Source of the DNA: Acidobacteriota bacterium
GTDB lineage: Bacteria > Acidobacteriota > UBA6911
Assembly (NCBI GenBank): GCA_016929335.1
Contig: JAFGIY010000014.1
Span: 30,586 to 94,585, forward strand
Direction of reading: 5' to 3'
DNA length: 64,000 nt
Shown here in pieces: positions 1-64,000 of this stretch (position 1 is its first letter; each line of letters starts with the position of its first letter). The position numbers and the translations under genes were made by a program. The notes beneath the pieces were generated by a model. The model ran no database searches, was not told the origin of the DNA, and worked only from the letters and a program-made list of their open reading frames with translations.

Positions 1-2
1 TC

Positions 3-575
3 CTGAGAATCCTCGCAGGATTAACGCGTCCTTCCTCCGGCACATTCACCATCAAGCCTGCCGGAGCCGGCGCCCCGCGATTTATCCGCGGCGCGATCGG
101 ATACCTCTCGCATAGCACCGCGCTTTACGCGGATTTAACGGCTCTGGAAAACATGAGATTTTATGCGCGCCTGATGGAAGTGGCGGACGGCGAGGATGCC
201 CTGGTGCGCAGAATTGAGGATGTGGGCCTGGCCGGGCGGGAGCGCGAGCCGATACGCAACTATTCGAGAGGCATGCAACAGCGCCTGGCCATCGCACGGG
301 CGTTCCTGCATAGCCCCGGCATCCTTCTGCTTGATGAGCCGTTCACGGGACTGGACCAGGCCGGATCGGATTTCCTGAGAAGTTATCTCATGAAGGCGAG
401 GTCCGAAGGAAAGGCCTGCATCATGACAATCCACGATATCCGGGCCGGATACGAGATGGCGGACCGGCTTGTTGTAATCAATAGAGGGACTGCCGCGCTG
501 GATGTCTCCAAAGCGTCCTTAACTCCGGAGGCTTTCCAGGAACAATACCGGCGGATTACAGAAACCGCAAATTAG
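3..575 (+). CDS. ccmA: Heme-exporter ABC ATP-binding protein CcmA (5' end outside window)
   Basis: The frame is open from the window edge (LRILAGLTRPSSGTF...) to TAG 573-575. It has the ABC signature YSRGMQQRLAIARAF and Walker B ILLLDEP, and is followed by ccmB-ccmC-ccmD. Confidence 0.8.
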   Translation: MRILAGLTRPSSGTFTIKPAGAGAPRFIRGAIGYLSHSTALYADLTALENMRFYARLMEVADGEDALVRRIEDVGLAGREREPIRNYSRGMQQRLAIARAFLHSPGILLLDEPFTGLDQAGSDFLRSYLMKARSEGKACIMTIHDIRAGYEMADRLVVINRGTAALDVSKASLTPEAFQEQYRRITETAN

Positions 576-584
576 TGCGAATTT

Positions 585-1253
585 ATGAGTAAGATCTGGG
601 CGATTTTCCGAAAGGATTTGCTGGTTGAACTGAGGACGAAGGACTCGTTCAACACGATGCTGTTTTTCGGCGTCGTCGTCCTGGTCATTTTTAATTTCGC
701 GCTGGCAACAACGCGTGATTCAGCCAGGACGGCCGTGCCCGGGATCCTCTGGACGGCTTTTGCTTTTTCAGGCACGCTCGGGCTTAATCGCATGTTTGCG
801 GCTGAAAAAGAAAACAGCTGCCTCCAGGGCCTTCTGATGATTCCCGTGGATCGCGGCGTCATCTATCTGGGAAAGATGCTGGCTGCAACCGTTTTCATGC
901 TGATCTCCGAATTTATCATTTTTGTATTCAGCCTTGTATTTTTCAACCTGACGGTCTGGAAAGAAATTCCCTGGCTCATTCTGATATTCGTCATCGGAAC
1001 TCTGGGCTTTACGGCTGTGGGAACGCTGCTGTCGGCTATTGCAGTTAACACGAAAATGCGGGAAGTCCTGCTCCCGTTGATTCTTTTCCCCGTCATCCTG
1101 CCGGTTCTGATTAATGCAGTTGAAGCAACGGGCATTGTGCTGAACGAAGGCGATTATGGAGGTTTAAAGCTCCCGCTCACCATTATGTCGGCTTTTACCG
1201 TAGTTTTTGGGACCATAGCGTATCTGCTGTTCGAGCATGTCCTGGAGGACTAG
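585..1253 (+). CDS. ccmB: Heme exporter permease CcmB
   Basis: A 222-aa polytopic membrane protein lying 9 nt after ccmA. The N-terminus IFRKDLLVELRTKD and its operon position fit the CcmB family. Confidence 0.85.
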   Translation: MSKIWAIFRKDLLVELRTKDSFNTMLFFGVVVLVIFNFALATTRDSARTAVPGILWTAFAFSGTLGLNRMFAAEKENSCLQGLLMIPVDRGVIYLGKMLAATVFMLISEFIIFVFSLVFFNLTVWKEIPWLILIFVIGTLGFTAVGTLLSAIAVNTKMREVLLPLILFPVILPVLINAVEATGIVLNEGDYGGLKLPLTIMSAFTVVFGTIAYLLFEHVLED

Positions 1254-1255
1254 AG

Positions 1256-1945
1256 ATGAGCGAACGTTTCCAGTTTCGCCTGGATGCCGTATTGTGGATC
1301 GTACTCATTTTTGGAATGAGCCTGGCTCTCTATATGGCATTTATCGATGCGCCGCGCGAAAAGACGATGGGGGATCTCCAGCGGATTTTTTATTTTCATG
1401 TTCCGGCGGCGATCACAGGATTGATCGCGTTCGCCATTAACTTCGCAGCGTCTCTGATGTATGTAATCCGGAAGAACCGCTGGTGGGATAGCCTGGCGCT
1501 TTCGGCGGCGGAAATCGGAGTGATGTTTATGGCCATGGTGCTGGTCACCGGCCCGATATGGGCTAAGCCGGCATGGTTTATATGGTGGACATGGTCGCCG
1601 CGCCTGACCTCATCGCTGATTCTGTGTCTGCTTTATATAGCGTATCTGCTGATCCGCAACTATATCGAAGATCCTGACCGCAAGGCGATGGTTTCGGCCG
1701 TCTTCGGGATCGTGGCATTCGTTGATGCGCCTCTGGTCTGGTTCTCCATCCGTTGGTGGCGGGATCATCATCCGGGGCCGATGCTGGAAACCGGAGGTCT
1801 GGCACCGGCCATGCGCCCGGCATTCCTGATATGCCTGGCTGCATTTCAGCTTCTGCTGATTTATCTCCTTCGCAGGCGTTTTTACCTTCAATCCATGCGT
1901 GACGAGCTGGAGTGGCTCGAGCGTCAGGCAGATGCAGCACGTTGA
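1256..1945 (+). CDS. ccmC: Heme exporter protein CcmC
   Basis: 229 aa with the tryptophan-rich heme-handling motif WAKPAWFIWWTWSPRLTS. It starts 2 nt after ccmB. Confidence 0.9.
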   Translation: MSERFQFRLDAVLWIVLIFGMSLALYMAFIDAPREKTMGDLQRIFYFHVPAAITGLIAFAINFAASLMYVIRKNRWWDSLALSAAEIGVMFMAMVLVTGPIWAKPAWFIWWTWSPRLTSSLILCLLYIAYLLIRNYIEDPDRKAMVSAVFGIVAFVDAPLVWFSIRWWRDHHPGPMLETGGLAPAMRPAFLICLAAFQLLLIYLLRRRFYLQSMRDELEWLERQADAAR

Positions 1946-1957
1946 GGAGCTATTGCC

Positions 1958-2128
1958 ATGAATCCCATGAATTATCTTTTCGCCGCGTATCTGGCCATCT
2001 GGATCATCCTGGCTTTTTATCTCCTTTCCATCCATTCAAGGGAGAAGAAACTGCGGGAAGAAATCCGGCGGCTCAAGAGCCTCTTCGAAGCAAAAAGCAA
2101 GCCACGAATTGCACGAATTAAACCGTGA
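1958..2128 (+). CDS. ccmD: CcmD-like small single-TM protein
   Basis: A 56-aa ORF below the track's length cut-off: MNPMNYLFAAYLAIWIILAFYLLSIHSREKKLREEIRRLK... Topology and position after ccmC match CcmD. The last ~9 codons lie inside the family-A hairpin. Confidence 0.6.
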   Translation: MNPMNYLFAAYLAIWIILAFYLLSIHSREKKLREEIRRLKSLFEAKSKPRIARIKP

Positions 2129-2148
2129 AAATTCGTGCAATTCGTGGC
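2101..2148. terminator. Family-A hairpin copy A1, bidirectional terminator between convergent ccmD and AOR
   Basis: Perfect 18-bp arms GCCACGAATTGCACGAAT / ATTCGTGCAATTCGTGGC with T-rich tracts on both strands (ttgctttt on +, ttgcttttt on -). Confidence 0.7.
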
Positions 2149-2155
2149 TTGCTTT

Positions 2156-4336
2156 TCAGGAGGTCAGGCCGACAATTACGCTGCGGGCTTCGTCGGTCAG
2201 GAAATCCCACAGCCCGAGTTCTTTCAGCGTTTCCGGCATAGGGATGCCGCAGGAATTCCAGCCGCGCTCCTTGTAATACAGGTCGATGAGCTTGCGCAGC
2301 TCTTCTTTCCGAAGCTCCATCAGGAGTCCGCGTTTGCGGCCGGTTGTCATCCCGTTAAGTTCTTCCGGAGTTTTGCCCATGCGCGCCGCCAGATCGCGAT
2401 TGTTATATTCGGCTTCGGTTTCGTAAAGAGCGTCATCGGTAGGGCCTATGGCGCGTTCGGGGATCCAATCGTAGCGTCCCGTATCCGGCCCATAGTGAAG
2501 CACATTTAAAACCCGCTGCAGATTGATGTCGCGGTCGGTCTGCGCAAAGATCTCCTCCCAGGTGAGCTCTGATCCCAGAAGTCCATTATAGAATTCGGCA
2601 TAAATCTCCTGAGATGCCGGATTGATGTAGATATCGGTATCGGTGCGAGTGGCGGACTCCGGATTGAACACATCAACCCAGGGCAGTTTACAAACTCCCA
2701 TATTGTCATTGCCGAGCCGGACGCGCGGGTAGTTGATCAGTGCACGGGCTTTGCTTTCGAAAGAGGGGAAGGCGCCGAGGAGATCAGCCTTGATAAGCCA
2801 TGCGGCAGCGTGGTGCGCGCCGATGTCGCTGGCTGCGGCATAGGAGCCCTGCATTGAGAGCGAGCGGTGCGTCCGGTAGAAGGAAAACGGCAAGCCCTTG
2901 GCATGCATTGCAAACTTCTCGATTTCGTGCCGGATATCCCGGCCTGTCCGATCTTTGTATCTGCGGGCAACCCAATCTGTCAGTTCTCTTATCCCCTTGC
3001 CGGCGGCCTGTGCCATCGCTGTTTTACCGGAGGCCAGCCGGTGGATAAACTCGAGAGCCGAGGTCTGATCTCCCCAGGAAAGGACCAGCCCCTCGCCATC
3101 CTGTTCCGTCAAAAGGCCGCGCTGAAAACACTCCATGAGGAAAGCGATGCCTCCTGCCGTGGTGATTGTGTCTATCCCGTAGTTATCACAGTGCCAGTTG
3201 GCTTCCATAATGAACTCGGCATTCCAGATCCCCAGGTTGGAGCCGAAGCCGGCGGCGGTTTCGTATTCAGGCCCATCTACCCAGACCTTCCGGCCGGCAT
3301 GAGGGCCGCTGGTAATAGCAACCCAGCCTCCTTTGGTGCATTGAAGGTTGCAGCCCGGGAAACACCCGTCCATGCCGCGGTGTTCGAAGAGATGCTGTTC
3401 GTAGTATTTTCCGCAGATCAATCCGGCCCGGGCATCGGATCCTGTCTGAAAGTTGCAAATGGGCAGCGACTGGTATTCATCCTTGCTCATAAAGCTGATC
3501 AAGCCTGCGCTTCCCTTGCGGTGCATTCTCAGCGATTGAGGATCGACTTCCCGGACAACCTTTTGCAATTTTGTCCCGGCTCTTTTTACCCGCTCCCAGT
3601 CCGCGGCTCCGTAAGGATTATTGCCGCGAGGATTTTCAACCAATATGACAATGGATTGGATCCTTTTGTCGCTCATGACGGAGCCGGTCCCGGTGCGGCC
3701 TGCCTGCTTTACACGGAAAAGGCCCCTGTGGCCGTCGACGGGTTTGGTGACATCGAAGTAGTGGCTGTTGATGCAGCCATAGGTTGTATTGGCTGCGCCG
3801 AGGCCGGTGGATAAAAACGCCATGCGGCGTTTGTCGTATCCTGCAGTTGTGAAGCGTTCGACGATGTCTTTTTCGATGCTGAAAGCCTCGGCATCCAGGG
3901 GGACATCCTCCAGCATCACCTTCCCTTTGTAGCCGTCGATGATGATGATTACGCCGCAGGATGCTTTGCCGGTCACCTGGAGTGCGTCAAATCCGGCGTA
4001 TTTAAGATAGGCTCCAAAGTACCCGCCGAAATTGGAGACTCCGGGTATTCCGGTCAAGGGGGACAGGGATACGGCCATTGCCTTCGCGGTTCCGGGGAAC
4101 TGCGGTATGCCTCCCAGGGGGCCGTTGGCGATTATCAGGGGATTTTCCGGATCGGATGCTTTGGTGCGCGGAGTGATCGCCTGATGCAGAAGATAGAGCC
4201 CGAGACTGCGGCCTCCCAGAAAATAATCCCGCACATGCATATCCAGTTCCGGCACGGTGATAGTTCCTGAAGTCAGATCAATGCTGAGAATCCTGTTGGT
4301 GTATCCTCTCTGAATGGGTCTGCTGGCAAAATCCAT
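2156..4336 (-). CDS. Aldehyde:ferredoxin oxidoreductase family (tungsten/molybdopterin) enzyme
   Basis: 726 aa. The N-terminus ...GYTNRILSIDLTSGTI..., the DxxGxC-type motif (DNMGVC), the Cys cluster (CFPGCNLQC) and the length are typical of AOR-family proteins. Confidence 0.85.
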   Translation of the reverse strand: MDFASRPIQRGYTNRILSIDLTSGTITVPELDMHVRDYFLGGRSLGLYLLHQAITPRTKASDPENPLIIANGPLGGIPQFPGTAKAMAVSLSPLTGIPGVSNFGGYFGAYLKYAGFDALQVTGKASCGVIIIIDGYKGKVMLEDVPLDAEAFSIEKDIVERFTTAGYDKRRMAFLSTGLGAANTTYGCINSHYFDVTKPVDGHRGLFRVKQAGRTGTGSVMSDKRIQSIVILVENPRGNNPYGAADWERVKRAGTKLQKVVREVDPQSLRMHRKGSAGLISFMSKDEYQSLPICNFQTGSDARAGLICGKYYEQHLFEHRGMDGCFPGCNLQCTKGGWVAITSGPHAGRKVWVDGPEYETAAGFGSNLGIWNAEFIMEANWHCDNYGIDTITTAGGIAFLMECFQRGLLTEQDGEGLVLSWGDQTSALEFIHRLASGKTAMAQAAGKGIRELTDWVARRYKDRTGRDIRHEIEKFAMHAKGLPFSFYRTHRSLSMQGSYAAASDIGAHHAAAWLIKADLLGAFPSFESKARALINYPRVRLGNDNMGVCKLPWVDVFNPESATRTDTDIYINPASQEIYAEFYNGLLGSELTWEEIFAQTDRDINLQRVLNVLHYGPDTGRYDWIPERAIGPTDDALYETEAEYNNRDLAARMGKTPEELNGMTTGRKRGLLMELRKEELRKLIDLYYKERGWNSCGIPMPETLKELGLWDFLTDEARSVIVGLTS

Positions 4337-4456
4337 TATTCGTTCCCAAAGGCATTGTTTAAGGGGCGCAAAGCCTCAAAAGATAAGGGTTCTCCAGTTC
4401 CGCTGTCAAGCAGACAGTTGCAGGGAATGATTGCGGGTGCCGGCATGCGGTGAATT

Positions 4457-4730
4457 ATGCGGGTCACGACTGAAGCGATTGTCTCAAAACCTGTTAAGGA
4501 GCGGGCTTTCAGCCCTTATCGCTTGCTTCAATGTTTTCCCAGGCTTGGCCCTGGGCTGATATGGGCCGCGCCTTCGGCGCTTTTAATCATTGATTATGCA
4601 TCAGTTAAAGCGCCGAAGGCGCGAACTATACCAGGGGCAGCGCCCCAGGAAAGGAGTTGCATTAACAAGAAGGCTGATAGCCCGAATCATTCCGGGTTTT
4701 GAGACAGCGGCTGAAGCCGCGACCCACATG
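4457..4730. repeat. Family-E foldback element copy E1 (MITE-like, ~35-bp terminal inverted repeats)
   Basis: The left end ATGCGGGTCACGACTGAAGCGATTGTCTCAAAACC mirrors the right end GGGTTTTGAGACAGCGGCTGAAGCCGCGACCCACATG. The interior is a chain of short palindromes and is ~85% identical to 51188-51458. Confidence 0.75.
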
Positions 4731-4755
4731 TAGGTGGTTTTGGATTTACTTCAAT

Positions 4756-4826
4756 GCGGTCGCGGTCGGCTTTTCTGATCGCATTGCTTCGACCCCGATA
4801 GCGATACCGACCCCGACCCCGATTTT
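4756..4826. repeat. Family-B hairpin-only copy (B4) just downstream of the PD40 gene
   Basis: GCGGTCGCGGTCGG ... CGACCCCGATAGCGATACCGACCCCGACCCCGA followed by TTTTC, with the same (GGGTCG)n/(CGACCC)n arms as B1-B3. Confidence 0.6.
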
Positions 4827-4827
4827 C

Positions 4828-5937
4828 TTATTGGAGTGGGGAGAGGCAATATGTTGATGAGCTTAATTTGCCGGTGATTCTGCGCAGATTGTAGCTTTTC
4901 AGTTCCACGGCATATAAATTCCATTGTCCTTCATGATTGGAACGGAAAAAGATCTCCTTCCCATCGGGAGTGAATTGGGCATCCATCGGACGGCTTATTT
5001 TGGGTGTTGGATTGGTCGACTTTGCGCCGGTTGAATCCGTCAGTATTATGCCGGCGGCAGATTGCAGCAGAAGCAGTTTTCCATCGGGCGACCATGTGGC
5101 GCTGGAAGCGGCCATGCTGCTGATACGGGTTTTGTTCGCGCCGGTGGATTCCATGACGTAAACGCCGGAATTATTATCCACTGCACCGGTTGGAGGGATA
5201 GCGATGTAGGCGATCTGCCTCCCGTCCGGCGACCATGCAGGCTTTGTGTATATGGCCTGAGAGTCGGTTAACCGGCGCGTGCTCTGGGCGATGAAGTCTG
5301 CCATATAAATATCGCTTATCTGCTCTGTCCCAAAGCTGAGAGCAAGCTGTGAACCGTCCGGCGACCAGGATCCCGAACAATTCCTGCCGAATGCGGTCAG
5401 ACGCCGGCTTTCGCCGGTCTGCAGGTTCAGAACATAGATGGCGCTCATCGGGATTTTTTTCCCTTCGAGGACATCAAGATCATTATGTTGCGGATCCTCG
5501 TAGGAGGATACATAAAGCATTCGTCGGCCGTCGGGCGACCACGCGAAATTGCTGATGGGGAAATCGAGAAGGCGCTTCTCGGAACTGCCGTTGGCATCCA
5601 TGGCATATAAGAGAAAGTGAAACGGCATGCGGTAGGCGTTAAGGATTGCCGAGTCTTTCGAGCGAGTCGTGAAAAACGCGATGCTTTTGCCGTCCGGGGA
5701 CCAGGACGTGAGCCGCAGCTGCGCGCCCGGGTCCGGCGTGAGAAGTTTCCCGCCGGTCGTATCGGAGTTCATCAAGAAGATGCCGTTCTGGCCCTGGCGG
5801 GCGGGAGTCAGGGCAATCTTGAAATCTCCCGTGCTTTGAGAGCCCGTCGAGCATGCAGTCACGGCGATAAGAAGGATCGGGATAGAACGTAAAGAAAATT
5901 TCACGACTGTACCTCTTTTCAGTTTACAGGACTTCAT
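4828..5937 (-). CDS. TolB-like PD40/WD40 beta-propeller repeat lipoprotein
   Basis: 369 aa with a lipobox-like LIAVTAC signal. It carries repeated W-SPDG motifs (SWSPDGKSIAF, AWSPDGRRMLY, SWSPDGSQLAL, AWSPDGRQIAY, TWSPDGKLLLL). Confidence 0.8.
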   Translation of the reverse strand: MKSCKLKRGTVVKFSLRSIPILLIAVTACSTGSQSTGDFKIALTPARQGQNGIFLMNSDTTGGKLLTPDPGAQLRLTSWSPDGKSIAFFTTRSKDSAILNAYRMPFHFLLYAMDANGSSEKRLLDFPISNFAWSPDGRRMLYVSSYEDPQHNDLDVLEGKKIPMSAIYVLNLQTGESRRLTAFGRNCSGSWSPDGSQLALSFGTEQISDIYMADFIAQSTRRLTDSQAIYTKPAWSPDGRQIAYIAIPPTGAVDNNSGVYVMESTGANKTRISSMAASSATWSPDGKLLLLQSAAGIILTDSTGAKSTNPTPKISRPMDAQFTPDGKEIFFRSNHEGQWNLYAVELKSYNLRRITGKLSSSTYCLSPLQ

Positions 5938-6028
5938 GTTGCATGCCGGATGCAGAAGGAGTTTTATCCTAAACCATTAATATTCAATATGCTTTTTACA
6001 GGGAATGAGAACCTTCCATGCCCGGCAT

Positions 6029-6056
6029 TTGTCAAGTGTTTTTTGTTTAAGATAAT
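6029..6056 (+). promoter_or_regulatory. Sigma-70-like promoter candidate ahead of the TonB-receptor leader
   Basis: TTGTCA (6029-6034), a 16-nt spacer, then GATAAT (6051-6056). It would give a ~370-nt leader. No experimental support. Confidence 0.25.
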
Positions 6057-6430
6057 GTAAAATTTGCTTGTCTGCATTCCTGCCGGTAGCTATTGTTACT
6101 ACAACTCATTGTTTTTCAGATTACCAATTTGTTGCGGGCAGGGAGTTGCAGCGGCACTTGATTGTTGCCCGCCAACGGCCGAAAGCTGTGGTGCACAAAC
6201 GAGGTTTTCGTATGCACGACCAGCAGACGGAGTTTAGCCGATTTTCCATGGTTGAGAGTCGACGTATGTCCGAATTCCGGATCTATGGGATAAGGATATC
6301 CGAAGAATCAACCATCGAGCGACAAAGGGTGTGTATGACCGGAGTATCGGTGATGAGCTGAGAATGGAATCTCGATGTCTATTCCCTGGCTGGCAAGGGA
6401 TTCGATCGGCCATCCCATTCTTAGGAGGAA

Positions 6431-9400
6431 ATGCACATGCGTTCGTTTTTAACAGCTTTCTGCTGTTTGTGTTTAATTGTCTCCGTTGCCGGGGCACAGA
6501 GCGACCGCGGGACAATTACAGGGACTATTGCCGATCCGGCGGGCGCCATGGTTCCCAATGCTCAGATCGAAGCGAAGAATATCAACACCGGCGCCGTTTA
6601 TCAGGCAGCCTCTTCACAGACGGGCAATTATACAATTGCCCAGATGCCGGCCGGACCGTATCAACTCTCCGTGACAGTGCCCGGATTTAAGCAATATGTG
6701 CGCACGGGATTAACGGTAATGGTCGCTCAGACCCTGCGCATCGACGTTGCTCTTGAAGTTGGGGCGCCATCGGATACCGTAACCGTAAACGCCGACGCTC
6801 CTCTGCTGAAAACCGAGAGCGGCGAGCTGAGCCACAATATTTCCACGGATCGGATGAACGAGCTTCCGATGCTGTCGGCCGTAGGCATGCGGGATCCGTA
6901 TGCTGCGGTTGACCTGATGCCCGGAGTCGGTCGCGAAGGCGGTACGTTGCGCGTCAACGGAAGCCCTGGCTATACGATGTCGCTCCGGATCGATGGCCAG
7001 GATGCCACACAACAAATCTGGACACTTGCCTACAACATGTCCTCCCCCAGCGTGGATTCTGTCGAAGAAACTGCTGTCCAGACCAGCAACTATGCTGCGG
7101 AATACGGGCAGGCAGGCGGCGGAATCCTGAATATGACCATGAGGTCGGGAACCAACGCATTGCACGGGAGCGTATTCGACTACATGAGACATGAGAACTT
7201 GAATGCGATGCCTCCGTATCAGAAGCCTCCTGCCTATAAAAAGGCCGAGGATCGCCAGCAAGACTGGGGCTTTAACGTTGGAGGTCCCGTTTACATTCCA
7301 AAAGTGTATGACGGCCGCAACAAGACCTTCTTCTTCTACTCTTACGAACGGAACAGTGTGACAACAAATGCCAGCGCAACGTATACGATGCCGACGGCGG
7401 CATTTCGGAATGGGGATTTCAGCGCGGTTTTGGGAAGCGCTATCGGCACGGATCCGCTTGGGAGGACAATCTATGAGGGAACGATTTACGATCCCACAAC
7501 GACGCAGACAGTCAACGTCGGCGGGACGAATTACGTAGTCAGAGACCCTTTCATGGGCTGCGATGGACAACATCTCAACCAGATCTGCATGGCCACAGCA
7601 GGCGTGGATCCGGTAGCTCTGAACTACGAAAAATTTTGGCCGACGACTACAAATGATCTCACCAATAATTATAGTGTATCTTGGGATCGTAACAATACCT
7701 GGACCAACAATGCTTTTAAGATAGATCACAACTTGAGTAGCAAGCTCAAATTAACGGGCTACTATGCATATTATCAAATAAACGCTGAGGGCTTTACGGA
7801 CGGTCTGGAAGTTCCGATCTCGGCAGGAAGGGTTTTTACAGAGAGAACCCATACGGCTCGAGTCTCCGCTGACTACACGGTTTCGCCCACCATGCTTCTG
7901 CATATGGGAGGGGGACTGATGCATTTCATCTTCAAGGATCCTCAGCCGAATGTTAATTTCGATCCTCTCGCGGAACTTGACTTGCCCGGAACCTTTGCGA
8001 CCATAGCTCCCTCAATGTCATTGTCGAGTACCACTCGAGGAGGGTTCCGCGATACGGGCCCGGTTGCCTATGGCAGCACCTGGCAGATCAAACCCACCGG
8101 GACGGTTAGCCTTGCTTGGGTAAAAGGCAACCATTCGATGAAATTTGGCGGCGAGTTGCGTGTTGAGTCGCATCCCGTGACCGTATTTACTCCCGCCAAC
8201 GGCAAGTTTATCTTTGATCCAATCCAAACCGGAATGCCTTATCTCGGATCAACGGGCAATACGGGACACCCCTTTGCAAGTTTCCTTCTTGGCCGGTTCA
8301 ACAAAGGGGAGATTGGAATACAAAACAGGTTCCATTTAGGAAAACATGCCTTGGCCTTTTACGCTCAGGATAGCTGGAAAATCACGCCCAAGATTACGTT
8401 TGACTACGGATTGCGGTGGGATTATCAGACCTCCCTGCAAGAGACCTACGGTCGCATGCCTACCTGGGATCCTTTTGCCCCTAATCCAGATTACGGCGGC
8501 ATTCCCGGAAGAACGGTCTACAGAAAAGACGTTGCGGATGTCTATCCGCATGCGTGGGGGCCTCGATTGGGTTTAGCGTGGCAGTTGATGCCCAAGACAG
8601 TGCTTCGCACGGGTTTCGGAATCACCTATGGCCAGACGGGAGCGCTGGAAATGTGGAGTCTGCGTTTCGGCTCCTTCATCCGCTACGGTGGCGGTCAGAC
8701 CTATTATGAACCGATCGGCCTTCTGAAAAATGGCCCGAATATCAATGGTACTGCGATTGTGCCGCAATGGCCGGATCCCAATCAGGTCTCGCCGGCTGCG
8801 GCTGGTTCTGATGTCATGCCTTGGATCAGTGACCAGGCCGGGCGGCCGCCGCGACAGGTGCAGTGGAGCTTTGGAATTCAGCGCGAAATTACTCCCAACC
8901 TGAGCGTGGATATTTCATATGTAGGCAACCGCGGAGCCTGGTGGAATTCCAATGGGGCCATTAACGATCCCAACAGAGTGACACCGGGGACCCTTGCTGC
9001 CCACAATATCGATCTAACCAATGTTAGCCATCGCAATCTGATGCTTACACCGCTCAGCGCCGTTAGTCCCGCAGATATTGCGGCTCATAACCTTTCGACG
9101 CCGTTCCCCGGATTCGCGGGCGATGTCGCTCAATCGCTGCGACCTTTTCCGCATGCCGGGAACATTTTCGGGCTTTGGTATCCGATTGGAAGAACCTGGT
9201 ATGACTCGATGCAGGTGAATGTGATCAAACGATCTTCGTACGGTCTCGACTTCACCGCATCCTATAGCTGGCAAAAAGAACTGGCAATCGGCGCGGAAAA
9301 TGCCGACACCGCCTTTGTTGTGTTGCCGGCTGTAAACAATATCAACTACTTTAAATCCAACAAGTATATTTCCGCGCTTTCCATACCGCATCGCCTCGTT

Positions 9401-10063
9401 ATCGGCGCCAACTACCAGGTTCCAAGGTGGGACACCAATAAGGCCCTATCCTGGATACTCAGGGATTGGACCATCGGCGCCATGCTAACGTACCAATCCG
9501 GCCGTCCCATTAAGGCTCCTAAAGCAACCAGCAGTGTCCCACGTCATGACGTTGGCAGCCTGCTGAAGCTTTGTTCAGGAATGAGCGTCTTCGGCGGATG
9601 CAACGGTGCCATGTTCTGGGCTGATCCGGCATCCTATGCGACGCGCGTGAAGGGAGAACCTTTGTTCCTGGTGGATCCGAATTCAAGCTTTGACCCGTTC
9701 GCTACTTTTATGACCAATCCAAATGCGTGGGTTACTCCTCCGGATGGACAATACGGTGCGGGAGCCGGACACTATAACGACTACAGGTATCGGCGCGTTC
9801 CACAGGAAAACATGAGCCTGGGCCGAGTTTTCCAGATACGCGAAGGAATGAAATTCCAGATTCGCGTCGAATTGATGAATGTGTTCAACCGGGTCCGAAT
9901 ACCCAATCCTGAAGAGACGGGCTTCGGAACCGGTACCAACAATATAACCAATACACAAGTCAAAGACGGGAACGGCAAGGTGATTTCCGGCTTTGGCTAT
10001 ATAAACGCGATCAATGCCGCCGGCCAGCGTTCCGGCCAGATCGTCATGCGGTTCACATTCTAG
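6431..10063 (+). CDS. TonB-dependent receptor with N-terminal carboxypeptidase-regulatory-like domain
   Basis: 1210 aa with a signal peptide. A CarboxypepD_reg-like segment (GTITGTIADPAGAMVPNAQIEAKN...GNYTIAQMPAGPYQLSV) is followed by a plug-like region and a long beta-barrel ending in the aromatic ...IVMRFTF. Confidence 0.85.
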   Translation: MHMRSFLTAFCCLCLIVSVAGAQSDRGTITGTIADPAGAMVPNAQIEAKNINTGAVYQAASSQTGNYTIAQMPAGPYQLSVTVPGFKQYVRTGLTVMVAQTLRIDVALEVGAPSDTVTVNADAPLLKTESGELSHNISTDRMNELPMLSAVGMRDPYAAVDLMPGVGREGGTLRVNGSPGYTMSLRIDGQDATQQIWTLAYNMSSPSVDSVEETAVQTSNYAAEYGQAGGGILNMTMRSGTNALHGSVFDYMRHENLNAMPPYQKPPAYKKAEDRQQDWGFNVGGPVYIPKVYDGRNKTFFFYSYERNSVTTNASATYTMPTAAFRNGDFSAVLGSAIGTDPLGRTIYEGTIYDPTTTQTVNVGGTNYVVRDPFMGCDGQHLNQICMATAGVDPVALNYEKFWPTTTNDLTNNYSVSWDRNNTWTNNAFKIDHNLSSKLKLTGYYAYYQINAEGFTDGLEVPISAGRVFTERTHTARVSADYTVSPTMLLHMGGGLMHFIFKDPQPNVNFDPLAELDLPGTFATIAPSMSLSSTTRGGFRDTGPVAYGSTWQIKPTGTVSLAWVKGNHSMKFGGELRVESHPVTVFTPANGKFIFDPIQTGMPYLGSTGNTGHPFASFLLGRFNKGEIGIQNRFHLGKHALAFYAQDSWKITPKITFDYGLRWDYQTSLQETYGRMPTWDPFAPNPDYGGIPGRTVYRKDVADVYPHAWGPRLGLAWQLMPKTVLRTGFGITYGQTGALEMWSLRFGSFIRYGGGQTYYEPIGLLKNGPNINGTAIVPQWPDPNQVSPAAAGSDVMPWISDQAGRPPRQVQWSFGIQREITPNLSVDISYVGNRGAWWNSNGAINDPNRVTPGTLAAHNIDLTNVSHRNLMLTPLSAVSPADIAAHNLSTPFPGFAGDVAQSLRPFPHAGNIFGLWYPIGRTWYDSMQVNVIKRSSYGLDFTASYSWQKELAIGAENADTAFVVLPAVNNINYFKSNKYISALSIPHRLVIGANYQVPRWDTNKALSWILRDWTIGAMLTYQSGRPIKAPKATSSVPRHDVGSLLKLCSGMSVFGGCNGAMFWADPASYATRVKGEPLFLVDPNSSFDPFATFMTNPNAWVTPPDGQYGAGAGHYNDYRYRRVPQENMSLGRVFQIREGMKFQIRVELMNVFNRVRIPNPEETGFGTGTNNITNTQVKDGNGKVISGFGYINAINAAGQRSGQIVMRFTF

Positions 10064-10084
10064 TGAACCTTCAAATTAAGCCAG

Positions 10085-10122
10085 GCCACGAATTGCACGA
10101 ATCATTTCGTGTAATTCGTGGC
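10085..10122 (+). terminator. Family-A hairpin copy A2, terminator of the TonB-receptor gene
   Basis: GCCACGAATTGCACGAAT-cat-TTCGTGTAATTCGTGGC followed by TTCTTTTT. The one arm difference is a G-U pair in the + transcript. Confidence 0.7.
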
Positions 10123-10141
10123 TTCTTTTTAGGAGGGAATT

Positions 10142-11269
10142 ATGGGCAGCGATCGAAGATCATTTCTTAAGAAAGCACTTGCGGGCTATGCGGCGGCAAA
10201 GGGGAGCATGCTGTTTGCATCGGCCCAAAATATTCCGCCATACGCCAAAGGCGCTCGGAAGCCCGGCAAAGTGGATTACAAGCGAATCGCAACCGAAGAA
10301 GCGTGGGGCCCTCCCGAATTGTTCAAGATGTATATCGACCTGATCGAGAACGGTGCTCTGACGGATCCGGGTTTTGTGTCCATGTGGGGACGCTTTGTCC
10401 GCAACACGGCATTGATCGGCCAGCTTCAGGATATCGGCGAGAAGCGGATACGCGACATGGATGCGGCCGGAGTGGATAAAATGGTTCTTTCCTTGACCGC
10501 TCCGGGAGTGCAGATCTTCGATGCTGCCACGGCGAATTCTCTTGCAACGTCGACCAACGATCAGCTGGCGGAAGCCATCAAAAAGCATCCCGACAGGTTT
10601 GCCGGGCTGGCTGCCGTCGCTCCTCAGGATCCCAGGGCAGCGGCGAAGGAAATGGAGAGAGGAATCAGGAAGCTCGGGCTGAACGGAGTGATCATCAATT
10701 CTCACACGAACGGCGAATATCTCGACGATCCGAAGTATTGGGAAATATTCGAGGCCGCACAGGCGCTGGACGCCGCGATCTACCTTCACCCTCAGACACC
10801 GCCTCCCGATATGGTCATGCCTTATCTGGCTCGAGGCTTCGAGCGGGCCATCATGGGTTTTGCCCATGAGCTTTCGGTCCACATTCTGGGCTTGATGACG
10901 GTCGGTGTCTTCGACCGCTTTCCAAAACTCAAGATCGTGATCGGCCATGGCGGCGAAGGATTGCCGTACATGCTCTATCGGCTCGATTACATGTATGAGA
11001 ACGCCCGGTATCCGTTCATGAAAAAGGTCCGGAAGCTTCCCAGCGATTATATGAAGGAAAACTTTTACATCACAACGAGCGGATTGCCGTGGGCTCCGGC
11101 GATCATGATGGCTCGGTCGGTCCTGGGAATCGACAGGATTTTGTATGCGATGGATTATCCTTACGAGTACGTCCCGGAAGAAGTGACCCTGACGGACAAT
11201 TTCCCGATGACGGCCGCCGAAAAGAAAAAGCTTTTCCAGCTGAACGCGGAAAAAGTTTTCAAACTTTGA
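10142..11269 (+). CDS. Amidohydrolase-2 (ACMSD-like) family protein with twin-arginine signal
   Basis: 375 aa with a Tat motif DRRSFLKKAL then an AxA-like cleavage region. The metal-dependent hydrolase pattern (HPQTPP..., VIGHGGEGLPY, LYAMDYPYE) is present. Confidence 0.75.
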   Translation: MGSDRRSFLKKALAGYAAAKGSMLFASAQNIPPYAKGARKPGKVDYKRIATEEAWGPPELFKMYIDLIENGALTDPGFVSMWGRFVRNTALIGQLQDIGEKRIRDMDAAGVDKMVLSLTAPGVQIFDAATANSLATSTNDQLAEAIKKHPDRFAGLAAVAPQDPRAAAKEMERGIRKLGLNGVIINSHTNGEYLDDPKYWEIFEAAQALDAAIYLHPQTPPPDMVMPYLARGFERAIMGFAHELSVHILGLMTVGVFDRFPKLKIVIGHGGEGLPYMLYRLDYMYENARYPFMKKVRKLPSDYMKENFYITTSGLPWAPAIMMARSVLGIDRILYAMDYPYEYVPEEVTLTDNFPMTAAEKKKLFQLNAEKVFKL

Positions 11270-11316
11270 GGCTTGGAGCCTTCGAGTCTTAGAGTTTATT
11301 ACTCAAAGACTCCAAA

Positions 11317-12687
11317 TTATGCGGCGCGGGCCCAGCGGATAAGGGTCGCAAAATTCGGCGGCTTGCCGTACATCAGGATGCCGATCCGGAAGATTTTCGC
11401 CGCCAGCCACAAAGCGCAAAACACCGATCCCACCCCGATCGCGATTGAAATCCACACCTGCCAGAAAGGCGGCGGAGCGCTGGACGCCATTCGCAGAAGC
11501 ATTGCGAATGTATTGACCGGCGGGATGAAGCTCATCGTTACGCTCAATGTCGAGTTGGGATCCGCCGATATCGGCATCCAGAGAATCCACGGTATTATAA
11601 ACATGATCGTCAACGGCGCCAGCAGTCCTTGAGCTTCTTTCATATCATTGACTGCCGCTCCTACTGCCATCATCAGTGATCCCATCACAAGATAGGTGAT
11701 GACGAAGAATACGATCAGGTAAAAAATCAGCCAGAAATTGAGCAGGCCGATAAGCGCAAAAAAGGAGAGCAGCATCAGCCCCATTGCCAGGTAGATGCAC
11801 ATTCCCACCAGACTGGCCGCCATCTGTCCGAGAAGCTTGCCGGCCATCAATTCCATCGGCGACACAGCCGATAAAAGAACCTCTACCACACGACTCGATT
11901 TTTCTTCGACCATGGTGGTGAGCAATTGGCCCCCGCCACCCATGACTCCCATAAACAGCAGGATTCCGAATGCAATCGGGAAAAGGTAGTTCAGGCCGGG
12001 GATGGTTTTTCGCTGATCGTCCTGGGTCACAGTCACGGACCGCACCGATGGAACATTGACGATGGCATCGATGGTTGCCCGATCAAGGGATCGCATCTGG
12101 AGCCGGGCATTGACGATTGCCTCGCGGAGGCCCCGTTGTATTTCACCCGTAACGCGGTCATCGAGCTTGGGCGGTACGAACAGATCATAGGTCCCGTATT
12201 CGAGATTGCTGCCGGAGGGTTCGACTGCGTTCGCATGAATCGCTATGAGCGCCAGGTGCGGCATTCCCTCGGATTGCGCGTTCAGCCAGGCTTTTTCCCG
12301 CTCGATGTCCGTGTCGGGAGGACGCGTCCGGATATGCAGATCAGGGATCGGCCCCATTGCAGTTCCTGCCTTCTCGCCGGCGGAACTGTCGGCAAGCTGG
12401 CGTACCTGCTGCGGCGCTCTTGCAATCGCTTTTTCCAATTCCTCCTTGCGCCGCGCCGCGATCCTTTCGGGATCAAAAGTCTTCTCCAGCTCGGGCAGGA
12501 CACTGTTGGTTGGATCGATCACCAGTATCTCGCCCTTCACCTGAAAATTCTTGAAGTTAAACAACCGAGGCACGATCAGGATCATTAGCGCAGCTATCAC
12601 AGGCGTAATCAACAGACCGATAACGAAACCCCGTGTAGCCACGGTGGATAGGAATTCGCGCTTTGCTATGCTCAATACATTTCTCAT
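11317..12687 (-). CDS. ABC-2 type transporter permease (NatB-like)
   Basis: 456 aa with an N-terminal TM, a large extracytoplasmic domain and a C-terminal cluster of TM helices. It overlaps the upstream ATPase gene by 4 nt. Confidence 0.8.
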   Translation of the reverse strand: MRNVLSIAKREFLSTVATRGFVIGLLITPVIAALMILIVPRLFNFKNFQVKGEILVIDPTNSVLPELEKTFDPERIAARRKEELEKAIARAPQQVRQLADSSAGEKAGTAMGPIPDLHIRTRPPDTDIEREKAWLNAQSEGMPHLALIAIHANAVEPSGSNLEYGTYDLFVPPKLDDRVTGEIQRGLREAIVNARLQMRSLDRATIDAIVNVPSVRSVTVTQDDQRKTIPGLNYLFPIAFGILLFMGVMGGGGQLLTTMVEEKSSRVVEVLLSAVSPMELMAGKLLGQMAASLVGMCIYLAMGLMLLSFFALIGLLNFWLIFYLIVFFVITYLVMGSLMMAVGAAVNDMKEAQGLLAPLTIMFIIPWILWMPISADPNSTLSVTMSFIPPVNTFAMLLRMASSAPPPFWQVWISIAIGVGSVFCALWLAAKIFRIGILMYGKPPNFATLIRWARAA

Positions 12688-13664
12688 GAGTTCGCTTCTC
12701 CGGAGCCGGAGTTTTTCAAATCCGCTATCAGCTTTTGCCGTTCTTCTGAAGTATCCGCGGCAGTTGAAACGAGGCTGATAAAAACATCTTCGAGTTTAGG
12801 TCGTGACAGCTCCAGCCGCGCCGGCGTTGTCGTATTGATGATCCGGTGCATTGCCTCTGCAGGATTGGATCCCTCGACGAGGAGTATTTTATAGCCTGAC
12901 TCGTTTCGCTCCATACGCTCGACACCGGGCAGATTCGCGATTTGAGACAAGTCCGCCTGGGAGTCGATAGGATCGAATTCGAGGGTTCGGGGGTCATACC
13001 GGCTGCGGATCGCGGCCAGCGGTTCATCAAGGACCTTCCGGCCGCGATGGACCATAATCACGTGCTGGCATATCTCTTCCGCCTGTGTCATCACGTGAGT
13101 CGAGAAAAGAATCGTTGCACCGCGACGATGTTCTTCCAGAACGAGGTCACGCAAAAGCCGCGTGCTGACCGGATCCAGGCCGCTGAAAGGCTCGTCAAGA
13201 ATCAGCAGATCCGGTTTGTGGATGATGGCAGCCAGAAACTGCACTTTCTGAAGCATGCCTTTGGACAACTCCTCACACCGCTTTCGTTCCGTGCCGCCGA
13301 GCCCGACACGCTCCAGGGAAACCCGGATCATCTTGTCGATGTTGGGATCCCGAACGCCTTTGAGGCTTGCGATATATTTCAGGAAAACGCCTACGCGCAT
13401 TTTTCGGTAAACGCCGCGTTCCTCCGGCAGGTATCCGATCCGATTCTTCGCTTCCAGTGCCGAGGTGTGCCCGAGAACCGAAATTTCGCCGGAATCCGGG
13501 AAGAGAATGGACATGATCAACCGGATTGTCGTTGTTTTCCCCGCTCCGTTAGGACCGATGAATCCATACAAACTCCCGCACGGAATAACAAGATTCAAGT
13601 CTTTGACCGCAGTAGTCTGGCCGAATGTTTTGGTTACATTACTGAGTTTGATGGCTTCATTCAT
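12684..13664 (-). CDS. ABC transporter ATP-binding protein (NatA-like)
   Basis: Walker A GPNGAGKTT, signature LSKGMLQKVQF and Walker B LLILDEPFSGLD. The start is taken at ATG 13664 (MNEAIKLSNV...), because the longer ORF to 13871 translates a repeat hairpin. Confidence 0.85.
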   Translation of the reverse strand: MNEAIKLSNVTKTFGQTTAVKDLNLVIPCGSLYGFIGPNGAGKTTTIRLIMSILFPDSGEISVLGHTSALEAKNRIGYLPEERGVYRKMRVGVFLKYIASLKGVRDPNIDKMIRVSLERVGLGGTERKRCEELSKGMLQKVQFLAAIIHKPDLLILDEPFSGLDPVSTRLLRDLVLEEHRRGATILFSTHVMTQAEEICQHVIMVHRGRKVLDEPLAAIRSRYDPRTLEFDPIDSQADLSQIANLPGVERMERNESGYKILLVEGSNPAEAMHRIINTTTPARLELSRPKLEDVFISLVSTAADTSEERQKLIADLKNSGSGEANS

Positions 13665-13677
13665 AGTCTGCCTTTGG

Positions 13678-13749
13678 GTTTCCGGTTCCCAGTTTCCCGT
13701 TCCCCGTTGAGTCCCTGTTCCTAAAAACGGGGAACCCGAAACGGGAAAC
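13678..13749. repeat. Family-C heptamer-armed hairpin, copy C1a
   Basis: GTTTCCGGTTCCCAGTTTCCCGTTCCCCGTT ... AACGGGGAACCCGAAACGGGAAAC, in the divergent promoter region between the ABC ATPase and the 4Fe-4S gene. Confidence 0.7.
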
Positions 13750-13786
13750 ACGTGAACGGCAAAAACTACAGCTTGCCGCCGCCCTG

Positions 13787-13854
13787 GAAGTTCCCAGTTA
13801 TCAGTTCCCGGTTCCCGGTTGAGATTTTGTTGAAAACTGGGAACTGGGAACTCC
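13787..13854. repeat. Family-C heptamer-armed hairpin, copy C1b
   Basis: GGAAGTTCCCAGTTATCAGTTCCCGGTTCCCGGTT ... AAACTGGGAACTGGGAACTCC. Confidence 0.65.
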
Positions 13855-13908
13855 AAACGGCCATGTTCCAATCAGTACGTATGGAGCTCCGAAAGAGTTG
13901 CACGTGAA

Positions 13909-15156
13909 ATGTACTCCATAGATCGACTTGGCTTTGCGTGCTATGATTTCGGCATTTCACCGGAGGCTCTTTTGAACACATCGACGATTTCTCCCGAGCG
14001 ATCTGCAAACCTGCGCAAACTGGCGGAATTAATGAATACGCGCCATAAGAATCCTTTTCCCATAACGGATCCTCTGCTGAGCTGCTATGACCTTGTCCTG
14101 GCTTCGGAAGAAATTGATTTTCTTCTCAAATTGGGAACGGAGCCTTACAGCTATGAGAAAGCTGCGTCCCTGACTTCATTGCCCGAAAGCGAGTTCCGGG
14201 AATTCTTTGAAGTCCTTGTGGGGAAAGGCTTCATCTGGCCGTATGATTCGCCGGATAGCGCGGAGTTGTATGTTTTGCCGGGCATCATGCTGGGATGGTT
14301 CGAAGTTTTTCTTTCAGGCGGGGAGGAGACTCCTGAAAAGCGCGAGTTTGCGCGCCGCACGGATATGCTGCTCAAATCATACGGCAAGATGAATACTTTT
14401 CCCTTGAGAGGAATCATGAACCGCCGCAGCCGCAAGGCGGGGCCCCATCAAAGCATCCTGATACCCGGCAGTTCTCCCGAGCGCGGTAAAGGACGGACAA
14501 TTTCAGTCGGCAAAACCGTCGATTCAGAGCCTGCCCGCGTCTATCCTGCCGGGACCGTAGAAGAGCTCATTGAAAGGCAGGGGGATGGCGACAATTTTGC
14601 CGTTGTGCATTGCTTTTGCCGGCAATATCACAAAATGATTGAACAGCCCTGCCGCTTTGAACAACCGCCGCAGTCCTGCATCGCATTCGGGAGCCTCGGC
14701 CGCTATGCGGTCAAGCACGGCAAAGGCCGGAGCATTACGAAATCGGAGGCAATTTCGCTGGTTCGCGAGCTGCAGGCCAAGGGCGCGGTGCATCAGGTTT
14801 TCCACAAAAATGAAGATGTCAACAATCCTGAATTGGCAATCTGCAATTGCTGCTGGGATTGTTGCGGAGTTTTGGGATCCTACAACCGCGGGATTATTCC
14901 TCTTAATTTCCATTCATATTTTGAAGCGCAGCTCCCGGATTCGGCAAAATGCAGCGGATGCGCAACCTGCGTGGACTTCTGTCCGGTACAGGCAATTACA
15001 ATGGTGAATGAGAAGTGCGCGATCGATTCGGCGAAATGCATCGGCTGCGGCCAGTGCGAACTCCAATGTCCCGAAGATGCTATTTGCATGATTGAGAATG
15101 AGCGGAAGGTCTTCCTGCCCCTGATAAAGAAGTCCGAGGCCCGGATCAAAGACTGA
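13909..15156 (+). CDS. 4Fe-4S dicluster domain-containing protein
   Basis: 415 aa with two ferredoxin motifs (CSGCATCVDFCP and CIGCGQCELQCP) plus the Cys-rich CNCCWDCC. The N-terminal ~300 aa are unassigned. Confidence 0.75.
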   Translation: MYSIDRLGFACYDFGISPEALLNTSTISPERSANLRKLAELMNTRHKNPFPITDPLLSCYDLVLASEEIDFLLKLGTEPYSYEKAASLTSLPESEFREFFEVLVGKGFIWPYDSPDSAELYVLPGIMLGWFEVFLSGGEETPEKREFARRTDMLLKSYGKMNTFPLRGIMNRRSRKAGPHQSILIPGSSPERGKGRTISVGKTVDSEPARVYPAGTVEELIERQGDGDNFAVVHCFCRQYHKMIEQPCRFEQPPQSCIAFGSLGRYAVKHGKGRSITKSEAISLVRELQAKGAVHQVFHKNEDVNNPELAICNCCWDCCGVLGSYNRGIIPLNFHSYFEAQLPDSAKCSGCATCVDFCPVQAITMVNEKCAIDSAKCIGCGQCELQCPEDAICMIENERKVFLPLIKKSEARIKD

Positions 15157-15205
15157 AAATCGTCAGCTACGAATTGCAGGAATCCAAATGGTGGTAAAAG
15201 GCCGT

Positions 15206-17809
15206 TTAGCCGGATTTTTCCATCAGGAGGGAATCTACGAAGCGGGCGGCGTATTGAAGATAAAGCTTCTCCCGGACAAACAGATCGAACAGGTCCGGAT
15301 CGATTTGTCCGCTATCCTTCATGGATCTTAGAATTTCCACGGCTTCCATAACGCTTCGTGCCCGCTTATATGGCCGGTCAGCCGCCGTCAGTGCTTCGAA
15401 GACATCGGCGATGCTGATCATTCTGCCCTGGATTGAGATTTGTTCTCCCCTGAGACCGAAAGGATAACCTTTGCCATCCATCCGTTCATGATGGACTCCG
15501 GCATAGGCGGGCAGATTTCGCAGTTTTTTGGGCAAAGGCAGTGATTGCAGCATTTTTATCGTAAGGTTGACATGCTCATTCACGATGGCTCGCTCACACC
15601 CTGTCAGAGTGCCTTCGGGAATCGTCAGATTTTCCAGCTCATCGGCCGTAAGGATCGGCATCTGTTTTTCGCTGCGATGGATCCAGGAATACCTGCGGGC
15701 AATTTCCTGTATGCATCTCTGATCCGCTGCAGTAAGGCGGTTTCTTCCCGAATTGCATTCTTTGAGAAATTCAAAATCATTTTGAACCTGCCGCAAATAC
15801 CTATCCCATTCCACGTCGATATGTTGGTTTTGAGAGCGTTCCGTCCCGCTTGATAGAGTGTTCAATCTTTCCCTGTAAAGACTTATCAGCTTATCGCGAA
15901 GGATGATTTCAAAACGCGCGTCAATCAGTTCAATTCTGTCGTGAATGGTTTGCAGCTTCGTCGATTTGTCCACAATATGGACGGGCGTGGCCACCTTGCC
16001 GCAGTCGTGGAGCATGGCGGCGATGCGCAATTCATACCTTTCTTCGGGAGTAAGATTGAAATCCTTGAATGGCCCTTCGGTCACACGGCACGCGGCTTCG
16101 GCGATCATCATGGTCAAAGCCGGCACGCGTTTGCAGTGATCTCCTGTGTGCGGCGATTTTGCATCGACGGCGGTTGCGATGAGTTCAGTGAGGCCTTCGA
16201 AGAGCGAGATCAGCTCCGCCATCAGCCGGTTTTTTGAGAGAGCTACGGCTGCCTGAGAAGCCAGTGATTCGGCCAGGCGCACATCTTCATCCGAGAAAGC
16301 AACAACCGATCCATCCTCGGGATCCCTGGCATTAAATAATCGCAGCAACCCTATGCTTTTGCCTTCATGATCGATCATCGGGACTCTCAGCAGCGAGCGG
16401 GTGCGGTAGCCCGTTTTTCGGTCGAATTCTCTCTGAAAATTGAAGAGACCGCTGTCGACAGAATAGATATCGGGACAGCAGACCGTACCGCAATTCATCA
16501 GAGCTGTCAGATCGGACGATTCCGGGAAAATTGCACTCCAATCATTTCCCGAAGTGCTGTCGCTTTTGGTCAGAATGCCCAGCGAGTCGATCTGCATTAA
16601 GCCGAGAACCGGGTGATTGGTTTCCGATACGAGGCAAAGGCTTGCTCCATCCGCATTGGTTAGAGACCTGGTTTCTTGGAATATTGTTTCAAGAAGTTTG
16701 GTCTGATCCTCTTCCGCCGACAGTGATTTCCCAATTCTATTGACGGTTTGAATAGTGTCAAAGTAGCTTCCCAGGCTTTGTGCCATCTGGTTAAAGGCAT
16801 TGCCGAGCTCTCCGAATTCATCTTTGTTGTTCAGTGTAACCCGGGCCTTGAAATTTTTTGCAGCCACCTGCTGAGTTGCTTCACGCAGCTGCTCGATGGG
16901 TTTCATTCTCCGACGGATGAAGGTCGAGCTTAAAAGCGCGGCAACCCAAAACATGAGCAGCGCAATCGGCATGAATGTCTTCTGGAAACTGCTCATGGGT
17001 TCCAGCACCGCATCCCTTTTTTCGCTTTGCACGATGACCCATGTGTCCAGGAAAATCGCGCGCATAAAGATGGTCCAATATCCTCCGATGAAACGGTCCT
17101 TCCCGGAGCTCCATTCCAGCCGGCCGGATGGCCCTTTTTTCAGCGCTTCCGCCAATTCGCCCAGCGGACCCTGTTCCGGCAGCGAGGAATAAAGCACCTT
17201 CATGGAATTATTCACTATGAAGATTTCGCCGGTAGAGTATAGGAAGCTGTTGCTCTCCCAAAGATAAGCCGGATGGACCTCTCCCAGAATCATGCCTCTG
17301 GACGAATCGGCGAACTCGCACATCTTGGCCATAAATACAGCGCAGGATCCTTCCCGGTTTTCGCGCGTTGCCACCAATGGTTTGCCGTCCGAGAGGTGCC
17401 TGATTTCATCGGCAGAAAAATCGATTGGAGCGGGCGCCGTCCCAAATTCGGCAATTGTTTCCCCGGCGGCAGAGAGCAGCAGGATTCCGCGGTACCGCTG
17501 TGAAAGCCGATTGCGCATCTTCCGGTTTGCCGGCCATGGTTCTTTTATGTCAGAGGGATCGACGACCAGAGAATCCAGGCTGGATTCAAGGGACGATAGA
17601 CGCTCAATAATATTCATCCCCGAACTTTTGCTTGCCTCGCGCAGGCGCTCGTCGGTCTGACGATTGAGCTGCCGGCTTACTCGCACGTAGGAAATAACCG
17701 TCATAGCGGCAAGGGGCACCAATGCGCAGAGGACAAACATCAGGAATATCTGGCGGGCTACCTTGTTTCGCAGGAATGCGCGGTCAGGTCTGAATTTTCC
17801 GAGCCTCAT
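15206..17809 (-). CDS. Membrane sensor with HAMP, GAF-like and HD-GYP domains (putative c-di-GMP phosphodiesterase)
   Basis: 867 aa with two TM segments flanking a ~250-aa sensor region and a HAMP-like ...DEFGELGNAFNQM. HD (AAMLHDCGKV) and HHERMDGKGYP together make the HD-GYP signature. Confidence 0.85.
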   Translation of the reverse strand: MRLGKFRPDRAFLRNKVARQIFLMFVLCALVPLAAMTVISYVRVSRQLNRQTDERLREASKSSGMNIIERLSSLESSLDSLVVDPSDIKEPWPANRKMRNRLSQRYRGILLLSAAGETIAEFGTAPAPIDFSADEIRHLSDGKPLVATRENREGSCAVFMAKMCEFADSSRGMILGEVHPAYLWESNSFLYSTGEIFIVNNSMKVLYSSLPEQGPLGELAEALKKGPSGRLEWSSGKDRFIGGYWTIFMRAIFLDTWVIVQSEKRDAVLEPMSSFQKTFMPIALLMFWVAALLSSTFIRRRMKPIEQLREATQQVAAKNFKARVTLNNKDEFGELGNAFNQMAQSLGSYFDTIQTVNRIGKSLSAEEDQTKLLETIFQETRSLTNADGASLCLVSETNHPVLGLMQIDSLGILTKSDSTSGNDWSAIFPESSDLTALMNCGTVCCPDIYSVDSGLFNFQREFDRKTGYRTRSLLRVPMIDHEGKSIGLLRLFNARDPEDGSVVAFSDEDVRLAESLASQAAVALSKNRLMAELISLFEGLTELIATAVDAKSPHTGDHCKRVPALTMMIAEAACRVTEGPFKDFNLTPEERYELRIAAMLHDCGKVATPVHIVDKSTKLQTIHDRIELIDARFEIILRDKLISLYRERLNTLSSGTERSQNQHIDVEWDRYLRQVQNDFEFLKECNSGRNRLTAADQRCIQEIARRYSWIHRSEKQMPILTADELENLTIPEGTLTGCERAIVNEHVNLTIKMLQSLPLPKKLRNLPAYAGVHHERMDGKGYPFGLRGEQISIQGRMISIADVFEALTAADRPYKRARSVMEAVEILRSMKDSGQIDPDLFDLFVREKLYLQYAARFVDSLLMEKSG

Positions 17810-17960
17810 GATTCTCCGGCCATAATGTGAAATGAATGCCTCATTCCAAGATCAGGCAATCCCATAAATGCACGAACAGAATTTCTCAACAATCCGGATT
17901 AGGAGATTTGATGCAGCCGCGTCAGAACTCCTTTCAATTTGGATGTCGTCCGCATCTCCG

Positions 17961-18440
17961 TTAATAGTTCTTTGCTAATCCGATGAATCCCCCGTTGTTG
18001 GCGCGAAGTACATCGTCCCAGCTGGGTTCGGCGGTGATGGGGAGCTGGCTTTTTTTGTCTCGGCCTTTGCTATACAGATCATAATCGGAATTCAAAGGGT
18101 GGAGGTTCTTGTCCTTCCTGGCACCTTTGGGTTCTTTTCCCTTTGTCTTCCCGCTATCCTCCTGCTGGCCTGCTATCCTCAAATATTGATACGGTTCACC
18201 CCATGGATCATTGAGATCCTCTATTCTCGCGGCTTCAAGAGATTCCGGAAATACTCCGTTCCTGACATAAAAGCATTCGATATCAAACTGGATGTTCTTG
18301 ATGTCTCCTATTGCCGCGACAACATAAGCCGAATTGACCATTCCCGAATAATATGGGACGGCAAGTGCAGCGATAGTGGCAATAATGGCTACAACAATAA
18401 GCAATTCTACGAGGCTATACCCTTGGTCGCTGATTTGCAC
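17961..18440 (-). CDS. Prepilin-type N-terminal cleavage/methylation domain protein (type IV pilin / T2SS pseudopilin-like)
   Basis: It has the motif G|YSLVELLIVVAIIATIAALAVPYY. GTG at 18438-18440 gives a typical 7-aa leader, MQISDQG. The track ORF extends to ATG 18584 but would overlap the upstream gene by 71 nt, so the start is uncertain. Confidence 0.65.
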   Translation of the reverse strand: MQISDQGYSLVELLIVVAIIATIAALAVPYYSGMVNSAYVVAAIGDIKNIQFDIECFYVRNGVFPESLEAARIEDLNDPWGEPYQYLRIAGQQEDSGKTKGKEPKGARKDKNLHPLNSDYDLYSKGRDKKSQLPITAEPSWDDVLRANNGGFIGLAKNY

Positions 18441-18513
18441 TGCGGGTCTATGGTACGGCGGATCCTGGGGCGAAAGCGAAGAGAGGGCGCTTCCTGTCCC
18501 GGGAGGCAGTCCT

Positions 18514-19101
18514 CTAAGGCTCTTTTTCAATAAGTAAAACATACTCGGCAAGACGTTTCCCTTGGGTGTCCAGATTCTCGACAAGCAAGCTTAATTCTTT
18601 GTCAGATAGAGCACGGCTTTTTTTAACAATTTCGGTGATGCAACCGGCAATTGCTTTCTGCGTATCCTGAATGTTGGCGACTTTTGACCGCAAACTGTCG
18701 AGCATTTCATTGATCAGCTTCATTTCCGGCTGCAGATAATCACCCTTCCGCAGCCGCTGTGGAACCGGTATTTTCCCCGCCGTAAGCGAAAGAAAGATCT
18801 GTCGGAAACGGTACATGGGGCCGGCCATCTTGTGTGAGAAAAACAGAGCATGGATACTCACAAGCACAATGATCAATATGGCTGCAGGCCAGATATACCG
18901 GTGAAGGTGGAGAAAACTGTTGGCGAGCAAATATGCGCGGTAGGATCCGGGATAAGCCGACCGCAATTCCATGAAGACGGGAGCAAAAGTGGCTATTGCC
19001 ATCATGATAATATAGAAAGCTACATACCCCACAGATGCGGCAATAATCCGAAACTGGAGATTTCTATCAATAAGAAAATTGCGTCTGCGAAATGATTTCA
19101 C
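18514..19101 (-). CDS. Two-TM membrane protein of unknown function
   Basis: 195 aa with two hydrophobic helices, then SHKMAGPMYRFRQ and a coiled-coil-like tail. It lies directly upstream of the pilin-like gene. Confidence 0.6.
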   Translation of the reverse strand: MKSFRRRNFLIDRNLQFRIIAASVGYVAFYIIMMAIATFAPVFMELRSAYPGSYRAYLLANSFLHLHRYIWPAAILIIVLVSIHALFFSHKMAGPMYRFRQIFLSLTAGKIPVPQRLRKGDYLQPEMKLINEMLDSLRSKVANIQDTQKAIAGCITEIVKKSRALSDKELSLLVENLDTQGKRLAEYVLLIEKEP

Positions 19102-19320
19102 GACAGTTCCTTTCAGGAGGCAATCCCCGTACCCTCCATCTCTGAAATTGACTTAAAACGCGATTATTCCTTATTTCATATCGGTTTACTCTACGTATTA
19201 TGTAGATAGTTTTTGCAGAAATTCGACAATCATTTTCCTCAAACGCCTGCCCGGTTTCGCCCATGGGTCGGCTTTTAGTGCCTTCTAACTCACGGCTTTG
19301 AGCCGGGAAGCCCTGGCTAA

Positions 19321-19517
19321 GCCCTTCCGGCGCGTCGTTTATGTAAAGATATGTGACAAATGGAAATAGCTTTTTCGGGGTCGGGGTCGGAGTCGGTATC
19401 GGGGTCGAACAGAAATGATATCAAGTGCGAACACAATTGATGTGCTTCATGGTTACAGGCCAACCCCGATACCGACTCCGACCCCGACCCCGAGATATAA
19501 AAAATATGCTCTGCTGT
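19321..19517 (+). repeat. Family-B element copy B1 (conserved head plus long hexamer-armed hairpin)
   Basis: The head is GCCCTTCCGGCG...GATATGTGACAAATGGAAATAG. The arms 19376-19407 and 19464-19493 are perfectly complementary (CGGGGTCGGGGTCGGAGTCGGTATCGGGG). The tail is GAGATATAAAAAATATGCTCTGCTGT. Confidence 0.75.
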
Positions 19518-19526
19518 GCACTCACT

Positions 19527-19586
19527 CTCACTGCGGGACACATTTGACACTGTCGGTGTCCTTTCTCATGTGTGTCCCGCAGTGAG
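19527..19586. repeat. Perfect 16-bp inverted repeat with nested hairpin
   Basis: CTCACTGCGGGACACA (19527-19542) pairs with TGTGTCCCGCAGTGAG (19571-19586). The spacer contains GACAC-TGTCG-GTGTC (19546-19560). Confidence 0.7.
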
Positions 19587-19833
19587 CGCTGTGCGGGGCA
19601 GGCAAAAGCCACGCCTTCCGGCGTGACCGAGAACTCCTTTTGAGATGTATGGGAGCGCGCACCAGCAGAGAAAATGTGAATCCCGGTTCCCGTCTTTCAT
19701 ATCTGGCCCGCCGGATCTGCCTGGAAAATTTCGATTAAACTCCTTATATTCCAGCCGGGGCTGGACGATTAATTAAGAGACTTCTTAAGTTCGCGCCGGA
19801 ATTTCGCAATAACGTGGGGGAAACGATCTGCCC

Positions 19834-20214
19834 ATGGATGATGCCAAGAAGATATTGGTTGTCGATGACAATCGCACAATTAAGATGCTTCTGGAGAAGA
19901 GGTTGTCGGCCGAAGGCTATCTGGTTGTTACTGCAGGTGACGGCAGGGAAGGCCTGGCAGCGGCAGCACGGGAGATGCCTGACCTGATCCTAAGTGATGT
20001 GGATATGCCCATCATGGATGGAGGAGAGATGGTCTCAAAGCTGAAGGCATCCATCCGAACCAGTCGCATACCCGTTATCTTTCTCACAAGCCTCATCACA
20101 AAAGACGAGGACAAGCGCCCAGCCTCAGGCGATAACTGGTACATCTCGAAAATGGCCAAACCTGCGGAGCTCCTGGTGGCGATCCGTGAACGGCTGGCCC
20201 TGCCTCCTAAATAG
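19834..20214 (+). CDS. Stand-alone response regulator receiver protein (CheY-like)
   Basis: 126 aa with the acidic pocket VVDDN and the phospho-acceptor region LILSDVDMP. There is no output domain. Confidence 0.85.
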   Translation: MDDAKKILVVDDNRTIKMLLEKRLSAEGYLVVTAGDGREGLAAAAREMPDLILSDVDMPIMDGGEMVSKLKASIRTSRIPVIFLTSLITKDEDKRPASGDNWYISKMAKPAELLVAIRERLALPPK

Positions 20215-20281
20215 CTCCCTTTAACCCGCTTTATTCCCTGCAAAATCCACGGTTTGTGGTTGTTCGACTCTGATATCCCAG

Positions 20282-20456
20282 GCCCTTCCGGCATGCCGTT
20301 GACATGGGAAGATATGTCACGAATGGAAGAAGTTCTTTCGGGGCCGGGGTCGAGATCGGCATCGGGGTAGAATCGGGAGTGATATTACTTGCGAACACAA
20401 TGTATTTTCACCGTAGCCAAAAACCAACCCCGATTCCGGCCCCGATCCCGATTTTG
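20282..20456 (+). repeat. Family-B element copy B2
   Basis: The head is GCCCTTCCGGCATGCCGTTGACATGGGAAGATATGTCACGAATGGAAGAAG. The stems CGGGGCCGG/CCGGCCCCG and ATCGGGGT/ACCCCGAT are followed by TTTTG. Confidence 0.75.
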
Positions 20457-20643
20457 TGTGAATAACCGGTACCCGACTGGAGCTGCATTCGGGTATCATG
20501 GGTTGCGGTTGGAATGCACCGTACAGAAATCCGGGAGAAAGGGGAAGCGCGCAAGCTTTCAGTTGCCTTTTTATTTTGGATTATTCTTTTGTAATTCGAC
20601 TCAATAAGTGATAGCAAAACAGAATTCTTTTCAGGAGGTTCTT

Positions 20644-21048
20644 ATGAGCACAGCCTATGAGTTTTTAAAAGCCAATCAGGTATTTCATCTTGCTACCGTA
20701 GATGGGACCAGGGCCAGAGTGCGCCCTTTCGGCTTTGTTATGATAAGGAACAATGCGCTTTTTTTCTGTACCAACAAAACGAAGGATGTTTATAAGCAGA
20801 TGGTCAAATGCCCTGATGTTGAAATGTCTGCAATGGGATCCGACGGCAAATGGCTGCGCCTGTGCGGGAAAGCTGTTTTCGATGAAAGCCGTGAAGCGAA
20901 AGTCCAGGCCTTCGCGGAAGGCCCCATGTTGCTGCAGATCTATCCCAAAGGAGCGGATGAAGAAATCTTTGTGACCTTCTGCCTCAAGGATGCGGAAGCT
21001 ACTCTGTACTCGTTTTCCGAAGCCCCGAAAAAGATTCCGCTACTCTAA
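20644..21048 (+). CDS. Pyridoxamine 5'-phosphate oxidase-like FMN-binding family protein
   Basis: ~134 aa from ATG 20644, with AGGAGG 6 nt upstream. The pattern FHLATVDGTRARVRPFGF...FFCTNKTKDVYKQM is typical of the split-barrel family. The track ORF starts at an upstream alternative codon (20608). Confidence 0.7.
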   Translation: MSTAYEFLKANQVFHLATVDGTRARVRPFGFVMIRNNALFFCTNKTKDVYKQMVKCPDVEMSAMGSDGKWLRLCGKAVFDESREAKVQAFAEGPMLLQIYPKGADEEIFVTFCLKDAEATLYSFSEAPKKIPLL

Positions 21049-21075
21049 CTGCAGATTAGAGACGCGCCTTCTGTT

Positions 21076-21159
21076 GATTCGAGATGCGAGATTCGAAATT
21101 CGAGATTTTTCCTCGCTTTTCAATCTCGAATCTCGAATCTCGAATCTCGAATCTCGCAT
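21076..21159 (+). terminator. Heptamer-armed hairpin (family F) downstream of the PNPOx-like gene
   Basis: The left arm ~(CGAGATT)x4 (GATTCGAGATGCGAGATTCGAAATTCGAGATT) pairs with the right arm (AATCTCG)x5. Confidence 0.55.
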
Positions 21160-21367
21160 TATTTGCCTATCTCCACCTGTCAAAAGCTTCGCCGGATGGA
21201 TTCGCGCAATTCGTGGCCGGCCCTGACCCCGAAAGATCGATGCCTATGCTGAATTCTTTTTAAAACGATTGATTAACCTGCTATAAGCATATGCATTCAG
21301 GACGGATTATATCGGGGAGGTCCTGCCTAAAGATTAGGAGTACGAAAAAATTAACCCAAAGGAGCCA

Positions 21368-22729
21368 ATGAAGATGCCAAACTACAATGGTTTGCCCGAG
21401 AACTGGGCACAACTCACTCCCGCGCAGAAACGAGATTACCGGCTTAATCAGTTCCTTAATCCAACGGATATCCCATTTGTCAGCCAGGACGCAGCCAAGG
21501 CTTACAAAGTGAGGGCTCAGAGGATGGTGGACGTTTTTAATGTGAAGGAGCCTGACCGTGTGCCCGTCAGCCTGCCTGTGGGGAACCTGCCGCTTAACCT
21601 GGCGGGCGTCAGCATGCACGAAGCCATGTACGACATTGAAAAGGCAATAAAGGCCTGCAACGCATTCAATGAGAGGTATTCAGAAGAACTGGAATATTTC
21701 TCTGTTCCTTTCGTTGCGCCCGGAAAGGCGATGGAAATTCTCGACTACAAACTCTATGCATGGCCGGGACATGGTCTTTCCACGAAAGCCCCAAACTACC
21801 AGTTTGTGGAAGGCGAATACATGAAGGTGGAAGAGTATAAGGACTTTGTCCGGGACCCTTCCGATTTCTGGCTGAGAACATATCTGCCTCGCATATTCGG
21901 AGCATTTAACGGCTTCCGGCTGCTGTCGCCTCTTCCGGACATACTCGAAATCCCTACAGGGCAATTAATGCCCCTTGCGCTTCCCCAGGTGCAGAATACA
22001 TTTCAGCGGCTGATCGATGCCGGAAAGGATCTCCAGAGAAGGAATGAAATCAGCGCGAAGCTCATGACTTTTCCTTCGGTGCACGGATTTCCCAGCACGA
22101 TGGGTACCTTGACGGTGGCTCCATTTGACGCGATCGGGGATACTTTAAGGGGCACCAAAGCCATCATGATGGACATGTTCCGTCATGCCGACGAACTGCT
22201 GGAAGCCCTTGAGGTGATGACGGAGCTGATCATTCATTCGGTTCTGAACGCTCCAAATTTCTCGAGGCTGCTCACGGTGATGTTCCCTCTGCACAAGGGC
22301 GCCGATGGATGGATGTCTGCCAAGCAGTTTGACACCTTCTATTGGCCGACCATGAAAAAAGTGATGGATGCTTTCATCAACGAAGGCATTATCTGCAGCC
22401 TGTTTGCCGAAGGCGGCTACAATACGCGTCTGGAAAGCGTAAAGGATTTCCCCAAAGGCACCGTTGTCTGGTGGTTCGATCAGAGCGATATGGTGAAAGC
22501 GAAGAAAATCCTGGGAGATAGGTTCTGCATTCAGGGGAACGTCCCGTCTTCGCTGATCGTTACAGGCACTCCCGCTGCCGTTAAGGATCGCTGCCGCAAA
22601 CTTATCGAGGATTGCGGCAAGGGAGGAGGTTACGTTCTGGGCGCCGGATGCGTTGCCGATGATCCCAAGCTGGAAAATCTGCAGGCAATGATGGAAGCTG
22701 TAAGAGAATATGGGGTTTATAGGAAATAA
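21368..22729 (+). CDS. Uroporphyrinogen decarboxylase (URO-D) family protein, methyltransferase-like
   Basis: 453 aa. The C-terminal pattern ...FDQSDMVKAKKILGDRFCIQGNVPSSL...GGGYVLGAGCV... is typical of the URO-D/MtaA-like fold. An alternative start at ATG 21374 has better SD spacing. Confidence 0.75.
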   Translation: MKMPNYNGLPENWAQLTPAQKRDYRLNQFLNPTDIPFVSQDAAKAYKVRAQRMVDVFNVKEPDRVPVSLPVGNLPLNLAGVSMHEAMYDIEKAIKACNAFNERYSEELEYFSVPFVAPGKAMEILDYKLYAWPGHGLSTKAPNYQFVEGEYMKVEEYKDFVRDPSDFWLRTYLPRIFGAFNGFRLLSPLPDILEIPTGQLMPLALPQVQNTFQRLIDAGKDLQRRNEISAKLMTFPSVHGFPSTMGTLTVAPFDAIGDTLRGTKAIMMDMFRHADELLEALEVMTELIIHSVLNAPNFSRLLTVMFPLHKGADGWMSAKQFDTFYWPTMKKVMDAFINEGIICSLFAEGGYNTRLESVKDFPKGTVVWWFDQSDMVKAKKILGDRFCIQGNVPSSLIVTGTPAAVKDRCRKLIEDCGKGGGYVLGAGCVADDPKLENLQAMMEAVREYGVYRK

Positions 22730-22743
22730 ATTCCGGTTTTCAG

Positions 22744-22769
22744 GCCGGGGACGGAATAGATCGTCCCCG
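22744..22769. terminator. GC-rich hairpin between convergent genes
   Basis: CCGGGGACG-gaatagat-CGTCCCCGG with no clear U-tract on either strand. Confidence 0.35.
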
Positions 22770-22770
22770 G

Positions 22771-22980
22771 TTAGCCAAACAGATCGAGGATCTCGCGATC
22801 GAGCTCCTGCTGTGCAGAAATAGCTTTAAGATTAGCCTTCACCTCAGTTCTTGCCAGATTTATATCAATGATATCGGCCGGATCAGGCTGATCGGCGGCA
22901 GAGATCCGGCGCGCGGACTGCAGAAGATTCCGCTCCGCCGCATAAATCCCGTTCAATGAAATAGAGTAGTCACCGGACAT
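22771..22980 (-). CDS. Small hypothetical protein (69 aa)
   Basis: The ORF has a GAGG-type SD ~8 nt upstream. The C-terminal ...LKAISAQQELDREILDLFG faintly resembles YjfB-type small proteins; the assignment is not secure. Confidence 0.4.
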   Translation of the reverse strand: MSGDYSISLNGIYAAERNLLQSARRISAADQPDPADIIDINLARTEVKANLKAISAQQELDREILDLFG

Positions 22981-23100
22981 AATTTGCCTCGATGATTTCT
23001 CTATCGGAAGAAGACGGAATTTAGAGTATAGAATTCAGGAGACGGAATGCAGAATAAGTTCCGATCCGATTTTCAACATTCTGAATTCCGACCTCTCCGC

Positions 23101-23391
23101 TTACTCGAGAATTTCGCTGATCTGAAACTGAGGCTTTATATCCGAAAAATTGACCAGGTCGGCTGCCAATTCCGGATCATGGGCCTGAAGTCCCTTCTGC
23201 ATGTTCTCCATCGAGTCAAAAACCAGATGCCCTATGGCGATAAAGGGGGAATCTCCCACACCCCGATTCACTTCGGATTTGATTAATCCGAAGGAATCAA
23301 GCAACTTATGGACAAGGCTCATATGCTTTTTCGAATAGTAGTCGAAATCAAACTTACCGCCCCTGGGGTACATGACGGATACTCGAACCAT
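23101..23391 (-). CDS. EthD-family protein (TIGR02118-like)
   Basis: 96 aa. The N-terminus MVRVSVMYPRGGKFDFDYYSKKHM is characteristic of this family. Confidence 0.7.
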   Translation of the reverse strand: MVRVSVMYPRGGKFDFDYYSKKHMSLVHKLLDSFGLIKSEVNRGVGDSPFIAIGHLVFDSMENMQKGLQAHDPELAADLVNFSDIKPQFQISEILE

Positions 23392-23464
23392 TGCTTTTTT
23401 CTCCTAGCGCGGCCGTTGACCGCAACCAATATCTTCAAAGATTCGTGGAAGCCGCGTGCTCTGT

Positions 23465-23507
23465 CAGCGTTCAGCCTTCAGCCTTCAGCTTTCAGCAGTC
23501 AGCTTTC
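23465..23507. repeat. Tandem heptamer array (CTTCAGC-like x5-6) without inverted partner
   Basis: CAGCGTTCAGCCTTCAGCCTTCAGCTTTCAGCAGTCAGCTTTC, in the 520-bp spacer upstream of the EthD gene. Confidence 0.7.
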
Positions 23508-23910
23508 TACCGGTTTCGTTTGCTTTCAGTCATTTTGCATGCTTCTCTTAAGGAATAGCTGAGGATCGATTCTATACCGAAACAGGCAAAAACGCATAAC
23601 ATGAAGACTCCAATACGGGAAGCATCCAAGTTTTGCTTGATTTGCTTCGCGGGAACGATGAAGCTTACACTGGTTGCAGGGGATCCCATAATGCGGGCTG
23701 GCCGCACTTGAGTATTCTGAGGCAGACGGAATGGCAGTCGGCGATGCCCCACTGCACTGAATTGATGCCGAAAATGTTATAGGGAATGCGGAAGCCAAAA
23801 ACCGCTTTTGGAATGCGGCAGCTTGTTACGGTTTTTGTTGGATGCTGCATCCCCATTGCCGGGGCTAAAGACAGCGCACTCCAGATTCAGCAGTGTTCGG
23901 GGAGTAAATT

Positions 23911-24828
23911 ATGAAAATTGTGGTTGTGGGAGGGTCGGGTTTTATCGGCTCTCATGTGGTGGATGTGCTGCTTGAACAAGGGCAGGAGGTGGCAATTTAC
24001 GATCTCGAAGCCCCGCATTATGACCAGAAATGCGACTTCATACGGGGAGACGCCAGAGATGTTGATCGGCTGTCGCAGGTATTCAAGTCCGGCGATGTGG
24101 TATACCTTCTTGCCGCCGAGGCGAATGTAAACCGCTTCTATGAAAGCCCTTTATTTTCCAACGACATCACGGCGGGTGCGGCGATGTCGATTCTGGAAGC
24201 GGCCCGTCGTACCGGGGTCGCACGCGTGATCCTGGCGTCGACGGAGTGGGTTTACGGCTCTCTTCCGGAAACGGGAGAAGAATATATTACCGAAGACACG
24301 CCCTATACAAACAATCCGGATCACATTTATACATCTTCAAAAATTGCTGCCGAGCTGTTCTGCAAGAACTACCGGAGCCTCTATGGAGTGAATTACACCA
24401 TCATGCGCTATGGGATACCGTTCGGAGAGCGGGCTCGGCCGGAAACCGTGACGCCGATCTTTATCCGGCGGATCATCCGCGATGAGCCGATCACCATTCA
24501 CGGCGACGGCAGCCAGACGCGGCAATTCATCTATGTGAAAGATCTTGCCCGGGGCAACGCCGCCTGTCTCAGCCCGGCAGCGGAAAACCAGATTTTTAAC
24601 CTGAACGGAAAGAAGAAAATCAGCGTGATCCAGATTGTGAGGACGCTTGAGGAGATACTCGGGAAGAAGGCGAATGTGAGTTTCGTCGAGGACCGCAAAG
24701 GCAATTTTAAGGGGCGGTTCATTTCTTCCGAGAAAGCCCGTCGATTCCTGAACTGGTCGCCGCAATCGGATTATGAAGACGCCATGCGGAAGTATGCCGG
24801 CGAATTTCTGGCATCCTCCAACCTGTAA
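23911..24828 (+). CDS. NAD-dependent epimerase/dehydratase (extended SDR)
   Basis: 305 aa with Rossmann GGSGFIGSH and catalytic YTSSK (YxxxK). Confidence 0.85.
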   Translation: MKIVVVGGSGFIGSHVVDVLLEQGQEVAIYDLEAPHYDQKCDFIRGDARDVDRLSQVFKSGDVVYLLAAEANVNRFYESPLFSNDITAGAAMSILEAARRTGVARVILASTEWVYGSLPETGEEYITEDTPYTNNPDHIYTSSKIAAELFCKNYRSLYGVNYTIMRYGIPFGERARPETVTPIFIRRIIRDEPITIHGDGSQTRQFIYVKDLARGNAACLSPAAENQIFNLNGKKKISVIQIVRTLEEILGKKANVSFVEDRKGNFKGRFISSEKARRFLNWSPQSDYEDAMRKYAGEFLASSNL

Positions 24829-24853
24829 TCAATGGAAATTGTCGGTGCGATGA

Positions 24854-26233
24854 ATGAAATACCCTGTCATTTGTATTGAGCGCTACACCTCGATCCAGAA
24901 AGCCATACAGCTGATCGAGCGGAGTCTTTTTGATCGTGCTTTTGTCCTGGATAAGGATGGTTCCTACGTGGGAGGAGTCTCCACTGCGGATCTCCGCCGT
25001 CTTTTAATCAGCGGAGCCCACGGTGAAGAACCCGTCGACGCTTATCCGATGAGGCATATTTTGAAGCTGACGGAGGAATCTCTGCGCGACCGGAAGATCG
25101 CCGGGAGAATGATTTCCGATATGGAGCTGTACGGTGTTCATTTTCTGCCCATCGTTAAGCAGGATGGACGGATCTCGGAAGTGCTTTCCGTAGAGGATCT
25201 GGTTAAGCTGCATGGATTGCCTAAAACGGATTCGCGACCGGCCGAATCGGCAAGAAGAGTGCTCGTCGTCGGCGGCGCCGGTTTCCTGGGCAGCGTGCTG
25301 ACGCAAAAGCTCCTGCGCGCCGGTTTCCGTGTGCGCGTGCTCGACAGCTTCATCTATGGTCGAAGATCGCTGGATGCTCTCGCAGATGACAGGAACCTTG
25401 AGATCTTCGAAGGAGACTTGCGCAACATACATACCTGTGTGAGTTCGTTGTCTGAAACGGACGCAGTGGTTTTGCTCGCGGCCATCGTGGGGGATCCCGC
25501 ATCGAAAGCCCGCCCGACGGAAACGATCGAAACCAACGTGCTGGCAGCACAGGCGCTCGCTTCGGCAAGCAAACTGCACCATATAAACAGGTTTTTATAT
25601 GCATCGACCTGCAGCGTGTATGGAATAGGGGACGGCCTCCTCGACGAAAATGCACCGTTGAATCCGGTCTCGCTTTATGCGCGCACAAAGATCGAGTCCG
25701 AAAAGATTATCCTGGGCATGGGAGACGAATATTTCAGCCCTACCATTCTCAGGATGGGAACACTTTATGGATACTCAGCTCGGATGCGCTTTGATCTGGT
25801 AGTCAACACCATGAGCATGAAATCCTTCGTGGATGGCAAGATTCAGGTTTTCGGAGGCAGACAATGGCGTCCTCTTCTTGGGGTTGAAGATGCTGCCGAA
25901 GCTTACATCCGATGTATTGAAGCAAATCTGCAAGATGTTGGTAATCAAGTGTTTAACGTCGGGTCGGATGGCCAGAACTACCAGATTGATGAAGTGGCCG
26001 AAATCATCGGCTCTTCGCTGGGAGGCATACCGATCTCAAGAGATAATTCCAACCTGGATGCGCGCGATTACCGTGTTTCCTTTGCCAAATTGAATCAGAC
26101 CGTCGGTTTTGTCCCTCGGCAGACGATCGGAGATGCAGCGAGGGAAATTTTCGACAGGCTGCAGTCCGGCGCAATTAGGAATCCCGCACAGAGAATTTAT
26201 TACAACCACTATTTCGATTCAGCCGAAGAATAG
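24854..26233 (+). CDS. CBS-domain / NAD-dependent epimerase-dehydratase fusion protein
   Basis: 459 aa. The N-terminal ~125 aa are CBS-pair-like, followed by Rossmann GGAGFLGS and catalytic YARTK. Confidence 0.8.
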   Translation: MKYPVICIERYTSIQKAIQLIERSLFDRAFVLDKDGSYVGGVSTADLRRLLISGAHGEEPVDAYPMRHILKLTEESLRDRKIAGRMISDMELYGVHFLPIVKQDGRISEVLSVEDLVKLHGLPKTDSRPAESARRVLVVGGAGFLGSVLTQKLLRAGFRVRVLDSFIYGRRSLDALADDRNLEIFEGDLRNIHTCVSSLSETDAVVLLAAIVGDPASKARPTETIETNVLAAQALASASKLHHINRFLYASTCSVYGIGDGLLDENAPLNPVSLYARTKIESEKIILGMGDEYFSPTILRMGTLYGYSARMRFDLVVNTMSMKSFVDGKIQVFGGRQWRPLLGVEDAAEAYIRCIEANLQDVGNQVFNVGSDGQNYQIDEVAEIIGSSLGGIPISRDNSNLDARDYRVSFAKLNQTVGFVPRQTIGDAAREIFDRLQSGAIRNPAQRIYYNHYFDSAEE

Positions 26234-26498
26234 CGGAGCGAGATTAATGTGCCAAATCCACTAAAATTGGCTATTTATCGATTTCAGACTGCCTTTTATC
26301 ATATTTTTAGTGTAAGATTCTTCCTATGCAGCTTCTACAGTACCTCAAAGGAGCTTCCGATAAGCTGCTTAGGTCTATGAATTATTACAGCGCCAACTAA
26401 CAACATGACTCCAACACAACACGCATGAAAATTCTTCCACCCGCTTTGGTGAAATCTGTGCGCTGTATGCGTGTTTTTGGGGTTTTAAAGGGAGAGCA

Positions 26499-27125
26499 AT
26501 GTCTGTACGCTTGTTTGTAGGGAACCTGCCCTACGAGACGACTGAACCGGATCTGAGAGAGTTCTTCTCATCCGTTGGGCCCCTCTCGAACGTAATTATT
26601 CCCGTCGATCGAGAAACAGGGAAACGAAGGGGATTTGCATTTGTCGAATTTAACGACCCGGCGCAGGCACAGGAAGCCAGCCGCCGCTTGAATAACCAAC
26701 CGTTCAAAGGGCGCAACATAACTATCAATGAAGCACGTGCACGGGAAAGCCGGCCGGATTCCGGAACGGGACCACGATCCGGATCCTATATGAGGCCTGC
26801 CGGTATGGGGAATGCCTCGCGTCCCGGCTTCACTCCGAGGCCCTCATACAATAGCGCGGATTTCATGCCAAACCCCATGGAAAATGGGAAGGCAGGACGC
26901 TCGGAAAGACGCAGTCGCAGTTTTGGCCCGGATGCCAAACCAACCCGCAGGAGGAAAAGCAATTACGGAAATAAGGGCGGTGAAATGGGCTGGAAGAAAG
27001 GTCCCATCCGCGAACGCACCTCAGGCCAATTCTTCGGCGGTGACGATGATGACTATAATGATGACGATATGGATTTAGAATACTCGTCTTATCCCAAGGA
27101 TACCGACGAAGAAGATGCCGTATAA
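26499..27125 (+). CDS. RRM-type RNA-binding protein with long low-complexity tail
   Basis: RNP2 LFVGNL and RNP1 RRGFAFVEF lie in the first ~80 aa. They are followed by ~125 aa of R/S/G/P-rich sequence, then an acidic tail (GGDDDDYNDDDMDLEY). Confidence 0.85.
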   Translation: MSVRLFVGNLPYETTEPDLREFFSSVGPLSNVIIPVDRETGKRRGFAFVEFNDPAQAQEASRRLNNQPFKGRNITINEARARESRPDSGTGPRSGSYMRPAGMGNASRPGFTPRPSYNSADFMPNPMENGKAGRSERRSRSFGPDAKPTRRRKSNYGNKGGEMGWKKGPIRERTSGQFFGGDDDDYNDDDMDLEYSSYPKDTDEEDAV

Positions 27126-27261
27126 AATTCGGCGCTGATCTGTCATCAATAGGCAATAAGCTACCGAAATACCGATGGAAAATATCAGCCTGCTCAGGCT
27201 TCAGTGCAGGTGTGTCTGATCCGCGCGGTGCCGATGATGCAATCTGCATAAGCAGAGATTC

Positions 27262-27376
27262 CCATGTGGGTCGCGGCTTCAGCCGCGACTCACAATGAAT
27301 CCCATGTGTAAGAGATATTTATGCCTGATTTTCTGCTTGCACCAACATGTCGCGGCTGAAGCCGCGACCCACATGA
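27262..27376. repeat. Miniature family-E derivative (two TIR-like ends ~60 bp apart)
   Basis: CATGTGGGTCGCGGCTTCAGCCGCGAC (left) and TCGCGGCTGAAGCCGCGACCCACATG (right). Each contains the palindrome GTCGCGGCT-TC/GA-AGCCGCGAC. Confidence 0.7.
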
Positions 27377-27769
27377 TTCAACGCATGCCTGCTTGAATCG
27401 GGCCGTCGCTTTAATATGTTCAGCGAATTTTGAGGCAGTCTCTTCAAGCCGGCCGCCCGGGCTGAAGTCAGGGCCCCCGCATGTCTTCCGGTTTATCGGG
27501 GCTTTTGATGCAGCCTGCGCTGCCGAAAATCCACCGGAAATATCTGTTGAGAGACCTGGGACAAAGCGATATGCTTTTCTGTTTCTTATGTTTATATTTT
27601 GAATGTATGGAGTTAAAACCGCCCTATATTTGATTTTCATGCGCTGCGCATTTTGCATCGGGTTTGTTCCGCCCCTGCTTTCCGGTGGGTCGAATCATAA
27701 CTGACACCAGCAGCAAACAGTTTGGAATCCTGTGGGAATTTTTGCACAGGGACAAGGAGTAGTCGAGAT

Positions 27770-29365
27770 ATGTCAAAATTCATAACCGCCCAACAGGCCG
27801 CCATGCTGATCAAGGATGGCGTGACCATAGGCGCCAGTACTCAGGGGTTGTCCGGGTGGGCTGAAGAAGTAGCCATCGCCATCGAGGAGAGGTTTCTTGA
27901 ATCGGGGCATCCCAGGGATATCACTCTGGTGCACAGCTGTACCTGTGGGGATTATAAGAAGAGAGGCACTACGCATCTGGGTCATGAGGGGCTGACGAAG
28001 AGGCTCATCTGCGGACATACATTGACATCGCCCAACATGATCAACCTGATCGAAAATGACAAGATCGAATGCTACCTGCTGCCTCAGGGTGTAATCTGCC
28101 AGCTTTGGCGGGCGATTGCGGGGAAGAAGATCGGAGTAATCACATCGGTCGGTCTCGGAACCTTCGTAGATCCGCGGGTCGATGGGGCCAGGGTTACCTC
28201 AATAACTCATGAAGACCTGATCAAGGTCATCGAAATCGACGGCCGCGAGCAGCTGCTATACAAGCCATTTCCTGTTGATGTTGCTCTGATACGCGGAACG
28301 GTCGCCGATGAAAACGGCAACCTGACCATGGACAACGAATCCGTTATTATGGAAGCACTACCCCTGGCCATGGCTGCTAAAAACAGCGGAGGCATTGTCA
28401 TCGCACAAGCGCACTATTCGGCAATGTCGGGTGCTCTCCTTCCCAAGAATGTAAAAGTCCCTGGGACTTTGGTGGACTATGTTGTAATCGCAAAGCCGGA
28501 GAACCATCATCAGACTCAACAGACCTATTTCAATCCGGTTCTTGCAGGGCATTTCAGGGTGCCCCTGGCCGGAATCCCGACCATCCCGCTGGATGCGCGG
28601 AAAATCATCGGGCGCCGGGCTGCCATGGAGCTTTCAATCGGCGATGTGATTAATCTGGGTGTGGGCATTCCTGCCGTAATCCCGAGTGTTATTGCTGAGG
28701 AGGGAATGACGGGAAAGGTCACAACAACCACCGAACTGGGCGTCTTCGGGGGAGTGCCGGCGATCGGGCTTGATTTCGGCGGTGCATTGAATGCCGAGGC
28801 GATGATCGAGCATGCTTCCATGTTTGATTACTATGACGGCGGCGGGCTGGACGTCACTTTTGTCGGATTGGCTCAGGCTGACAAATACGGCAATGTCAAT
28901 GTCAGCCGCTTTGGGAAAAGGGTGGCGGGCCCGGGCGGATTCATCAACATCACGCAGAACTCCAAGAAGGTCGTCTTCTGCGGCATGTTTTCCATCGGCT
29001 CCGAAGAAGTCGTGGAGAACGGGAAGCTGCGCATCACGAAAGAAGGCGATGGGAAAAAGTTTGTTGAGCGTGTCGAACAGATTACATTCAGCGGCGCCTT
29101 CGCCGCCCATAGAAACGAGCCGGTTATGTTCATCACAGAACGGGGAGTATTCGATCTGAAGGGCGAGAAGCTGATGCTGACGGAAATCGCTCCGGGCGTG
29201 GACCTCGAGCGGGATATCTTCGGTATGATGGAATTCAAGCCGATAGTGTCTCCGGAACTGAAGCAGATGGATAGCGATCTATTCCTGCCGGAATGGGGGA
29301 AACTCGAAGCGCTTCTTGGCGAGAAAAGCGGCCGCATTTCTGAGCCATTGCAGGCTGTTTCCTAA
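27770..29365 (+). CDS. Acyl-CoA:acetate/3-ketoacid CoA-transferase (YdiF-type, family I)
   Basis: 531 aa from ATG 27770, with an AAGGAG SD. It is collinear with remembered E. coli YdiF blocks (GLGTFVDPR, ITFSG, ITERGVF, IAPGVDL, ISPELK). Confidence 0.85.
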   Translation: MSKFITAQQAAMLIKDGVTIGASTQGLSGWAEEVAIAIEERFLESGHPRDITLVHSCTCGDYKKRGTTHLGHEGLTKRLICGHTLTSPNMINLIENDKIECYLLPQGVICQLWRAIAGKKIGVITSVGLGTFVDPRVDGARVTSITHEDLIKVIEIDGREQLLYKPFPVDVALIRGTVADENGNLTMDNESVIMEALPLAMAAKNSGGIVIAQAHYSAMSGALLPKNVKVPGTLVDYVVIAKPENHHQTQQTYFNPVLAGHFRVPLAGIPTIPLDARKIIGRRAAMELSIGDVINLGVGIPAVIPSVIAEEGMTGKVTTTTELGVFGGVPAIGLDFGGALNAEAMIEHASMFDYYDGGGLDVTFVGLAQADKYGNVNVSRFGKRVAGPGGFINITQNSKKVVFCGMFSIGSEEVVENGKLRITKEGDGKKFVERVEQITFSGAFAAHRNEPVMFITERGVFDLKGEKLMLTEIAPGVDLERDIFGMMEFKPIVSPELKQMDSDLFLPEWGKLEALLGEKSGRISEPLQAVS

Positions 29366-29374
29366 GTTGATGCA

Positions 29375-29413
29375 GCCACGAATTGGCACGAATTAATTCG
29401 TGTAATTCGTGGC
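29375..29413. repeat. Family-A hairpin copy A3 between convergent CoA-transferase and GPH transporter
   Basis: GCCACGAATTGGCACGAATT-AATTCGTGTAATTCGTGGC. It overlaps the last 6 codons (ATNYTN) and the stop of the transporter gene. Confidence 0.65.
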
Positions 29414-30781
29414 TAAGGCGTTTTTCCTTTCGGTAATTTCCTGCTGCATCTGTAGGACGTGTGCTTCATCGATTCTGTATCCAAAAAAGAAGATGGCCAC
29501 GGCAATCGCATAAGCCACCGCCGGACCAAGCGTGATCATTAAACTGATGCCTTCAATCACACGCGGCGTCGGAGTCGTGTTCGCTTCAAATCCTATCGCC
29601 ATTAATCCAAATGTGACCACGGCGCTTCGGATCAGCACTCCCACTTTTATAGAGAGATTCATCAGTGCCATCGTAAATGCACGGATGCTTTTCCCTGTTT
29701 TCCACTCCCCGTAAACCACCGTGTCGGCAAATAGCGCTGTATTCATGGCCGCTGCTATGACGGCAAGCATGCTTGAAATACAAAATACAAATGTGAAACC
29801 CCAGGGCGTCTCGCGCAGGAAAAGGCCGGAAGCAAATCCGACGGCGGCCGCCGTGATAAAAATGCAATACACATTGCGTTTGCCCAGCTTCACTCCGATC
29901 CACGAAGCGGCAAGCGTGCCGATCAATCTTGCGATGCTGGTGGCTAATATGAACAGGGATAGAAAAGCCGGCTGGCCCACCACATAGGTGAAGTAGTAAA
30001 TTGCCAGGGCTGTGATTATAAAAATGCTGGTGCTTCCGAATACCTGGGCAAGTGTTAAATACATGAGGGGAGGATTCCTGAATACCAGTCCCACTATTTC
30101 CCTCACCGATTGACTGGATTTATTTCGGGGAGTATCGATTGGGATTTCGTCATATGGATCCTTGCGGGCCGTAATCCCGTAAACGTACCAGTAGCCGAGG
30201 ATCATCAGGAATGCGTATACAGCCACGGTAACCGTAAATCCCGCCACTTCGCCGGTATGCGAACTGAAAAACAGAATCATGGGCATTGCGGTAGCGGAAA
30301 GAATCAGACCCGCGGCGGACATCCCCTGTGCCCGACTGGTGGACAAAATGGTTCTTTCGTCGGGAAATTGGCTCAGCCGGCTAACCATCGCGCCCGAAGC
30401 GGCCACCACGACATTAAAAAGAAGATGGCTTGCAATAAAGCCGAACATGACGATGCAGGCTGCCGTCAAATCTCCCCCTATTTTTGTAAACTGCAAAATG
30501 AATAGGGGGGCGACCATCGGCGGTCCGACCAAAAACCACGAGCGGTATTTCCCGCCGTATTTCAGAGTTACTTTCTGGAGGATGACGCCGCCCACAAGAG
30601 CGCACACGATGTCGATCAGACTGGTAAGGCCGAGGATTTGGCCGGTAATTGCCAGAGAGAAGCGGGCATAGTCCGTGAGAAAGACGGCGAAAAAATACGC
30701 TTCCATATTTACCATGAGGGCAAAAAACAGATCCCCAATTCCGTAAGTGTACAGCAAGGACTTTTTTAATCGATCCGCCAT
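29393..30781 (-). CDS. MFS transporter, glycoside-pentoside-hexuronide (GPH):cation symporter family
   Basis: 462 aa and ~12 TM. The N-terminus ...KSLLYTYGIGDLFFALMVNM... is typical of the GPH/MelB-like family. Confidence 0.8.
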   Translation of the reverse strand: MADRLKKSLLYTYGIGDLFFALMVNMEAYFFAVFLTDYARFSLAITGQILGLTSLIDIVCALVGGVILQKVTLKYGGKYRSWFLVGPPMVAPLFILQFTKIGGDLTAACIVMFGFIASHLLFNVVVAASGAMVSRLSQFPDERTILSTSRAQGMSAAGLILSATAMPMILFFSSHTGEVAGFTVTVAVYAFLMILGYWYVYGITARKDPYDEIPIDTPRNKSSQSVREIVGLVFRNPPLMYLTLAQVFGSTSIFIITALAIYYFTYVVGQPAFLSLFILATSIARLIGTLAASWIGVKLGKRNVYCIFITAAAVGFASGLFLRETPWGFTFVFCISSMLAVIAAAMNTALFADTVVYGEWKTGKSIRAFTMALMNLSIKVGVLIRSAVVTFGLMAIGFEANTTPTPRVIEGISLMITLGPAVAYAIAVAIFFFGYRIDEAHVLQMQQEITERKNALATNYTN

Positions 30782-31075
30782 GGCAACTCCCTGACAAAGG
30801 CTCGGGTGTAACAGCGCTACACCGATTGAGATGATACTAACCCGATAAAGGGAATTTCTGTGTCGTTTTTTAAGGGGATTTAGAATCAGAAGATGGAGAT
30901 TGCCGACTTTCGTGTAGGGCGATAGAGATATTAAACGCGGATTTTCACTGATCTCAGGCGATCCGGAATCCCTGGGTTTATGGACAGCGGTTGTGCTATC
31001 CTGCGAAAAACCTGCAATGCTTTTCCCCGCTGCCGGAATAAAGTAATATGGATGTCAGGGCGGCAGGAGGATTAG

Positions 31076-31447
31076 ATGCCGGAATTAGGACAAAGCACTC
31101 TGCAATATCGGACGCTGGGCGCAATAGTCGACAGCGTTGCGCGAGTGTGCGGAGTGCGCAGATCCGATCTGGCATTCGGCGACCGCCTGCTCATAACCAC
31201 AAGAAACTCGACTTACTCCATTTGTGTGCTGGAGGAGGGAATGTATTCGGTTTCGGGAGGATGGTTTGATCGCCGCGGTTTGTCTCCATCAAAGGTAACC
31301 ATTAACGGATGTACCTGGGGAGGGCGGGCAATCAAACAGGATATCGTCGCTGCCTGCGGCCTGCATCTTGAGTTCGGCAATCAGGTGGTGACAAGCAGAA
31401 TTACCAAATACCAGGTCATTCGCTGCCCTGAAAACTCCATACAATAA
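31076..31447 (+). CDS. Hypothetical protein (123 aa)
   Basis: The ORF has a strong SD (AGGAGG 7 nt upstream of the ATG). I recognise no family. Confidence 0.5.
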   Translation: MPELGQSTLQYRTLGAIVDSVARVCGVRRSDLAFGDRLLITTRNSTYSICVLEEGMYSVSGGWFDRRGLSPSKVTINGCTWGGRAIKQDIVAACGLHLEFGNQVVTSRITKYQVIRCPENSIQ

Positions 31448-31642
31448 AGCTCGTGCCATCCAGTAGCGCAATAAAGATCCGAATCGGCCGTCATTCGCAC
31501 GCAGGAAGACCGCATAATCGGCAGCCACGATATTTGCTTGTGCGCTCATTGCACTTCCCTGTCACGCGCCTTCGGCATTCCTATTCCTTAAGTCAAGAAA
31601 AGGGCCCCCCAAAATTGAACCTAAGACGTTTTTTTGAGGGGA

Positions 31643-32875
31643 TTATTGCGCTAAAAGATTGTTTGAATTAGCTTTGCGTCGGTCCGACCCCCGTGAAGGG
31701 ATTTCGTAGATTGATTTTTGGGATTTGAAGCCGTTGAGAGCTTGTTGGAAAAGAGGGGCAATCCTGCCGGGCTCTGCTTTGGCAAAAGGGGTTTGTGGGA
31801 GTGGGGCGAAGATGTGCGGGTGGATTCGCGCGCCCAGATGTACGACTTCCTGCATAACTTTCAGACTTTCGCGCATGTCTTCATCGGTCTCTCCCGGCAG
31901 GCCATAGATGAAATCCACAATTACCTTGTATCCGTATTTTCGCGCCAGTCTCACTGCCGTCAGTACGTTCTCAACCGAGTGGGACCGGTTGCAGACTTCC
32001 AGCATCCGGCTGCTGCCGGATTGGGCTCCAATCACGATCTCGTCGTTATCAGCGAATTCCTTGAGCATGTCGAGTGTGTCCGGAGTGATATGCTCCGGCC
32101 TCGCTTCGGAAGGGAAGTGCGCGAAAAGGATTCGGGCTTTTGATGTCATGGTTTGCCGCAAAGCCGACAACAGCTCGCGCATAGCCTTCATATTGAGTTG
32201 CCGCCCGTCATTCGAACCATAGGAGAATGCATTAGGCGAAAGAAGCCTCACGACCTTGCGGTTACCCGACCGCAGCGAAGCCGCCTGCCGGACAATATTG
32301 TCGATGCCGCGATGGCGCAGCTTTGTGCCGAATATGTGCGACGTCTGGCAGTAGCTGCAGGCAAAGGCGCAGCCGCGCGTAATTTCGATCGGACCGAACA
32401 TGCCTCTCTTCGGAGAAATGGAGACGAAGGAGTCCATATCAACTCGAACAGGTGAGGATTGCAGGCTATGGACCGCCTGTCCTTCAAAAAGACTCCTGAT
32501 CACTCCGGGAAAATTCAATTCGGCTTCTCCGCGGAATGCAACATCGACTCCCGCATCAAGGGCTTCCTCCGCGCACGCGGTGACATGCGGCCCGCCCGCC
32601 AGGACTACAACCTTCTCTCCGCAATCCGCGCGGAGCTGCCGGATGATGCGCCTCATCTCTTCAAACTGGCAGGTCATGACCGACAGTGCAACGATGGCGC
32701 GATGGTGATGTTTCAAAGCCGCAGCAGTGACTGCCCGCAGATTATCCGCATTGGTGGCAAGAGTGACCCGTGAATCCGCGAGTGAGGGGTCTCCGTCCAG
32801 AGCTCCCGCGAGCGCGTTGAAGCTGTAGCAGTTCAAACGGTGATAATAGAAGATCAGGGCGTGCTTTGCGATCAT
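31643..32875 (-). CDS. B12-binding-domain radical SAM protein
   Basis: The N-terminal Rossmann-like B12-type region is followed by the radical SAM cluster motif GCAFACSYC (CxxxCxxC). The start is taken at MIAKHALIFYYH (ATG 32875); upstream in-frame ATGs would overlap the Zn-ribbon gene. Confidence 0.75.
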   Translation of the reverse strand: MIAKHALIFYYHRLNCYSFNALAGALDGDPSLADSRVTLATNADNLRAVTAAALKHHHRAIVALSVMTCQFEEMRRIIRQLRADCGEKVVVLAGGPHVTACAEEALDAGVDVAFRGEAELNFPGVIRSLFEGQAVHSLQSSPVRVDMDSFVSISPKRGMFGPIEITRGCAFACSYCQTSHIFGTKLRHRGIDNIVRQAASLRSGNRKVVRLLSPNAFSYGSNDGRQLNMKAMRELLSALRQTMTSKARILFAHFPSEARPEHITPDTLDMLKEFADNDEIVIGAQSGSSRMLEVCNRSHSVENVLTAVRLARKYGYKVIVDFIYGLPGETDEDMRESLKVMQEVVHLGARIHPHIFAPLPQTPFAKAEPGRIAPLFQQALNGFKSQKSIYEIPSRGSDRRKANSNNLLAQ

Positions 32876-32915
32876 TCGAAAAGAGCAGCCATGCACTTCG
32901 CAGACGGAAGGCTGC

Positions 32916-33128
32916 CTATTCCTCTTCTTTGGGGGGTATATAATTCGCATCATCCTCAATGACATCCAGGATGATGCGATACCAGCAGTTTTTGCAGACC
33001 AGGGCCCGGTCAACACTGAGCAGAACCTGCTGCCAGGGGCTCAGTTCATTCCCGCAATTGGGACATGCATCGTAGCTCCTGCGTGTGCCCGGAAATGCCT
33101 GCCTGTTTTCTTCGTTGTTATCGACCAA
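32916..33128 (-). CDS. Small zinc-ribbon-like protein (70 aa)
   Basis: It has CPNC...(19 aa)...CKNC and an acidic C-terminus. It overlaps the stop of the upstream gene by 11 nt, which suggests translational coupling. Confidence 0.5.
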   Translation of the reverse strand: MVDNNEENRQAFPGTRRSYDACPNCGNELSPWQQVLLSVDRALVCKNCWYRIILDVIEDDANYIPPKEEE

Positions 33129-36114
33129 AGCCCTGCTCCGGTTTCAGTATGATGCCCTTGTTCTGATGTCCATCGACTTTAGCCACTACGGGATGCTCCA
33201 GTCGGATGTGGCGGACAAATTGTCTCTCTTCCACAACGGGATTTGTACGCAGCCATTCCCAATCGATGAAACCATCCTGAGTGGTGGAGTTGACTGTGAA
33301 GTAGCTGATTCGAAAGGACGTAATGTTGTGAAAAAAATGGGATCCCTGAGACGGGTCCACTTCCATATCCCTGAATCCTGCTTCGACGATGACTTTTGCG
33401 CCGGAAATCTGATCCCATTTTACGGGGATTCCAAGCCAGGGATCGAGCGATCCCCACCGGCCGACGCCGATTAAAAGGTAGGGCCTGTGTTGTGCTACAA
33501 GGCTCTCATTGAAGTACATGACTTCATAGGCTGCATCGAGGCTTTTGGCCCTCTGAAAACGCTCGACGTCCACAAAAACGATATCGTAGATATCGCTTGT
33601 CATGCCGTGGCCCAGTACCTGAGTGCTTCTGCAAATCAGCTTTTCCTTCGCAATGTCCTCTATCTGGAGTGGATCCGATTCCTTGCTGAGGCCGAGCGGG
33701 CGCAGCTGCAGCAGTGCAAACTCCTTTGGCTGACCGGACCGTACGGACAGGGAGACGGCGAATTCCATCTCAACGGGCGTACCCATGCCCCAACTGCCCA
33801 TATCCATCAAAAGCTCTATGATGCGCGCGAGGGGGAATACCTTGTTTCGAAGTATGGGCGCAAAGCTGACTACCCGGAGTCCAGTCCTGGACATTCCGTC
33901 GTACAGCGCATCATTCTCGGGTGAGTATGTGGAGGCTAAGCTGCGAAGAGTGCCGTCCGCTTCTGCGTCGGCAAGGCCAAAGCTCCGGACCAGCGTGTCG
34001 TGCGTTTCGGCTTCTTCGGTGGGACGCGCGGTCAGATCCAGCGCAAAAAATTGATTCTGATTATTAAGGATGGCTTCAGAGGTGGAAAAGAACTGAAGCA
34101 GGTGGTTTGGATATTTCGGGCAGAACCGGACAGTGACACCTCCTTCGACAATGGTTTTCCCCAGGCCGAGCGCTACAGAGACGATACCGTCCAGTGGCTT
34201 CTGCGGCGGGACGGGATAGAAGTTGTAGGATTTGGCCACTCCCGAAAAATCCGGGTAGAAGCGGGATTCGTGTTTTGCTCCTACCATTTTCTGGACTATG
34301 ACGGCCATCTTTTCTTCTTCAAGACTGTAGTCGGTGACCCTGAAATAATCCTTTGCACACTGGTAAAAGGTCGATGCGTAAACCCGCTTGATTGTGGTCA
34401 CCAGCTGTCCGAGGCGCACAAACTGGTCCGGATGATCGTTGGGGATCATATAGGTCTGATACACGCCGGCAAAGGGATGATACTGCGAGTCCTCCAGCAT
34501 GCTCGAGGAGCGGACCGCAAGAGGCACGCGTATCTCGTGAAGGAAGGATGCCAGATCTCCCAGAACATCCTCCGGGAAATTTGCCTCGAGGAATCTCTTC
34601 GTGATCTCGAGATCGTCGGTAGATTCCAGGGCAAACTGGCGCAGATTGTTTTCGTCGAGAAATCGATCGAAGAGATGGGTGCCGAGTACAACGGCAGGAG
34701 GGACCGCTATCTGTACGCCATCGAAAAGCCGGCGGACGCCATAATTGTTTATCAGCGTATTCAGGAAACCCAGACCGCGCGCTTTTCCGCCCAGAGATCC
34801 CCCGCCGATCCTTGCCAGACTCGTTTCAGGATCGAATTTATCTTTCTCAAAATCGGTTATAAGTCCGCGCTGCTGAAATCGGGTGTAGGCGCCGAGCGAT
34901 GAGATCAGGTCGTTGCGAAGGCCTTCGACTGTCGGGAAATCCGACACTTTTCGCGGCCGCACCAGATGAGCCAGAGCGAATTCCGTTCTTGCCTTGAGCC
35001 AGTTCGAAAAGTGATTGCGCTCGGCGTGATACCGGATGCTTTCTTCGGGCACGTATGCCAGCTGTTCCCGGAGGCTTTTCAAATCCGAAGCTCTTCCGAC
35101 CTCATGCCCATCGGGAGTCCGGAATACAAAGTCGCCGAAGCTGAAGTATTCGGTCATGAACTGGCGAAGCAGGAGAGCCAGTTTGGGCGAATCCTTCGGC
35201 ACAAAAGACAGGTTCAAAGCCTTGGCTTCGGCTTCATAATCCGATGTCAGGGACTGAAGCATGATGGGCATCTCAGGGTATATGCTTCGCGCAGCCTTGG
35301 CGAACTTGATTCCCGCGCCGTAATCGGGCCGGCCTTCTCGCGGGAAGTCGATATCGGAAATAATACCCAGTATGTGTTCCTTATAGGTTTCGAAATACTG
35401 CCAGGCTTCCTCGTACGTTTGACAGACCAGGATCTTGGGACGCGCCACCGTCCTGAGGAATTTGTGCGAGAGATTGATGCCTTCGGAAATGAGCCGTTGA
35501 GACTGGGTGAGAAGCTCCGTGTACAATATGGGCAGAAGCGTCGAGCAGTGCTGGATGTTGTCTTCAATGAAAATGATGGATTGGATGCCGACCAGGCGGG
35601 TATCGTGGTCGACGTTCATCCGGTCTTCCAGATGCTTGATGATAGCCACGATCAGCCGGAAGTCGCCGTTCCAGACAAAGACCCGGTCGAAAGCCGCCGT
35701 ATAGTTGTGCGCCTTCAGGTCTTTCAGTTCCTTGCTGTCATAGGCCAGCAGCACGATGGGGATCTGAACGCCCGCCTGCCTGGCCAGTTGCGCCAGCCGT
35801 ACGGCGGTCATATCCTCCACGTGCAGAGTCGTAAGAATCAGGTCAAACCGCCTCTCCTCTTTCGCGAGGATAATGGCTTCTTTTCCGCTGGATACGCGCG
35901 TCAATTCCGGGGAATGGCTCAGGTTCAGGGTCTGGTATTCGTTGCTGATCAACTCGTCGAAGCGGCCGTCTTCTTCGAACAGATAGAGGTCATAGAGGCT
36001 GGAGACAAGAAGGACGTCTCTGATCCTGTGACGCATCAGGTTTTGAAAACCCTGAAAGCGCGTTCCATACCCGTGCTCGATCCATAGCGGATCCAGTCTT
36101 TTTTCAGCCGACAT
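33118..36114 (-). CDS. PEP/pyruvate-binding (PPDK_N-type) protein with N-terminal receiver-like domains
   Basis: ~998 aa from ATG 36114 (MSAEKRLDPLW...). It has two CheY-like-fold regions, then the ATP-grasp motifs IGGGSLGGKARGL and LAVRSSSMLEDS. The longer ORF to 36315 runs through the gdhA terminator hairpin. Confidence 0.8.
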   Translation of the reverse strand: MSAEKRLDPLWIEHGYGTRFQGFQNLMRHRIRDVLLVSSLYDLYLFEEDGRFDELISNEYQTLNLSHSPELTRVSSGKEAIILAKEERRFDLILTTLHVEDMTAVRLAQLARQAGVQIPIVLLAYDSKELKDLKAHNYTAAFDRVFVWNGDFRLIVAIIKHLEDRMNVDHDTRLVGIQSIIFIEDNIQHCSTLLPILYTELLTQSQRLISEGINLSHKFLRTVARPKILVCQTYEEAWQYFETYKEHILGIISDIDFPREGRPDYGAGIKFAKAARSIYPEMPIMLQSLTSDYEAEAKALNLSFVPKDSPKLALLLRQFMTEYFSFGDFVFRTPDGHEVGRASDLKSLREQLAYVPEESIRYHAERNHFSNWLKARTEFALAHLVRPRKVSDFPTVEGLRNDLISSLGAYTRFQQRGLITDFEKDKFDPETSLARIGGGSLGGKARGLGFLNTLINNYGVRRLFDGVQIAVPPAVVLGTHLFDRFLDENNLRQFALESTDDLEITKRFLEANFPEDVLGDLASFLHEIRVPLAVRSSSMLEDSQYHPFAGVYQTYMIPNDHPDQFVRLGQLVTTIKRVYASTFYQCAKDYFRVTDYSLEEEKMAVIVQKMVGAKHESRFYPDFSGVAKSYNFYPVPPQKPLDGIVSVALGLGKTIVEGGVTVRFCPKYPNHLLQFFSTSEAILNNQNQFFALDLTARPTEEAETHDTLVRSFGLADAEADGTLRSLASTYSPENDALYDGMSRTGLRVVSFAPILRNKVFPLARIIELLMDMGSWGMGTPVEMEFAVSLSVRSGQPKEFALLQLRPLGLSKESDPLQIEDIAKEKLICRSTQVLGHGMTSDIYDIVFVDVERFQRAKSLDAAYEVMYFNESLVAQHRPYLLIGVGRWGSLDPWLGIPVKWDQISGAKVIVEAGFRDMEVDPSQGSHFFHNITSFRISYFTVNSTTQDGFIDWEWLRTNPVVEERQFVRHIRLEHPVVAKVDGHQNKGIILKPEQGFGR

Positions 36115-36146
36115 AACGCTTCCCGGTATTTCAGTATAAAACAAAA

Positions 36147-36190
36147 GCCACGAATTGCACGAACTTGTAAGCATTCGTGCAATTCGTGGC
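36147..36190 (-). terminator. Family-A hairpin copy A4, terminator of gdhA
   Basis: GCCACGAATTGCACGAA-cttgtaagc-ATTCGTGCAATTCGTGGC. On the minus strand it is followed by TTTTGTTTT. Confidence 0.75.
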
Positions 36191-36212
36191 TGAAAGAACC
36201 TCCGCGATCCCG

Positions 36213-37574
36213 CTAGACGAGACCTTGATCCATCATGGCATCCGCCACCTTCAGGAAACCGCCGATGTTGGCGCCATTGACATAATTGCCCGGCGTGCCG
36301 AAACGTTCGGCGCATTCCACGCAGGTTGCATGAATGCTTTTCATGATGATGCTGAGCCGCTTGTCGACTTCCTGCTTCGTCCAGGGCATCCGCATGCTGT
36401 TCTGTGCCATTTCGAGACCGGAAACCGCCACGCCACCCGCGTTGGCGGCCTTCCCGGGAGCATAAAGGATCTTCGAATCCAGGAAGAGACGGACGCCTTC
36501 AAAATGCGTAGGCATATTTGCGCCTTCGCCGACTACGTAGACGCCGTTCTTAAGCAGGTTTTTGGCATCCTTCGCATTGATCTCGTTTTGCGTCGCGCTC
36601 GGGAATGCGCAATCCGCCTTGTGGTCCCACAAAGGATTATAGTCCTTGGAGCGGTCCACCGGTACATACACGGCATTTTTGTACTTTTCCGCATAGTTCT
36701 TAATGCGTCCGCGCTTGACGTTCTTCAAGTCCATGATGAATTCGAGCTTCCTGACGTCGATGCCTTCATCATCATAAATATAGCCGTCGGAATCGGAGAC
36801 CGTTACCACTTTGCCGCCGAGCTGGAGAATCTTTTCGATAGTGTATTGCGATACGTTGCCGCTGCCGGAGACGAGGCAGGTCTTGCCTTCGAGCGTCTGG
36901 TTGCGGGTAGTCAGCATTTCCGCACAGAAATAGACACATCCGTATCCGGTCGCTTCGGGCCTGATGAGAGAACCGCCCCAATTCAAACCCTTGCCTGTCA
37001 GCACGCCGGTGAATTCATTTCTCAACCTCTTATACTGGCCGAACAAGTAGCCGATCTCTCTGCCGCCGACGCCGATATCCCCTGCAGGTACGTCGGTGTC
37101 CGGGCCTATGTGCCGGAAGAGCTCCGTCATGAAACTCTGGCAGAACCTCATGACTTCATTGTTGCTTTTGCCCTTCGGATCGAAATCGGATCCGCCTTTC
37201 CCGCCGCCTATCGGCAGAGTGGTGAGGCTGTTCTTGAAAACCTGTTCAAATGCCAGGAATTTTAAAATTCCCAGATTTACGGATGGGTGGAAGCGCAAAC
37301 CGCCCTTGTAGGGACCGATGGCGCTGTTCATTTCGATTCGGTATCCGCGGTTGACCTGGATTTCACCCTGGTCGTCCATCCAGGGCACGCGGAACATAAT
37401 GAGTCGCTCCGGTTCTACCATGCGTTCAAGAATTTTTGCGGATCTATACTCAGGGTGCCTGTCCAGCACCAGTGCAAGAGACTCAACAACTTCCTGGACG
37501 GCCTGATGAAACTCGGTCTCGCCCGGATTTTTGGCCTGCAGGCGAGCCATGAAAATGTTCACATAATCTACCAT
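36213..37574 (-). CDS. gdhA: NADP-specific glutamate dehydrogenase
   Basis: 453 aa with the catalytic-Lys block LPIGGGKGGSDFDPKGKS and the N-terminus ...NPGETEFHQAVQEV... typical of hexameric GDH. Confidence 0.95.
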   Translation of the reverse strand: MVDYVNIFMARLQAKNPGETEFHQAVQEVVESLALVLDRHPEYRSAKILERMVEPERLIMFRVPWMDDQGEIQVNRGYRIEMNSAIGPYKGGLRFHPSVNLGILKFLAFEQVFKNSLTTLPIGGGKGGSDFDPKGKSNNEVMRFCQSFMTELFRHIGPDTDVPAGDIGVGGREIGYLFGQYKRLRNEFTGVLTGKGLNWGGSLIRPEATGYGCVYFCAEMLTTRNQTLEGKTCLVSGSGNVSQYTIEKILQLGGKVVTVSDSDGYIYDDEGIDVRKLEFIMDLKNVKRGRIKNYAEKYKNAVYVPVDRSKDYNPLWDHKADCAFPSATQNEINAKDAKNLLKNGVYVVGEGANMPTHFEGVRLFLDSKILYAPGKAANAGGVAVSGLEMAQNSMRMPWTKQEVDKRLSIIMKSIHATCVECAERFGTPGNYVNGANIGGFLKVADAMMDQGLV

Positions 37575-37857
37575 TGAAATGCTCCTTTATCTTATCAAGG
37601 GGCTGAAAAAGAACCTGTTTAAACTAAAGATCGACCTGACACTCACTATTCTCGTGCTCCCTTTCCCTGCAGGAGTTGCGTTTCTTATCCTCGGAATATA
37701 TTGGAGTCTGCAACATCCCATGCCGGCCGATGCGGTCAGAGATTCGCCTTGCCACATAAACGAATCCATAAAAAACCAGCGGGACCCAAGCATACCACAA
37801 AAGATTTCACCGGTATGCGACATATTTCGGGGACAGTCACCAGTGTCCCCATAACCA

Positions 37858-38697
37858 TCAGTCTTGTTTGGAGGATGATGCGGGTTGTTCTGTCCAGAGA
37901 TCCGAGATGCGGCGCGCTCCCAGGTAGCGCATTGTGTACCAGATTTTGTTGAGATCACTGACGATTACCTGCCGGGCTTTACGAGCCGCATGCAGAAACT
38001 TATCGTTGCCGATATAAATGCCCACATGCGTCGGATTCTTTCCGCCGGAAGAAAAAAAGACGAGATCGCCCGGCTCCAGCTTGTCGCGATCTATTTTTTC
38101 GCCCTTCTTGAACTGCTCGCGGGACGTGCGGGGCAATTCAATATCAAATCTGGAGAACAGGCTTTTCACAAGGCCGGAGCAGTCAAATCCGGTCTTTGTG
38201 GAACAACCGCTGCGTCGGTAACGAATCCCAATCATCTGGAAGCCGGCTTCCACAAGACGCAGCCGCGTCGATGAAGATTCTTCGTCTGAAATCAGAGCCT
38301 GTTCTTTCAGCTGAGAAATATGCCGGGCGGCGGCTTCCTGGTTCTGCGAAACCTTGGGTTCCGAATCCCGGGGAGGAGCCATCTCCGAATTCGGAACGAT
38401 GAGCCTTTGGCCGGCCTTGATTCTGCTGTTCTTCAGCCCGTTGAGGGATTTCAGCATTGCGACGGTCGTCTGATTCGCCCGCGCGATTCTGATGAGATTA
38501 TCTCCCTTTTTCACTAAATAGGTTTGGTCGGAGCTCAGATGATCTGACGGATTGGCGTCGTGCTTCGCCGTAATATTATCTGCCGTCGATTTTGGCAAGT
38601 TAACGGAGGTTTTTGTGAAGCCTGGAATGGAGACCAATAGAAAGACAAGCGCTGCTGGGAAAAAGGCGGTGCGGCATCGTCCCTTCATCGATTCCAA
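37858..38697 (-). CDS. LysM domain / NlpC-P60 peptidoglycan hydrolase
   Basis: It has a signal peptide, LysM (YLVKKGDNLIRIARANQTTVAMLKSLNGL...) and an NlpC/P60 catalytic region (GFDCSGLV ... HVGIYIG). Confidence 0.85.
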   Translation of the reverse strand: MESMKGRCRTAFFPAALVFLLVSIPGFTKTSVNLPKSTADNITAKHDANPSDHLSSDQTYLVKKGDNLIRIARANQTTVAMLKSLNGLKNSRIKAGQRLIVPNSEMAPPRDSEPKVSQNQEAAARHISQLKEQALISDEESSSTRLRLVEAGFQMIGIRYRRSGCSTKTGFDCSGLVKSLFSRFDIELPRTSREQFKKGEKIDRDKLEPGDLVFFSSGGKNPTHVGIYIGNDKFLHAARKARQVIVSDLNKIWYTMRYLGARRISDLWTEQPASSSKQD

Positions 38698-38878
38698 TCC
38701 CCAAAATTATACCGTTTATGCAAACAACCCGCATTTTCCAGGGTAATGCGGATCTGGTATCGCCCTTTACCGGCTACGCGAAAATGTCTGCGTTTCGCAC
38801 AGCGGCCCGAGCAAGCGAGCCTATCATATAAAAATGGGAGGGAAAGGCAATTAAAAAGTATTCATTCGGTGATTTAAG

Positions 38879-39343
38879 TCACATGGATCGAGTTGGATGC
38901 AGGGGAAGCGCCATGAAAACGGTTTGCAGGATCTCCCCGCATATCTCAAAAGCGCAGGGTCCCTTATCTGCAAATCCGCAAGCTCTGTAAAACCCGGCAG
39001 CCTGCCGGGAAGAATAAACAAAAATATCAGAGAATAAAGCGGGAGGAACCATGCTCTTGATATGTTCCAGCAGCATGCGTCCGATGCCTTGGTCCTGGTA
39101 TTCCGGCGAGACGTAAAGAAGACGGATTTCATTCATATCCAGGCCGGCTACGCCCATTATCCGGTCGTCCGACTCATAGACGGCAATATAAAAAAGACCG
39201 GCACGATCCTTCATACTCTCAAGAGTCTCCGCATCGCGGATCTTCTGCAGGAGCGGGGAGGGATAGGACGGATCTCTTTCCAGGCATGCATGGATCAGTG
39301 CGCAACAGGATTCAGCGTCACCGGATTGGAATGGTCGGATCAT
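38879..39343 (-). CDS. GNAT family N-acetyltransferase
   Basis: 154 aa with the acetyl-CoA binding motif QDQGIGRMLLEH. Confidence 0.8.
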   Translation of the reverse strand: MIRPFQSGDAESCCALIHACLERDPSYPSPLLQKIRDAETLESMKDRAGLFYIAVYESDDRIMGVAGLDMNEIRLLYVSPEYQDQGIGRMLLEHIKSMVPPALFSDIFVYSSRQAAGFYRACGFADKGPCAFEICGEILQTVFMALPLHPTRSM

Positions 39344-39434
39344 TCTGCAAGTTTATCGCAAAACGAGCAAAGTTTGGCCAGTATTAGCGCCAGCTAAGCT
39401 TGCGGCCTATGACCGTGCGACCCTGATAGGCTAA

Positions 39435-39617
39435 GCCGTTCCGGCGTGCCGTTGACATGGATAGATATGCGATGAATGGAAGAAGTTTTTTCGGGGTCGG
39501 GGTCGGTATCGGGGTCGTTTTGGAAAGGATATTAAGTGCGACCGCAATGGATATGGTCCGTTGCCAAAAGCCGACCCCGACCCCGACCCCGAGATATCAA
39601 AAATTCGCCCCGCTGTC
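39435..39617 (+). repeat. Family-B element copy B3
   Basis: The head is GCCGTTCCGGCGTGCCGTTGACATGGATAGATATGCGATGAATGGAAGAAG. The arms are 39492-39517 and 39571-39592. The tail GAGATATCAAAAATTCGCCCCGCTGT matches B1. Confidence 0.75.
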
Positions 39618-39691
39618 TGAGCCGTATGTTTGAATAGGATGGATAGTATATACTTCAGAGGATAGTTGATGAATCACAGGAGGTTCTGGCT

Positions 39692-40216
39692 TTGACGAAA
39701 AGTAAAGCACTCATAGCGTATGTGGCTCTAGGTCTCGCATTAATTACACTCGCCGGATGCACGCAGCCGCCTGCTGAAGTCGAGCAGGCAGTTCAGGTCG
39801 GATTGAAAGCTCCGGCATTCACGCTCCCGGATCTCAGCGGGCAGCAAGTTACGCTGGATCAATTCAAAGGAAAAGTCGTTATGCTGGAGTTCTGGGCAAC
39901 CTGGTGCGGGCCCTGCCGTATGACCATGCCGCTTATGGAATCCATCCAGAAGGAGTTCGGCGATAACCTGATCCTATTGACCATTAACCTCCAGGAGCCG
40001 ATGGATGTCGTTCGGGATTATGTCCGGGCTGAGAATGTCCACTCGCGCGTCCTGCTGGATGAAGAAGGTTCCGTTGGTCTCCTTTATGGAACGGACTCGA
40101 TCCCGTTGCAGATCCTGATCGATAAGCAGGGGATTGTGCGGTTCATCCAGGCGGGATTTGGTCCCGGCACGCCTTCCCAACTCCGCGGGGAAATCAAGAG
40201 GCTGATCGCCGGATGA
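39692..40216 (+). CDS. TlpA/ResA-family thiol:disulfide oxidoreductase lipoprotein
   Basis: TTG start 8 nt after AGGAGG, lipobox LAGC and the thioredoxin motif WATWCGPC. Confidence 0.85.
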   Translation: MTKSKALIAYVALGLALITLAGCTQPPAEVEQAVQVGLKAPAFTLPDLSGQQVTLDQFKGKVVMLEFWATWCGPCRMTMPLMESIQKEFGDNLILLTINLQEPMDVVRDYVRAENVHSRVLLDEEGSVGLLYGTDSIPLQILIDKQGIVRFIQAGFGPGTPSQLRGEIKRLIAG

Positions 40217-40219
40217 CAT

Positions 40220-41200
40220 TCATCGGAGCTTTTCGAATTTGCGGACTGCCAGGTCTGCGAGTGCGTCGATGAATTTGGGATAGACATTCAGAGAGGCGGA
40301 CCGGCGGAATTCCTTGATCCCCGATTGCGCTGCCAGGCTTTTGTATTGAATGTCGATCTCCTGCAGCGTTTCTATATGGTCGGATACAAAGCTGATGGGG
40401 ATTGCCAGGATCCCGGCACTCCCTTTCCTGCCCATCTCCATCAGCACTTCTTTGGTTGACGGGCCAAGCCACTTTACCGGACCAACCTTGCTTTGAAATG
40501 CCAGACTGGAGGCAAGCCTGTTTCCCAGCCGTGCATTGATCAGGGCCACCGATCGTTGCGTTTGTTCCAAAAAGGGATCGCCGCGTTCCACATAACTGGC
40601 CGGGATAGAATGGGCGCTATAAAGCAATGAAATTTTTTCGCGCTCCGGCATGCGAAATTCCTGCAATCCCTTTTCTATCAGTTCAGCCATCGATTCGATA
40701 TAGAGCGGTTGATCACACCAGGATTCGACAGGCGATATTTGCATCCTGGATGAAAGGCCGAGTTCCTGATCCAGAACACGAAAATATTTTAAACAGGACC
40801 CCGTAGTCGTTACGGAGAACTGGGGGAACAGAGGGAGAAGGACGAGGCGTGTGACCTGATCTTTTAGAATCCGGCCGGCAGCTTCATCAATTGACGGCTT
40901 CCAGCAGCGCATTCCTACATAGACGTTGGCATCCATATTTCTGGCAATCAGCGCGCGGCTCAGCGCGGCAGCCTGATCTTCGGTAATTTTCCGCAGCGGG
41001 GATCCTCCCCCGATCTGGCGATAAAGATCCCGTGATTTGCCCTGGCGGATTGTAGAGATCAGCCATGCCAGCATCCTGCGCAGCAGGTTGCTCTTTATAT
41101 GAATGATGTCGGGATCCGAGAAGAGATTGTAAAGGAAAGGACGTACGTCTTCGAGCGTTTCAGGTCCGCCCAGATTGAAAAGCAGAACGCCCCGCTTCAT
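40220..41200 (-). CDS. hemH: Ferrochelatase
   Basis: 326 aa from ATG 41200 (MKRGVLLFNLGGPETLEDVRPFLYNLFSDPDII...). The longer track ORF overlaps the hemN 3' end. Confidence 0.9.
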   Translation of the reverse strand: MKRGVLLFNLGGPETLEDVRPFLYNLFSDPDIIHIKSNLLRRMLAWLISTIRQGKSRDLYRQIGGGSPLRKITEDQAAALSRALIARNMDANVYVGMRCWKPSIDEAAGRILKDQVTRLVLLPLFPQFSVTTTGSCLKYFRVLDQELGLSSRMQISPVESWCDQPLYIESMAELIEKGLQEFRMPEREKISLLYSAHSIPASYVERGDPFLEQTQRSVALINARLGNRLASSLAFQSKVGPVKWLGPSTKEVLMEMGRKGSAGILAIPISFVSDHIETLQEIDIQYKSLAAQSGIKEFRRSASLNVYPKFIDALADLAVRKFEKLR

Positions 41201-41345
41201 GAATTTGTCCGCCGGGACAATTGTATAATCCTCAGTAACATAGAATCCAGAACCCCGAATGAATCGAGCCTGGAAATTAGGCAAGGGAGACAAACCGTCC
41301 CTGTTTCCAACTCCTGTATCCTGACCGCTGACAGCTGTCAGCTCC

Positions 41346-42755
41346 CTACAGCGTTTTCGAAAATACCGGCTTTTCCTTTGGCTTCCGCAGATATTTGTCG
41401 AATACCATTCCAACATTTCGAATGAAAATACGTCCAAGCTGTGTTACTGCGATGCCGCCGTCGCTCAGTGTGACCAGACCGTCGGTTTGCAGCAGATTCA
41501 GCCCGGCAAGCTCTTCGGCGAAATACTCGTCGAACCGGATGCCGAATTCCGATTCGACTTCTTTCTTTTGAAGCATGCAATGGCACAGCAGGCGGCTGAT
41601 GACGGATCGCCGGATCACATCGTCGTCGTTCAGGTTTATGCCGCGCATGATGGGGAGTTCTCCCTGTTCTATCGCGGCGTAATATTCCCTAAGATCTCGG
41701 CGGTTCTGGGCATAGGTTCTGTCGATACCGCTGATCGAGCTCACTCCAAAGCCGATCAGGTCGGCGCCTGCCTTCGTGGTATAGCCCTGAAAGTTCCGGT
41801 GCAGCGTCCTGTTTTTCTGAGCGATACATAGCTCATCGCCCGGACGGGCGAAATGGTCCATGCCGATGTAGAGGTAGCCCGCGCCGGTGAACCGCTGAAT
41901 TCCGGCGCGGAAAATCTGAAACTTATCCATTCCCTGCGGTATGTATTTTGCGATGGCGCCCTGCTGCTTCTTTAGCCACGGCACGTGAGCGTAGCTGAAC
42001 ATCGCCACCCGATCCGGGTTCATTTCTATAATTTTGTCGACGGAGTTCAGGAAACTCTCCGGCGTTTGCTTCGGGAGGCCGTAAATGAGATCGATGTTGA
42101 TGGATTCAAAGGCGAGCGTCCTGCACGCATCAAAGGCGGCCCTGGTCATTTCATAGGGTTGGATCCGGCGGACGATCTCTTGAACCTCGGGATCGAAATC
42201 CTGAATGCCCATGGAAATCCGGTTGAAGCCGAGCTTGCGCAGAGTGATCAATTGATCCTCCCGGGTTACGCGGGGATCGATCTCAATGCCGATTTCAGCA
42301 TCCGGGGCGAAGCGAAAGCGTTCTTTTGTGTAGAGAAACAGCTGCTCCAATTGCGCGGCATTATAATAGGTAGGCGTGCCGCCGCCCCAATGGAATTGCA
42401 CGACCGGCCGCGATGTATCCATCCTGCGGGCAATCCGGTCGATCTCCCATTCCAGCTTTTCAAGGTAGGGAATCGCAACGTCGTGGTTCCTGTTAATCAC
42501 CACGTTGCAGCCGCAGAACAGGCACAGGCGGTCGCAAAAGGGAAGATGCATGTACAGCGACAACGGCCGTACCGGACGGGCATCATTGGATTGCTGCAGC
42601 GCCCGCTCATAATCCGGCGGCCCGAAGGAATCATGCCATTCCGGCGCGGTTGGATAGCTTGTGTAACGCGGCCCGGCGACATTGTACCGGTCCAATATCT
42701 CATGCGTCACATTCAGCGTCTCACCCTGGATCCTGATATCCAATTGCATAGCCAA
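41346..42755 (-). CDS. hemN: Oxygen-independent coproporphyrinogen III oxidase (radical SAM)
   Basis: 469 aa. ...YNVAGPRYTSYPTAPEW... and the radical SAM cluster PFCDRLCLFCGC are typical of HemN. Confidence 0.9.
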   Translation of the reverse strand: MAMQLDIRIQGETLNVTHEILDRYNVAGPRYTSYPTAPEWHDSFGPPDYERALQQSNDARPVRPLSLYMHLPFCDRLCLFCGCNVVINRNHDVAIPYLEKLEWEIDRIARRMDTSRPVVQFHWGGGTPTYYNAAQLEQLFLYTKERFRFAPDAEIGIEIDPRVTREDQLITLRKLGFNRISMGIQDFDPEVQEIVRRIQPYEMTRAAFDACRTLAFESINIDLIYGLPKQTPESFLNSVDKIIEMNPDRVAMFSYAHVPWLKKQQGAIAKYIPQGMDKFQIFRAGIQRFTGAGYLYIGMDHFARPGDELCIAQKNRTLHRNFQGYTTKAGADLIGFGVSSISGIDRTYAQNRRDLREYYAAIEQGELPIMRGINLNDDDVIRRSVISRLLCHCMLQKKEVESEFGIRFDEYFAEELAGLNLLQTDGLVTLSDGGIAVTQLGRIFIRNVGMVFDKYLRKPKEKPVFSKTL

Positions 42756-42802
42756 AAGTTATCACAGGATCAACAAAGCGGAAACATCAACCTGGCAATA
42801 GA

Positions 42803-42884
42803 GGTTTCCCGTTTCCGGTTTCCCGTTCCCCGTTGAAAGCAGCTGGTAGGGAACCGGAAACGGGAAACGGGGAACGGGAAACCC
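42803..42884. repeat. Family-C heptamer-armed hairpin, copy C2 (downstream of the M16 peptidase gene, upstream of hemN)
   Basis: GGTTTCCCGTTTCCGGTTTCCCGTTCCCCGTT-gaaagcagctggta-GGGAACCGGAAACGGGAAACGGGGAACGGGAAACCC. Confidence 0.75.
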
Positions 42885-42891
42885 GCTACCA

Positions 42892-45627
42892 TCAGGAGTT
42901 GCCGGCGGAGTCACGAATTTCGATTGGGCCCAGGTTCAGCTTCCGGAGTTCCGGCTCAATTTTGCCTCGATCGCCGACCGCCACAATAACCATATCCTCC
43001 GGCCTCAGATAATTTTGAGCGACCCGCCGGACTTCGGCAGCCGAGATATTCTGAATCTGATCCGGGAGCTTGTGATAGTAATGGAGTGGAAGGCCATGAA
43101 CAAAAAGCTGGCCGATGCTCGAGGCGGATTCCGGAGTGGTTTCGAACAGGCCCGGCAGCGAGCGTGCCATCGAATCTTTAGCCGTTGCCAGCTCCTCCGG
43201 AGTCACTTCGCTGTCGCGCATGCGTTCAATCTCGCGAAAGATCTCCGTCACCGCCGCCGCAGTTACGTCCGTACGCACGGATGTCCCTATCAGGAAGGGG
43301 CCCGCTCCGCGTCTGAAAACAAAAGAGGATGAGGCTCCGTAGGTGTACCCATGCTGCTCGCGCAGATTCAGATTTATCCTGCTCGAAAACAATCCGCCCA
43401 GAACCGTGTTCATTACATCTAGGGCGACATAATCGGGACTGGACTGAGGAGCGCCGACGTGTCCGATACGGAGAACGGTCTGGGGAGCTTCCGGCTTCTC
43501 AACGATCAAAATCCGGCGGGCCGTTCTGTCCGTGACCGCAGGCGCCTGGCCGATACATCCCGTTCCTTTCCACCCGCCGAAATATTTTTCAGCCACTTCG
43601 CCCAGCTCGGATTCGGTCATATCTCCTGCGACCACCAGCGCTGAGTTGGAAGGGAAATAGCCCTTCTGATAAAAGCTCAGAAGATGGTCGCGCGCGATGG
43701 CCTTGTTGGATTCCTCTGTGCCGATGTCCATGTGCCCGTAGGGATGGGAGGAACCATAAACCGCCTCGAAGAAGACCTTGATCGACAAAACGTTGGGACT
43801 GTCTTTCTGCTGCAGAATGTGAGTCAGCCGGTCGTGGCGGATTCGCTCGATCTCTTCCTGCTCAAACGCGGGATTCAGAAGTATGTCGGCGGCAAGCTCA
43901 AACGCCGCATCAGCGTTTTTCTTGAGAGTGCGCGCAGCAACGAAAGCGTAGTCCGCTGAAGATCCCGTCGTCAGCGTGGCTCCTATCTGGTCCGCATCTG
44001 CCGCTATCTTCAATGAAGAGCGCTTCCCGGTTCCTTCGTCCAGCATCTCGGCCGTGAAAGATGCATGGCCGGGATGGCTTGGAAGATTCTGGTCGCTTCC
44101 GCAAAGGGTTATTACATTTGCCGAGACTATGGGAAGGCTGTGTTCTTCGACCAGAAATACGGTGAAGCCGTTGCCAAGATTGAATTTTTTTGGAATAGGC
44201 AGATTGATTGCAGGCGGCGGGCCGGGTAATGGGAGTGATTTCCGCCAGTCCTGTCCTGCGATTTCGATCTTTTCCAGGACGGCTTCGCCGGAGGAATGAG
44301 CGGATTTTGGGACATCATTTACGACTTTTTGGCCGGGGATACCCCATACTACGACGCCTGATTCGCGTTTGAATTGTTTCCGGGCGAGATTTTTCAGCGA
44401 GGCCACGCCGGCTTTCGCGTAACGTTCCATATCCCTGGGAAGAAATCCCGGATCTCCGAGGAAATGATTGTACAGGTTCAGTCGATCGGCAAAGCCTCCG
44501 AGGTTTTCCAGCGCACGAATTATCGAAGACTCTATCGTGTTTCGCGCTCTATCGAGTTCTGCCTGCGTGGGGCCGTCTTTTTGAAATTTTTCAAGCTCGT
44601 TCCGGATCGCATCCTCGAGTTGTTGGGGTTCAACGCCGGGCTTTCCGGTTGCATCGATGACAAATACAGAACCCAGAGCCAGAGAGGCTTGATGAGCGCT
44701 GACGTCCTGCGCAATACGCTTCTCGTAGACAAGGCTTTCGTACAGGCGGCTGGATTTGCCCCCTCCCAGGATTCTGGCTATCAGGTCGCATTCGGCATCT
44801 CCCTGCGTGAAAATAGGATCGGTGATCCATGCCAGATACACGCGCGGCAATTCAACCTGATCGCCCACGACTGCCCGCCTCTCGGATGCAATGGGCGGCG
44901 TTGTCTTTGAAGGAGAAGGAACCGGGCTTCCGGCGGGCAGAGGGCCGAAATATTTTTCGACAAGCTCTCTTGTTTTATCCGGCTCGATATCTCCGACAAT
45001 GGCAAGGCTTGCGTTGTTAGGCGCATAGTACAGCCGGAAAAAATTCCTTACATCCTCGATCTGCGCCGATTCGATGTCGGCATGCGAGCCCATTATCGAT
45101 GAATAATACGGGTGATCTTTCGGGAAAATCTGGTGAAACAGCTCTTCCTGAACGAGTCCGTAGGGCGCGTTTTCAATGACCTGACGGCGCTCATTCCGGA
45201 CCACGTCGCACTGGTTTTCCAGCTTTCGGAGATCGATCTGGTCAAGCAGGAAACCCATGCGGTCGCTCTCGAGCCATAAAGCAAGCTCCAGCTGATTCGA
45301 CGGCAGCGTCTCAAAGTAATTGGTGCGATCGAAATCCGTGGAGCCGTTGATGGTGCTTGCGCCGGCGGCTTCCAGATAAAGGAAATGCCCCTTCTCCCCC
45401 ACATGCTTCGATCCTTCGAACATCATGTGTTCGAACAGATGCGCGAATCCGGTCAGCCCCGGACGTTCGTTGACGGGGCCGACGTGATACCAGATATTCA
45501 CCGCGACGAGCGGAAGGCGATGGTCTTCCAGCAGGATTACGTCGAGGCCGTTCTTTAGTTTGTATTTATGGTATTGAAAGTCCGGGACAACCTGTTTTTT
45601 TGCCACAATCTCTCCATGGATTCGCAA
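42892..45627 (-). CDS. M16 (pitrilysin/insulinase) family zinc peptidase, duplicated-unit type
   Basis: 911 aa with the inverted zinc motif HLFEHMMFEG (HxxEH) near the N-terminus. The second half is M16-like without the motif. Confidence 0.85.
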   Translation of the reverse strand: MRIHGEIVAKKQVVPDFQYHKYKLKNGLDVILLEDHRLPLVAVNIWYHVGPVNERPGLTGFAHLFEHMMFEGSKHVGEKGHFLYLEAAGASTINGSTDFDRTNYFETLPSNQLELALWLESDRMGFLLDQIDLRKLENQCDVVRNERRQVIENAPYGLVQEELFHQIFPKDHPYYSSIMGSHADIESAQIEDVRNFFRLYYAPNNASLAIVGDIEPDKTRELVEKYFGPLPAGSPVPSPSKTTPPIASERRAVVGDQVELPRVYLAWITDPIFTQGDAECDLIARILGGGKSSRLYESLVYEKRIAQDVSAHQASLALGSVFVIDATGKPGVEPQQLEDAIRNELEKFQKDGPTQAELDRARNTIESSIIRALENLGGFADRLNLYNHFLGDPGFLPRDMERYAKAGVASLKNLARKQFKRESGVVVWGIPGQKVVNDVPKSAHSSGEAVLEKIEIAGQDWRKSLPLPGPPPAINLPIPKKFNLGNGFTVFLVEEHSLPIVSANVITLCGSDQNLPSHPGHASFTAEMLDEGTGKRSSLKIAADADQIGATLTTGSSADYAFVAARTLKKNADAAFELAADILLNPAFEQEEIERIRHDRLTHILQQKDSPNVLSIKVFFEAVYGSSHPYGHMDIGTEESNKAIARDHLLSFYQKGYFPSNSALVVAGDMTESELGEVAEKYFGGWKGTGCIGQAPAVTDRTARRILIVEKPEAPQTVLRIGHVGAPQSSPDYVALDVMNTVLGGLFSSRINLNLREQHGYTYGASSSFVFRRGAGPFLIGTSVRTDVTAAAVTEIFREIERMRDSEVTPEELATAKDSMARSLPGLFETTPESASSIGQLFVHGLPLHYYHKLPDQIQNISAAEVRRVAQNYLRPEDMVIVAVGDRGKIEPELRKLNLGPIEIRDSAGNS

Positions 45628-45636
45628 GCTATTGAA

Positions 45637-45699
45637 CCTGGACCTGGATTTAGCGGTATCTGCAAATTTCGCAGGATAAAAGGCTGAAGTCCAGGTCCA
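45637..45699. repeat. Hexamer-armed hairpin (CCTGGA)2 / (TCCAGG)-type
   Basis: CCTGGACCTGGA (45637-45648) pairs with TCCAGGTCCA (45690-45699). Confidence 0.5.
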
Positions 45700-45833
45700 C
45701 GAGCCGGGCAGATCATCATATTACGCGGAAATAGATAATGATATTTCCCGCACGCGTTACGCAGCCCGCAAAAGCCTACCATAATTGCCGGGAAGCAGAA
45801 ACAAGCGGATTGTTGCCGCTCAGGAGGGCCTTT

Positions 45834-47330
45834 TCACCGGCGCCGCAGGTGCAGCACATATCGCCTGTCATCTATCGAGTATTCTTTTGCACGAACGAGT
45901 CCTTCCGTGTCAGCCGGTGCATTTTCGACCGTGGTGAATAACGCATCACATGATTTCGGGATATGGATTGCTCCAATGGGAAGAACCCGGTGAGAGAAGC
46001 GATAGATGGCTGCACTGAAATCGGACAATTCCTCGAAATGATCTCCAATCATGCAGGCAGTCGGTTTGCGCCCCGGAGCGACAGCTTCGATGCGCGCTGT
46101 GATTTCTTCATAGACCGCCACCTTCCCGGGATTCCACTCGGGAATCCAGCTTGTTATGCGCTGATCCAGGCTTGCCGCCAAGCCGGCCAATAATGCGATC
46201 GCGGTGATGATCCTGGCAGCAGGGCGGTAAAATCGCACGGCTGCAGCGCTCACCAGGATCCAGAGAAAGGCCTGCTCGGTGGCTATTGAATAGATCCTCC
46301 GGGATCCCTCCGTGTATTGCCAGGGATCAAAGAGCAGAATCAGGCCGTAGCAGATTGCAAGCGACAGGAACGAAAACGGTTTCAGACGATGCGCAAAATC
46401 GGAGGCGGGCGATGGTCCGACCTTACAGCGCTTTGATTCGATCGCATATACGATCCATGCGACGATTAGCGCAATCGCCAGGAAGATAAAGCGAGAAGCG
46501 ACGGCCGATGTCCACAAGTGCCGGAAGGACTCTGCCAGCGAACTCACAGCCTGGTTCCCTTCCTTGTTGATCATGAGCGGCCATTCAGTGGGAATCGTGG
46601 GGAGTCGGTCGTTAAAAACCAGCCATCCGAACAGGACAGCTGTCAAAAAGAGCGGAGGAATCGACCAGAGAAAGGCAAAAGTGCGTCGATAGCCGTTGTC
46701 GGAAAGAATGGTCTTCCCGTTGAGCAAAGTCAGAGAGAACAGGTAGAACCACATCGAATCGCGCGTCAATAACGCAGCGGCTCCCACAACCGGTAGCCAG
46801 CGGCGTCTGGCTAATTCGAGTGCGCCGCCATACAGCAGAAGATAGAACAAGGCGATCGCGGTTATTTCCTGATACAACGTCGTACTGCTGCGCGCGATGA
46901 CAGCCTGCTGCGCGAAACAGAACATCACCGCGAGGCTTATCAGCAAACCGCGCCAGTTCCTGCCGAGAAATCGCAGCCCCAACAGCCCGAGTCCCAGTAC
47001 CGCCAGAAATAGATGCGCGCACGGAATCAGGTTGAAGAATGAATACGGAACATCAAATCTGGCCAATCCCCAGATTAGCCACTGAAGATAGGGAAGCCAG
47101 ACGCGGTTCCCCATACGGGCAATAAGCCGGTCCGCATTCAGCATGCGGACCGAAGCATCTCCCGTAAAAATCGGATTGCCCAGCGCAATGATCGCTTTCC
47201 AGGCAAAGAGGGCAAAAGCAAATGCGACCACGCAGATGACGAAGTATTTCGGTGATAAACGACTGAACTCCGGTTTATTAGAGGAATCGCTATTATTGCT
47301 GGCCGGAGCTGTTTCAGACATGGGGCGCAT
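45834..47330 (-). CDS. Polytopic membrane protein, GT-C-like glycosyltransferase (putative)
   Basis: 498 aa with ~10 TM helices followed by a ~130-aa soluble C-terminal domain. No motif-level assignment. Confidence 0.5.
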   Translation of the reverse strand: MRPMSETAPASNNSDSSNKPEFSRLSPKYFVICVVAFAFALFAWKAIIALGNPIFTGDASVRMLNADRLIARMGNRVWLPYLQWLIWGLARFDVPYSFFNLIPCAHLFLAVLGLGLLGLRFLGRNWRGLLISLAVMFCFAQQAVIARSSTTLYQEITAIALFYLLLYGGALELARRRWLPVVGAAALLTRDSMWFYLFSLTLLNGKTILSDNGYRRTFAFLWSIPPLFLTAVLFGWLVFNDRLPTIPTEWPLMINKEGNQAVSSLAESFRHLWTSAVASRFIFLAIALIVAWIVYAIESKRCKVGPSPASDFAHRLKPFSFLSLAICYGLILLFDPWQYTEGSRRIYSIATEQAFLWILVSAAAVRFYRPAARIITAIALLAGLAASLDQRITSWIPEWNPGKVAVYEEITARIEAVAPGRKPTACMIGDHFEELSDFSAAIYRFSHRVLPIGAIHIPKSCDALFTTVENAPADTEGLVRAKEYSIDDRRYVLHLRRR

Positions 47331-47558
47331 TATGTCATCTATGGATTCCGAAGTAAAATTGCCAGTTGTATCGCATTTGCCCGATTCCCGACTGCCTGGA
47401 CTGAGACTCCGAAAAGATGTTGTTTCGCGTATGGATGCTTTAAAGGGTTTTAGATATGATAGGTGCCTGGAGCCCTAATTCTTTTGCGTAGCCTTATTCG
47501 CCTGCCGGCTTGGGCAGCAGCGATTGATTTTATGGGCTGACCCAACTGATATGCGGAG

Positions 47559-48494
47559 GTGCTTATGTCTCTCGATCCTCAAGCGCGCGCCCTTTTAGAT
47601 CAAATGACCGCAATGGGTGCTCCGCCGATAAACGAACTGCAGGTCAATGAGGCGCGGCAATCTCTTGCTGCGATGTCGGGAATGCAGGGTGTGCCGGAAG
47701 CGGTTGCCGGGATGGAAGACCGGACCTTGCCCAGCGGAGAAGGTGGTATCCCAGTCCGTATCTACACACCGGCAGGCTCAGGCCAGAGACCGATCCTGGT
47801 GTATTTTCATGGAGGAGGCTGGGTTGTCGGCAGCGTTCGGGATAGCGATATACTTTGCCGCGCACTTGCCAATGCATCGGGCTGCATTGTCGTGTCGGTT
47901 GACTACCGGCTGGCGCCGGAGCATCCATTTCCTGCTGCGGTCGACGATGCCTATCAGGCTACGGTATGGGCAGCGGAAAATGCAGCAGGTTTTGGCGGTG
48001 ATGGCTCCCGCATCGCGGTTGCAGGCGACAGCGCCGGCGGAAACCTTGCCGCAGTCGTCGCACAAATCGCCCGCGACCGCAATAAACCCGCGCTGAAGTT
48101 TCAGCTGCTTATATATCCGGTTACAGATGCTGCATGCGACACTCCCTCCTACAGTGAAAACGGCGACGGCTATATGCTGACAAGAGATGCCATGCAATGG
48201 TTCTGGGGCCATTACATCCGTAACGACTCCGACCGGATCAATCCTCTAGCCTCGCCACTGCGCGCGAGCAGCCTGAGCGGACTGCCCGCGGCACTCGTCA
48301 TTACCGCCGAATACGATCCGCTGCGCGATGAAGGGGAGCTTTACGCCAATCGCATGAGGGCCGCCGGCGTCCCGGTAGAGCTTAAGCGGTACGACGGAAT
48401 GATCCACGGATTCTTCACAATGGGAGCGATGATCGATCAGGGCAGGCTGGCGCTGCAGCATGCCGCCGCCGCACTGCGCGCGGCGCTGTCATAA
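47559..48494 (+). CDS. Alpha/beta hydrolase, hormone-sensitive-lipase-type esterase
   Basis: Oxyanion HGGGW, nucleophile elbow GDSAGG and a C-terminal DPLRDEG / H region. Confidence 0.85.
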   Translation: MLMSLDPQARALLDQMTAMGAPPINELQVNEARQSLAAMSGMQGVPEAVAGMEDRTLPSGEGGIPVRIYTPAGSGQRPILVYFHGGGWVVGSVRDSDILCRALANASGCIVVSVDYRLAPEHPFPAAVDDAYQATVWAAENAAGFGGDGSRIAVAGDSAGGNLAAVVAQIARDRNKPALKFQLLIYPVTDAACDTPSYSENGDGYMLTRDAMQWFWGHYIRNDSDRINPLASPLRASSLSGLPAALVITAEYDPLRDEGELYANRMRAAGVPVELKRYDGMIHGFFTMGAMIDQGRLALQHAAAALRAALS

Positions 48495-48615
48495 ATCGGG
48501 AATATCCCACTCAGTCTATTCAGGCCTTCCGGGAATTTGATCCGGCCTGGTGTGAAAAATATGGACAGAGGGGCGTCCGCAATTTCCAATCGATATTCAA
48601 AGGAATGATAGCCTG

Positions 48616-49443
48616 GTGTCTAGAGTTTTCCGAAAACCGAAATGGGCCGTTTGCCTTTTTCTATTGATGGCTGTTTTCGCGCTGTACTCATTTATTGAGC
48701 CGCGATGGCTTGAAAATAAGACCTACATAATCAATAGCCCCGACGTCCCCCCGAAATTTCACAACCTGAAAATAGCTTTTGTGTCGGATATCCACCACGG
48801 GCCCTACTTTGATATATCCAGGGTTAGACGTCTGGTAGACAAGGTGAACCTTCAAAAGCCGGATCTTATCCTGCTGGGTGGGGATTATGTGCACGGAAGT
48901 TCGAAATACATCCGTCCGTGTTTTAATGAACTTAAAGCATTGCGGGCGCCTCTGGGTGTTTACGGCGTATTGGGAAATCATGATCACTGGGAAGGTGCTG
49001 CGCTGACGAAGGCGGAAATGGCCGCATCCGGCATTGTCATGGCGGACAACAGTGCTTTCTGGGTGGCCAAGGATGGGGAGAGAATCAAGATTGGCGGAGT
49101 GGGCGATTATGTCGAAGACATCCAGGATATCAACCCCACAATAGGCGACGCCCGGAAAAACGATTTTGTCATCCTGCTGTCACACAATCCGGATTATGCG
49201 GAGGATTTAATAACCGATAGGATAGACCTGATTCTCAGCGGACATAACCATGGAGGGCAGGTAACGCTCTTTGGGTTCTGGGCCCCTATCGTGCCTTCAA
49301 GATACGGACAAAAGTACCGGACAGGCCTGATCGATCTGGGATTGGCAAAGCTGATCGTTTCAAACGGCATCGGCACCATAACCCCGCCGGTCAGGCTGTT
49401 CGCCAGACCGCAGATCGTTATTGCGATACTCAGAAGGCAATAA
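48616..49443 (+). CDS. Membrane-anchored metallophosphoesterase (YkuE-like)
   Basis: An N-terminal TM is followed by the motifs DIHHG, GGDYVHG, GNHD and GHNHGG. Confidence 0.85.
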   Translation: MSRVFRKPKWAVCLFLLMAVFALYSFIEPRWLENKTYIINSPDVPPKFHNLKIAFVSDIHHGPYFDISRVRRLVDKVNLQKPDLILLGGDYVHGSSKYIRPCFNELKALRAPLGVYGVLGNHDHWEGAALTKAEMAASGIVMADNSAFWVAKDGERIKIGGVGDYVEDIQDINPTIGDARKNDFVILLSHNPDYAEDLITDRIDLILSGHNHGGQVTLFGFWAPIVPSRYGQKYRTGLIDLGLAKLIVSNGIGTITPPVRLFARPQIVIAILRRQ

Positions 49444-49580
49444 AGCCGGAGACGTCCCGATCGTTTCCCAATTGCCTGGCCCCTATTCGACTGCCTTGCT
49501 TCCAGTGGAGGCAGGCCGGACCGGTGCAGCCTGCCTAAATGTGAAGACTTTTTTTGAGGACTGGGAAAGAGGATTCGGAT

Positions 49581-50321
49581 CTACCGTGCGCTGTACTGGA
49601 CCATGACAAAAATGCCGGATTCTCCGACGTTTCTGGCGTTGGAAAGTATAAGGATAAATTCTCTTTCCTCTTTCTCCCCGCTTTTGCCCGGCAACTCCAG
49701 TTCGATACTTTTGGTCTGAGCCGGTTCGATCGTTATGTTTCCTTCTTTCGTCCCATCATAATAGATGGTTTTGCCGTCTTTTGAGCGAATTGCGGTGATT
49801 ACCAGGGGGAGGGATCCTTCATTGGTCACCAAAAGGGACTGCTTTTTGCCGGTATCGCGTTCGGTTCCTGCAAGCACGACTCTTCGCGGAGCGACCGCGA
49901 TCTTAGCTCCAGGCGCTTCAAGCACTTCTCCTTTTATCGTAAAAATGTCGATTTTATCGTGTCCTGGGATGTTGGTAGTAAGAGTGACCTTTTTATCGAA
50001 AGGCCCCGGCCTGCCTGAGGTGGCATAGGTTACTATGATATCGGTTTTTTCGTTCGGATTCAGTGTACGCTTTCCAAGCGTAGCTTCGGTGCACGCTCAG
50101 CTGGTCCTCACGTTGGTGATTTCAACGGGCGTGTCTCCCACATTTTGCAGGGTGGCTGTTGCCTCGACTGTCTTTCCTTCCGCAACCGTTCCTGCGTCGT
50201 AATGATCGGGTGTGGCTTTGAGAATTATGGCCGAGTCCTCAGAAGCCGCAGACAGCCCTGCAAAGAGCATAGCCATGCAAAAAATACTGCCGGCTGTCAC
50301 CGAAGCTTTTCCGCGTTTCAT
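49581..50321 (-). CDS. DUF1573-family secreted protein with in-frame TGA (candidate selenocysteine) at 50097-50099
   Basis: Two same-frame ORFs are separated by one TGA. There is a strong SD before ATG 50321 and a signal peptide. NVRTS-[TGA]-ACT aligns with the family motif NVR.SCGCT. A hairpin lies at 50066-50082. The alternative reading is a pseudogene or sequencing error. Confidence 0.6.
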
Positions 50322-50375
50322 AAAACTCTCCCCTTTCCATTCGGCATGTTCGAAGAACACACTATATAGTATTGC

Positions 50376-50825
50376 TTACTCGCCATGTATGTTTTTAACC
50401 TTTGCCTCATAGTTGAATCCCGGGTCCTGGCCCTCGGTGTGGCATTGCCTGCATAATGCGGCGCCCGATTCCTTGACGATTGTTTTGGCTGTCGGATCTG
50501 CCATATGCGCACTGCCCGGGCCGTGGCATGCTTCGCACTGCACTCCGGCCATTTCCGGAGTCAATTCGTGGTCGATAAATCCGCCATCCTTTTCATATCC
50601 GGTCACATGGCACTTCACGCAGGCAGGCAGCTTTTCCTGTCCTGTTTTTTTCAGGCTTTCAATGGCTTTTGCGTGCCGTGTTTTTTGCCATGTATCGTTG
50701 ATGGTGGAATGACACATTGCACATTTTTCACCACCTACATAGGACGCGGATTGTTCGGAACCGGCTCCTGCCGCACTCACAAGCAGAAGCAGCAATACGA
50801 TCACAGAACCCTTTTTAATCCTCAT
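50376..50825 (-). CDS. Tetrahaem c-type cytochrome
   Basis: ~149 aa from ATG 50825, with a signal peptide and four CxxCH motifs (CAMCH, CVKCH, CEACH, CRQCH). Confidence 0.8.
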   Translation of the reverse strand: MRIKKGSVIVLLLLLVSAAGAGSEQSASYVGGEKCAMCHSTINDTWQKTRHAKAIESLKKTGQEKLPACVKCHVTGYEKDGGFIDHELTPEMAGVQCEACHGPGSAHMADPTAKTIVKESGAALCRQCHTEGQDPGFNYEAKVKNIHGE

Positions 50826-51187
50826 AGGCCTTCCATATCCTTCCAGCGGATTCAAATCCACTCCCGTTTCTCCGTCCGATCTCCATCCATAGATGACTAT
50901 CCTCTATACTGTAACCTTTTCACATTCTATCTGAAATAGTTGCAATAAAGTGTGGAGTGTTTCAAAAGAAAAATCCGGCGGCCAATCCCTTTCGGCGCAT
51001 CAGATTAAGGAGCGGTTCAGGCTCTTGACCTGGTCTCATTGCCGGAGAAGAATTTCCAGCCCGTAGAGTAAGAGCAAAGATAAAAAATGAGCAAGCGAAA
51101 ATTCACCGAAGAATACGACGGAGTGCAGGACTTATGGAGCTTCCAGGACCCGATGAAAAACTGCCGGATAGGAGAATAGTTGAGGCA

Positions 51188-51458
51188 GGTCGCGGCGTCA
51201 GAGGCTGTCTCAAGCCCTGTCATGGAGCGGGCCTTCGGCCCTTATCGCTTGCTTCAATGTTTTCCCAGGGCTTCGCCCTGGGTTGATATGTGCCGCGACT
51301 TCGGCGCTTTTAGGCATTGATTATGCGTCAGTTTAAGCGCCAAAGGCGCGAAATCATACCAGTCTGAGGCGAAGCCCCAGGAAGGAAGTTGCATTAACGA
51401 CATAGGCTGAAAGCCCGAACCATTCCGGGTTTTGAGATAGCCTCTTTAAGCCGCGACC
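51188..51458. repeat. Family-E foldback element copy E2 (MITE-like)
   Basis: The TIRs are GGTCGCGGCGTCAGAGGCTGTCTCAAGCCC and GGGTTTTGAGATAGCCTCTTTAAGCCGCGACC. The interior is collinear with E1, with compensatory changes in the local hairpins. Confidence 0.75.
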
Positions 51459-51671
51459 AAAACGAAACTAATGTTTATGCGCGCATCGTAACATGGATTT
51501 GCGGATCTCGTCATCGCTGCCACGGTTTTTAAGCCTGTTGTCGAGTTTTGAGATAATCTCTTTGCTCATACCGGTGCATGATTAGTGCTAAACTTCCCAA
51601 AGATACTTCGGGTCAAAATACATATTTGATTTCCCCGGTTTTATGATGCGCTGTTTGGAAGGGGGTAGGAA

Positions 51672-53666
51672 ATGAATAAGCATGTGGTCGCCGTGCTGTC
51701 GCTGCTTATGATGTCTTTCAACGCTTTAGCTGTAGACCGCACAACAACTGGCGAACTGATCATTGATCCGCCTACGCTTATGGCCCTGGGATTTGCATGG
51801 CATATTGAGGGCGATGATAACCGCAACGCGCAGGTTTCCATTACATATCGCAGGAGCGGTGAGACGAACTGGTCGCGCGGCCTCGACCTGATGCGCCTGC
51901 AGAACGAGGAGACTTTCCTGCGTGGCTCGCTCGACTACACGTCTCCCAATATGTTTGCCGGAAGCCTTTTCGACCTGAAGGAGAACACGGAATATGAAGT
52001 GCGCCTGCAGATTCAGGATCCGGATGGCGTCAGCGGCGATGCGATAAAAACCGTTGCCGTTCGGACACGCGCCGAGCCAATGCCCTCAGCCGACGGCCGC
52101 ATATTTCACGCTTATCCGCCGGGCTTTAAAGGGCCGCGTCAGGAGCCTGCCTTCTCCGGGTTGCTCGAGGCTTACTACATGGCATCGCTCGGTGGAGACT
52201 GGAGCCGTGCGTCGCCGCCGCGCGTACATGCGGGCGATATCATCAAAGTTCACGCGGGCGTTTACCTCAGCAAGCACGATCATTATTCTCATGAAATAAA
52301 TTCCGGTTTCACGACATGCTGCGGGACGCCGTGGGACGGTACGTATTACCTGACCCAGGACGGTACGGCAGAACGCCCGATTGCCATCATCGCGGCGGGC
52401 GACGGCGAAGTCGTTTTTGACGGCGACGGCAATACCGTCCTGTTCAATCTCATGGGCGCGCAATATCACCACTTTGAAGGCATTACATTCCGCAACACGG
52501 ATACAGCCATTGAGGCCGGCATGAAGGAAATAGCCGGCGCGAAGGGGATTGCCGTCAAGCATTGCCGTTTCGAGAATATCGGCGTCGCGGTTCATTCAGA
52601 CTGGGCCGGCTCGAGCGGTTTCTACATCGCCGACAACGATATGCTCGGCCGCGAGGACCTGAATTCCGTCTTCACATGGTTTGCAGTCGAGCCGTGGGTC
52701 AGCCGACCGGATTTCACAACGCGCGGCAAGATGAAATCCTTCTATGCCGTCTCCATCTATGGCCAGGGGCATGTGATCGCCTACAATAGGGTGAGAGGAT
52801 TTCACGACGGAATCGACCACGCGACCTATGGAATGCCCGATGGCTACCCGAATACGCCACGCGACCGCTTGCCTGTCGCCATCGACATTTATAATAATGA
52901 CGTTTCGGTCGTTCATGACAACTGCTTCGAAGCGGACGGATCCGTACGTAATGTGCGCGTCATGCGCAACCGCTGTTTCAATGCGCCGCTCGGCGCCATG
53001 AGTCCTCAACCCATACTCGGAGGGCCGGCATATTTCATCCGGAACGTCGTCTATAACGCGTGGTGGGGACCAGTAAAGGTACATGGCGAGCCTTCCGGTG
53101 TTTATTACCTGAACAACACGTACATCGGAGAATTCAGACAGCTTACGCCCATGTCCAATGTGCATCTGCGGAACAACCTGATTTTGGGGCAGGGCACCAC
53201 ACAGCGGGTGTTTTCGCTGGAAACATTTACCAATTACAGCTCTTCCGATTACAACGGATTCCGACCGAATCCGGAGACAAAAGAAGCCTTTGCGTGGAGT
53301 TCTCCGCCTTTTGAGAAACCAAGGGATTTCTATCCAATGCGCCGAACTGATCCGAAAGCGGCCATTGCTCTCACACAGCGGGTATTTCCGACACTGCAAT
53401 CGTATTCGCAGGCGACAGGACAGGATCGCCACAGCCTGCTGGTCGATTATGACATTTTCGTTGCGGCACCGATGCCGGATTTTTCGGACCCAACCCGCGT
53501 AGTCGCTGTGGATTCGTTGGATCTGAGGTTGCGTGAGGGCTCTGCAGTCATCGATGCAGGCATTGTGTTGCCGAATGTAACGGATGGATTCCGGGGAAGC
53601 GCTCCGGACCTTGGCGCTTATGAATTCGGCGCGCCGCTCCCTCATTACGGGCCCCGATCCCGGTAG
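51672..53666 (+). CDS. Secreted right-handed parallel beta-helix repeat protein
   Basis: 664 aa with a signal peptide (MNKHVVAVLSLLMMSFNALA). The central region has periodic N/D/G-rich turns typical of the pectate-lyase-fold (I/V-x-N ladder). Substrate unknown. Confidence 0.65.
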   Translation: MNKHVVAVLSLLMMSFNALAVDRTTTGELIIDPPTLMALGFAWHIEGDDNRNAQVSITYRRSGETNWSRGLDLMRLQNEETFLRGSLDYTSPNMFAGSLFDLKENTEYEVRLQIQDPDGVSGDAIKTVAVRTRAEPMPSADGRIFHAYPPGFKGPRQEPAFSGLLEAYYMASLGGDWSRASPPRVHAGDIIKVHAGVYLSKHDHYSHEINSGFTTCCGTPWDGTYYLTQDGTAERPIAIIAAGDGEVVFDGDGNTVLFNLMGAQYHHFEGITFRNTDTAIEAGMKEIAGAKGIAVKHCRFENIGVAVHSDWAGSSGFYIADNDMLGREDLNSVFTWFAVEPWVSRPDFTTRGKMKSFYAVSIYGQGHVIAYNRVRGFHDGIDHATYGMPDGYPNTPRDRLPVAIDIYNNDVSVVHDNCFEADGSVRNVRVMRNRCFNAPLGAMSPQPILGGPAYFIRNVVYNAWWGPVKVHGEPSGVYYLNNTYIGEFRQLTPMSNVHLRNNLILGQGTTQRVFSLETFTNYSSSDYNGFRPNPETKEAFAWSSPPFEKPRDFYPMRRTDPKAAIALTQRVFPTLQSYSQATGQDRHSLLVDYDIFVAAPMPDFSDPTRVVAVDSLDLRLREGSAVIDAGIVLPNVTDGFRGSAPDLGAYEFGAPLPHYGPRSR

Positions 53667-53696
53667 GCCGGTTTTTGCGTCATGGATCTTTTTGCA

Positions 53697-54572
53697 TTAC
53701 TCCTCCCACTGGGAAACGACCTCTCCCAGGCCCAGGCCGCCGCTCATGGGTCCCTTGGTGATGCTCATCTTCGCATCGAGCACCTTGATGGGGCCGAAGA
53801 AGGTCAGCGGATCGTGCGGGCCGTCGAAGAACTGCACTGCGGCGGTTCCCTTTGTTTCGGTAGTCACCGCCGTCGGGTCCGGGACAGGTGCGCCGCCCGC
53901 GGGAAGATCGCAGCCGACACAAACAAGCTGGGTTAGAGGAGGAACCTTGGGTGAAGCATTGGGAATCCGCTTGACCAGGTATGTGGGCATTATAACCGGC
54001 CATTCGATATCAGGGGTGGATTCGGAAATTGTGTATTCGACCTTCATCAGAGGTATGCCGCCCTGATCTTTCTGCTTGTAGCATTCTACCGTCCATCCAG
54101 TGTCGGTCTGGGTCCAGGTTATATCCGCCATTTTTTTCGGCCATCCCCATATTTCCCGTCCGGCGATAAGTCCCATATCACTATCGATATATTCGATGAG
54201 CGTGGTGGCGCCAACGCTGTCTTTCCATTTGACAGGAGCATTGATCTGGATCTCGTGGACATTAAAACCTTCACAGTCGGGGCTCCATCCCATCTGAAGC
54301 ACAAACAGATCGTCATTGCCGTTCCGTTCCAAAGGCGGGACGAGCGCCCGCTGGATGGCTCCTTTAGGGGCCTGGCACAATATTTGCAAGCCATGGGCAT
54401 CATTGAAATGGTGCGGCAGCGGCGGATAGGGCGGAGAGAAGGCAGGAGAAGGGATGAAATCGGCCTGCGAAGTTTTCATGTCCTTATCTGCGGTCTTGCA
54501 CCCCGGCAAAGAGACCGCAAGAATTGCACATATGCATACTACGATAATAAGCAATGTGTATCGCTTCATCAT
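53697..54572 (-). CDS. Acetoacetate decarboxylase (ADC) family lipoprotein
   Basis: 291 aa with the lipobox LPGC. The block AGREIWGWPKK matches the ADC-family GREiwGfPKK signature. Confidence 0.65.
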   Translation of the reverse strand: MMKRYTLLIIVVCICAILAVSLPGCKTADKDMKTSQADFIPSPAFSPPYPPLPHHFNDAHGLQILCQAPKGAIQRALVPPLERNGNDDLFVLQMGWSPDCEGFNVHEIQINAPVKWKDSVGATTLIEYIDSDMGLIAGREIWGWPKKMADITWTQTDTGWTVECYKQKDQGGIPLMKVEYTISESTPDIEWPVIMPTYLVKRIPNASPKVPPLTQLVCVGCDLPAGGAPVPDPTAVTTETKGTAAVQFFDGPHDPLTFFGPIKVLDAKMSITKGPMSGGLGLGEVVSQWEE

Positions 54573-54662
54573 TATTTTGTCCTCCTTAGCAAGACCATTG
54601 AAACCCGCCCGCTATTCCGACAATCAGGCTATGGAAAAAACGAAGCTGCTCCTCTGTGAAAA

Positions 54663-55544
54663 TTATTTGCACGCCGGCTCATCCGGCCAGCCTATTGTTT
54701 TGTATTGCTTCCCATATTCAAAATAAGCCTGGATCCAATCAACCAGGCCGTTTCTCATTTTGAACATATGGAAATCAGGCCAGACGTTGTTAAAAAGTGT
54801 GTACGCAACGACGATGCCCGTTTCCTCATCTACAAGGAATCGTCGGGGGCTGTGGGTCATGTCCGCGAAGCCCACGGGCGAGCAATTGTGCGCAGGCATT
54901 GTTACTCCCTGATTCGTTCCTCCCTTTGTTGTCTGCGCGCCGTTTTCCCAGCGGTCGCAGGTCTTGGAGTAAGGAAGAATGGAGACTTTGCGCGGTTGCT
55001 TCTGGACGAACAATTCAAAATAGTCGTCGGCTGCTGCCATCATTGTCAGGCGGGAGCTCCGCTGCTCGGGTGGAAGAATGCCTTCCCAATCCTGGTCTTT
55101 TGTGTCCAGAATGGCTTGAACGTCGAGCACTTCCTTCCCGCGAACAACAACGGCTTCGATCTCGGAAATCTTCTCCTTGTCGACTTTAAGCCGAACTCCG
55201 TAAAGCATCGGCTTGCCGGCTTCATCAATTATGGCTTGCGTATGCGTCCCGCATTTCTGAGTGTCGATCATGCCGCGTTTGAAAGTCAGCTTGCCGGCAG
55301 TTTCCCAGGATCCCTTTCCAACTGCGACCTCTATGCCGTTTTCTGTGTATCTCACTCCGGAGGCGAGCGGCAGACTTGATGGAGTGTGCGCTTCAAGAGC
55401 TGTAAAGAATTTATCCGTGATGGCCTTGAGGCTCTCACGCGTGCATGCCTGGCCGCTTGTTTGCGCTATCGCTGCGGCATTGCTGACCAAAATCAAATAA
55501 CAAACTGCTCCTCCCGATAGTGCCCATCGCAGTGCTCTTTTCAT
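54663..55544 (-). CDS. Secreted hypothetical protein
   Basis: 293 aa from ATG 55544, with AGGAGG 8 nt upstream, and a signal peptide ending AAAIAQ. The longer track ORF runs through the tRNA gene. Confidence 0.6.
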   Translation of the reverse strand: MKRALRWALSGGAVCYLILVSNAAAIAQTSGQACTRESLKAITDKFFTALEAHTPSSLPLASGVRYTENGIEVAVGKGSWETAGKLTFKRGMIDTQKCGTHTQAIIDEAGKPMLYGVRLKVDKEKISEIEAVVVRGKEVLDVQAILDTKDQDWEGILPPEQRSSRLTMMAAADDYFELFVQKQPRKVSILPYSKTCDRWENGAQTTKGGTNQGVTMPAHNCSPVGFADMTHSPRRFLVDEETGIVVAYTLFNNVWPDFHMFKMRNGLVDWIQAYFEYGKQYKTIGWPDEPACK

Positions 55545-55678
55545 CGTGGAATCCTCCTGATCGGTTCGCTTGAATCCATGTCTTCGGGAAATGAGTCTCT
55601 TTGCACCTGTCGATGCCGAATTCCCGGGAATGGCAAGCCCTTGTCCAGAATAAGGTTTAATAACTGGCTGTGAGTTAG

Positions 55679-55768
<90 letters not shown>

Positions 55769-55832
55769 GTGTCGGAAGCCTGTTGATTGTATGTCTCCGG
55801 CCATGGAACCGCAAGTGATTAAAAATGCTTGC

Positions 55833-56109
55833 GGTTCCCCGTTTCGGGTTTCCCGTTCCCCGTTCGCGGTTCCCGGTTAAAAGTCTGTACTTTCAAGGTG
55901 AGAAAACATCAAGGCTTGAGATCTGCAAATTTTGAGTGTTTGGCGCATCGGCCGGATAGCTTGAGCTACTAAACCACGTTTATTGGAGAGATAGCGGCTG
56001 AAGCCTCGACGCTCATGACCAATCCTCGGCTAAATCAGGAGCGCTGCTGATTCGCCAACCGGGAACGGGGAACCGGAAACGGGGAACGGGAAACCTGAAA
56101 CGGGGAACC
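55833..56109. repeat. Family-C arms separated by ~180 bp (copy C3)
   Basis: The left arm is 55833-55878 (GGTTCCCCGTTTCGGGTTTCCCGTTCCCCGTTCGCGGTTCCCGGTT). The right arm is 56057-56109 (AACCGGGAACGGGGAACCGGAAACGGGGAACGGGAAACCTGAAACGGGGAACC). The spacer holds a family-E TIR-like fragment at 55985-56017. Confidence 0.7.
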
Positions 56110-56245
56110 TTAATTTGCCTTTTTAGGCGGGGGCTTGGGTTGCCGGCGTGTCCGGGCATTCTCCGGCGGGCCGCGGCGTTTCATCTGCCGATAGACGTTT
56201 TTGCCCAGCTTGATATTTTTATAACCGCCTTTGCGAGTCATCTTG

Positions 56246-56929
56246 CTATGGCTTCTGAGGAGTTGCCGGCGCAGTCTCCTGCGGTTCAGCCGGCTTGGGT
56301 TGGACGCGCTCGACGGCCACATGACGGATTACAACCGGCGTAACCGGGCGTTCATCCTGAGCCGGCGTCCTGGCGATTGCCTTTATTACCGAAAGATTTT
56401 CGCACTGGCCGAAGATGGTGTGTTTGTCGTCCAGGTCGGTGACGTTAACCTCGGTAATAAAGAACTGGCTTCCATTGGTATTCTCACCGGCGTTCGCCAT
56501 GGCCAGGCGTCCCGGGATATTGAAGCGCAGCTTGGGCGAGAATTCGTCTTTAAATGGGAATCCGGGGCCTTCCGGCCCTCCTGTGCCGTCTCCGAGCGGA
56601 TCGCCTCCCTGTATCATAAAATACGGGATTACGCGGTGGAACGTGAGTCCATCATAAAACCGCTTGCCGGAGACTTGCTGTTTGGTGCGCGGATCCACAT
56701 AGGACAGCTTGCCTGTCGCCAGGCCGACGATGGTCTTGACGGTGAGCGGAGCTTCCTTTTCAAACAATTTGCATTGGATATCTCCCATAGAGGTCTGGAA
56801 GGTCATATAAAGCCCCGGTGATCGAGCCGGTTCTTGTTCCGCGGCCGGTTGTGCCGGCGCCGCGGTTTGCTGTGCCGCTGCAGACATGGCGAAGACCAGA
56901 ATAGTGGGGATTAGAAAGAAGCGATACAT
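56246..56929 (-). CDS. Cyclophilin-type peptidyl-prolyl cis-trans isomerase, secreted
   Basis: It has the motifs FHRVIPYFMIQGGDP and GSQFFIT and a signal peptide MYRFFLIPTILVFAMSAAAQ. The start at ATG 56929 has an AAGAGGA SD; in-frame ATGs at 56944 and 56992 are alternatives. Confidence 0.85.
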   Translation of the reverse strand: MYRFFLIPTILVFAMSAAAQQTAAPAQPAAEQEPARSPGLYMTFQTSMGDIQCKLFEKEAPLTVKTIVGLATGKLSYVDPRTKQQVSGKRFYDGLTFHRVIPYFMIQGGDPLGDGTGGPEGPGFPFKDEFSPKLRFNIPGRLAMANAGENTNGSQFFITEVNVTDLDDKHTIFGQCENLSVIKAIARTPAQDERPVTPVVIRHVAVERVQPKPAEPQETAPATPQKP

Positions 56930-56992
56930 GGTTCCTCTTTTCATGTCGGAAATAATTTTTGTGCCGGCGAAGACGCCGGCCCTCGCAGGCAT

Positions 56993-57955
56993 TTACTTGG
57001 TTCGTTCGTATTCCACAACTTTAGCAAGGATACTGTCAAGGTTATAGCTGTTTCTGTAACCTATCAAATTTGTTATTTTGGAGATGTCCGGAACGCGGCG
57101 CTCCATATCCTCAAAACCTTCCTGATAAGCCTCATCATAGGGGATATGCTGGATGGGCGAGGAGCTGCCGGTGATGGATTTAACACGCGCTGCCAGGTCG
57201 TTGATCGAAATTTCGCCGTCGCCGCCGATGTTGAATATTTCCCCTGCGGCACGGGGCTCGTCAATCAGCCCGATCACCGCGCGGACGACGTCTCCGACAT
57301 AAGTGAAATTGCGGGTCTGTTTTCCGTCTCCATAAACCGTGATCGGCTCGTTCCTCAAGGCCTGCGCGACAAAGCGGGGAATTACCATTCCGTATCGCCC
57401 TGTCTGCCTCGGGCCGACGGTGTTAAAGAACCGCGCGATGATAATCGGGAGCTGCTTCGTCCGGTAATACGCAAGAGCCAGAAATTCATCCATAGCCTTG
57501 GTGGCCGCATAGCTCCAGCGGGCAAGGTGAGTGGATCCGTATATCCTGATATCGTTTTCCCGAAGGGGCACCTGCGAGTTCCTGCCATAGACTTCCGAGG
57601 TGGAGGCCAGGAATGTCTTCTTGCGGAACTTGTTGGCCAGCTCAAGAACAATTTCTGTCCCGACGATGTTGGTGTGAATCGATTTGAGCGGTTCATCGAT
57701 GATCAGCTTCACGCCGACGGCCGCCGCCAGGTGCGCGATGACGTCGCAGATACCCGTCAGTTCCAGCATCGTTTCCCGGTTCAAAATCGTGTCGTTGACG
57801 AAGTGAAACAGGGGATTTTTGGCGAAAGGCTGGATGTTGTCCAGGCTTCCCGTCGAGAGGTCGTCTATAGCGTAGACCTCATCGCCTCGCTCCAGGTAAG
57901 CTTCGGCAAGATAAGAGCCGATGAAGCCCGCTCCTCCGGTTATCAGGACTTTCAA
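56993..57955 (-). CDS. NAD-dependent epimerase/dehydratase (UDP-sugar decarboxylase/dehydratase-like SDR)
   Basis: 320 aa with Rossmann GGAGFIGSY and catalytic YAATK. Confidence 0.85.
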   Translation of the reverse strand: MKVLITGGAGFIGSYLAEAYLERGDEVYAIDDLSTGSLDNIQPFAKNPLFHFVNDTILNRETMLELTGICDVIAHLAAAVGVKLIIDEPLKSIHTNIVGTEIVLELANKFRKKTFLASTSEVYGRNSQVPLRENDIRIYGSTHLARWSYAATKAMDEFLALAYYRTKQLPIIIARFFNTVGPRQTGRYGMVIPRFVAQALRNEPITVYGDGKQTRNFTYVGDVVRAVIGLIDEPRAAGEIFNIGGDGEISINDLAARVKSITGSSSPIQHIPYDEAYQEGFEDMERRVPDISKITNLIGYRNSYNLDSILAKVVEYERTK

Positions 57956-58106
57956 TGTGCCACCTCCGTTAGAAGCATGAATCTAGTATGCCTGCCGTCC
58001 GCCGTCAATCAATTGATTTTATTCAGCCGTGCATCAGCACAAACATAATTCATGATAATGCGTATCTCCGACGTGATCTATAATAGAGACTTTGGGAAAG
58101 AGTCTC

Positions 58107-60392
58107 ATGAGTGAACAACCGGGCATGACCGGTTCGCAGAAACCGAACGAAAGCAAAAGCCGCCGGTATATCCTTGCCGTCATCATCTTTCTTGCCGTAT
58201 CGCTCGCCGCTACCCACACTTTTTTAAATCGCACGTCGGTCGGAAGTCCGAGCTTTGTCCGGAATACTTTTGCGGTTTATACCGCAACTGTCATGGTTGT
58301 GCTGGCGCTGATCATCCTGGCGACAATCCTGGGACGAAATCTCATCAAGCTTTATTTTGAGAAAAAGCGCGGACAGCTGGGGAGCGGATTTAAAGCCAAA
58401 ATGGTCCGGACTTTTATTGTCCTGTCGCTTCTCCCGGCGTTGCTTCTTTTTGTGCTGGCCTACAGCCTGATCAGTTCTTCGATCGATAGATGGTTTGGCG
58501 CTCCTCCCGCCCAGATGATGGAACACAGCCGCGCTCTGGCAAGTCAATATTATGCCGAAGCCGAACAGCGGGCGAAGTATACCGCAGGCATTATTGCAGG
58601 ATATATGAACTCTGCGGGAGAATTGCGGCCGGAGGTGCAGCCGGAGCTTCAGGATAAATTGCGGCAGTTCTGCCGCAGCCATGCACTCGGCGATGTACGT
58701 ATATACGACCGGCAGGCCAAATTGATTGCGCGATCGGGTTCCGCAGAGTTATCAGATGCGCATCGGGATACCATTCGACAGCTTATAGGCGAGGGCCTTA
58801 TCGGGCGGCAGAACTTTCGAGTCGAACGCCTGAATCCGGAGGATCCTTTCACCGAAATCAACTGGGCGACCGCACCGATCCGGGATCCTCGAGGCGCCGT
58901 CGTCGGCACAGTCCTTACGGAAGCGATTCATCCACAGAGCGCAAAATACCGCGCGGATTCCGTCGTGGAAGCCTACGAAAAATATGTACAGCTGCAGCGC
59001 GATAAAAATGTCCTTCGTTACAACACTCTTTTGATCCTCGTGCTTTCGACTCTTCTCATTATTTTCGCCTTTTCCTGGTTTGCCATGTACCTGGCAAAAC
59101 GAATTACCACGCCTATTCAGGCTCTTGCGCAGGGCGCTGCAGCCGTTGCATCCGGAAATCTGGACCATCGCGTCGAGTGCCAGGCATTTGATGAACTGGA
59201 AGGCCTGGTCGCTTCGTTTAACAGGATGACGAATGATCTGCAGGAAAATGAAAAGAGGATTGAGCTGACACAGCAAATCCTGCGTCAATCGAGCGCAGAG
59301 CATGCGGACCGCCGCCGATACATCGAAACCATTCTGCAGACAATAGCCACCGGCGTAATTTCTCTGGACGGCGATCGTCACGTCCGCACGATGAACCGGG
59401 CTGCGGTGCAAATGCTCCAGATCAATGAAATAGCCGAAAATGCCGGGCTGGAAGATCTGCTCCCGGCTGCATCGGGCAAAATAATCCGGGAGCTTCTTCA
59501 TAAAGCGGCGGTGCTGGGGACGGTGGTGCGGAACATCGAGCTCACGTTCCCCGGCAAGAGCCTGCAGATTGCGGCTACCGTTACTCCGCTTGCAGACAAC
59601 GCGGGCCATCGCACCGGATGGGTGGTTGTTCTCGACGACATGACGGAACTGATCCGAATGGAAAAGCTGTCGGCCTGGCAGGAAGTGGCTCGCCGGATGG
59701 CACATGAAATCAAAAATCCGTTGACGCCGATCCAGCTTTCGGCCGAACGCATTTTAAAGCGATACAGGGAGATTTCGCCTCCCCTCGAAATGAATCATGC
59801 GGTGTCGCGGCAATCCGAACTGGAGAAATTTGATGCGCTGCTTGCCGAATGCGTGCAAGCCATCATCCAGGAAGCGGATTCTCTTAAAAATCTTGTGGAT
59901 GAATTCTCGCGCTTCGCCCGCCTCCCCGAAATCCGGCTGGAGGACGCCGACGTAAACCGTATCCTGGAAAACACGCTGAATCTTTACAACGGCCGAATTC
60001 AGGATGTCGATGTCCGGAGGGATTTGGACATGAGTATTCCGATGCTTCGTCTCGATCCGGAGCAGATGAAACGGGTTTTTATCAATCTGCTCGATAATGC
60101 TTTGGAGGCGATGTCGGATAATCCGCATAAAAAGGTCCTGTTTCTCCGGACCTGCTGCAATATCTCCCAGGGATCCGCCCGAATCGAAATCAGCGATACG
60201 GGACGGGGATTCCCCGAAGAGTATCAGGACAGCGTTTTCCTCCCCTATTTCTCCAAGCGCAAAGGCGGGACGGGACTGGGCCTGGCTATTGTGCGTCAGA
60301 TCGTTACGGACCATTTCGGAAATATCCGCGCAGAGCCCAATATGCCCTTGGGCACCAGGATCATAATAGATCTGCCCTTAACCCAAGGCTGA
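58107..60392 (+). CDS. ntrY: NtrY-like sensor histidine kinase (TM-HAMP-PAS-HisKA-HATPase)
   Basis: The H-box AHEIKNPLTPIQLSAERI is characteristic of NtrY, and the G-boxes are DTGRGF and GGTGLGLAIV. ATG 58107 is taken as the start; the track ORF begins at TTG 58092. Confidence 0.85.
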   Translation: MSEQPGMTGSQKPNESKSRRYILAVIIFLAVSLAATHTFLNRTSVGSPSFVRNTFAVYTATVMVVLALIILATILGRNLIKLYFEKKRGQLGSGFKAKMVRTFIVLSLLPALLLFVLAYSLISSSIDRWFGAPPAQMMEHSRALASQYYAEAEQRAKYTAGIIAGYMNSAGELRPEVQPELQDKLRQFCRSHALGDVRIYDRQAKLIARSGSAELSDAHRDTIRQLIGEGLIGRQNFRVERLNPEDPFTEINWATAPIRDPRGAVVGTVLTEAIHPQSAKYRADSVVEAYEKYVQLQRDKNVLRYNTLLILVLSTLLIIFAFSWFAMYLAKRITTPIQALAQGAAAVASGNLDHRVECQAFDELEGLVASFNRMTNDLQENEKRIELTQQILRQSSAEHADRRRYIETILQTIATGVISLDGDRHVRTMNRAAVQMLQINEIAENAGLEDLLPAASGKIIRELLHKAAVLGTVVRNIELTFPGKSLQIAATVTPLADNAGHRTGWVVVLDDMTELIRMEKLSAWQEVARRMAHEIKNPLTPIQLSAERILKRYREISPPLEMNHAVSRQSELEKFDALLAECVQAIIQEADSLKNLVDEFSRFARLPEIRLEDADVNRILENTLNLYNGRIQDVDVRRDLDMSIPMLRLDPEQMKRVFINLLDNALEAMSDNPHKKVLFLRTCCNISQGSARIEISDTGRGFPEEYQDSVFLPYFSKRKGGTGLGLAIVRQIVTDHFGNIRAEPNMPLGTRIIIDLPLTQG

Positions 60393-60408
60393 TGGGGGGA
60401 GGGAAATT

Positions 60409-60447
60409 GCCGCGAATTGCACGGAATCCATTCGTGAAATTCGTGGC
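60409..60447 (+). terminator. Family-A hairpin copy A5 between ntrY and ntrX
   Basis: GCCGCGAATTGCACGGAAT-cc-ATTCGTGAAATTCGTGGC followed by ATGCTTTTTATTTT. Confidence 0.6.
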
Positions 60448-60480
60448 ATGCTTTTTATTTTCAGTACAGAATAAGAGCCT

Positions 60481-61863
60481 ATGAGTCGGCCGGTGATTTT
60501 GATTGTGGATGATGAGAAAGGGGTCCAGACCTCCGTCCAGGGGATTCTCGAGGATGCAGGTTTCAGCGCACCGGCAGTTTCCAGCGGCGAAGAGGCGCTG
60601 GAACTCCTGCTGAAGAAGGAAATCCCGGTGGCGCTCCTGGATGTCTGGCTGCCCGGAATGGATGGGCTGCAGACGCTGGCAAAAATCCGGCAGATATCTC
60701 CGTCGACAATTGTGATCATGATATCGGGGCACGGCTCGATCGAAAGCGCCGTACGCGCTACCAAGCTGGGCGCATTTGATTTTGTCGAGAAACCTCTTTC
60801 TCTCGATAAAACCGTACTGGTCGTCAAGAATGCGCTGCACCAGTTTCAGCTGCAGGAAGAGAACCGGCTTCTGAGAGAGCAGATCGAACAGAAATATGTG
60901 ATGATCGGAGACTCCATTCCTATGCAGGCGCTGCGCCAGCAGATTGCTTTTGCGGCTCCGACCAACGGCCGCATTCTCATTTACGGAGAGAACGGGACGG
61001 GCAAAGAGCTGGTGGCTCGTCTGCTCTACCTGCGGAGCCGGCGGAACGAGAATGCTTTTGTGGAAATGAACTGTGCGGCCATCCCTGAAGAGCTTATCGA
61101 AAGCGAGCTGTTCGGTCATGTAAAAGGTTCTTTCACCGGTGCGTCGGAAGACAAGGATGGGAAATTTTTGCAGGCGGACAAAGGTACGCTTTTCCTTGAT
61201 GAAGTCGGCGATATGAGTTCGAAGACTCAGGCCAAGGTGCTCCGGGTTCTGGAAGAGCAGCGTTTTACGCCGGTGGGAGGAAACGGTTCCATCAAGGTGG
61301 ATGTCCGCGTCATTGCTTCTACCAACAAAAATCTTGAGCACGAAATCGAGCTCGGCAATTTTCGCGAGGATTTATATTACCGGCTCAACGTCATCCCTTT
61401 TCAGATCCCGCCTTTGCGTGAACGCCGGGAGGATATCGCCGCGCTGACGACTTATTTCCTCGATGATTATGCCCGGAAATACGGCCGGAAAGCGCCGTCC
61501 ATGACTCCCAAAGCGATGGAATCTCTCGAGAATTATCCATGGCCCGGCAATGTCAGGGAATTGCGCAACATCATGGAGCGCATCGTCATCATGACGCACC
61601 AGTCTCGCATCGATATCTATGGCCTCCCCGAATCAATTCTAAGCCGCACGCTTCAGACGCCGCCGGAACAGGAAGCCGAATCCTCACTGCAGGGAGCCCG
61701 GGAACGGTTCGAGCGGGAATATATCATGCAGAAGCTGATAGAGTATAAGGGCAGTGTAAGCCGCGCTGCGCAGGCGCTCCAGATTGAGCGGAGCAACCTC
61801 TACCGCAAAATCCGGCAGCTGGGCATCCCTTACTCCGGCCGCGAAAACGGAGAAACCGATTAG
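60481..61863 (+). CDS. ntrX: Sigma-54-dependent response regulator (REC-AAA+-Fis HTH), NtrX/NtrC family
   Basis: It has a receiver (ILIVDDE ... LLDVWLPGMDG), Walker A GENGTGKE, ESELFGH, a GAFTGA-like GSFTGA and a C-terminal HTH (...SVSRAAQALQIERSNLYRKIRQLGI). Confidence 0.9.
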   Translation: MSRPVILIVDDEKGVQTSVQGILEDAGFSAPAVSSGEEALELLLKKEIPVALLDVWLPGMDGLQTLAKIRQISPSTIVIMISGHGSIESAVRATKLGAFDFVEKPLSLDKTVLVVKNALHQFQLQEENRLLREQIEQKYVMIGDSIPMQALRQQIAFAAPTNGRILIYGENGTGKELVARLLYLRSRRNENAFVEMNCAAIPEELIESELFGHVKGSFTGASEDKDGKFLQADKGTLFLDEVGDMSSKTQAKVLRVLEEQRFTPVGGNGSIKVDVRVIASTNKNLEHEIELGNFREDLYYRLNVIPFQIPPLRERREDIAALTTYFLDDYARKYGRKAPSMTPKAMESLENYPWPGNVRELRNIMERIVIMTHQSRIDIYGLPESILSRTLQTPPEQEAESSLQGARERFEREYIMQKLIEYKGSVSRAAQALQIERSNLYRKIRQLGIPYSGRENGETD

Positions 61864-61899
61864 CAGTTCTGTCGATTTGTGCAATGCACGGCTTGCTTT

Positions 61900-63669
61900 T
61901 TACTCGCGGCGGAAGCATTTGATGAAGAAGGAAGGATCTCCAACCTGAATTTCCGGTGTGACCTCCTCGCCGAAAACCGAGGCCAGCGTGTAATGAGCCT
62001 CAATCCATTCCATGAGATTGCGGCAATAATCGCGACCGATCACGCGTGGCCCGAATTCGGATGTCGGCCTGTTCAACAGAAAAACAAACTTCACATCTTT
62101 CTCCTGCATTGCCTGAATCGCCAGCCACTCCTCCGCCTCAGAGAGAAAGCCGGGTGTGACAACTTCATATCGCAACGGGGCCGGACGGTCCGCGAGAAAA
62201 TTCAGGCTGCTTCCTTCGGGAAGCGCCAGTACATAATCTCCCGGATTGCTGTTCTTCTCCAGAAACTCAAGTGCCTGGCTCATTGCCAGTGAAATGGACG
62301 GCGGCTGGCGGAGATTGCCCCGGGGAGTTTGCAGCCGGGTATAGGAATTCTGCCCGAATCTGTAAACCATCACTCCCAGGGTAGCGATCAGTCCGATCGA
62401 CAAAAGCACGTGGACGGCACGGCGGCGATAGCGGCCGGCATCGGCAGGCATGGCAAAGAGCGGAAAGTCGGCTGTCGCCATGTAAACAAACAGCATTAAA
62501 GGAACCGGAAGAAGGCCGGCTCCATAACCGCCTCCGCCGGGAATGCGAACAATCACTCGCGCCAGCACAATCAGACTGTAAACGGAAACCAGCAGCAGAG
62601 CACTGCCGGTGGCATCGACCGGGCCGCGACCGGCCCGTTTTCTGAAGCAATATAGGATCATCACCAGGAACAATACAGGCAGAGCCCGCAGCGGATTCAG
62701 ATCCCAATGAGACCGGAAAACCATCAGATGCACGACGATCCATCCGAAGCCTGCTCCCGTCAGCCACCAGAATCGGCGCACATGCCGCGAGAGGGGTGAA
62801 GATAAAATGGATTCTCCCGCCAATCGAGCCCCGATCAGTGACAGGAGCCCTGCAACACCGCCAAGCAGAGCCACTGCGCTGATCAGCTCGCGCAAAGTCT
62901 GACCGGGATGATTCAACCCCAGTTTCAGCTTGTTGTAATAGACCAGTTCAGGCGGGAGATTGCCTGGAAAAACAAACGTATCTTTAATCAATGAATCCGA
63001 TGGGATTCTGGCCAGAATCAGCCCATAAATGAATAGCGGAATGACGGCGGCCGACGCCAGGCTGATCCATGCGGTTCGCGTTCGTTGCGGCGGCAGCACC
63101 ACAATTACCAGCGTAAGGAGGGAAGCGAATGCCGCGAAACCGAACTCCATTTTGCAGCAGAAGGCCAGCCCGGAAAGCATACCTGCGGCAACAAGGCCGG
63201 CCATCCGGCCGGATCGAAGAAAATCGACCTGGGAAGCCAGCGCCGCTGTCCCGAAAAGAGTCCCGTATAGTGCGGCATAGCTGTAAGGGAAGACGATATT
63301 GCCGGCCTGCTTGAATATGCAGAGGAGGAGCACCGCGGTCGCGGCCAGCAGGGATTCGAAGACGCTCATGAATCCGCGAGCTATGTGATAGATCAGCAGT
63401 ACCAGCAAAAGAGAGCTGACCAGTCCCGCCGCATAAAGAGTGTTGAGATGAATGCCGAAGATCTTGAAGAGCAATGCATTGAAGAGCGGAGCAACCGGGC
63501 CGTACAGGTAATAAACCTGGGAATAGATCGTTTCTCCGCGAAGCAGCCTCAGCGGAGCATTCATTTCGCGTCCGCCGTCAATGACCGGATTCGCCCACAT
63601 CTGCCAGGATACGGCGCTCATGACCGCAAACAGCACAAGAAGGGCCAACACAGCGTGCAATGGTTTCAT
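61900..63669 (-). CDS. Polytopic membrane protein, GT39/ArnT-like glycosyltransferase (putative)
   Basis: ~590 aa with >10 TM helices and a soluble C-terminal domain. The start is at MKPLHAVLALLVLFAV (ATG 63669) or ATG 63702. Confidence 0.55.
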   Translation of the reverse strand: MKPLHAVLALLVLFAVMSAVSWQMWANPVIDGGREMNAPLRLLRGETIYSQVYYLYGPVAPLFNALLFKIFGIHLNTLYAAGLVSSLLLVLLIYHIARGFMSVFESLLAATAVLLLCIFKQAGNIVFPYSYAALYGTLFGTAALASQVDFLRSGRMAGLVAAGMLSGLAFCCKMEFGFAAFASLLTLVIVVLPPQRTRTAWISLASAAVIPLFIYGLILARIPSDSLIKDTFVFPGNLPPELVYYNKLKLGLNHPGQTLRELISAVALLGGVAGLLSLIGARLAGESILSSPLSRHVRRFWWLTGAGFGWIVVHLMVFRSHWDLNPLRALPVLFLVMILYCFRKRAGRGPVDATGSALLLVSVYSLIVLARVIVRIPGGGGYGAGLLPVPLMLFVYMATADFPLFAMPADAGRYRRRAVHVLLSIGLIATLGVMVYRFGQNSYTRLQTPRGNLRQPPSISLAMSQALEFLEKNSNPGDYVLALPEGSSLNFLADRPAPLRYEVVTPGFLSEAEEWLAIQAMQEKDVKFVFLLNRPTSEFGPRVIGRDYCRNLMEWIEAHYTLASVFGEEVTPEIQVGDPSFFIKCFRRE

Positions 63670-63761
63670 GTTTTGTAGGTATATTAAATTGGCCCGATTC
63701 AATAGTCTCCAAATTTTTTAACATAATGCCGGCTGAAACCTGAATCGCGTTCATTCGCGGC

Positions 63762-64000
63762 TTATGAGAGAAGATTCAGCTGGCGAAGAGCTTCGTAGAC
63801 GGCAATTCCTGCTGCGGTCGAAAGGTTCAGACTGCGCACATTTTCAGTCCGCATCGGTATTCTCACGGTGTAGTCCTGGTTCGCACTCAAAAGATCTTCC
63901 GGGAATCCGCTCGATTCCGGACCGAACACAAGGCAATCCCCGATCTTGTATTTAATGTCCGTATAAAGACGGCCCGTGCGTGCGCTGAAATAAAAAAGCC
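63762..64000 (-). CDS. trmL: tRNA (cytidine/uridine-2'-O)-methyltransferase TrmL, SpoU family (5' end outside window)
   Basis: The C-terminal 78 aa, ...DCLVFGPESSGFPEDLL...VRIPMRTENVRSLNLSTAAGIAVYEALRQLNLLS*, are collinear with the remembered E. coli TrmL C-terminus. Confidence 0.8.
   Translation of the reverse strand, partial: LFYFSARTGRLYTDIKYKIGDCLVFGPESSGFPEDLLSANQDYTVRIPMRTENVRSLNLSTAAGIAVYEALRQLNLLS

Follow-up and report, generated by a model that had tools for sequence, protein, structure and literature searches.

Organization of the locus

The minus strand of the window, i.e., the whole 64-kb stretch of DNA that was analysed, carries a reading frame at 49581-50360 in which the only internal stop is a TGA at 50097-50099 and the terminal stop is a TAG at 49581-49583. 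Read through from the ATG at 50321, the frame encodes 246 residues, and the TGA is its codon 75. Alignments with homologues span residues 1-246 and cross the TGA, and conservation at the protein level is seen on both sides of it. A sequence-only reading of the window had described one gene with one internal TGA, a ribosome-binding GGGGAGAG before ATG 50321 and a 246-residue product, all of which was recovered here. The features of the locus are as follows:

49581..50321 (-), putative DUF1573 selenoprotein gene, complete; ATG 50321-50319, proposed Sec codon 75, TAG 49581-49583; 246 residues, predicted to be secreted
50326..50333 (-), Shine-Dalgarno-like GGGGAGAG, 4 nt 5' of ATG 50321, by direct reading
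50244..50321 (-), predicted signal peptide, residues 1-26, MKRGKASVTAGSIFCMAMLFAGLSAA, from its basic-hydrophobic-AxA pattern
49923..50216 (-), DUF1573 / HYDIN-VesB-like Ig domain, residues 36-133, bearing the U-A-C motif (PF07610, E=8.4e-27; PF22544, E=2.8e-17)
50097..50099 (-), in-frame UGA at residue 75, probable Sec codon, aligned with the first Cys of C-x-C
50066..50082 (-), SECIS-like hairpin B, starting 14 nt after the UGA; stem of 7 bp (UACGCUU/AAGCGUA), loop GGA
50074..50100 (-), alternative hairpin A, which contains the UGA; minimum-free-energy structure of the free RNA
49584..49904 (-), second Ig-like beta-sandwich, residues ~140-246, without Cys or Sec, from the AlphaFold model of the Cys homologue P0001
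50376..50825 (-), secreted tetrahaem cytochrome c of the Cytochrome_C554 family (four CxxCH; PF13435, E=1.8e-20)

The peptide around the TGA reads ...EITNVRTS-U-ACTEATLGKRTL.... A related locus, L001, has a comparable GGAAAGGGGA stretch 5' of its own ATG. The 30 residues of P0001 equivalent to the signal peptide are disordered in its AlphaFold model (pLDDT <50), and the window protein would be exported. Overall, we consider it probable (roughly 0.87) that this is one gene, for a secreted DUF1573-family protein with two Ig-like domains, in which codon 75, UGA, is decoded as selenocysteine.

Domain architecture

With U read as C, a Pfam search places residues 36-133 of the window protein on positions 3-98 of the 98 positions in the PF07610 profile, at 93.5 bits against a gathering threshold of 26.1. 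The C-x-C motif, which is conserved in the domain after the ...N(V/I)..(T/S)S strand, aligns: the window has ITNVRTS-U-A-C-T, compared with ISNVTSS-C-G-C-T in L005 and IKRVKTS-C-G-C-T in L003. The NCBIfam model NF041425 (OS_HP2 family (seleno)protein) scores 58.7 bits (E=5.6e-16), below its curated cut-off of 100, so that the window protein is a relative of that curated subfamily and lies outside it.

The C-terminal half of the window protein has neither a Pfam match nor a C-x-C motif. In the AlphaFold model of P0001 the second domain is predicted with a pLDDT of 87 and has strands throughout residues 142-244. The two DUF1573-like repeats that had been proposed from the sequence therefore stand in part: a second Ig-like fold is supported by the model, whereas Pfam sees one DUF1573 domain and hhalign relates domain 1 to domain 2 with a probability of 5%, which is not significant, on a weak local motif similarity. 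We accordingly dropped a duplication of DUF1573 at the sequence level and retained a structural one. In the same model, the C-x-C lies in an exposed tight turn between two beta strands of the Ig-like domain. A sequence search of the PDB gave nothing significant and no relative with a solved structure, and Foldseek returned generic PapD-like/ASH Ig folds alone (HYDIN, CEP192, pilus chaperones, 2qsv), which are uninformative about function. No characterised member of DUF1573 was found in the searchable literature.

Conservation of the TGA codon

Canonical DUF1573 members carry SSCGCT or TSCGCT at the motif, close full-length homologues carry TNCACTEA, and the window has TS-U-ACTEA. The alignment thus bears out the earlier proposal that the TGA replaces the first Cys of the DUF1573 motif and gives U-x-C, here U-A-C, instead of C-x-C. 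Counting the window, 41 distinct sequences have TGA at this very codon; the protein identity of the 40 others is 53-76%, and they include L002, from an Acidobacteria MAG, and L001, a genome contig of 6.9 Mb. Eleven loci, comprising 4 close and 7 distant homologues, have TGC or TGT in this column. All 41 Sec forms carry U-A-C as the motif, the close Cys forms carry C-A-C, and the Cys-containing homologues are uninterrupted proteins of 239-247 aa. These are the comparative features of selenoproteins used in PMC1976440, namely an aligned Cys in homologues and a UGA conserved in at least two sequences. Judged from this comparison, the internal TGA almost certainly encodes selenocysteine, and Sec would be inserted at codon 75.

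Public gene models treat the codon as a stop. All but about 6 of the best 120 database homologues are calls of 160-170 aa that span the post-TGA part alone, and the six such calls inspected begin 5-11 residues after the TGA. In total, more than 100 public gene calls of the U-A-C DUF1573 subfamily are cut off at the TGA. Gene callers split or cut short the window gene and these homologues at what is almost certainly a Sec codon.

Genetic code and selenocysteine machinery

Among the 48 largest ORFs in the window, 15 terminate with TGA, one of them being the Cytochrom_C_asm (ccmC-like) gene at 1256-1945; this agrees with the earlier observation that TGA is otherwise a normal stop here, and a reassignment of TGA in the genetic code was rejected on these grounds. 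A scan of the window for TGA codons with 55 or more open codons to either side gave no convincing candidate besides 50097-50099, and those of its long hits that were compared with the gene map are antisense to real genes.

ARAGORN found no tRNA-Sec in the 64-kb window, in which the sole tRNA is Ser(GGA), and Pfam detected no SelA, SelB or SelD domains in the window's 30 largest ORFs; 25 related loci yielded no tRNA. Because the window exposes 64 kb of the genome, the missing Sec machinery is weak counter-evidence. The window also contains an Acido-Lenti-1 RNA. In L001, the gene directly downstream of the DUF1573 gene belongs to the UGSC family and has an in-frame TGA of its own (...VGH-U-SSC...), which suggests that relatives of the host of the window gene use Sec.

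A conserved hairpin downstream of the UGA

The hairpin UACGCUU-GGA-AAGCGUA, which had been noticed in the single sequence 14 nt after the UGA, proved to be conserved, to covary and to keep a GG loop across homologues (40/40). Its bases pair in 280/280 cells of the alignment of 40 sequences (100%). Two pairs show compensatory changes, with AU<->GC in 16 sequences and UA->CG in the window. The arms change together: ATG is found with CAT (21/21), GTG with CAC, CAT or CGC, and ACG with CGT. The covariation score was reached by 0/500 shuffles. The loop always starts with GG, as GGA or GGC. The hairpin's codons GCU, CUU and AAG are invariant, although they account for 15%, 25% and 34% of use, respectively, in the rest of the gene, and synonymous variation is almost absent at the hairpin: among 137 codons (-36 to +100), the lowest 11-codon segment is -1..+11. 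In all four close Cys forms (4/4), hairpin B is altered by a mismatch in the stem, additional wobble pairs or a loop reading GAA, so that, by this comparison, Cys forms appear to have lost the element.

At about -5 to -7 kcal/mol, the free energy of hairpin B does not stand out significantly from shuffles when the sequences are taken one at a time; z is -0.97 and -0.86 for the two hairpins of the site, with hairpin B at about -0.9. Given no extra stability relative to shuffles, the significance of hairpin B rests solely on the comparison of homologues. Rfam gave no SECIS-type match around the site, either at the gathering threshold or at E<=10. The arrangement is nonetheless that of a SECIS element, a stem-loop immediately 3' of the UGA with a conserved G in its apical loop.

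Hairpin A uses as its 3' arm the segment that serves hairpin B as 5' arm; only one of the two can form at a time, and A is the more stable. Although 99.8% of the cells of hairpin A are pairable in the 40 sequences, two-sided changes are absent and its score is no better than that of shuffles. The Ala codon at +1 is GCR in 97% of cases, compared with 52% elsewhere. With the UGA in the A site, the loop of hairpin A, 7-12 nt from the UGA, would fall within the footprint of the ribosome. We rejected hairpin A as the SECIS on account of this position, judged to be inside the ribosome, and of the absent covariation.

Hairpin B, with its 7-bp stem and GGA loop, is the element that would direct recoding of the UGA. 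When the UGA is in the A site, hairpin B would be located immediately beyond the ribosome, accessible to SelB with its Sec-tRNASec; it is a candidate site for SelB. More speculatively, hairpins A and B might act as a ribosome-actuated switch: only after the ribosome has unwound the helix that contains the UGA would the SECIS fold. As a compact and well-sampled bacterial SECIS with a 7-bp stem, a GG(A/C) triloop and covariation, the element could help to refine SECIS models.

Alternative interpretations of the UGA

Three other interpretations of the codon were weighed. In the first, the TGA arose through faulty sequencing or assembly, or through a recent mutation of TGC or TGT that made a pseudogene. 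A change of one base would suffice, and L011, with an extra TAA 24 codons downstream, shows that contigs of this type can contain errors or decayed genes. Yet many independent assemblies have yielded this TGA, at the same codon of 41 distinct sequences whose protein identity is 53-76%; protein conservation is intact on both sides and the adjacent RNA element is conserved, so that from the sequence comparison this explanation appears effectively refuted, and we give it next to no weight. Termination at the UGA, producing a 74-residue secreted fragment and a separate C-terminal protein started downstream, would match the calling of more than 100 homologues as ORFs of 160-170 aa whose start is an ATG six codons past the TGA (MLGKHTL...). 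That ATG, present in homologues and used by the gene callers, is not conserved: the position is GTG in many homologues and in the window is residue 81 (+6 from the TGA), a Thr (ACG). The next possible start codon in the window lies 57 codons 3' of the TGA, which leaves the window without a restart after it. No Shine-Dalgarno motif is visible by eye before the downstream start. A split would also sever the Pfam domain (residues 36-133) and one beta-sandwich and deprive the C-terminal part of a signal peptide, whereas the Cys homologues are continuous proteins of 239-247 aa. Two separate products are therefore highly improbable.

It is slightly easier to imagine, though still very unlikely, that the UGA is recoded through the SECIS and SelB but that Cys is inserted, by a SelC*-type tRNACys or another opal suppressor, to give a mature C-A-C. 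tRNASec-mimicking SelC* tRNACys and suppressor-like allo-tRNAs in Acidobacteria have been described (PMC5389517); the window is probably acidobacterial, given its Acido-Lenti-1 RNA and the origin of the homologue L002 in an Acidobacteria MAG, and no gene for the decoding tRNA was found in the 64-kb window. On the other hand, selC* is reported for Firmicutes, Thermodesulfobacteria, Nitrospirae and Proteobacteria but for no Acidobacteria (PMC5389517), whereas selenoproteins are on record in Acidobacteria (PMC1794560). Moreover, the UGA and the SECIS are kept across 41 diverged sequences even though Cys is one base away and Cys forms exist, which argues that Sec itself is selected. Insertion of selenocysteine remains the preferred reading.

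Gene neighbourhood and possible function

The stop of the tetrahaem cytochrome c gene (50376) lies 54 nt upstream of the selenoprotein ATG in the same orientation. The sequence-only reading had reported both this spacing, which was recovered, and the nature of the neighbour, which the four CxxCH motifs and the PF13435 match confirm. An orthologue of the cytochrome is found immediately 5' of the DUF1573 gene in 35 related loci. In 14 loci a secreted rhodanese is directly upstream or one gene further away; tblastn at E<=1e-5 detected no rhodanese in the window. The cytochrome partner, together with the rhodanese in relatives, suggests periplasmic sulfur/selenium redox chemistry, a role to which the chemistry of the motif also points.

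Most likely, the U-x-C centre would cycle in the periplasm between the selenol/thiol and selenenylsulfide forms or hold a sulfur/selenium adduct. The partners of the DUF1573 selenoprotein would be the tetrahaem cytochrome c, presumably co-transcribed, and, in relatives, the secreted rhodanese; the protein itself may act as a carrier or redox relay in sulfane-sulfur, selenium or metalloid chemistry. By analogy, one may go further and speculate that the U-A-C DUF1573 protein, the c554-like tetrahaem cytochrome and a secreted CDCGPGE rhodanese form an undescribed periplasmic module in which sulfane sulfur, selenium or a metalloid is bound covalently by the Ig-like selenoprotein as a carrier, or handled by it as a redox relay; we regard this proposal as tentative and on balance doubtful. 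The genes concerned are seen mainly in uncultured bacteria, the sole taxonomically labelled member encountered being the Acidobacteria MAG. The window itself is placed by an epimerase gene among metagenome-type assemblies alone, and its cytochrome, as delimited here, matches no recorded sequence. The cytochrome c and rhodanese neighbours offer a first concrete functional lead for DUF1573, toward periplasmic chalcogen redox or transfer.

Comparison with known systems

Selenoproteins of the DUF1573 family were reported in 2007 as OS_HP2 from the delta-symbionts of Olavius algarvensis (PMC1976440), and the family has since been catalogued (PMC9312934, PMC13188914), with the motif UGC in the tables of those papers, and represented by the NCBIfam model NF041425. 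The call of a selenoprotein in the window is therefore right without being of a new kind, and the current understanding, in which Sec/Cys-x-Cys selenoproteins of this family have been known since 2007, is not overturned. The window protein shares with OS_HP2 PF07610, a Sec at the first Cys of C-x-C, a mixture of Sec and Cys homologues and the same comparative criteria. It differs in having U-A-C rather than U-G-C and in falling below the NF041425 cut-off, as well as in its extra C-terminal Ig-like domain and its conserved tetrahaem-cytochrome and/or rhodanese neighbour, neither of which is mentioned for OS_HP2 in the available portions of PMC1976440, PMC9312934 and PMC13188914. The window gene adds a U-A-C, two-domain subfamily to the known family. 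The NCBIfam model would restore genes of this sort, but the subfamily scores below its cut-off; a model built for the subfamily would put many records right.

Like the fdhF-type SECIS of Escherichia coli, hairpin B is a coding-sequence hairpin just 3' of the UGA with conserved apical-loop guanosine(s). The minimal E. coli SECIS, an upper stem-loop to which SelB binds, comprises 17 nt and lies 11 nt from the UGA, and hairpin B, with 17 nt and a spacing of 14 nt, comes close to it. The two differ in the loop, which is a GGA/GGC triloop in the window and GGUC-type in fdhF, and in the bulged U, which is absent in the window. In addition, the spacer between the UGA and the hairpin in the window extends no helix; it can instead pair with the 5' arm in a rival hairpin. 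Conservation of apical-loop guanosines is a feature of bacterial SECIS elements as treated in PMC1976440.

As a working analogy for the neighbourhood, we considered SoxYZ/SoxAX and the Sud rhodanese of Wolinella, to which the locus is likened by a secreted Ig-like protein with an exposed Cys/Sec, an adjoining c-type cytochrome and, in relatives, a rhodanese. SoxYZ and SoxAX act in periplasmic thiosulfate oxidation, and Sud in the polysulfide respiration of Wolinella. The window protein has no Pfam match to SoxY or SoxZ, its matches being the DUF1573 and HYDIN-like domains alone. Its reactive residue is in an internal turn, whereas that of SoxY is on a C-terminal GGCGG swinging arm; the window protein ends in ...VMVQYSAR, which is free of Cys and unlike a SoxYZ-type carrier. 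The window cytochrome, compared with SoxAX, is a c554-type tetrahaem protein, and other sox genes were not seen.

The UGSC family (NF041046) and the UshA-like proteins (NF041198) are likewise catalogued bacterial selenoproteins with short U/C motifs, and the window cytochrome is similar to the haem domain at the C terminus of the UshA-like selenoprotein NF041198 (130 bits). Both belong to other folds and families, and they are related to the locus as neighbours or through the cytochrome domain rather than as homologues of DUF1573.

Reading frame of the DUF1573 gene

In the minus-strand frame running from 50360 to 49581, which ends in TAG, the TGA at 50097-50099 is the sole internal stop. Read through from the ATG at 50321, which is preceded by GGGGAGAG, the gene encodes 246 residues, the TGA being codon 75, and the peptide around the stop is EITNVRTS-TGA-ACTEATLGKRTL. 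Of the window's 48 largest ORFs, 15 end in TGA, including a Cytochrom_C_asm gene at 1256-1945, and therefore the standard genetic code is in use. The sequence-only reading, which had proposed one gene with a single in-frame TGA against a background of normal TGA stops, was accurate in all its coordinates and sequence statements when the frame was re-read.

Conservation of the TGA codon

Apart from about six, the 120 best protein matches (list P0002-P0120) are 160-170 residues long and align with no more than the C-terminal two thirds of the query. The six truncated homologues that were inspected all start 5-11 residues past the TGA position, and five of these begin with MLGKHTL. The 160-170-residue entries are gene calls cut short by the same TGA, and none of the NCBI-, JGI-, ENA- and Logan-derived family entries looked up carries a selenoprotein annotation.

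At the DNA level, a 6.9-Mb genome contig (L001) reads VRTS-TGA-ACTEAMLGKHTL, with a cytochrome gene upstream, and an Acidobacteria MAG (L002, 55% identity) reads VRTT-TGA-ACTEA; a metagenome scan added 55 further loci. Across all loci, TGA occupies the identical codon in 41 distinct sequences, the window counted, and TGC or TGT occupies it in 11 relatives, of which four are close (L020, L024, L025, L049) and seven distant. Because so many distinct sequences share the TGA and relatives carry TGC/TGT, it can be neither a sequencing error nor the mark of a private pseudogene. Pairing of selenocysteine (Sec, U) and Cys forms is described as a classical criterion for defining selenoprotein families in the Olavius symbiont study (PMC1976440), and, judged from the aligned codons, the DUF1573 loci show it. 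The homologue on a 1,048-nt contig (L011) carries TAA at codon +24 after the TGA, which is a Tyr codon (TAT/TAC) in every other sequence; similarity continues to the gene end, and this TAA probably reflects an error in sequencing or recent pseudogenisation.

With Cys put in for the stop, Pfam detects DUF1573 (PF07610; 93.5 bits, E=8.4e-27) at residues 36-133, together with the related HYDIN/VesB-like Ig domain. The canonical DUF1573 motif is ISNVTSS-C-G-C-T in Mariniflexile (L005) and IKRVKTS-C-G-C-T in two other loci (L003, L004), and the nearest full-length database homologues (P0001, P0005, P0012, P0014, P0026; 54-63% identity) have ITNV.TN-C-A-C-TEA. In alignment with these sequences the TGA falls on the first Cys of the C-x-C, where it had been placed before any database search.

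Two competing hairpins

Two mutually exclusive folds were considered on the mRNA.

50066-50082, minus: hairpin B, the proposed SECIS; columns 33-39 with 43-49 of alignment A2, standard pairs in 280/280 cells
50074-50100, minus: hairpin A, which spans the UGA and occupies the 5' arm of hairpin B

Alignment A2 comprises 90 nt around the TGA in 40 distinct Sec-form sequences and is gap-free. It bears out the SECIS-like 7-bp hairpin noticed earlier: the stem begins 14 nt past the UGA, and two pairs change on both sides: in 16 sequences A-U becomes G-C, and in the window U-A becomes C-G. The covariation score was reached by 0 of 500 shuffles, and shifting the 3' partner by 1-3 columns lowers pairing to 19-63%.

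Codon combinations and codon use in hairpin B (codons numbered from the TGA; percentages, in hairpin B vs elsewhere in the same genes)
+6 AUG with +10 CAU: 21/21, never CAC
+6 GUG with +10 CAC: 13 sequences
+6 GUG with +10 CAU or CGC (wobble): 6 sequences
+6 ACG (window) with +10 CGU: 1 sequence
Ala +5: GCU, 100% vs 15%
Leu +7: CUU, 100% vs 25%
Gly +8: GGA, 92% vs 40%
Lys +9: AAG, 100% vs 34%

Among all 11-codon windows over 137 codons, synonymous variation is least at -1..+11, where the rate of synonymous differences is 0.23-0.25 vs 0.50 in the rest of the gene. Of the 40 sequences, 36 have a GGA loop and four a GGC loop, with the loop G's 21-22 nt past the UGA; conserved apical-loop guanosines are noted in PMC1976440 as a hallmark of bacterial SECIS elements. 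All four close Cys forms depart from the Sec-form consensus by a stem mismatch, extra wobble pairs or a GAA loop, as expected once the element is no longer needed. Hairpin B is weak (about -5 to -7 kcal/mol), its stability is not significant in any single sequence, and no Rfam family matches it.

Left to fold freely, the RNA is predicted to form hairpin A. Over the 40 sequences, 99.8% of its cells can pair, via invariant or one-sided wobble changes only; it has no two-sided covariation and scores no better than shuffles. The preference for GCR at Ala +1 (97% of sequences vs 52% elsewhere) lends it mild support. As a SelB site it was rejected, since its loop would lie too close to the UGA by our estimate of the ribosome footprint. 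Hairpin A may melt when the ribosome arrives, freeing the strand for hairpin B; it could be such a ribosome-melted switch or a by-product of other constraints.

Proposed selenocysteine insertion

The conserved TGA/Cys column and the covarying hairpin are strong comparative evidence, and the initial call of a candidate selenoprotein was right. We propose that Sec would be inserted at codon 75 by SelB/SECIS-dependent recoding, with a probability of about 0.87-0.9. The small remaining doubt is shared by insertion of Cys at the UGA by a tRNASec mimic (PMC5389517) and plain termination there. As a small part of the genome, the 64-kb window carries little weight here: it yielded no tRNA-Sec, its only tRNA being Ser-GGA, and no SelA, SelB or SelD domains among its 30 largest ORFs. 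Indirect support for Sec decoding comes from L001, where a UGSC-family gene (NF041046; L001:6811-8595, plus) directly downstream of the DUF1573 gene has its own in-frame TGA, followed by a GC-rich hairpin with an AGUU loop. Gene callers split it into 121 + 456 aa (...AIVLVGH-U-SSCSPAV...), and it appears to be the cluster's second selenoprotein. Acidobacteria are also on record as Sec users (PMC1794560).

The tRNA-Ser(GGA) gene (55679-55768, minus) is overlapped by a 383-codon ORF (54663-55814, minus), which is unlikely to be a genuine gene throughout.

Protein fold and gene neighbourhood

The AlphaFold model of P0001, a Cys homologue (30-sequence alignment, mean pLDDT 87), has a disordered N-terminus, which fits a signal peptide, and behind it two beta-sandwiches of Ig-like type; the turn that joins strands 67-74 and 79-83 holds the C-x-C. 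Of the two DUF1573-like repeats proposed earlier, both are modelled as Ig-like domains, but the second has no Pfam match and in motif resembles the first only faintly. Foldseek returned generic PapD-like/ASH folds only, and sequence search found no solved structure of any relative.

50376-50825, minus: tetrahaem cytochrome c, ending 54 nt upstream of the DUF1573 gene
L019:2020-2487, L029:2509-2964, L002:2515-2964 and 11 further loci: secreted rhodanese of about 150 residues

The co-oriented upstream ORF has four CxxCH motifs and a Cytochrome_C554 match (Pfam), in agreement with its earlier description, and in 35 related loci an orthologue immediately precedes the DUF1573 gene. In NCBIfam the cytochrome of the window scores best, at 130 bits and under the cut-off, against positions 399-519 of the UshA-like (seleno)protein NF041198, a C-terminal haem domain; cytochromes of this type are thereby connected with a further family of selenoproteins. 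The rhodanese (active-site stretch YCDCGPGE) is conserved in 14 loci, directly upstream of the DUF1573 gene in seven (L002, L025, L029, L032, L039, L041, L042) and upstream of the cytochrome in seven (L015, L016, L019, L021, L023, L037, L054); its best NCBIfam relative, below cut-off, is a 'rhodanese-related (seleno)protein'. It is undetectable in the window, although the cytochrome is present.

Two large ORFs near the operon, of 664 aa with a signal-peptide-like N-terminus (51672-53666, plus) and of 498 aa and hydrophobic (45834-47330, minus), match nothing in Pfam or NCBIfam at the thresholds applied. Aldehyde:ferredoxin oxidoreductase genes (AFOR_N/AFOR_C; window 2156-4336, minus; L001:10488-12501, plus, about 4 kb from the DUF1573 gene) are consistent with an anaerobic lifestyle, without an established link to the DUF1573 operon. 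An Rfam Acido-Lenti-1 RNA match lies at 4538-4581 (plus; 38.6 vs a gathering score of 37 bits); it hints at an acidobacterial or lentisphaerian source, and the homologue in L002 likewise points to Acidobacteria.

Possible function and relation to known systems

For an exposed U-x-C in a secreted Ig-like domain, beside the gene for a periplasmic multihaem cytochrome and often a sulfurtransferase, we suggest as the most plausible role, at rather less than even odds, that the centre would cycle between selenol/thiol and selenenylsulfide or carry a chalcogen adduct. In periplasmic redox chemistry of sulfur, selenium or metalloids, the protein would then act as a carrier or relay. The nearest working analogies are SoxYZ with SoxAX and Sud with polysulfide reductase, but the DUF1573 protein has no sequence relationship to them and no carrier-arm motif. 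No functional study of DUF1573 was found in the searchable literature. The practical value lies in a corrected systematic annotation error, a small, clean SECIS that shows covariation, and a lead to what DUF1573 proteins do.

DUF1573 is already catalogued as a selenoprotein family with the motif UGC in two reviews (PMC9312934; PMC13188914), both of which give the Olavius symbiont study (PMC1976440) as its source. The name DUF1573 does not appear in that 2007 paper, and from the entry order of the review tables and the NCBIfam match we take the protein to be OS_HP2. The window gene is a further member of this family, not a new phenomenon. Since its match to NF041425, the NCBIfam model for this selenoprotein family, is at 58.7 bits and under the cut-off of 100, the protein represents a new, well-populated subfamily, which differs from the catalogued UGC proteins in its U-A-C motif, its added Ig-like domain and its cytochrome and/or rhodanese context.
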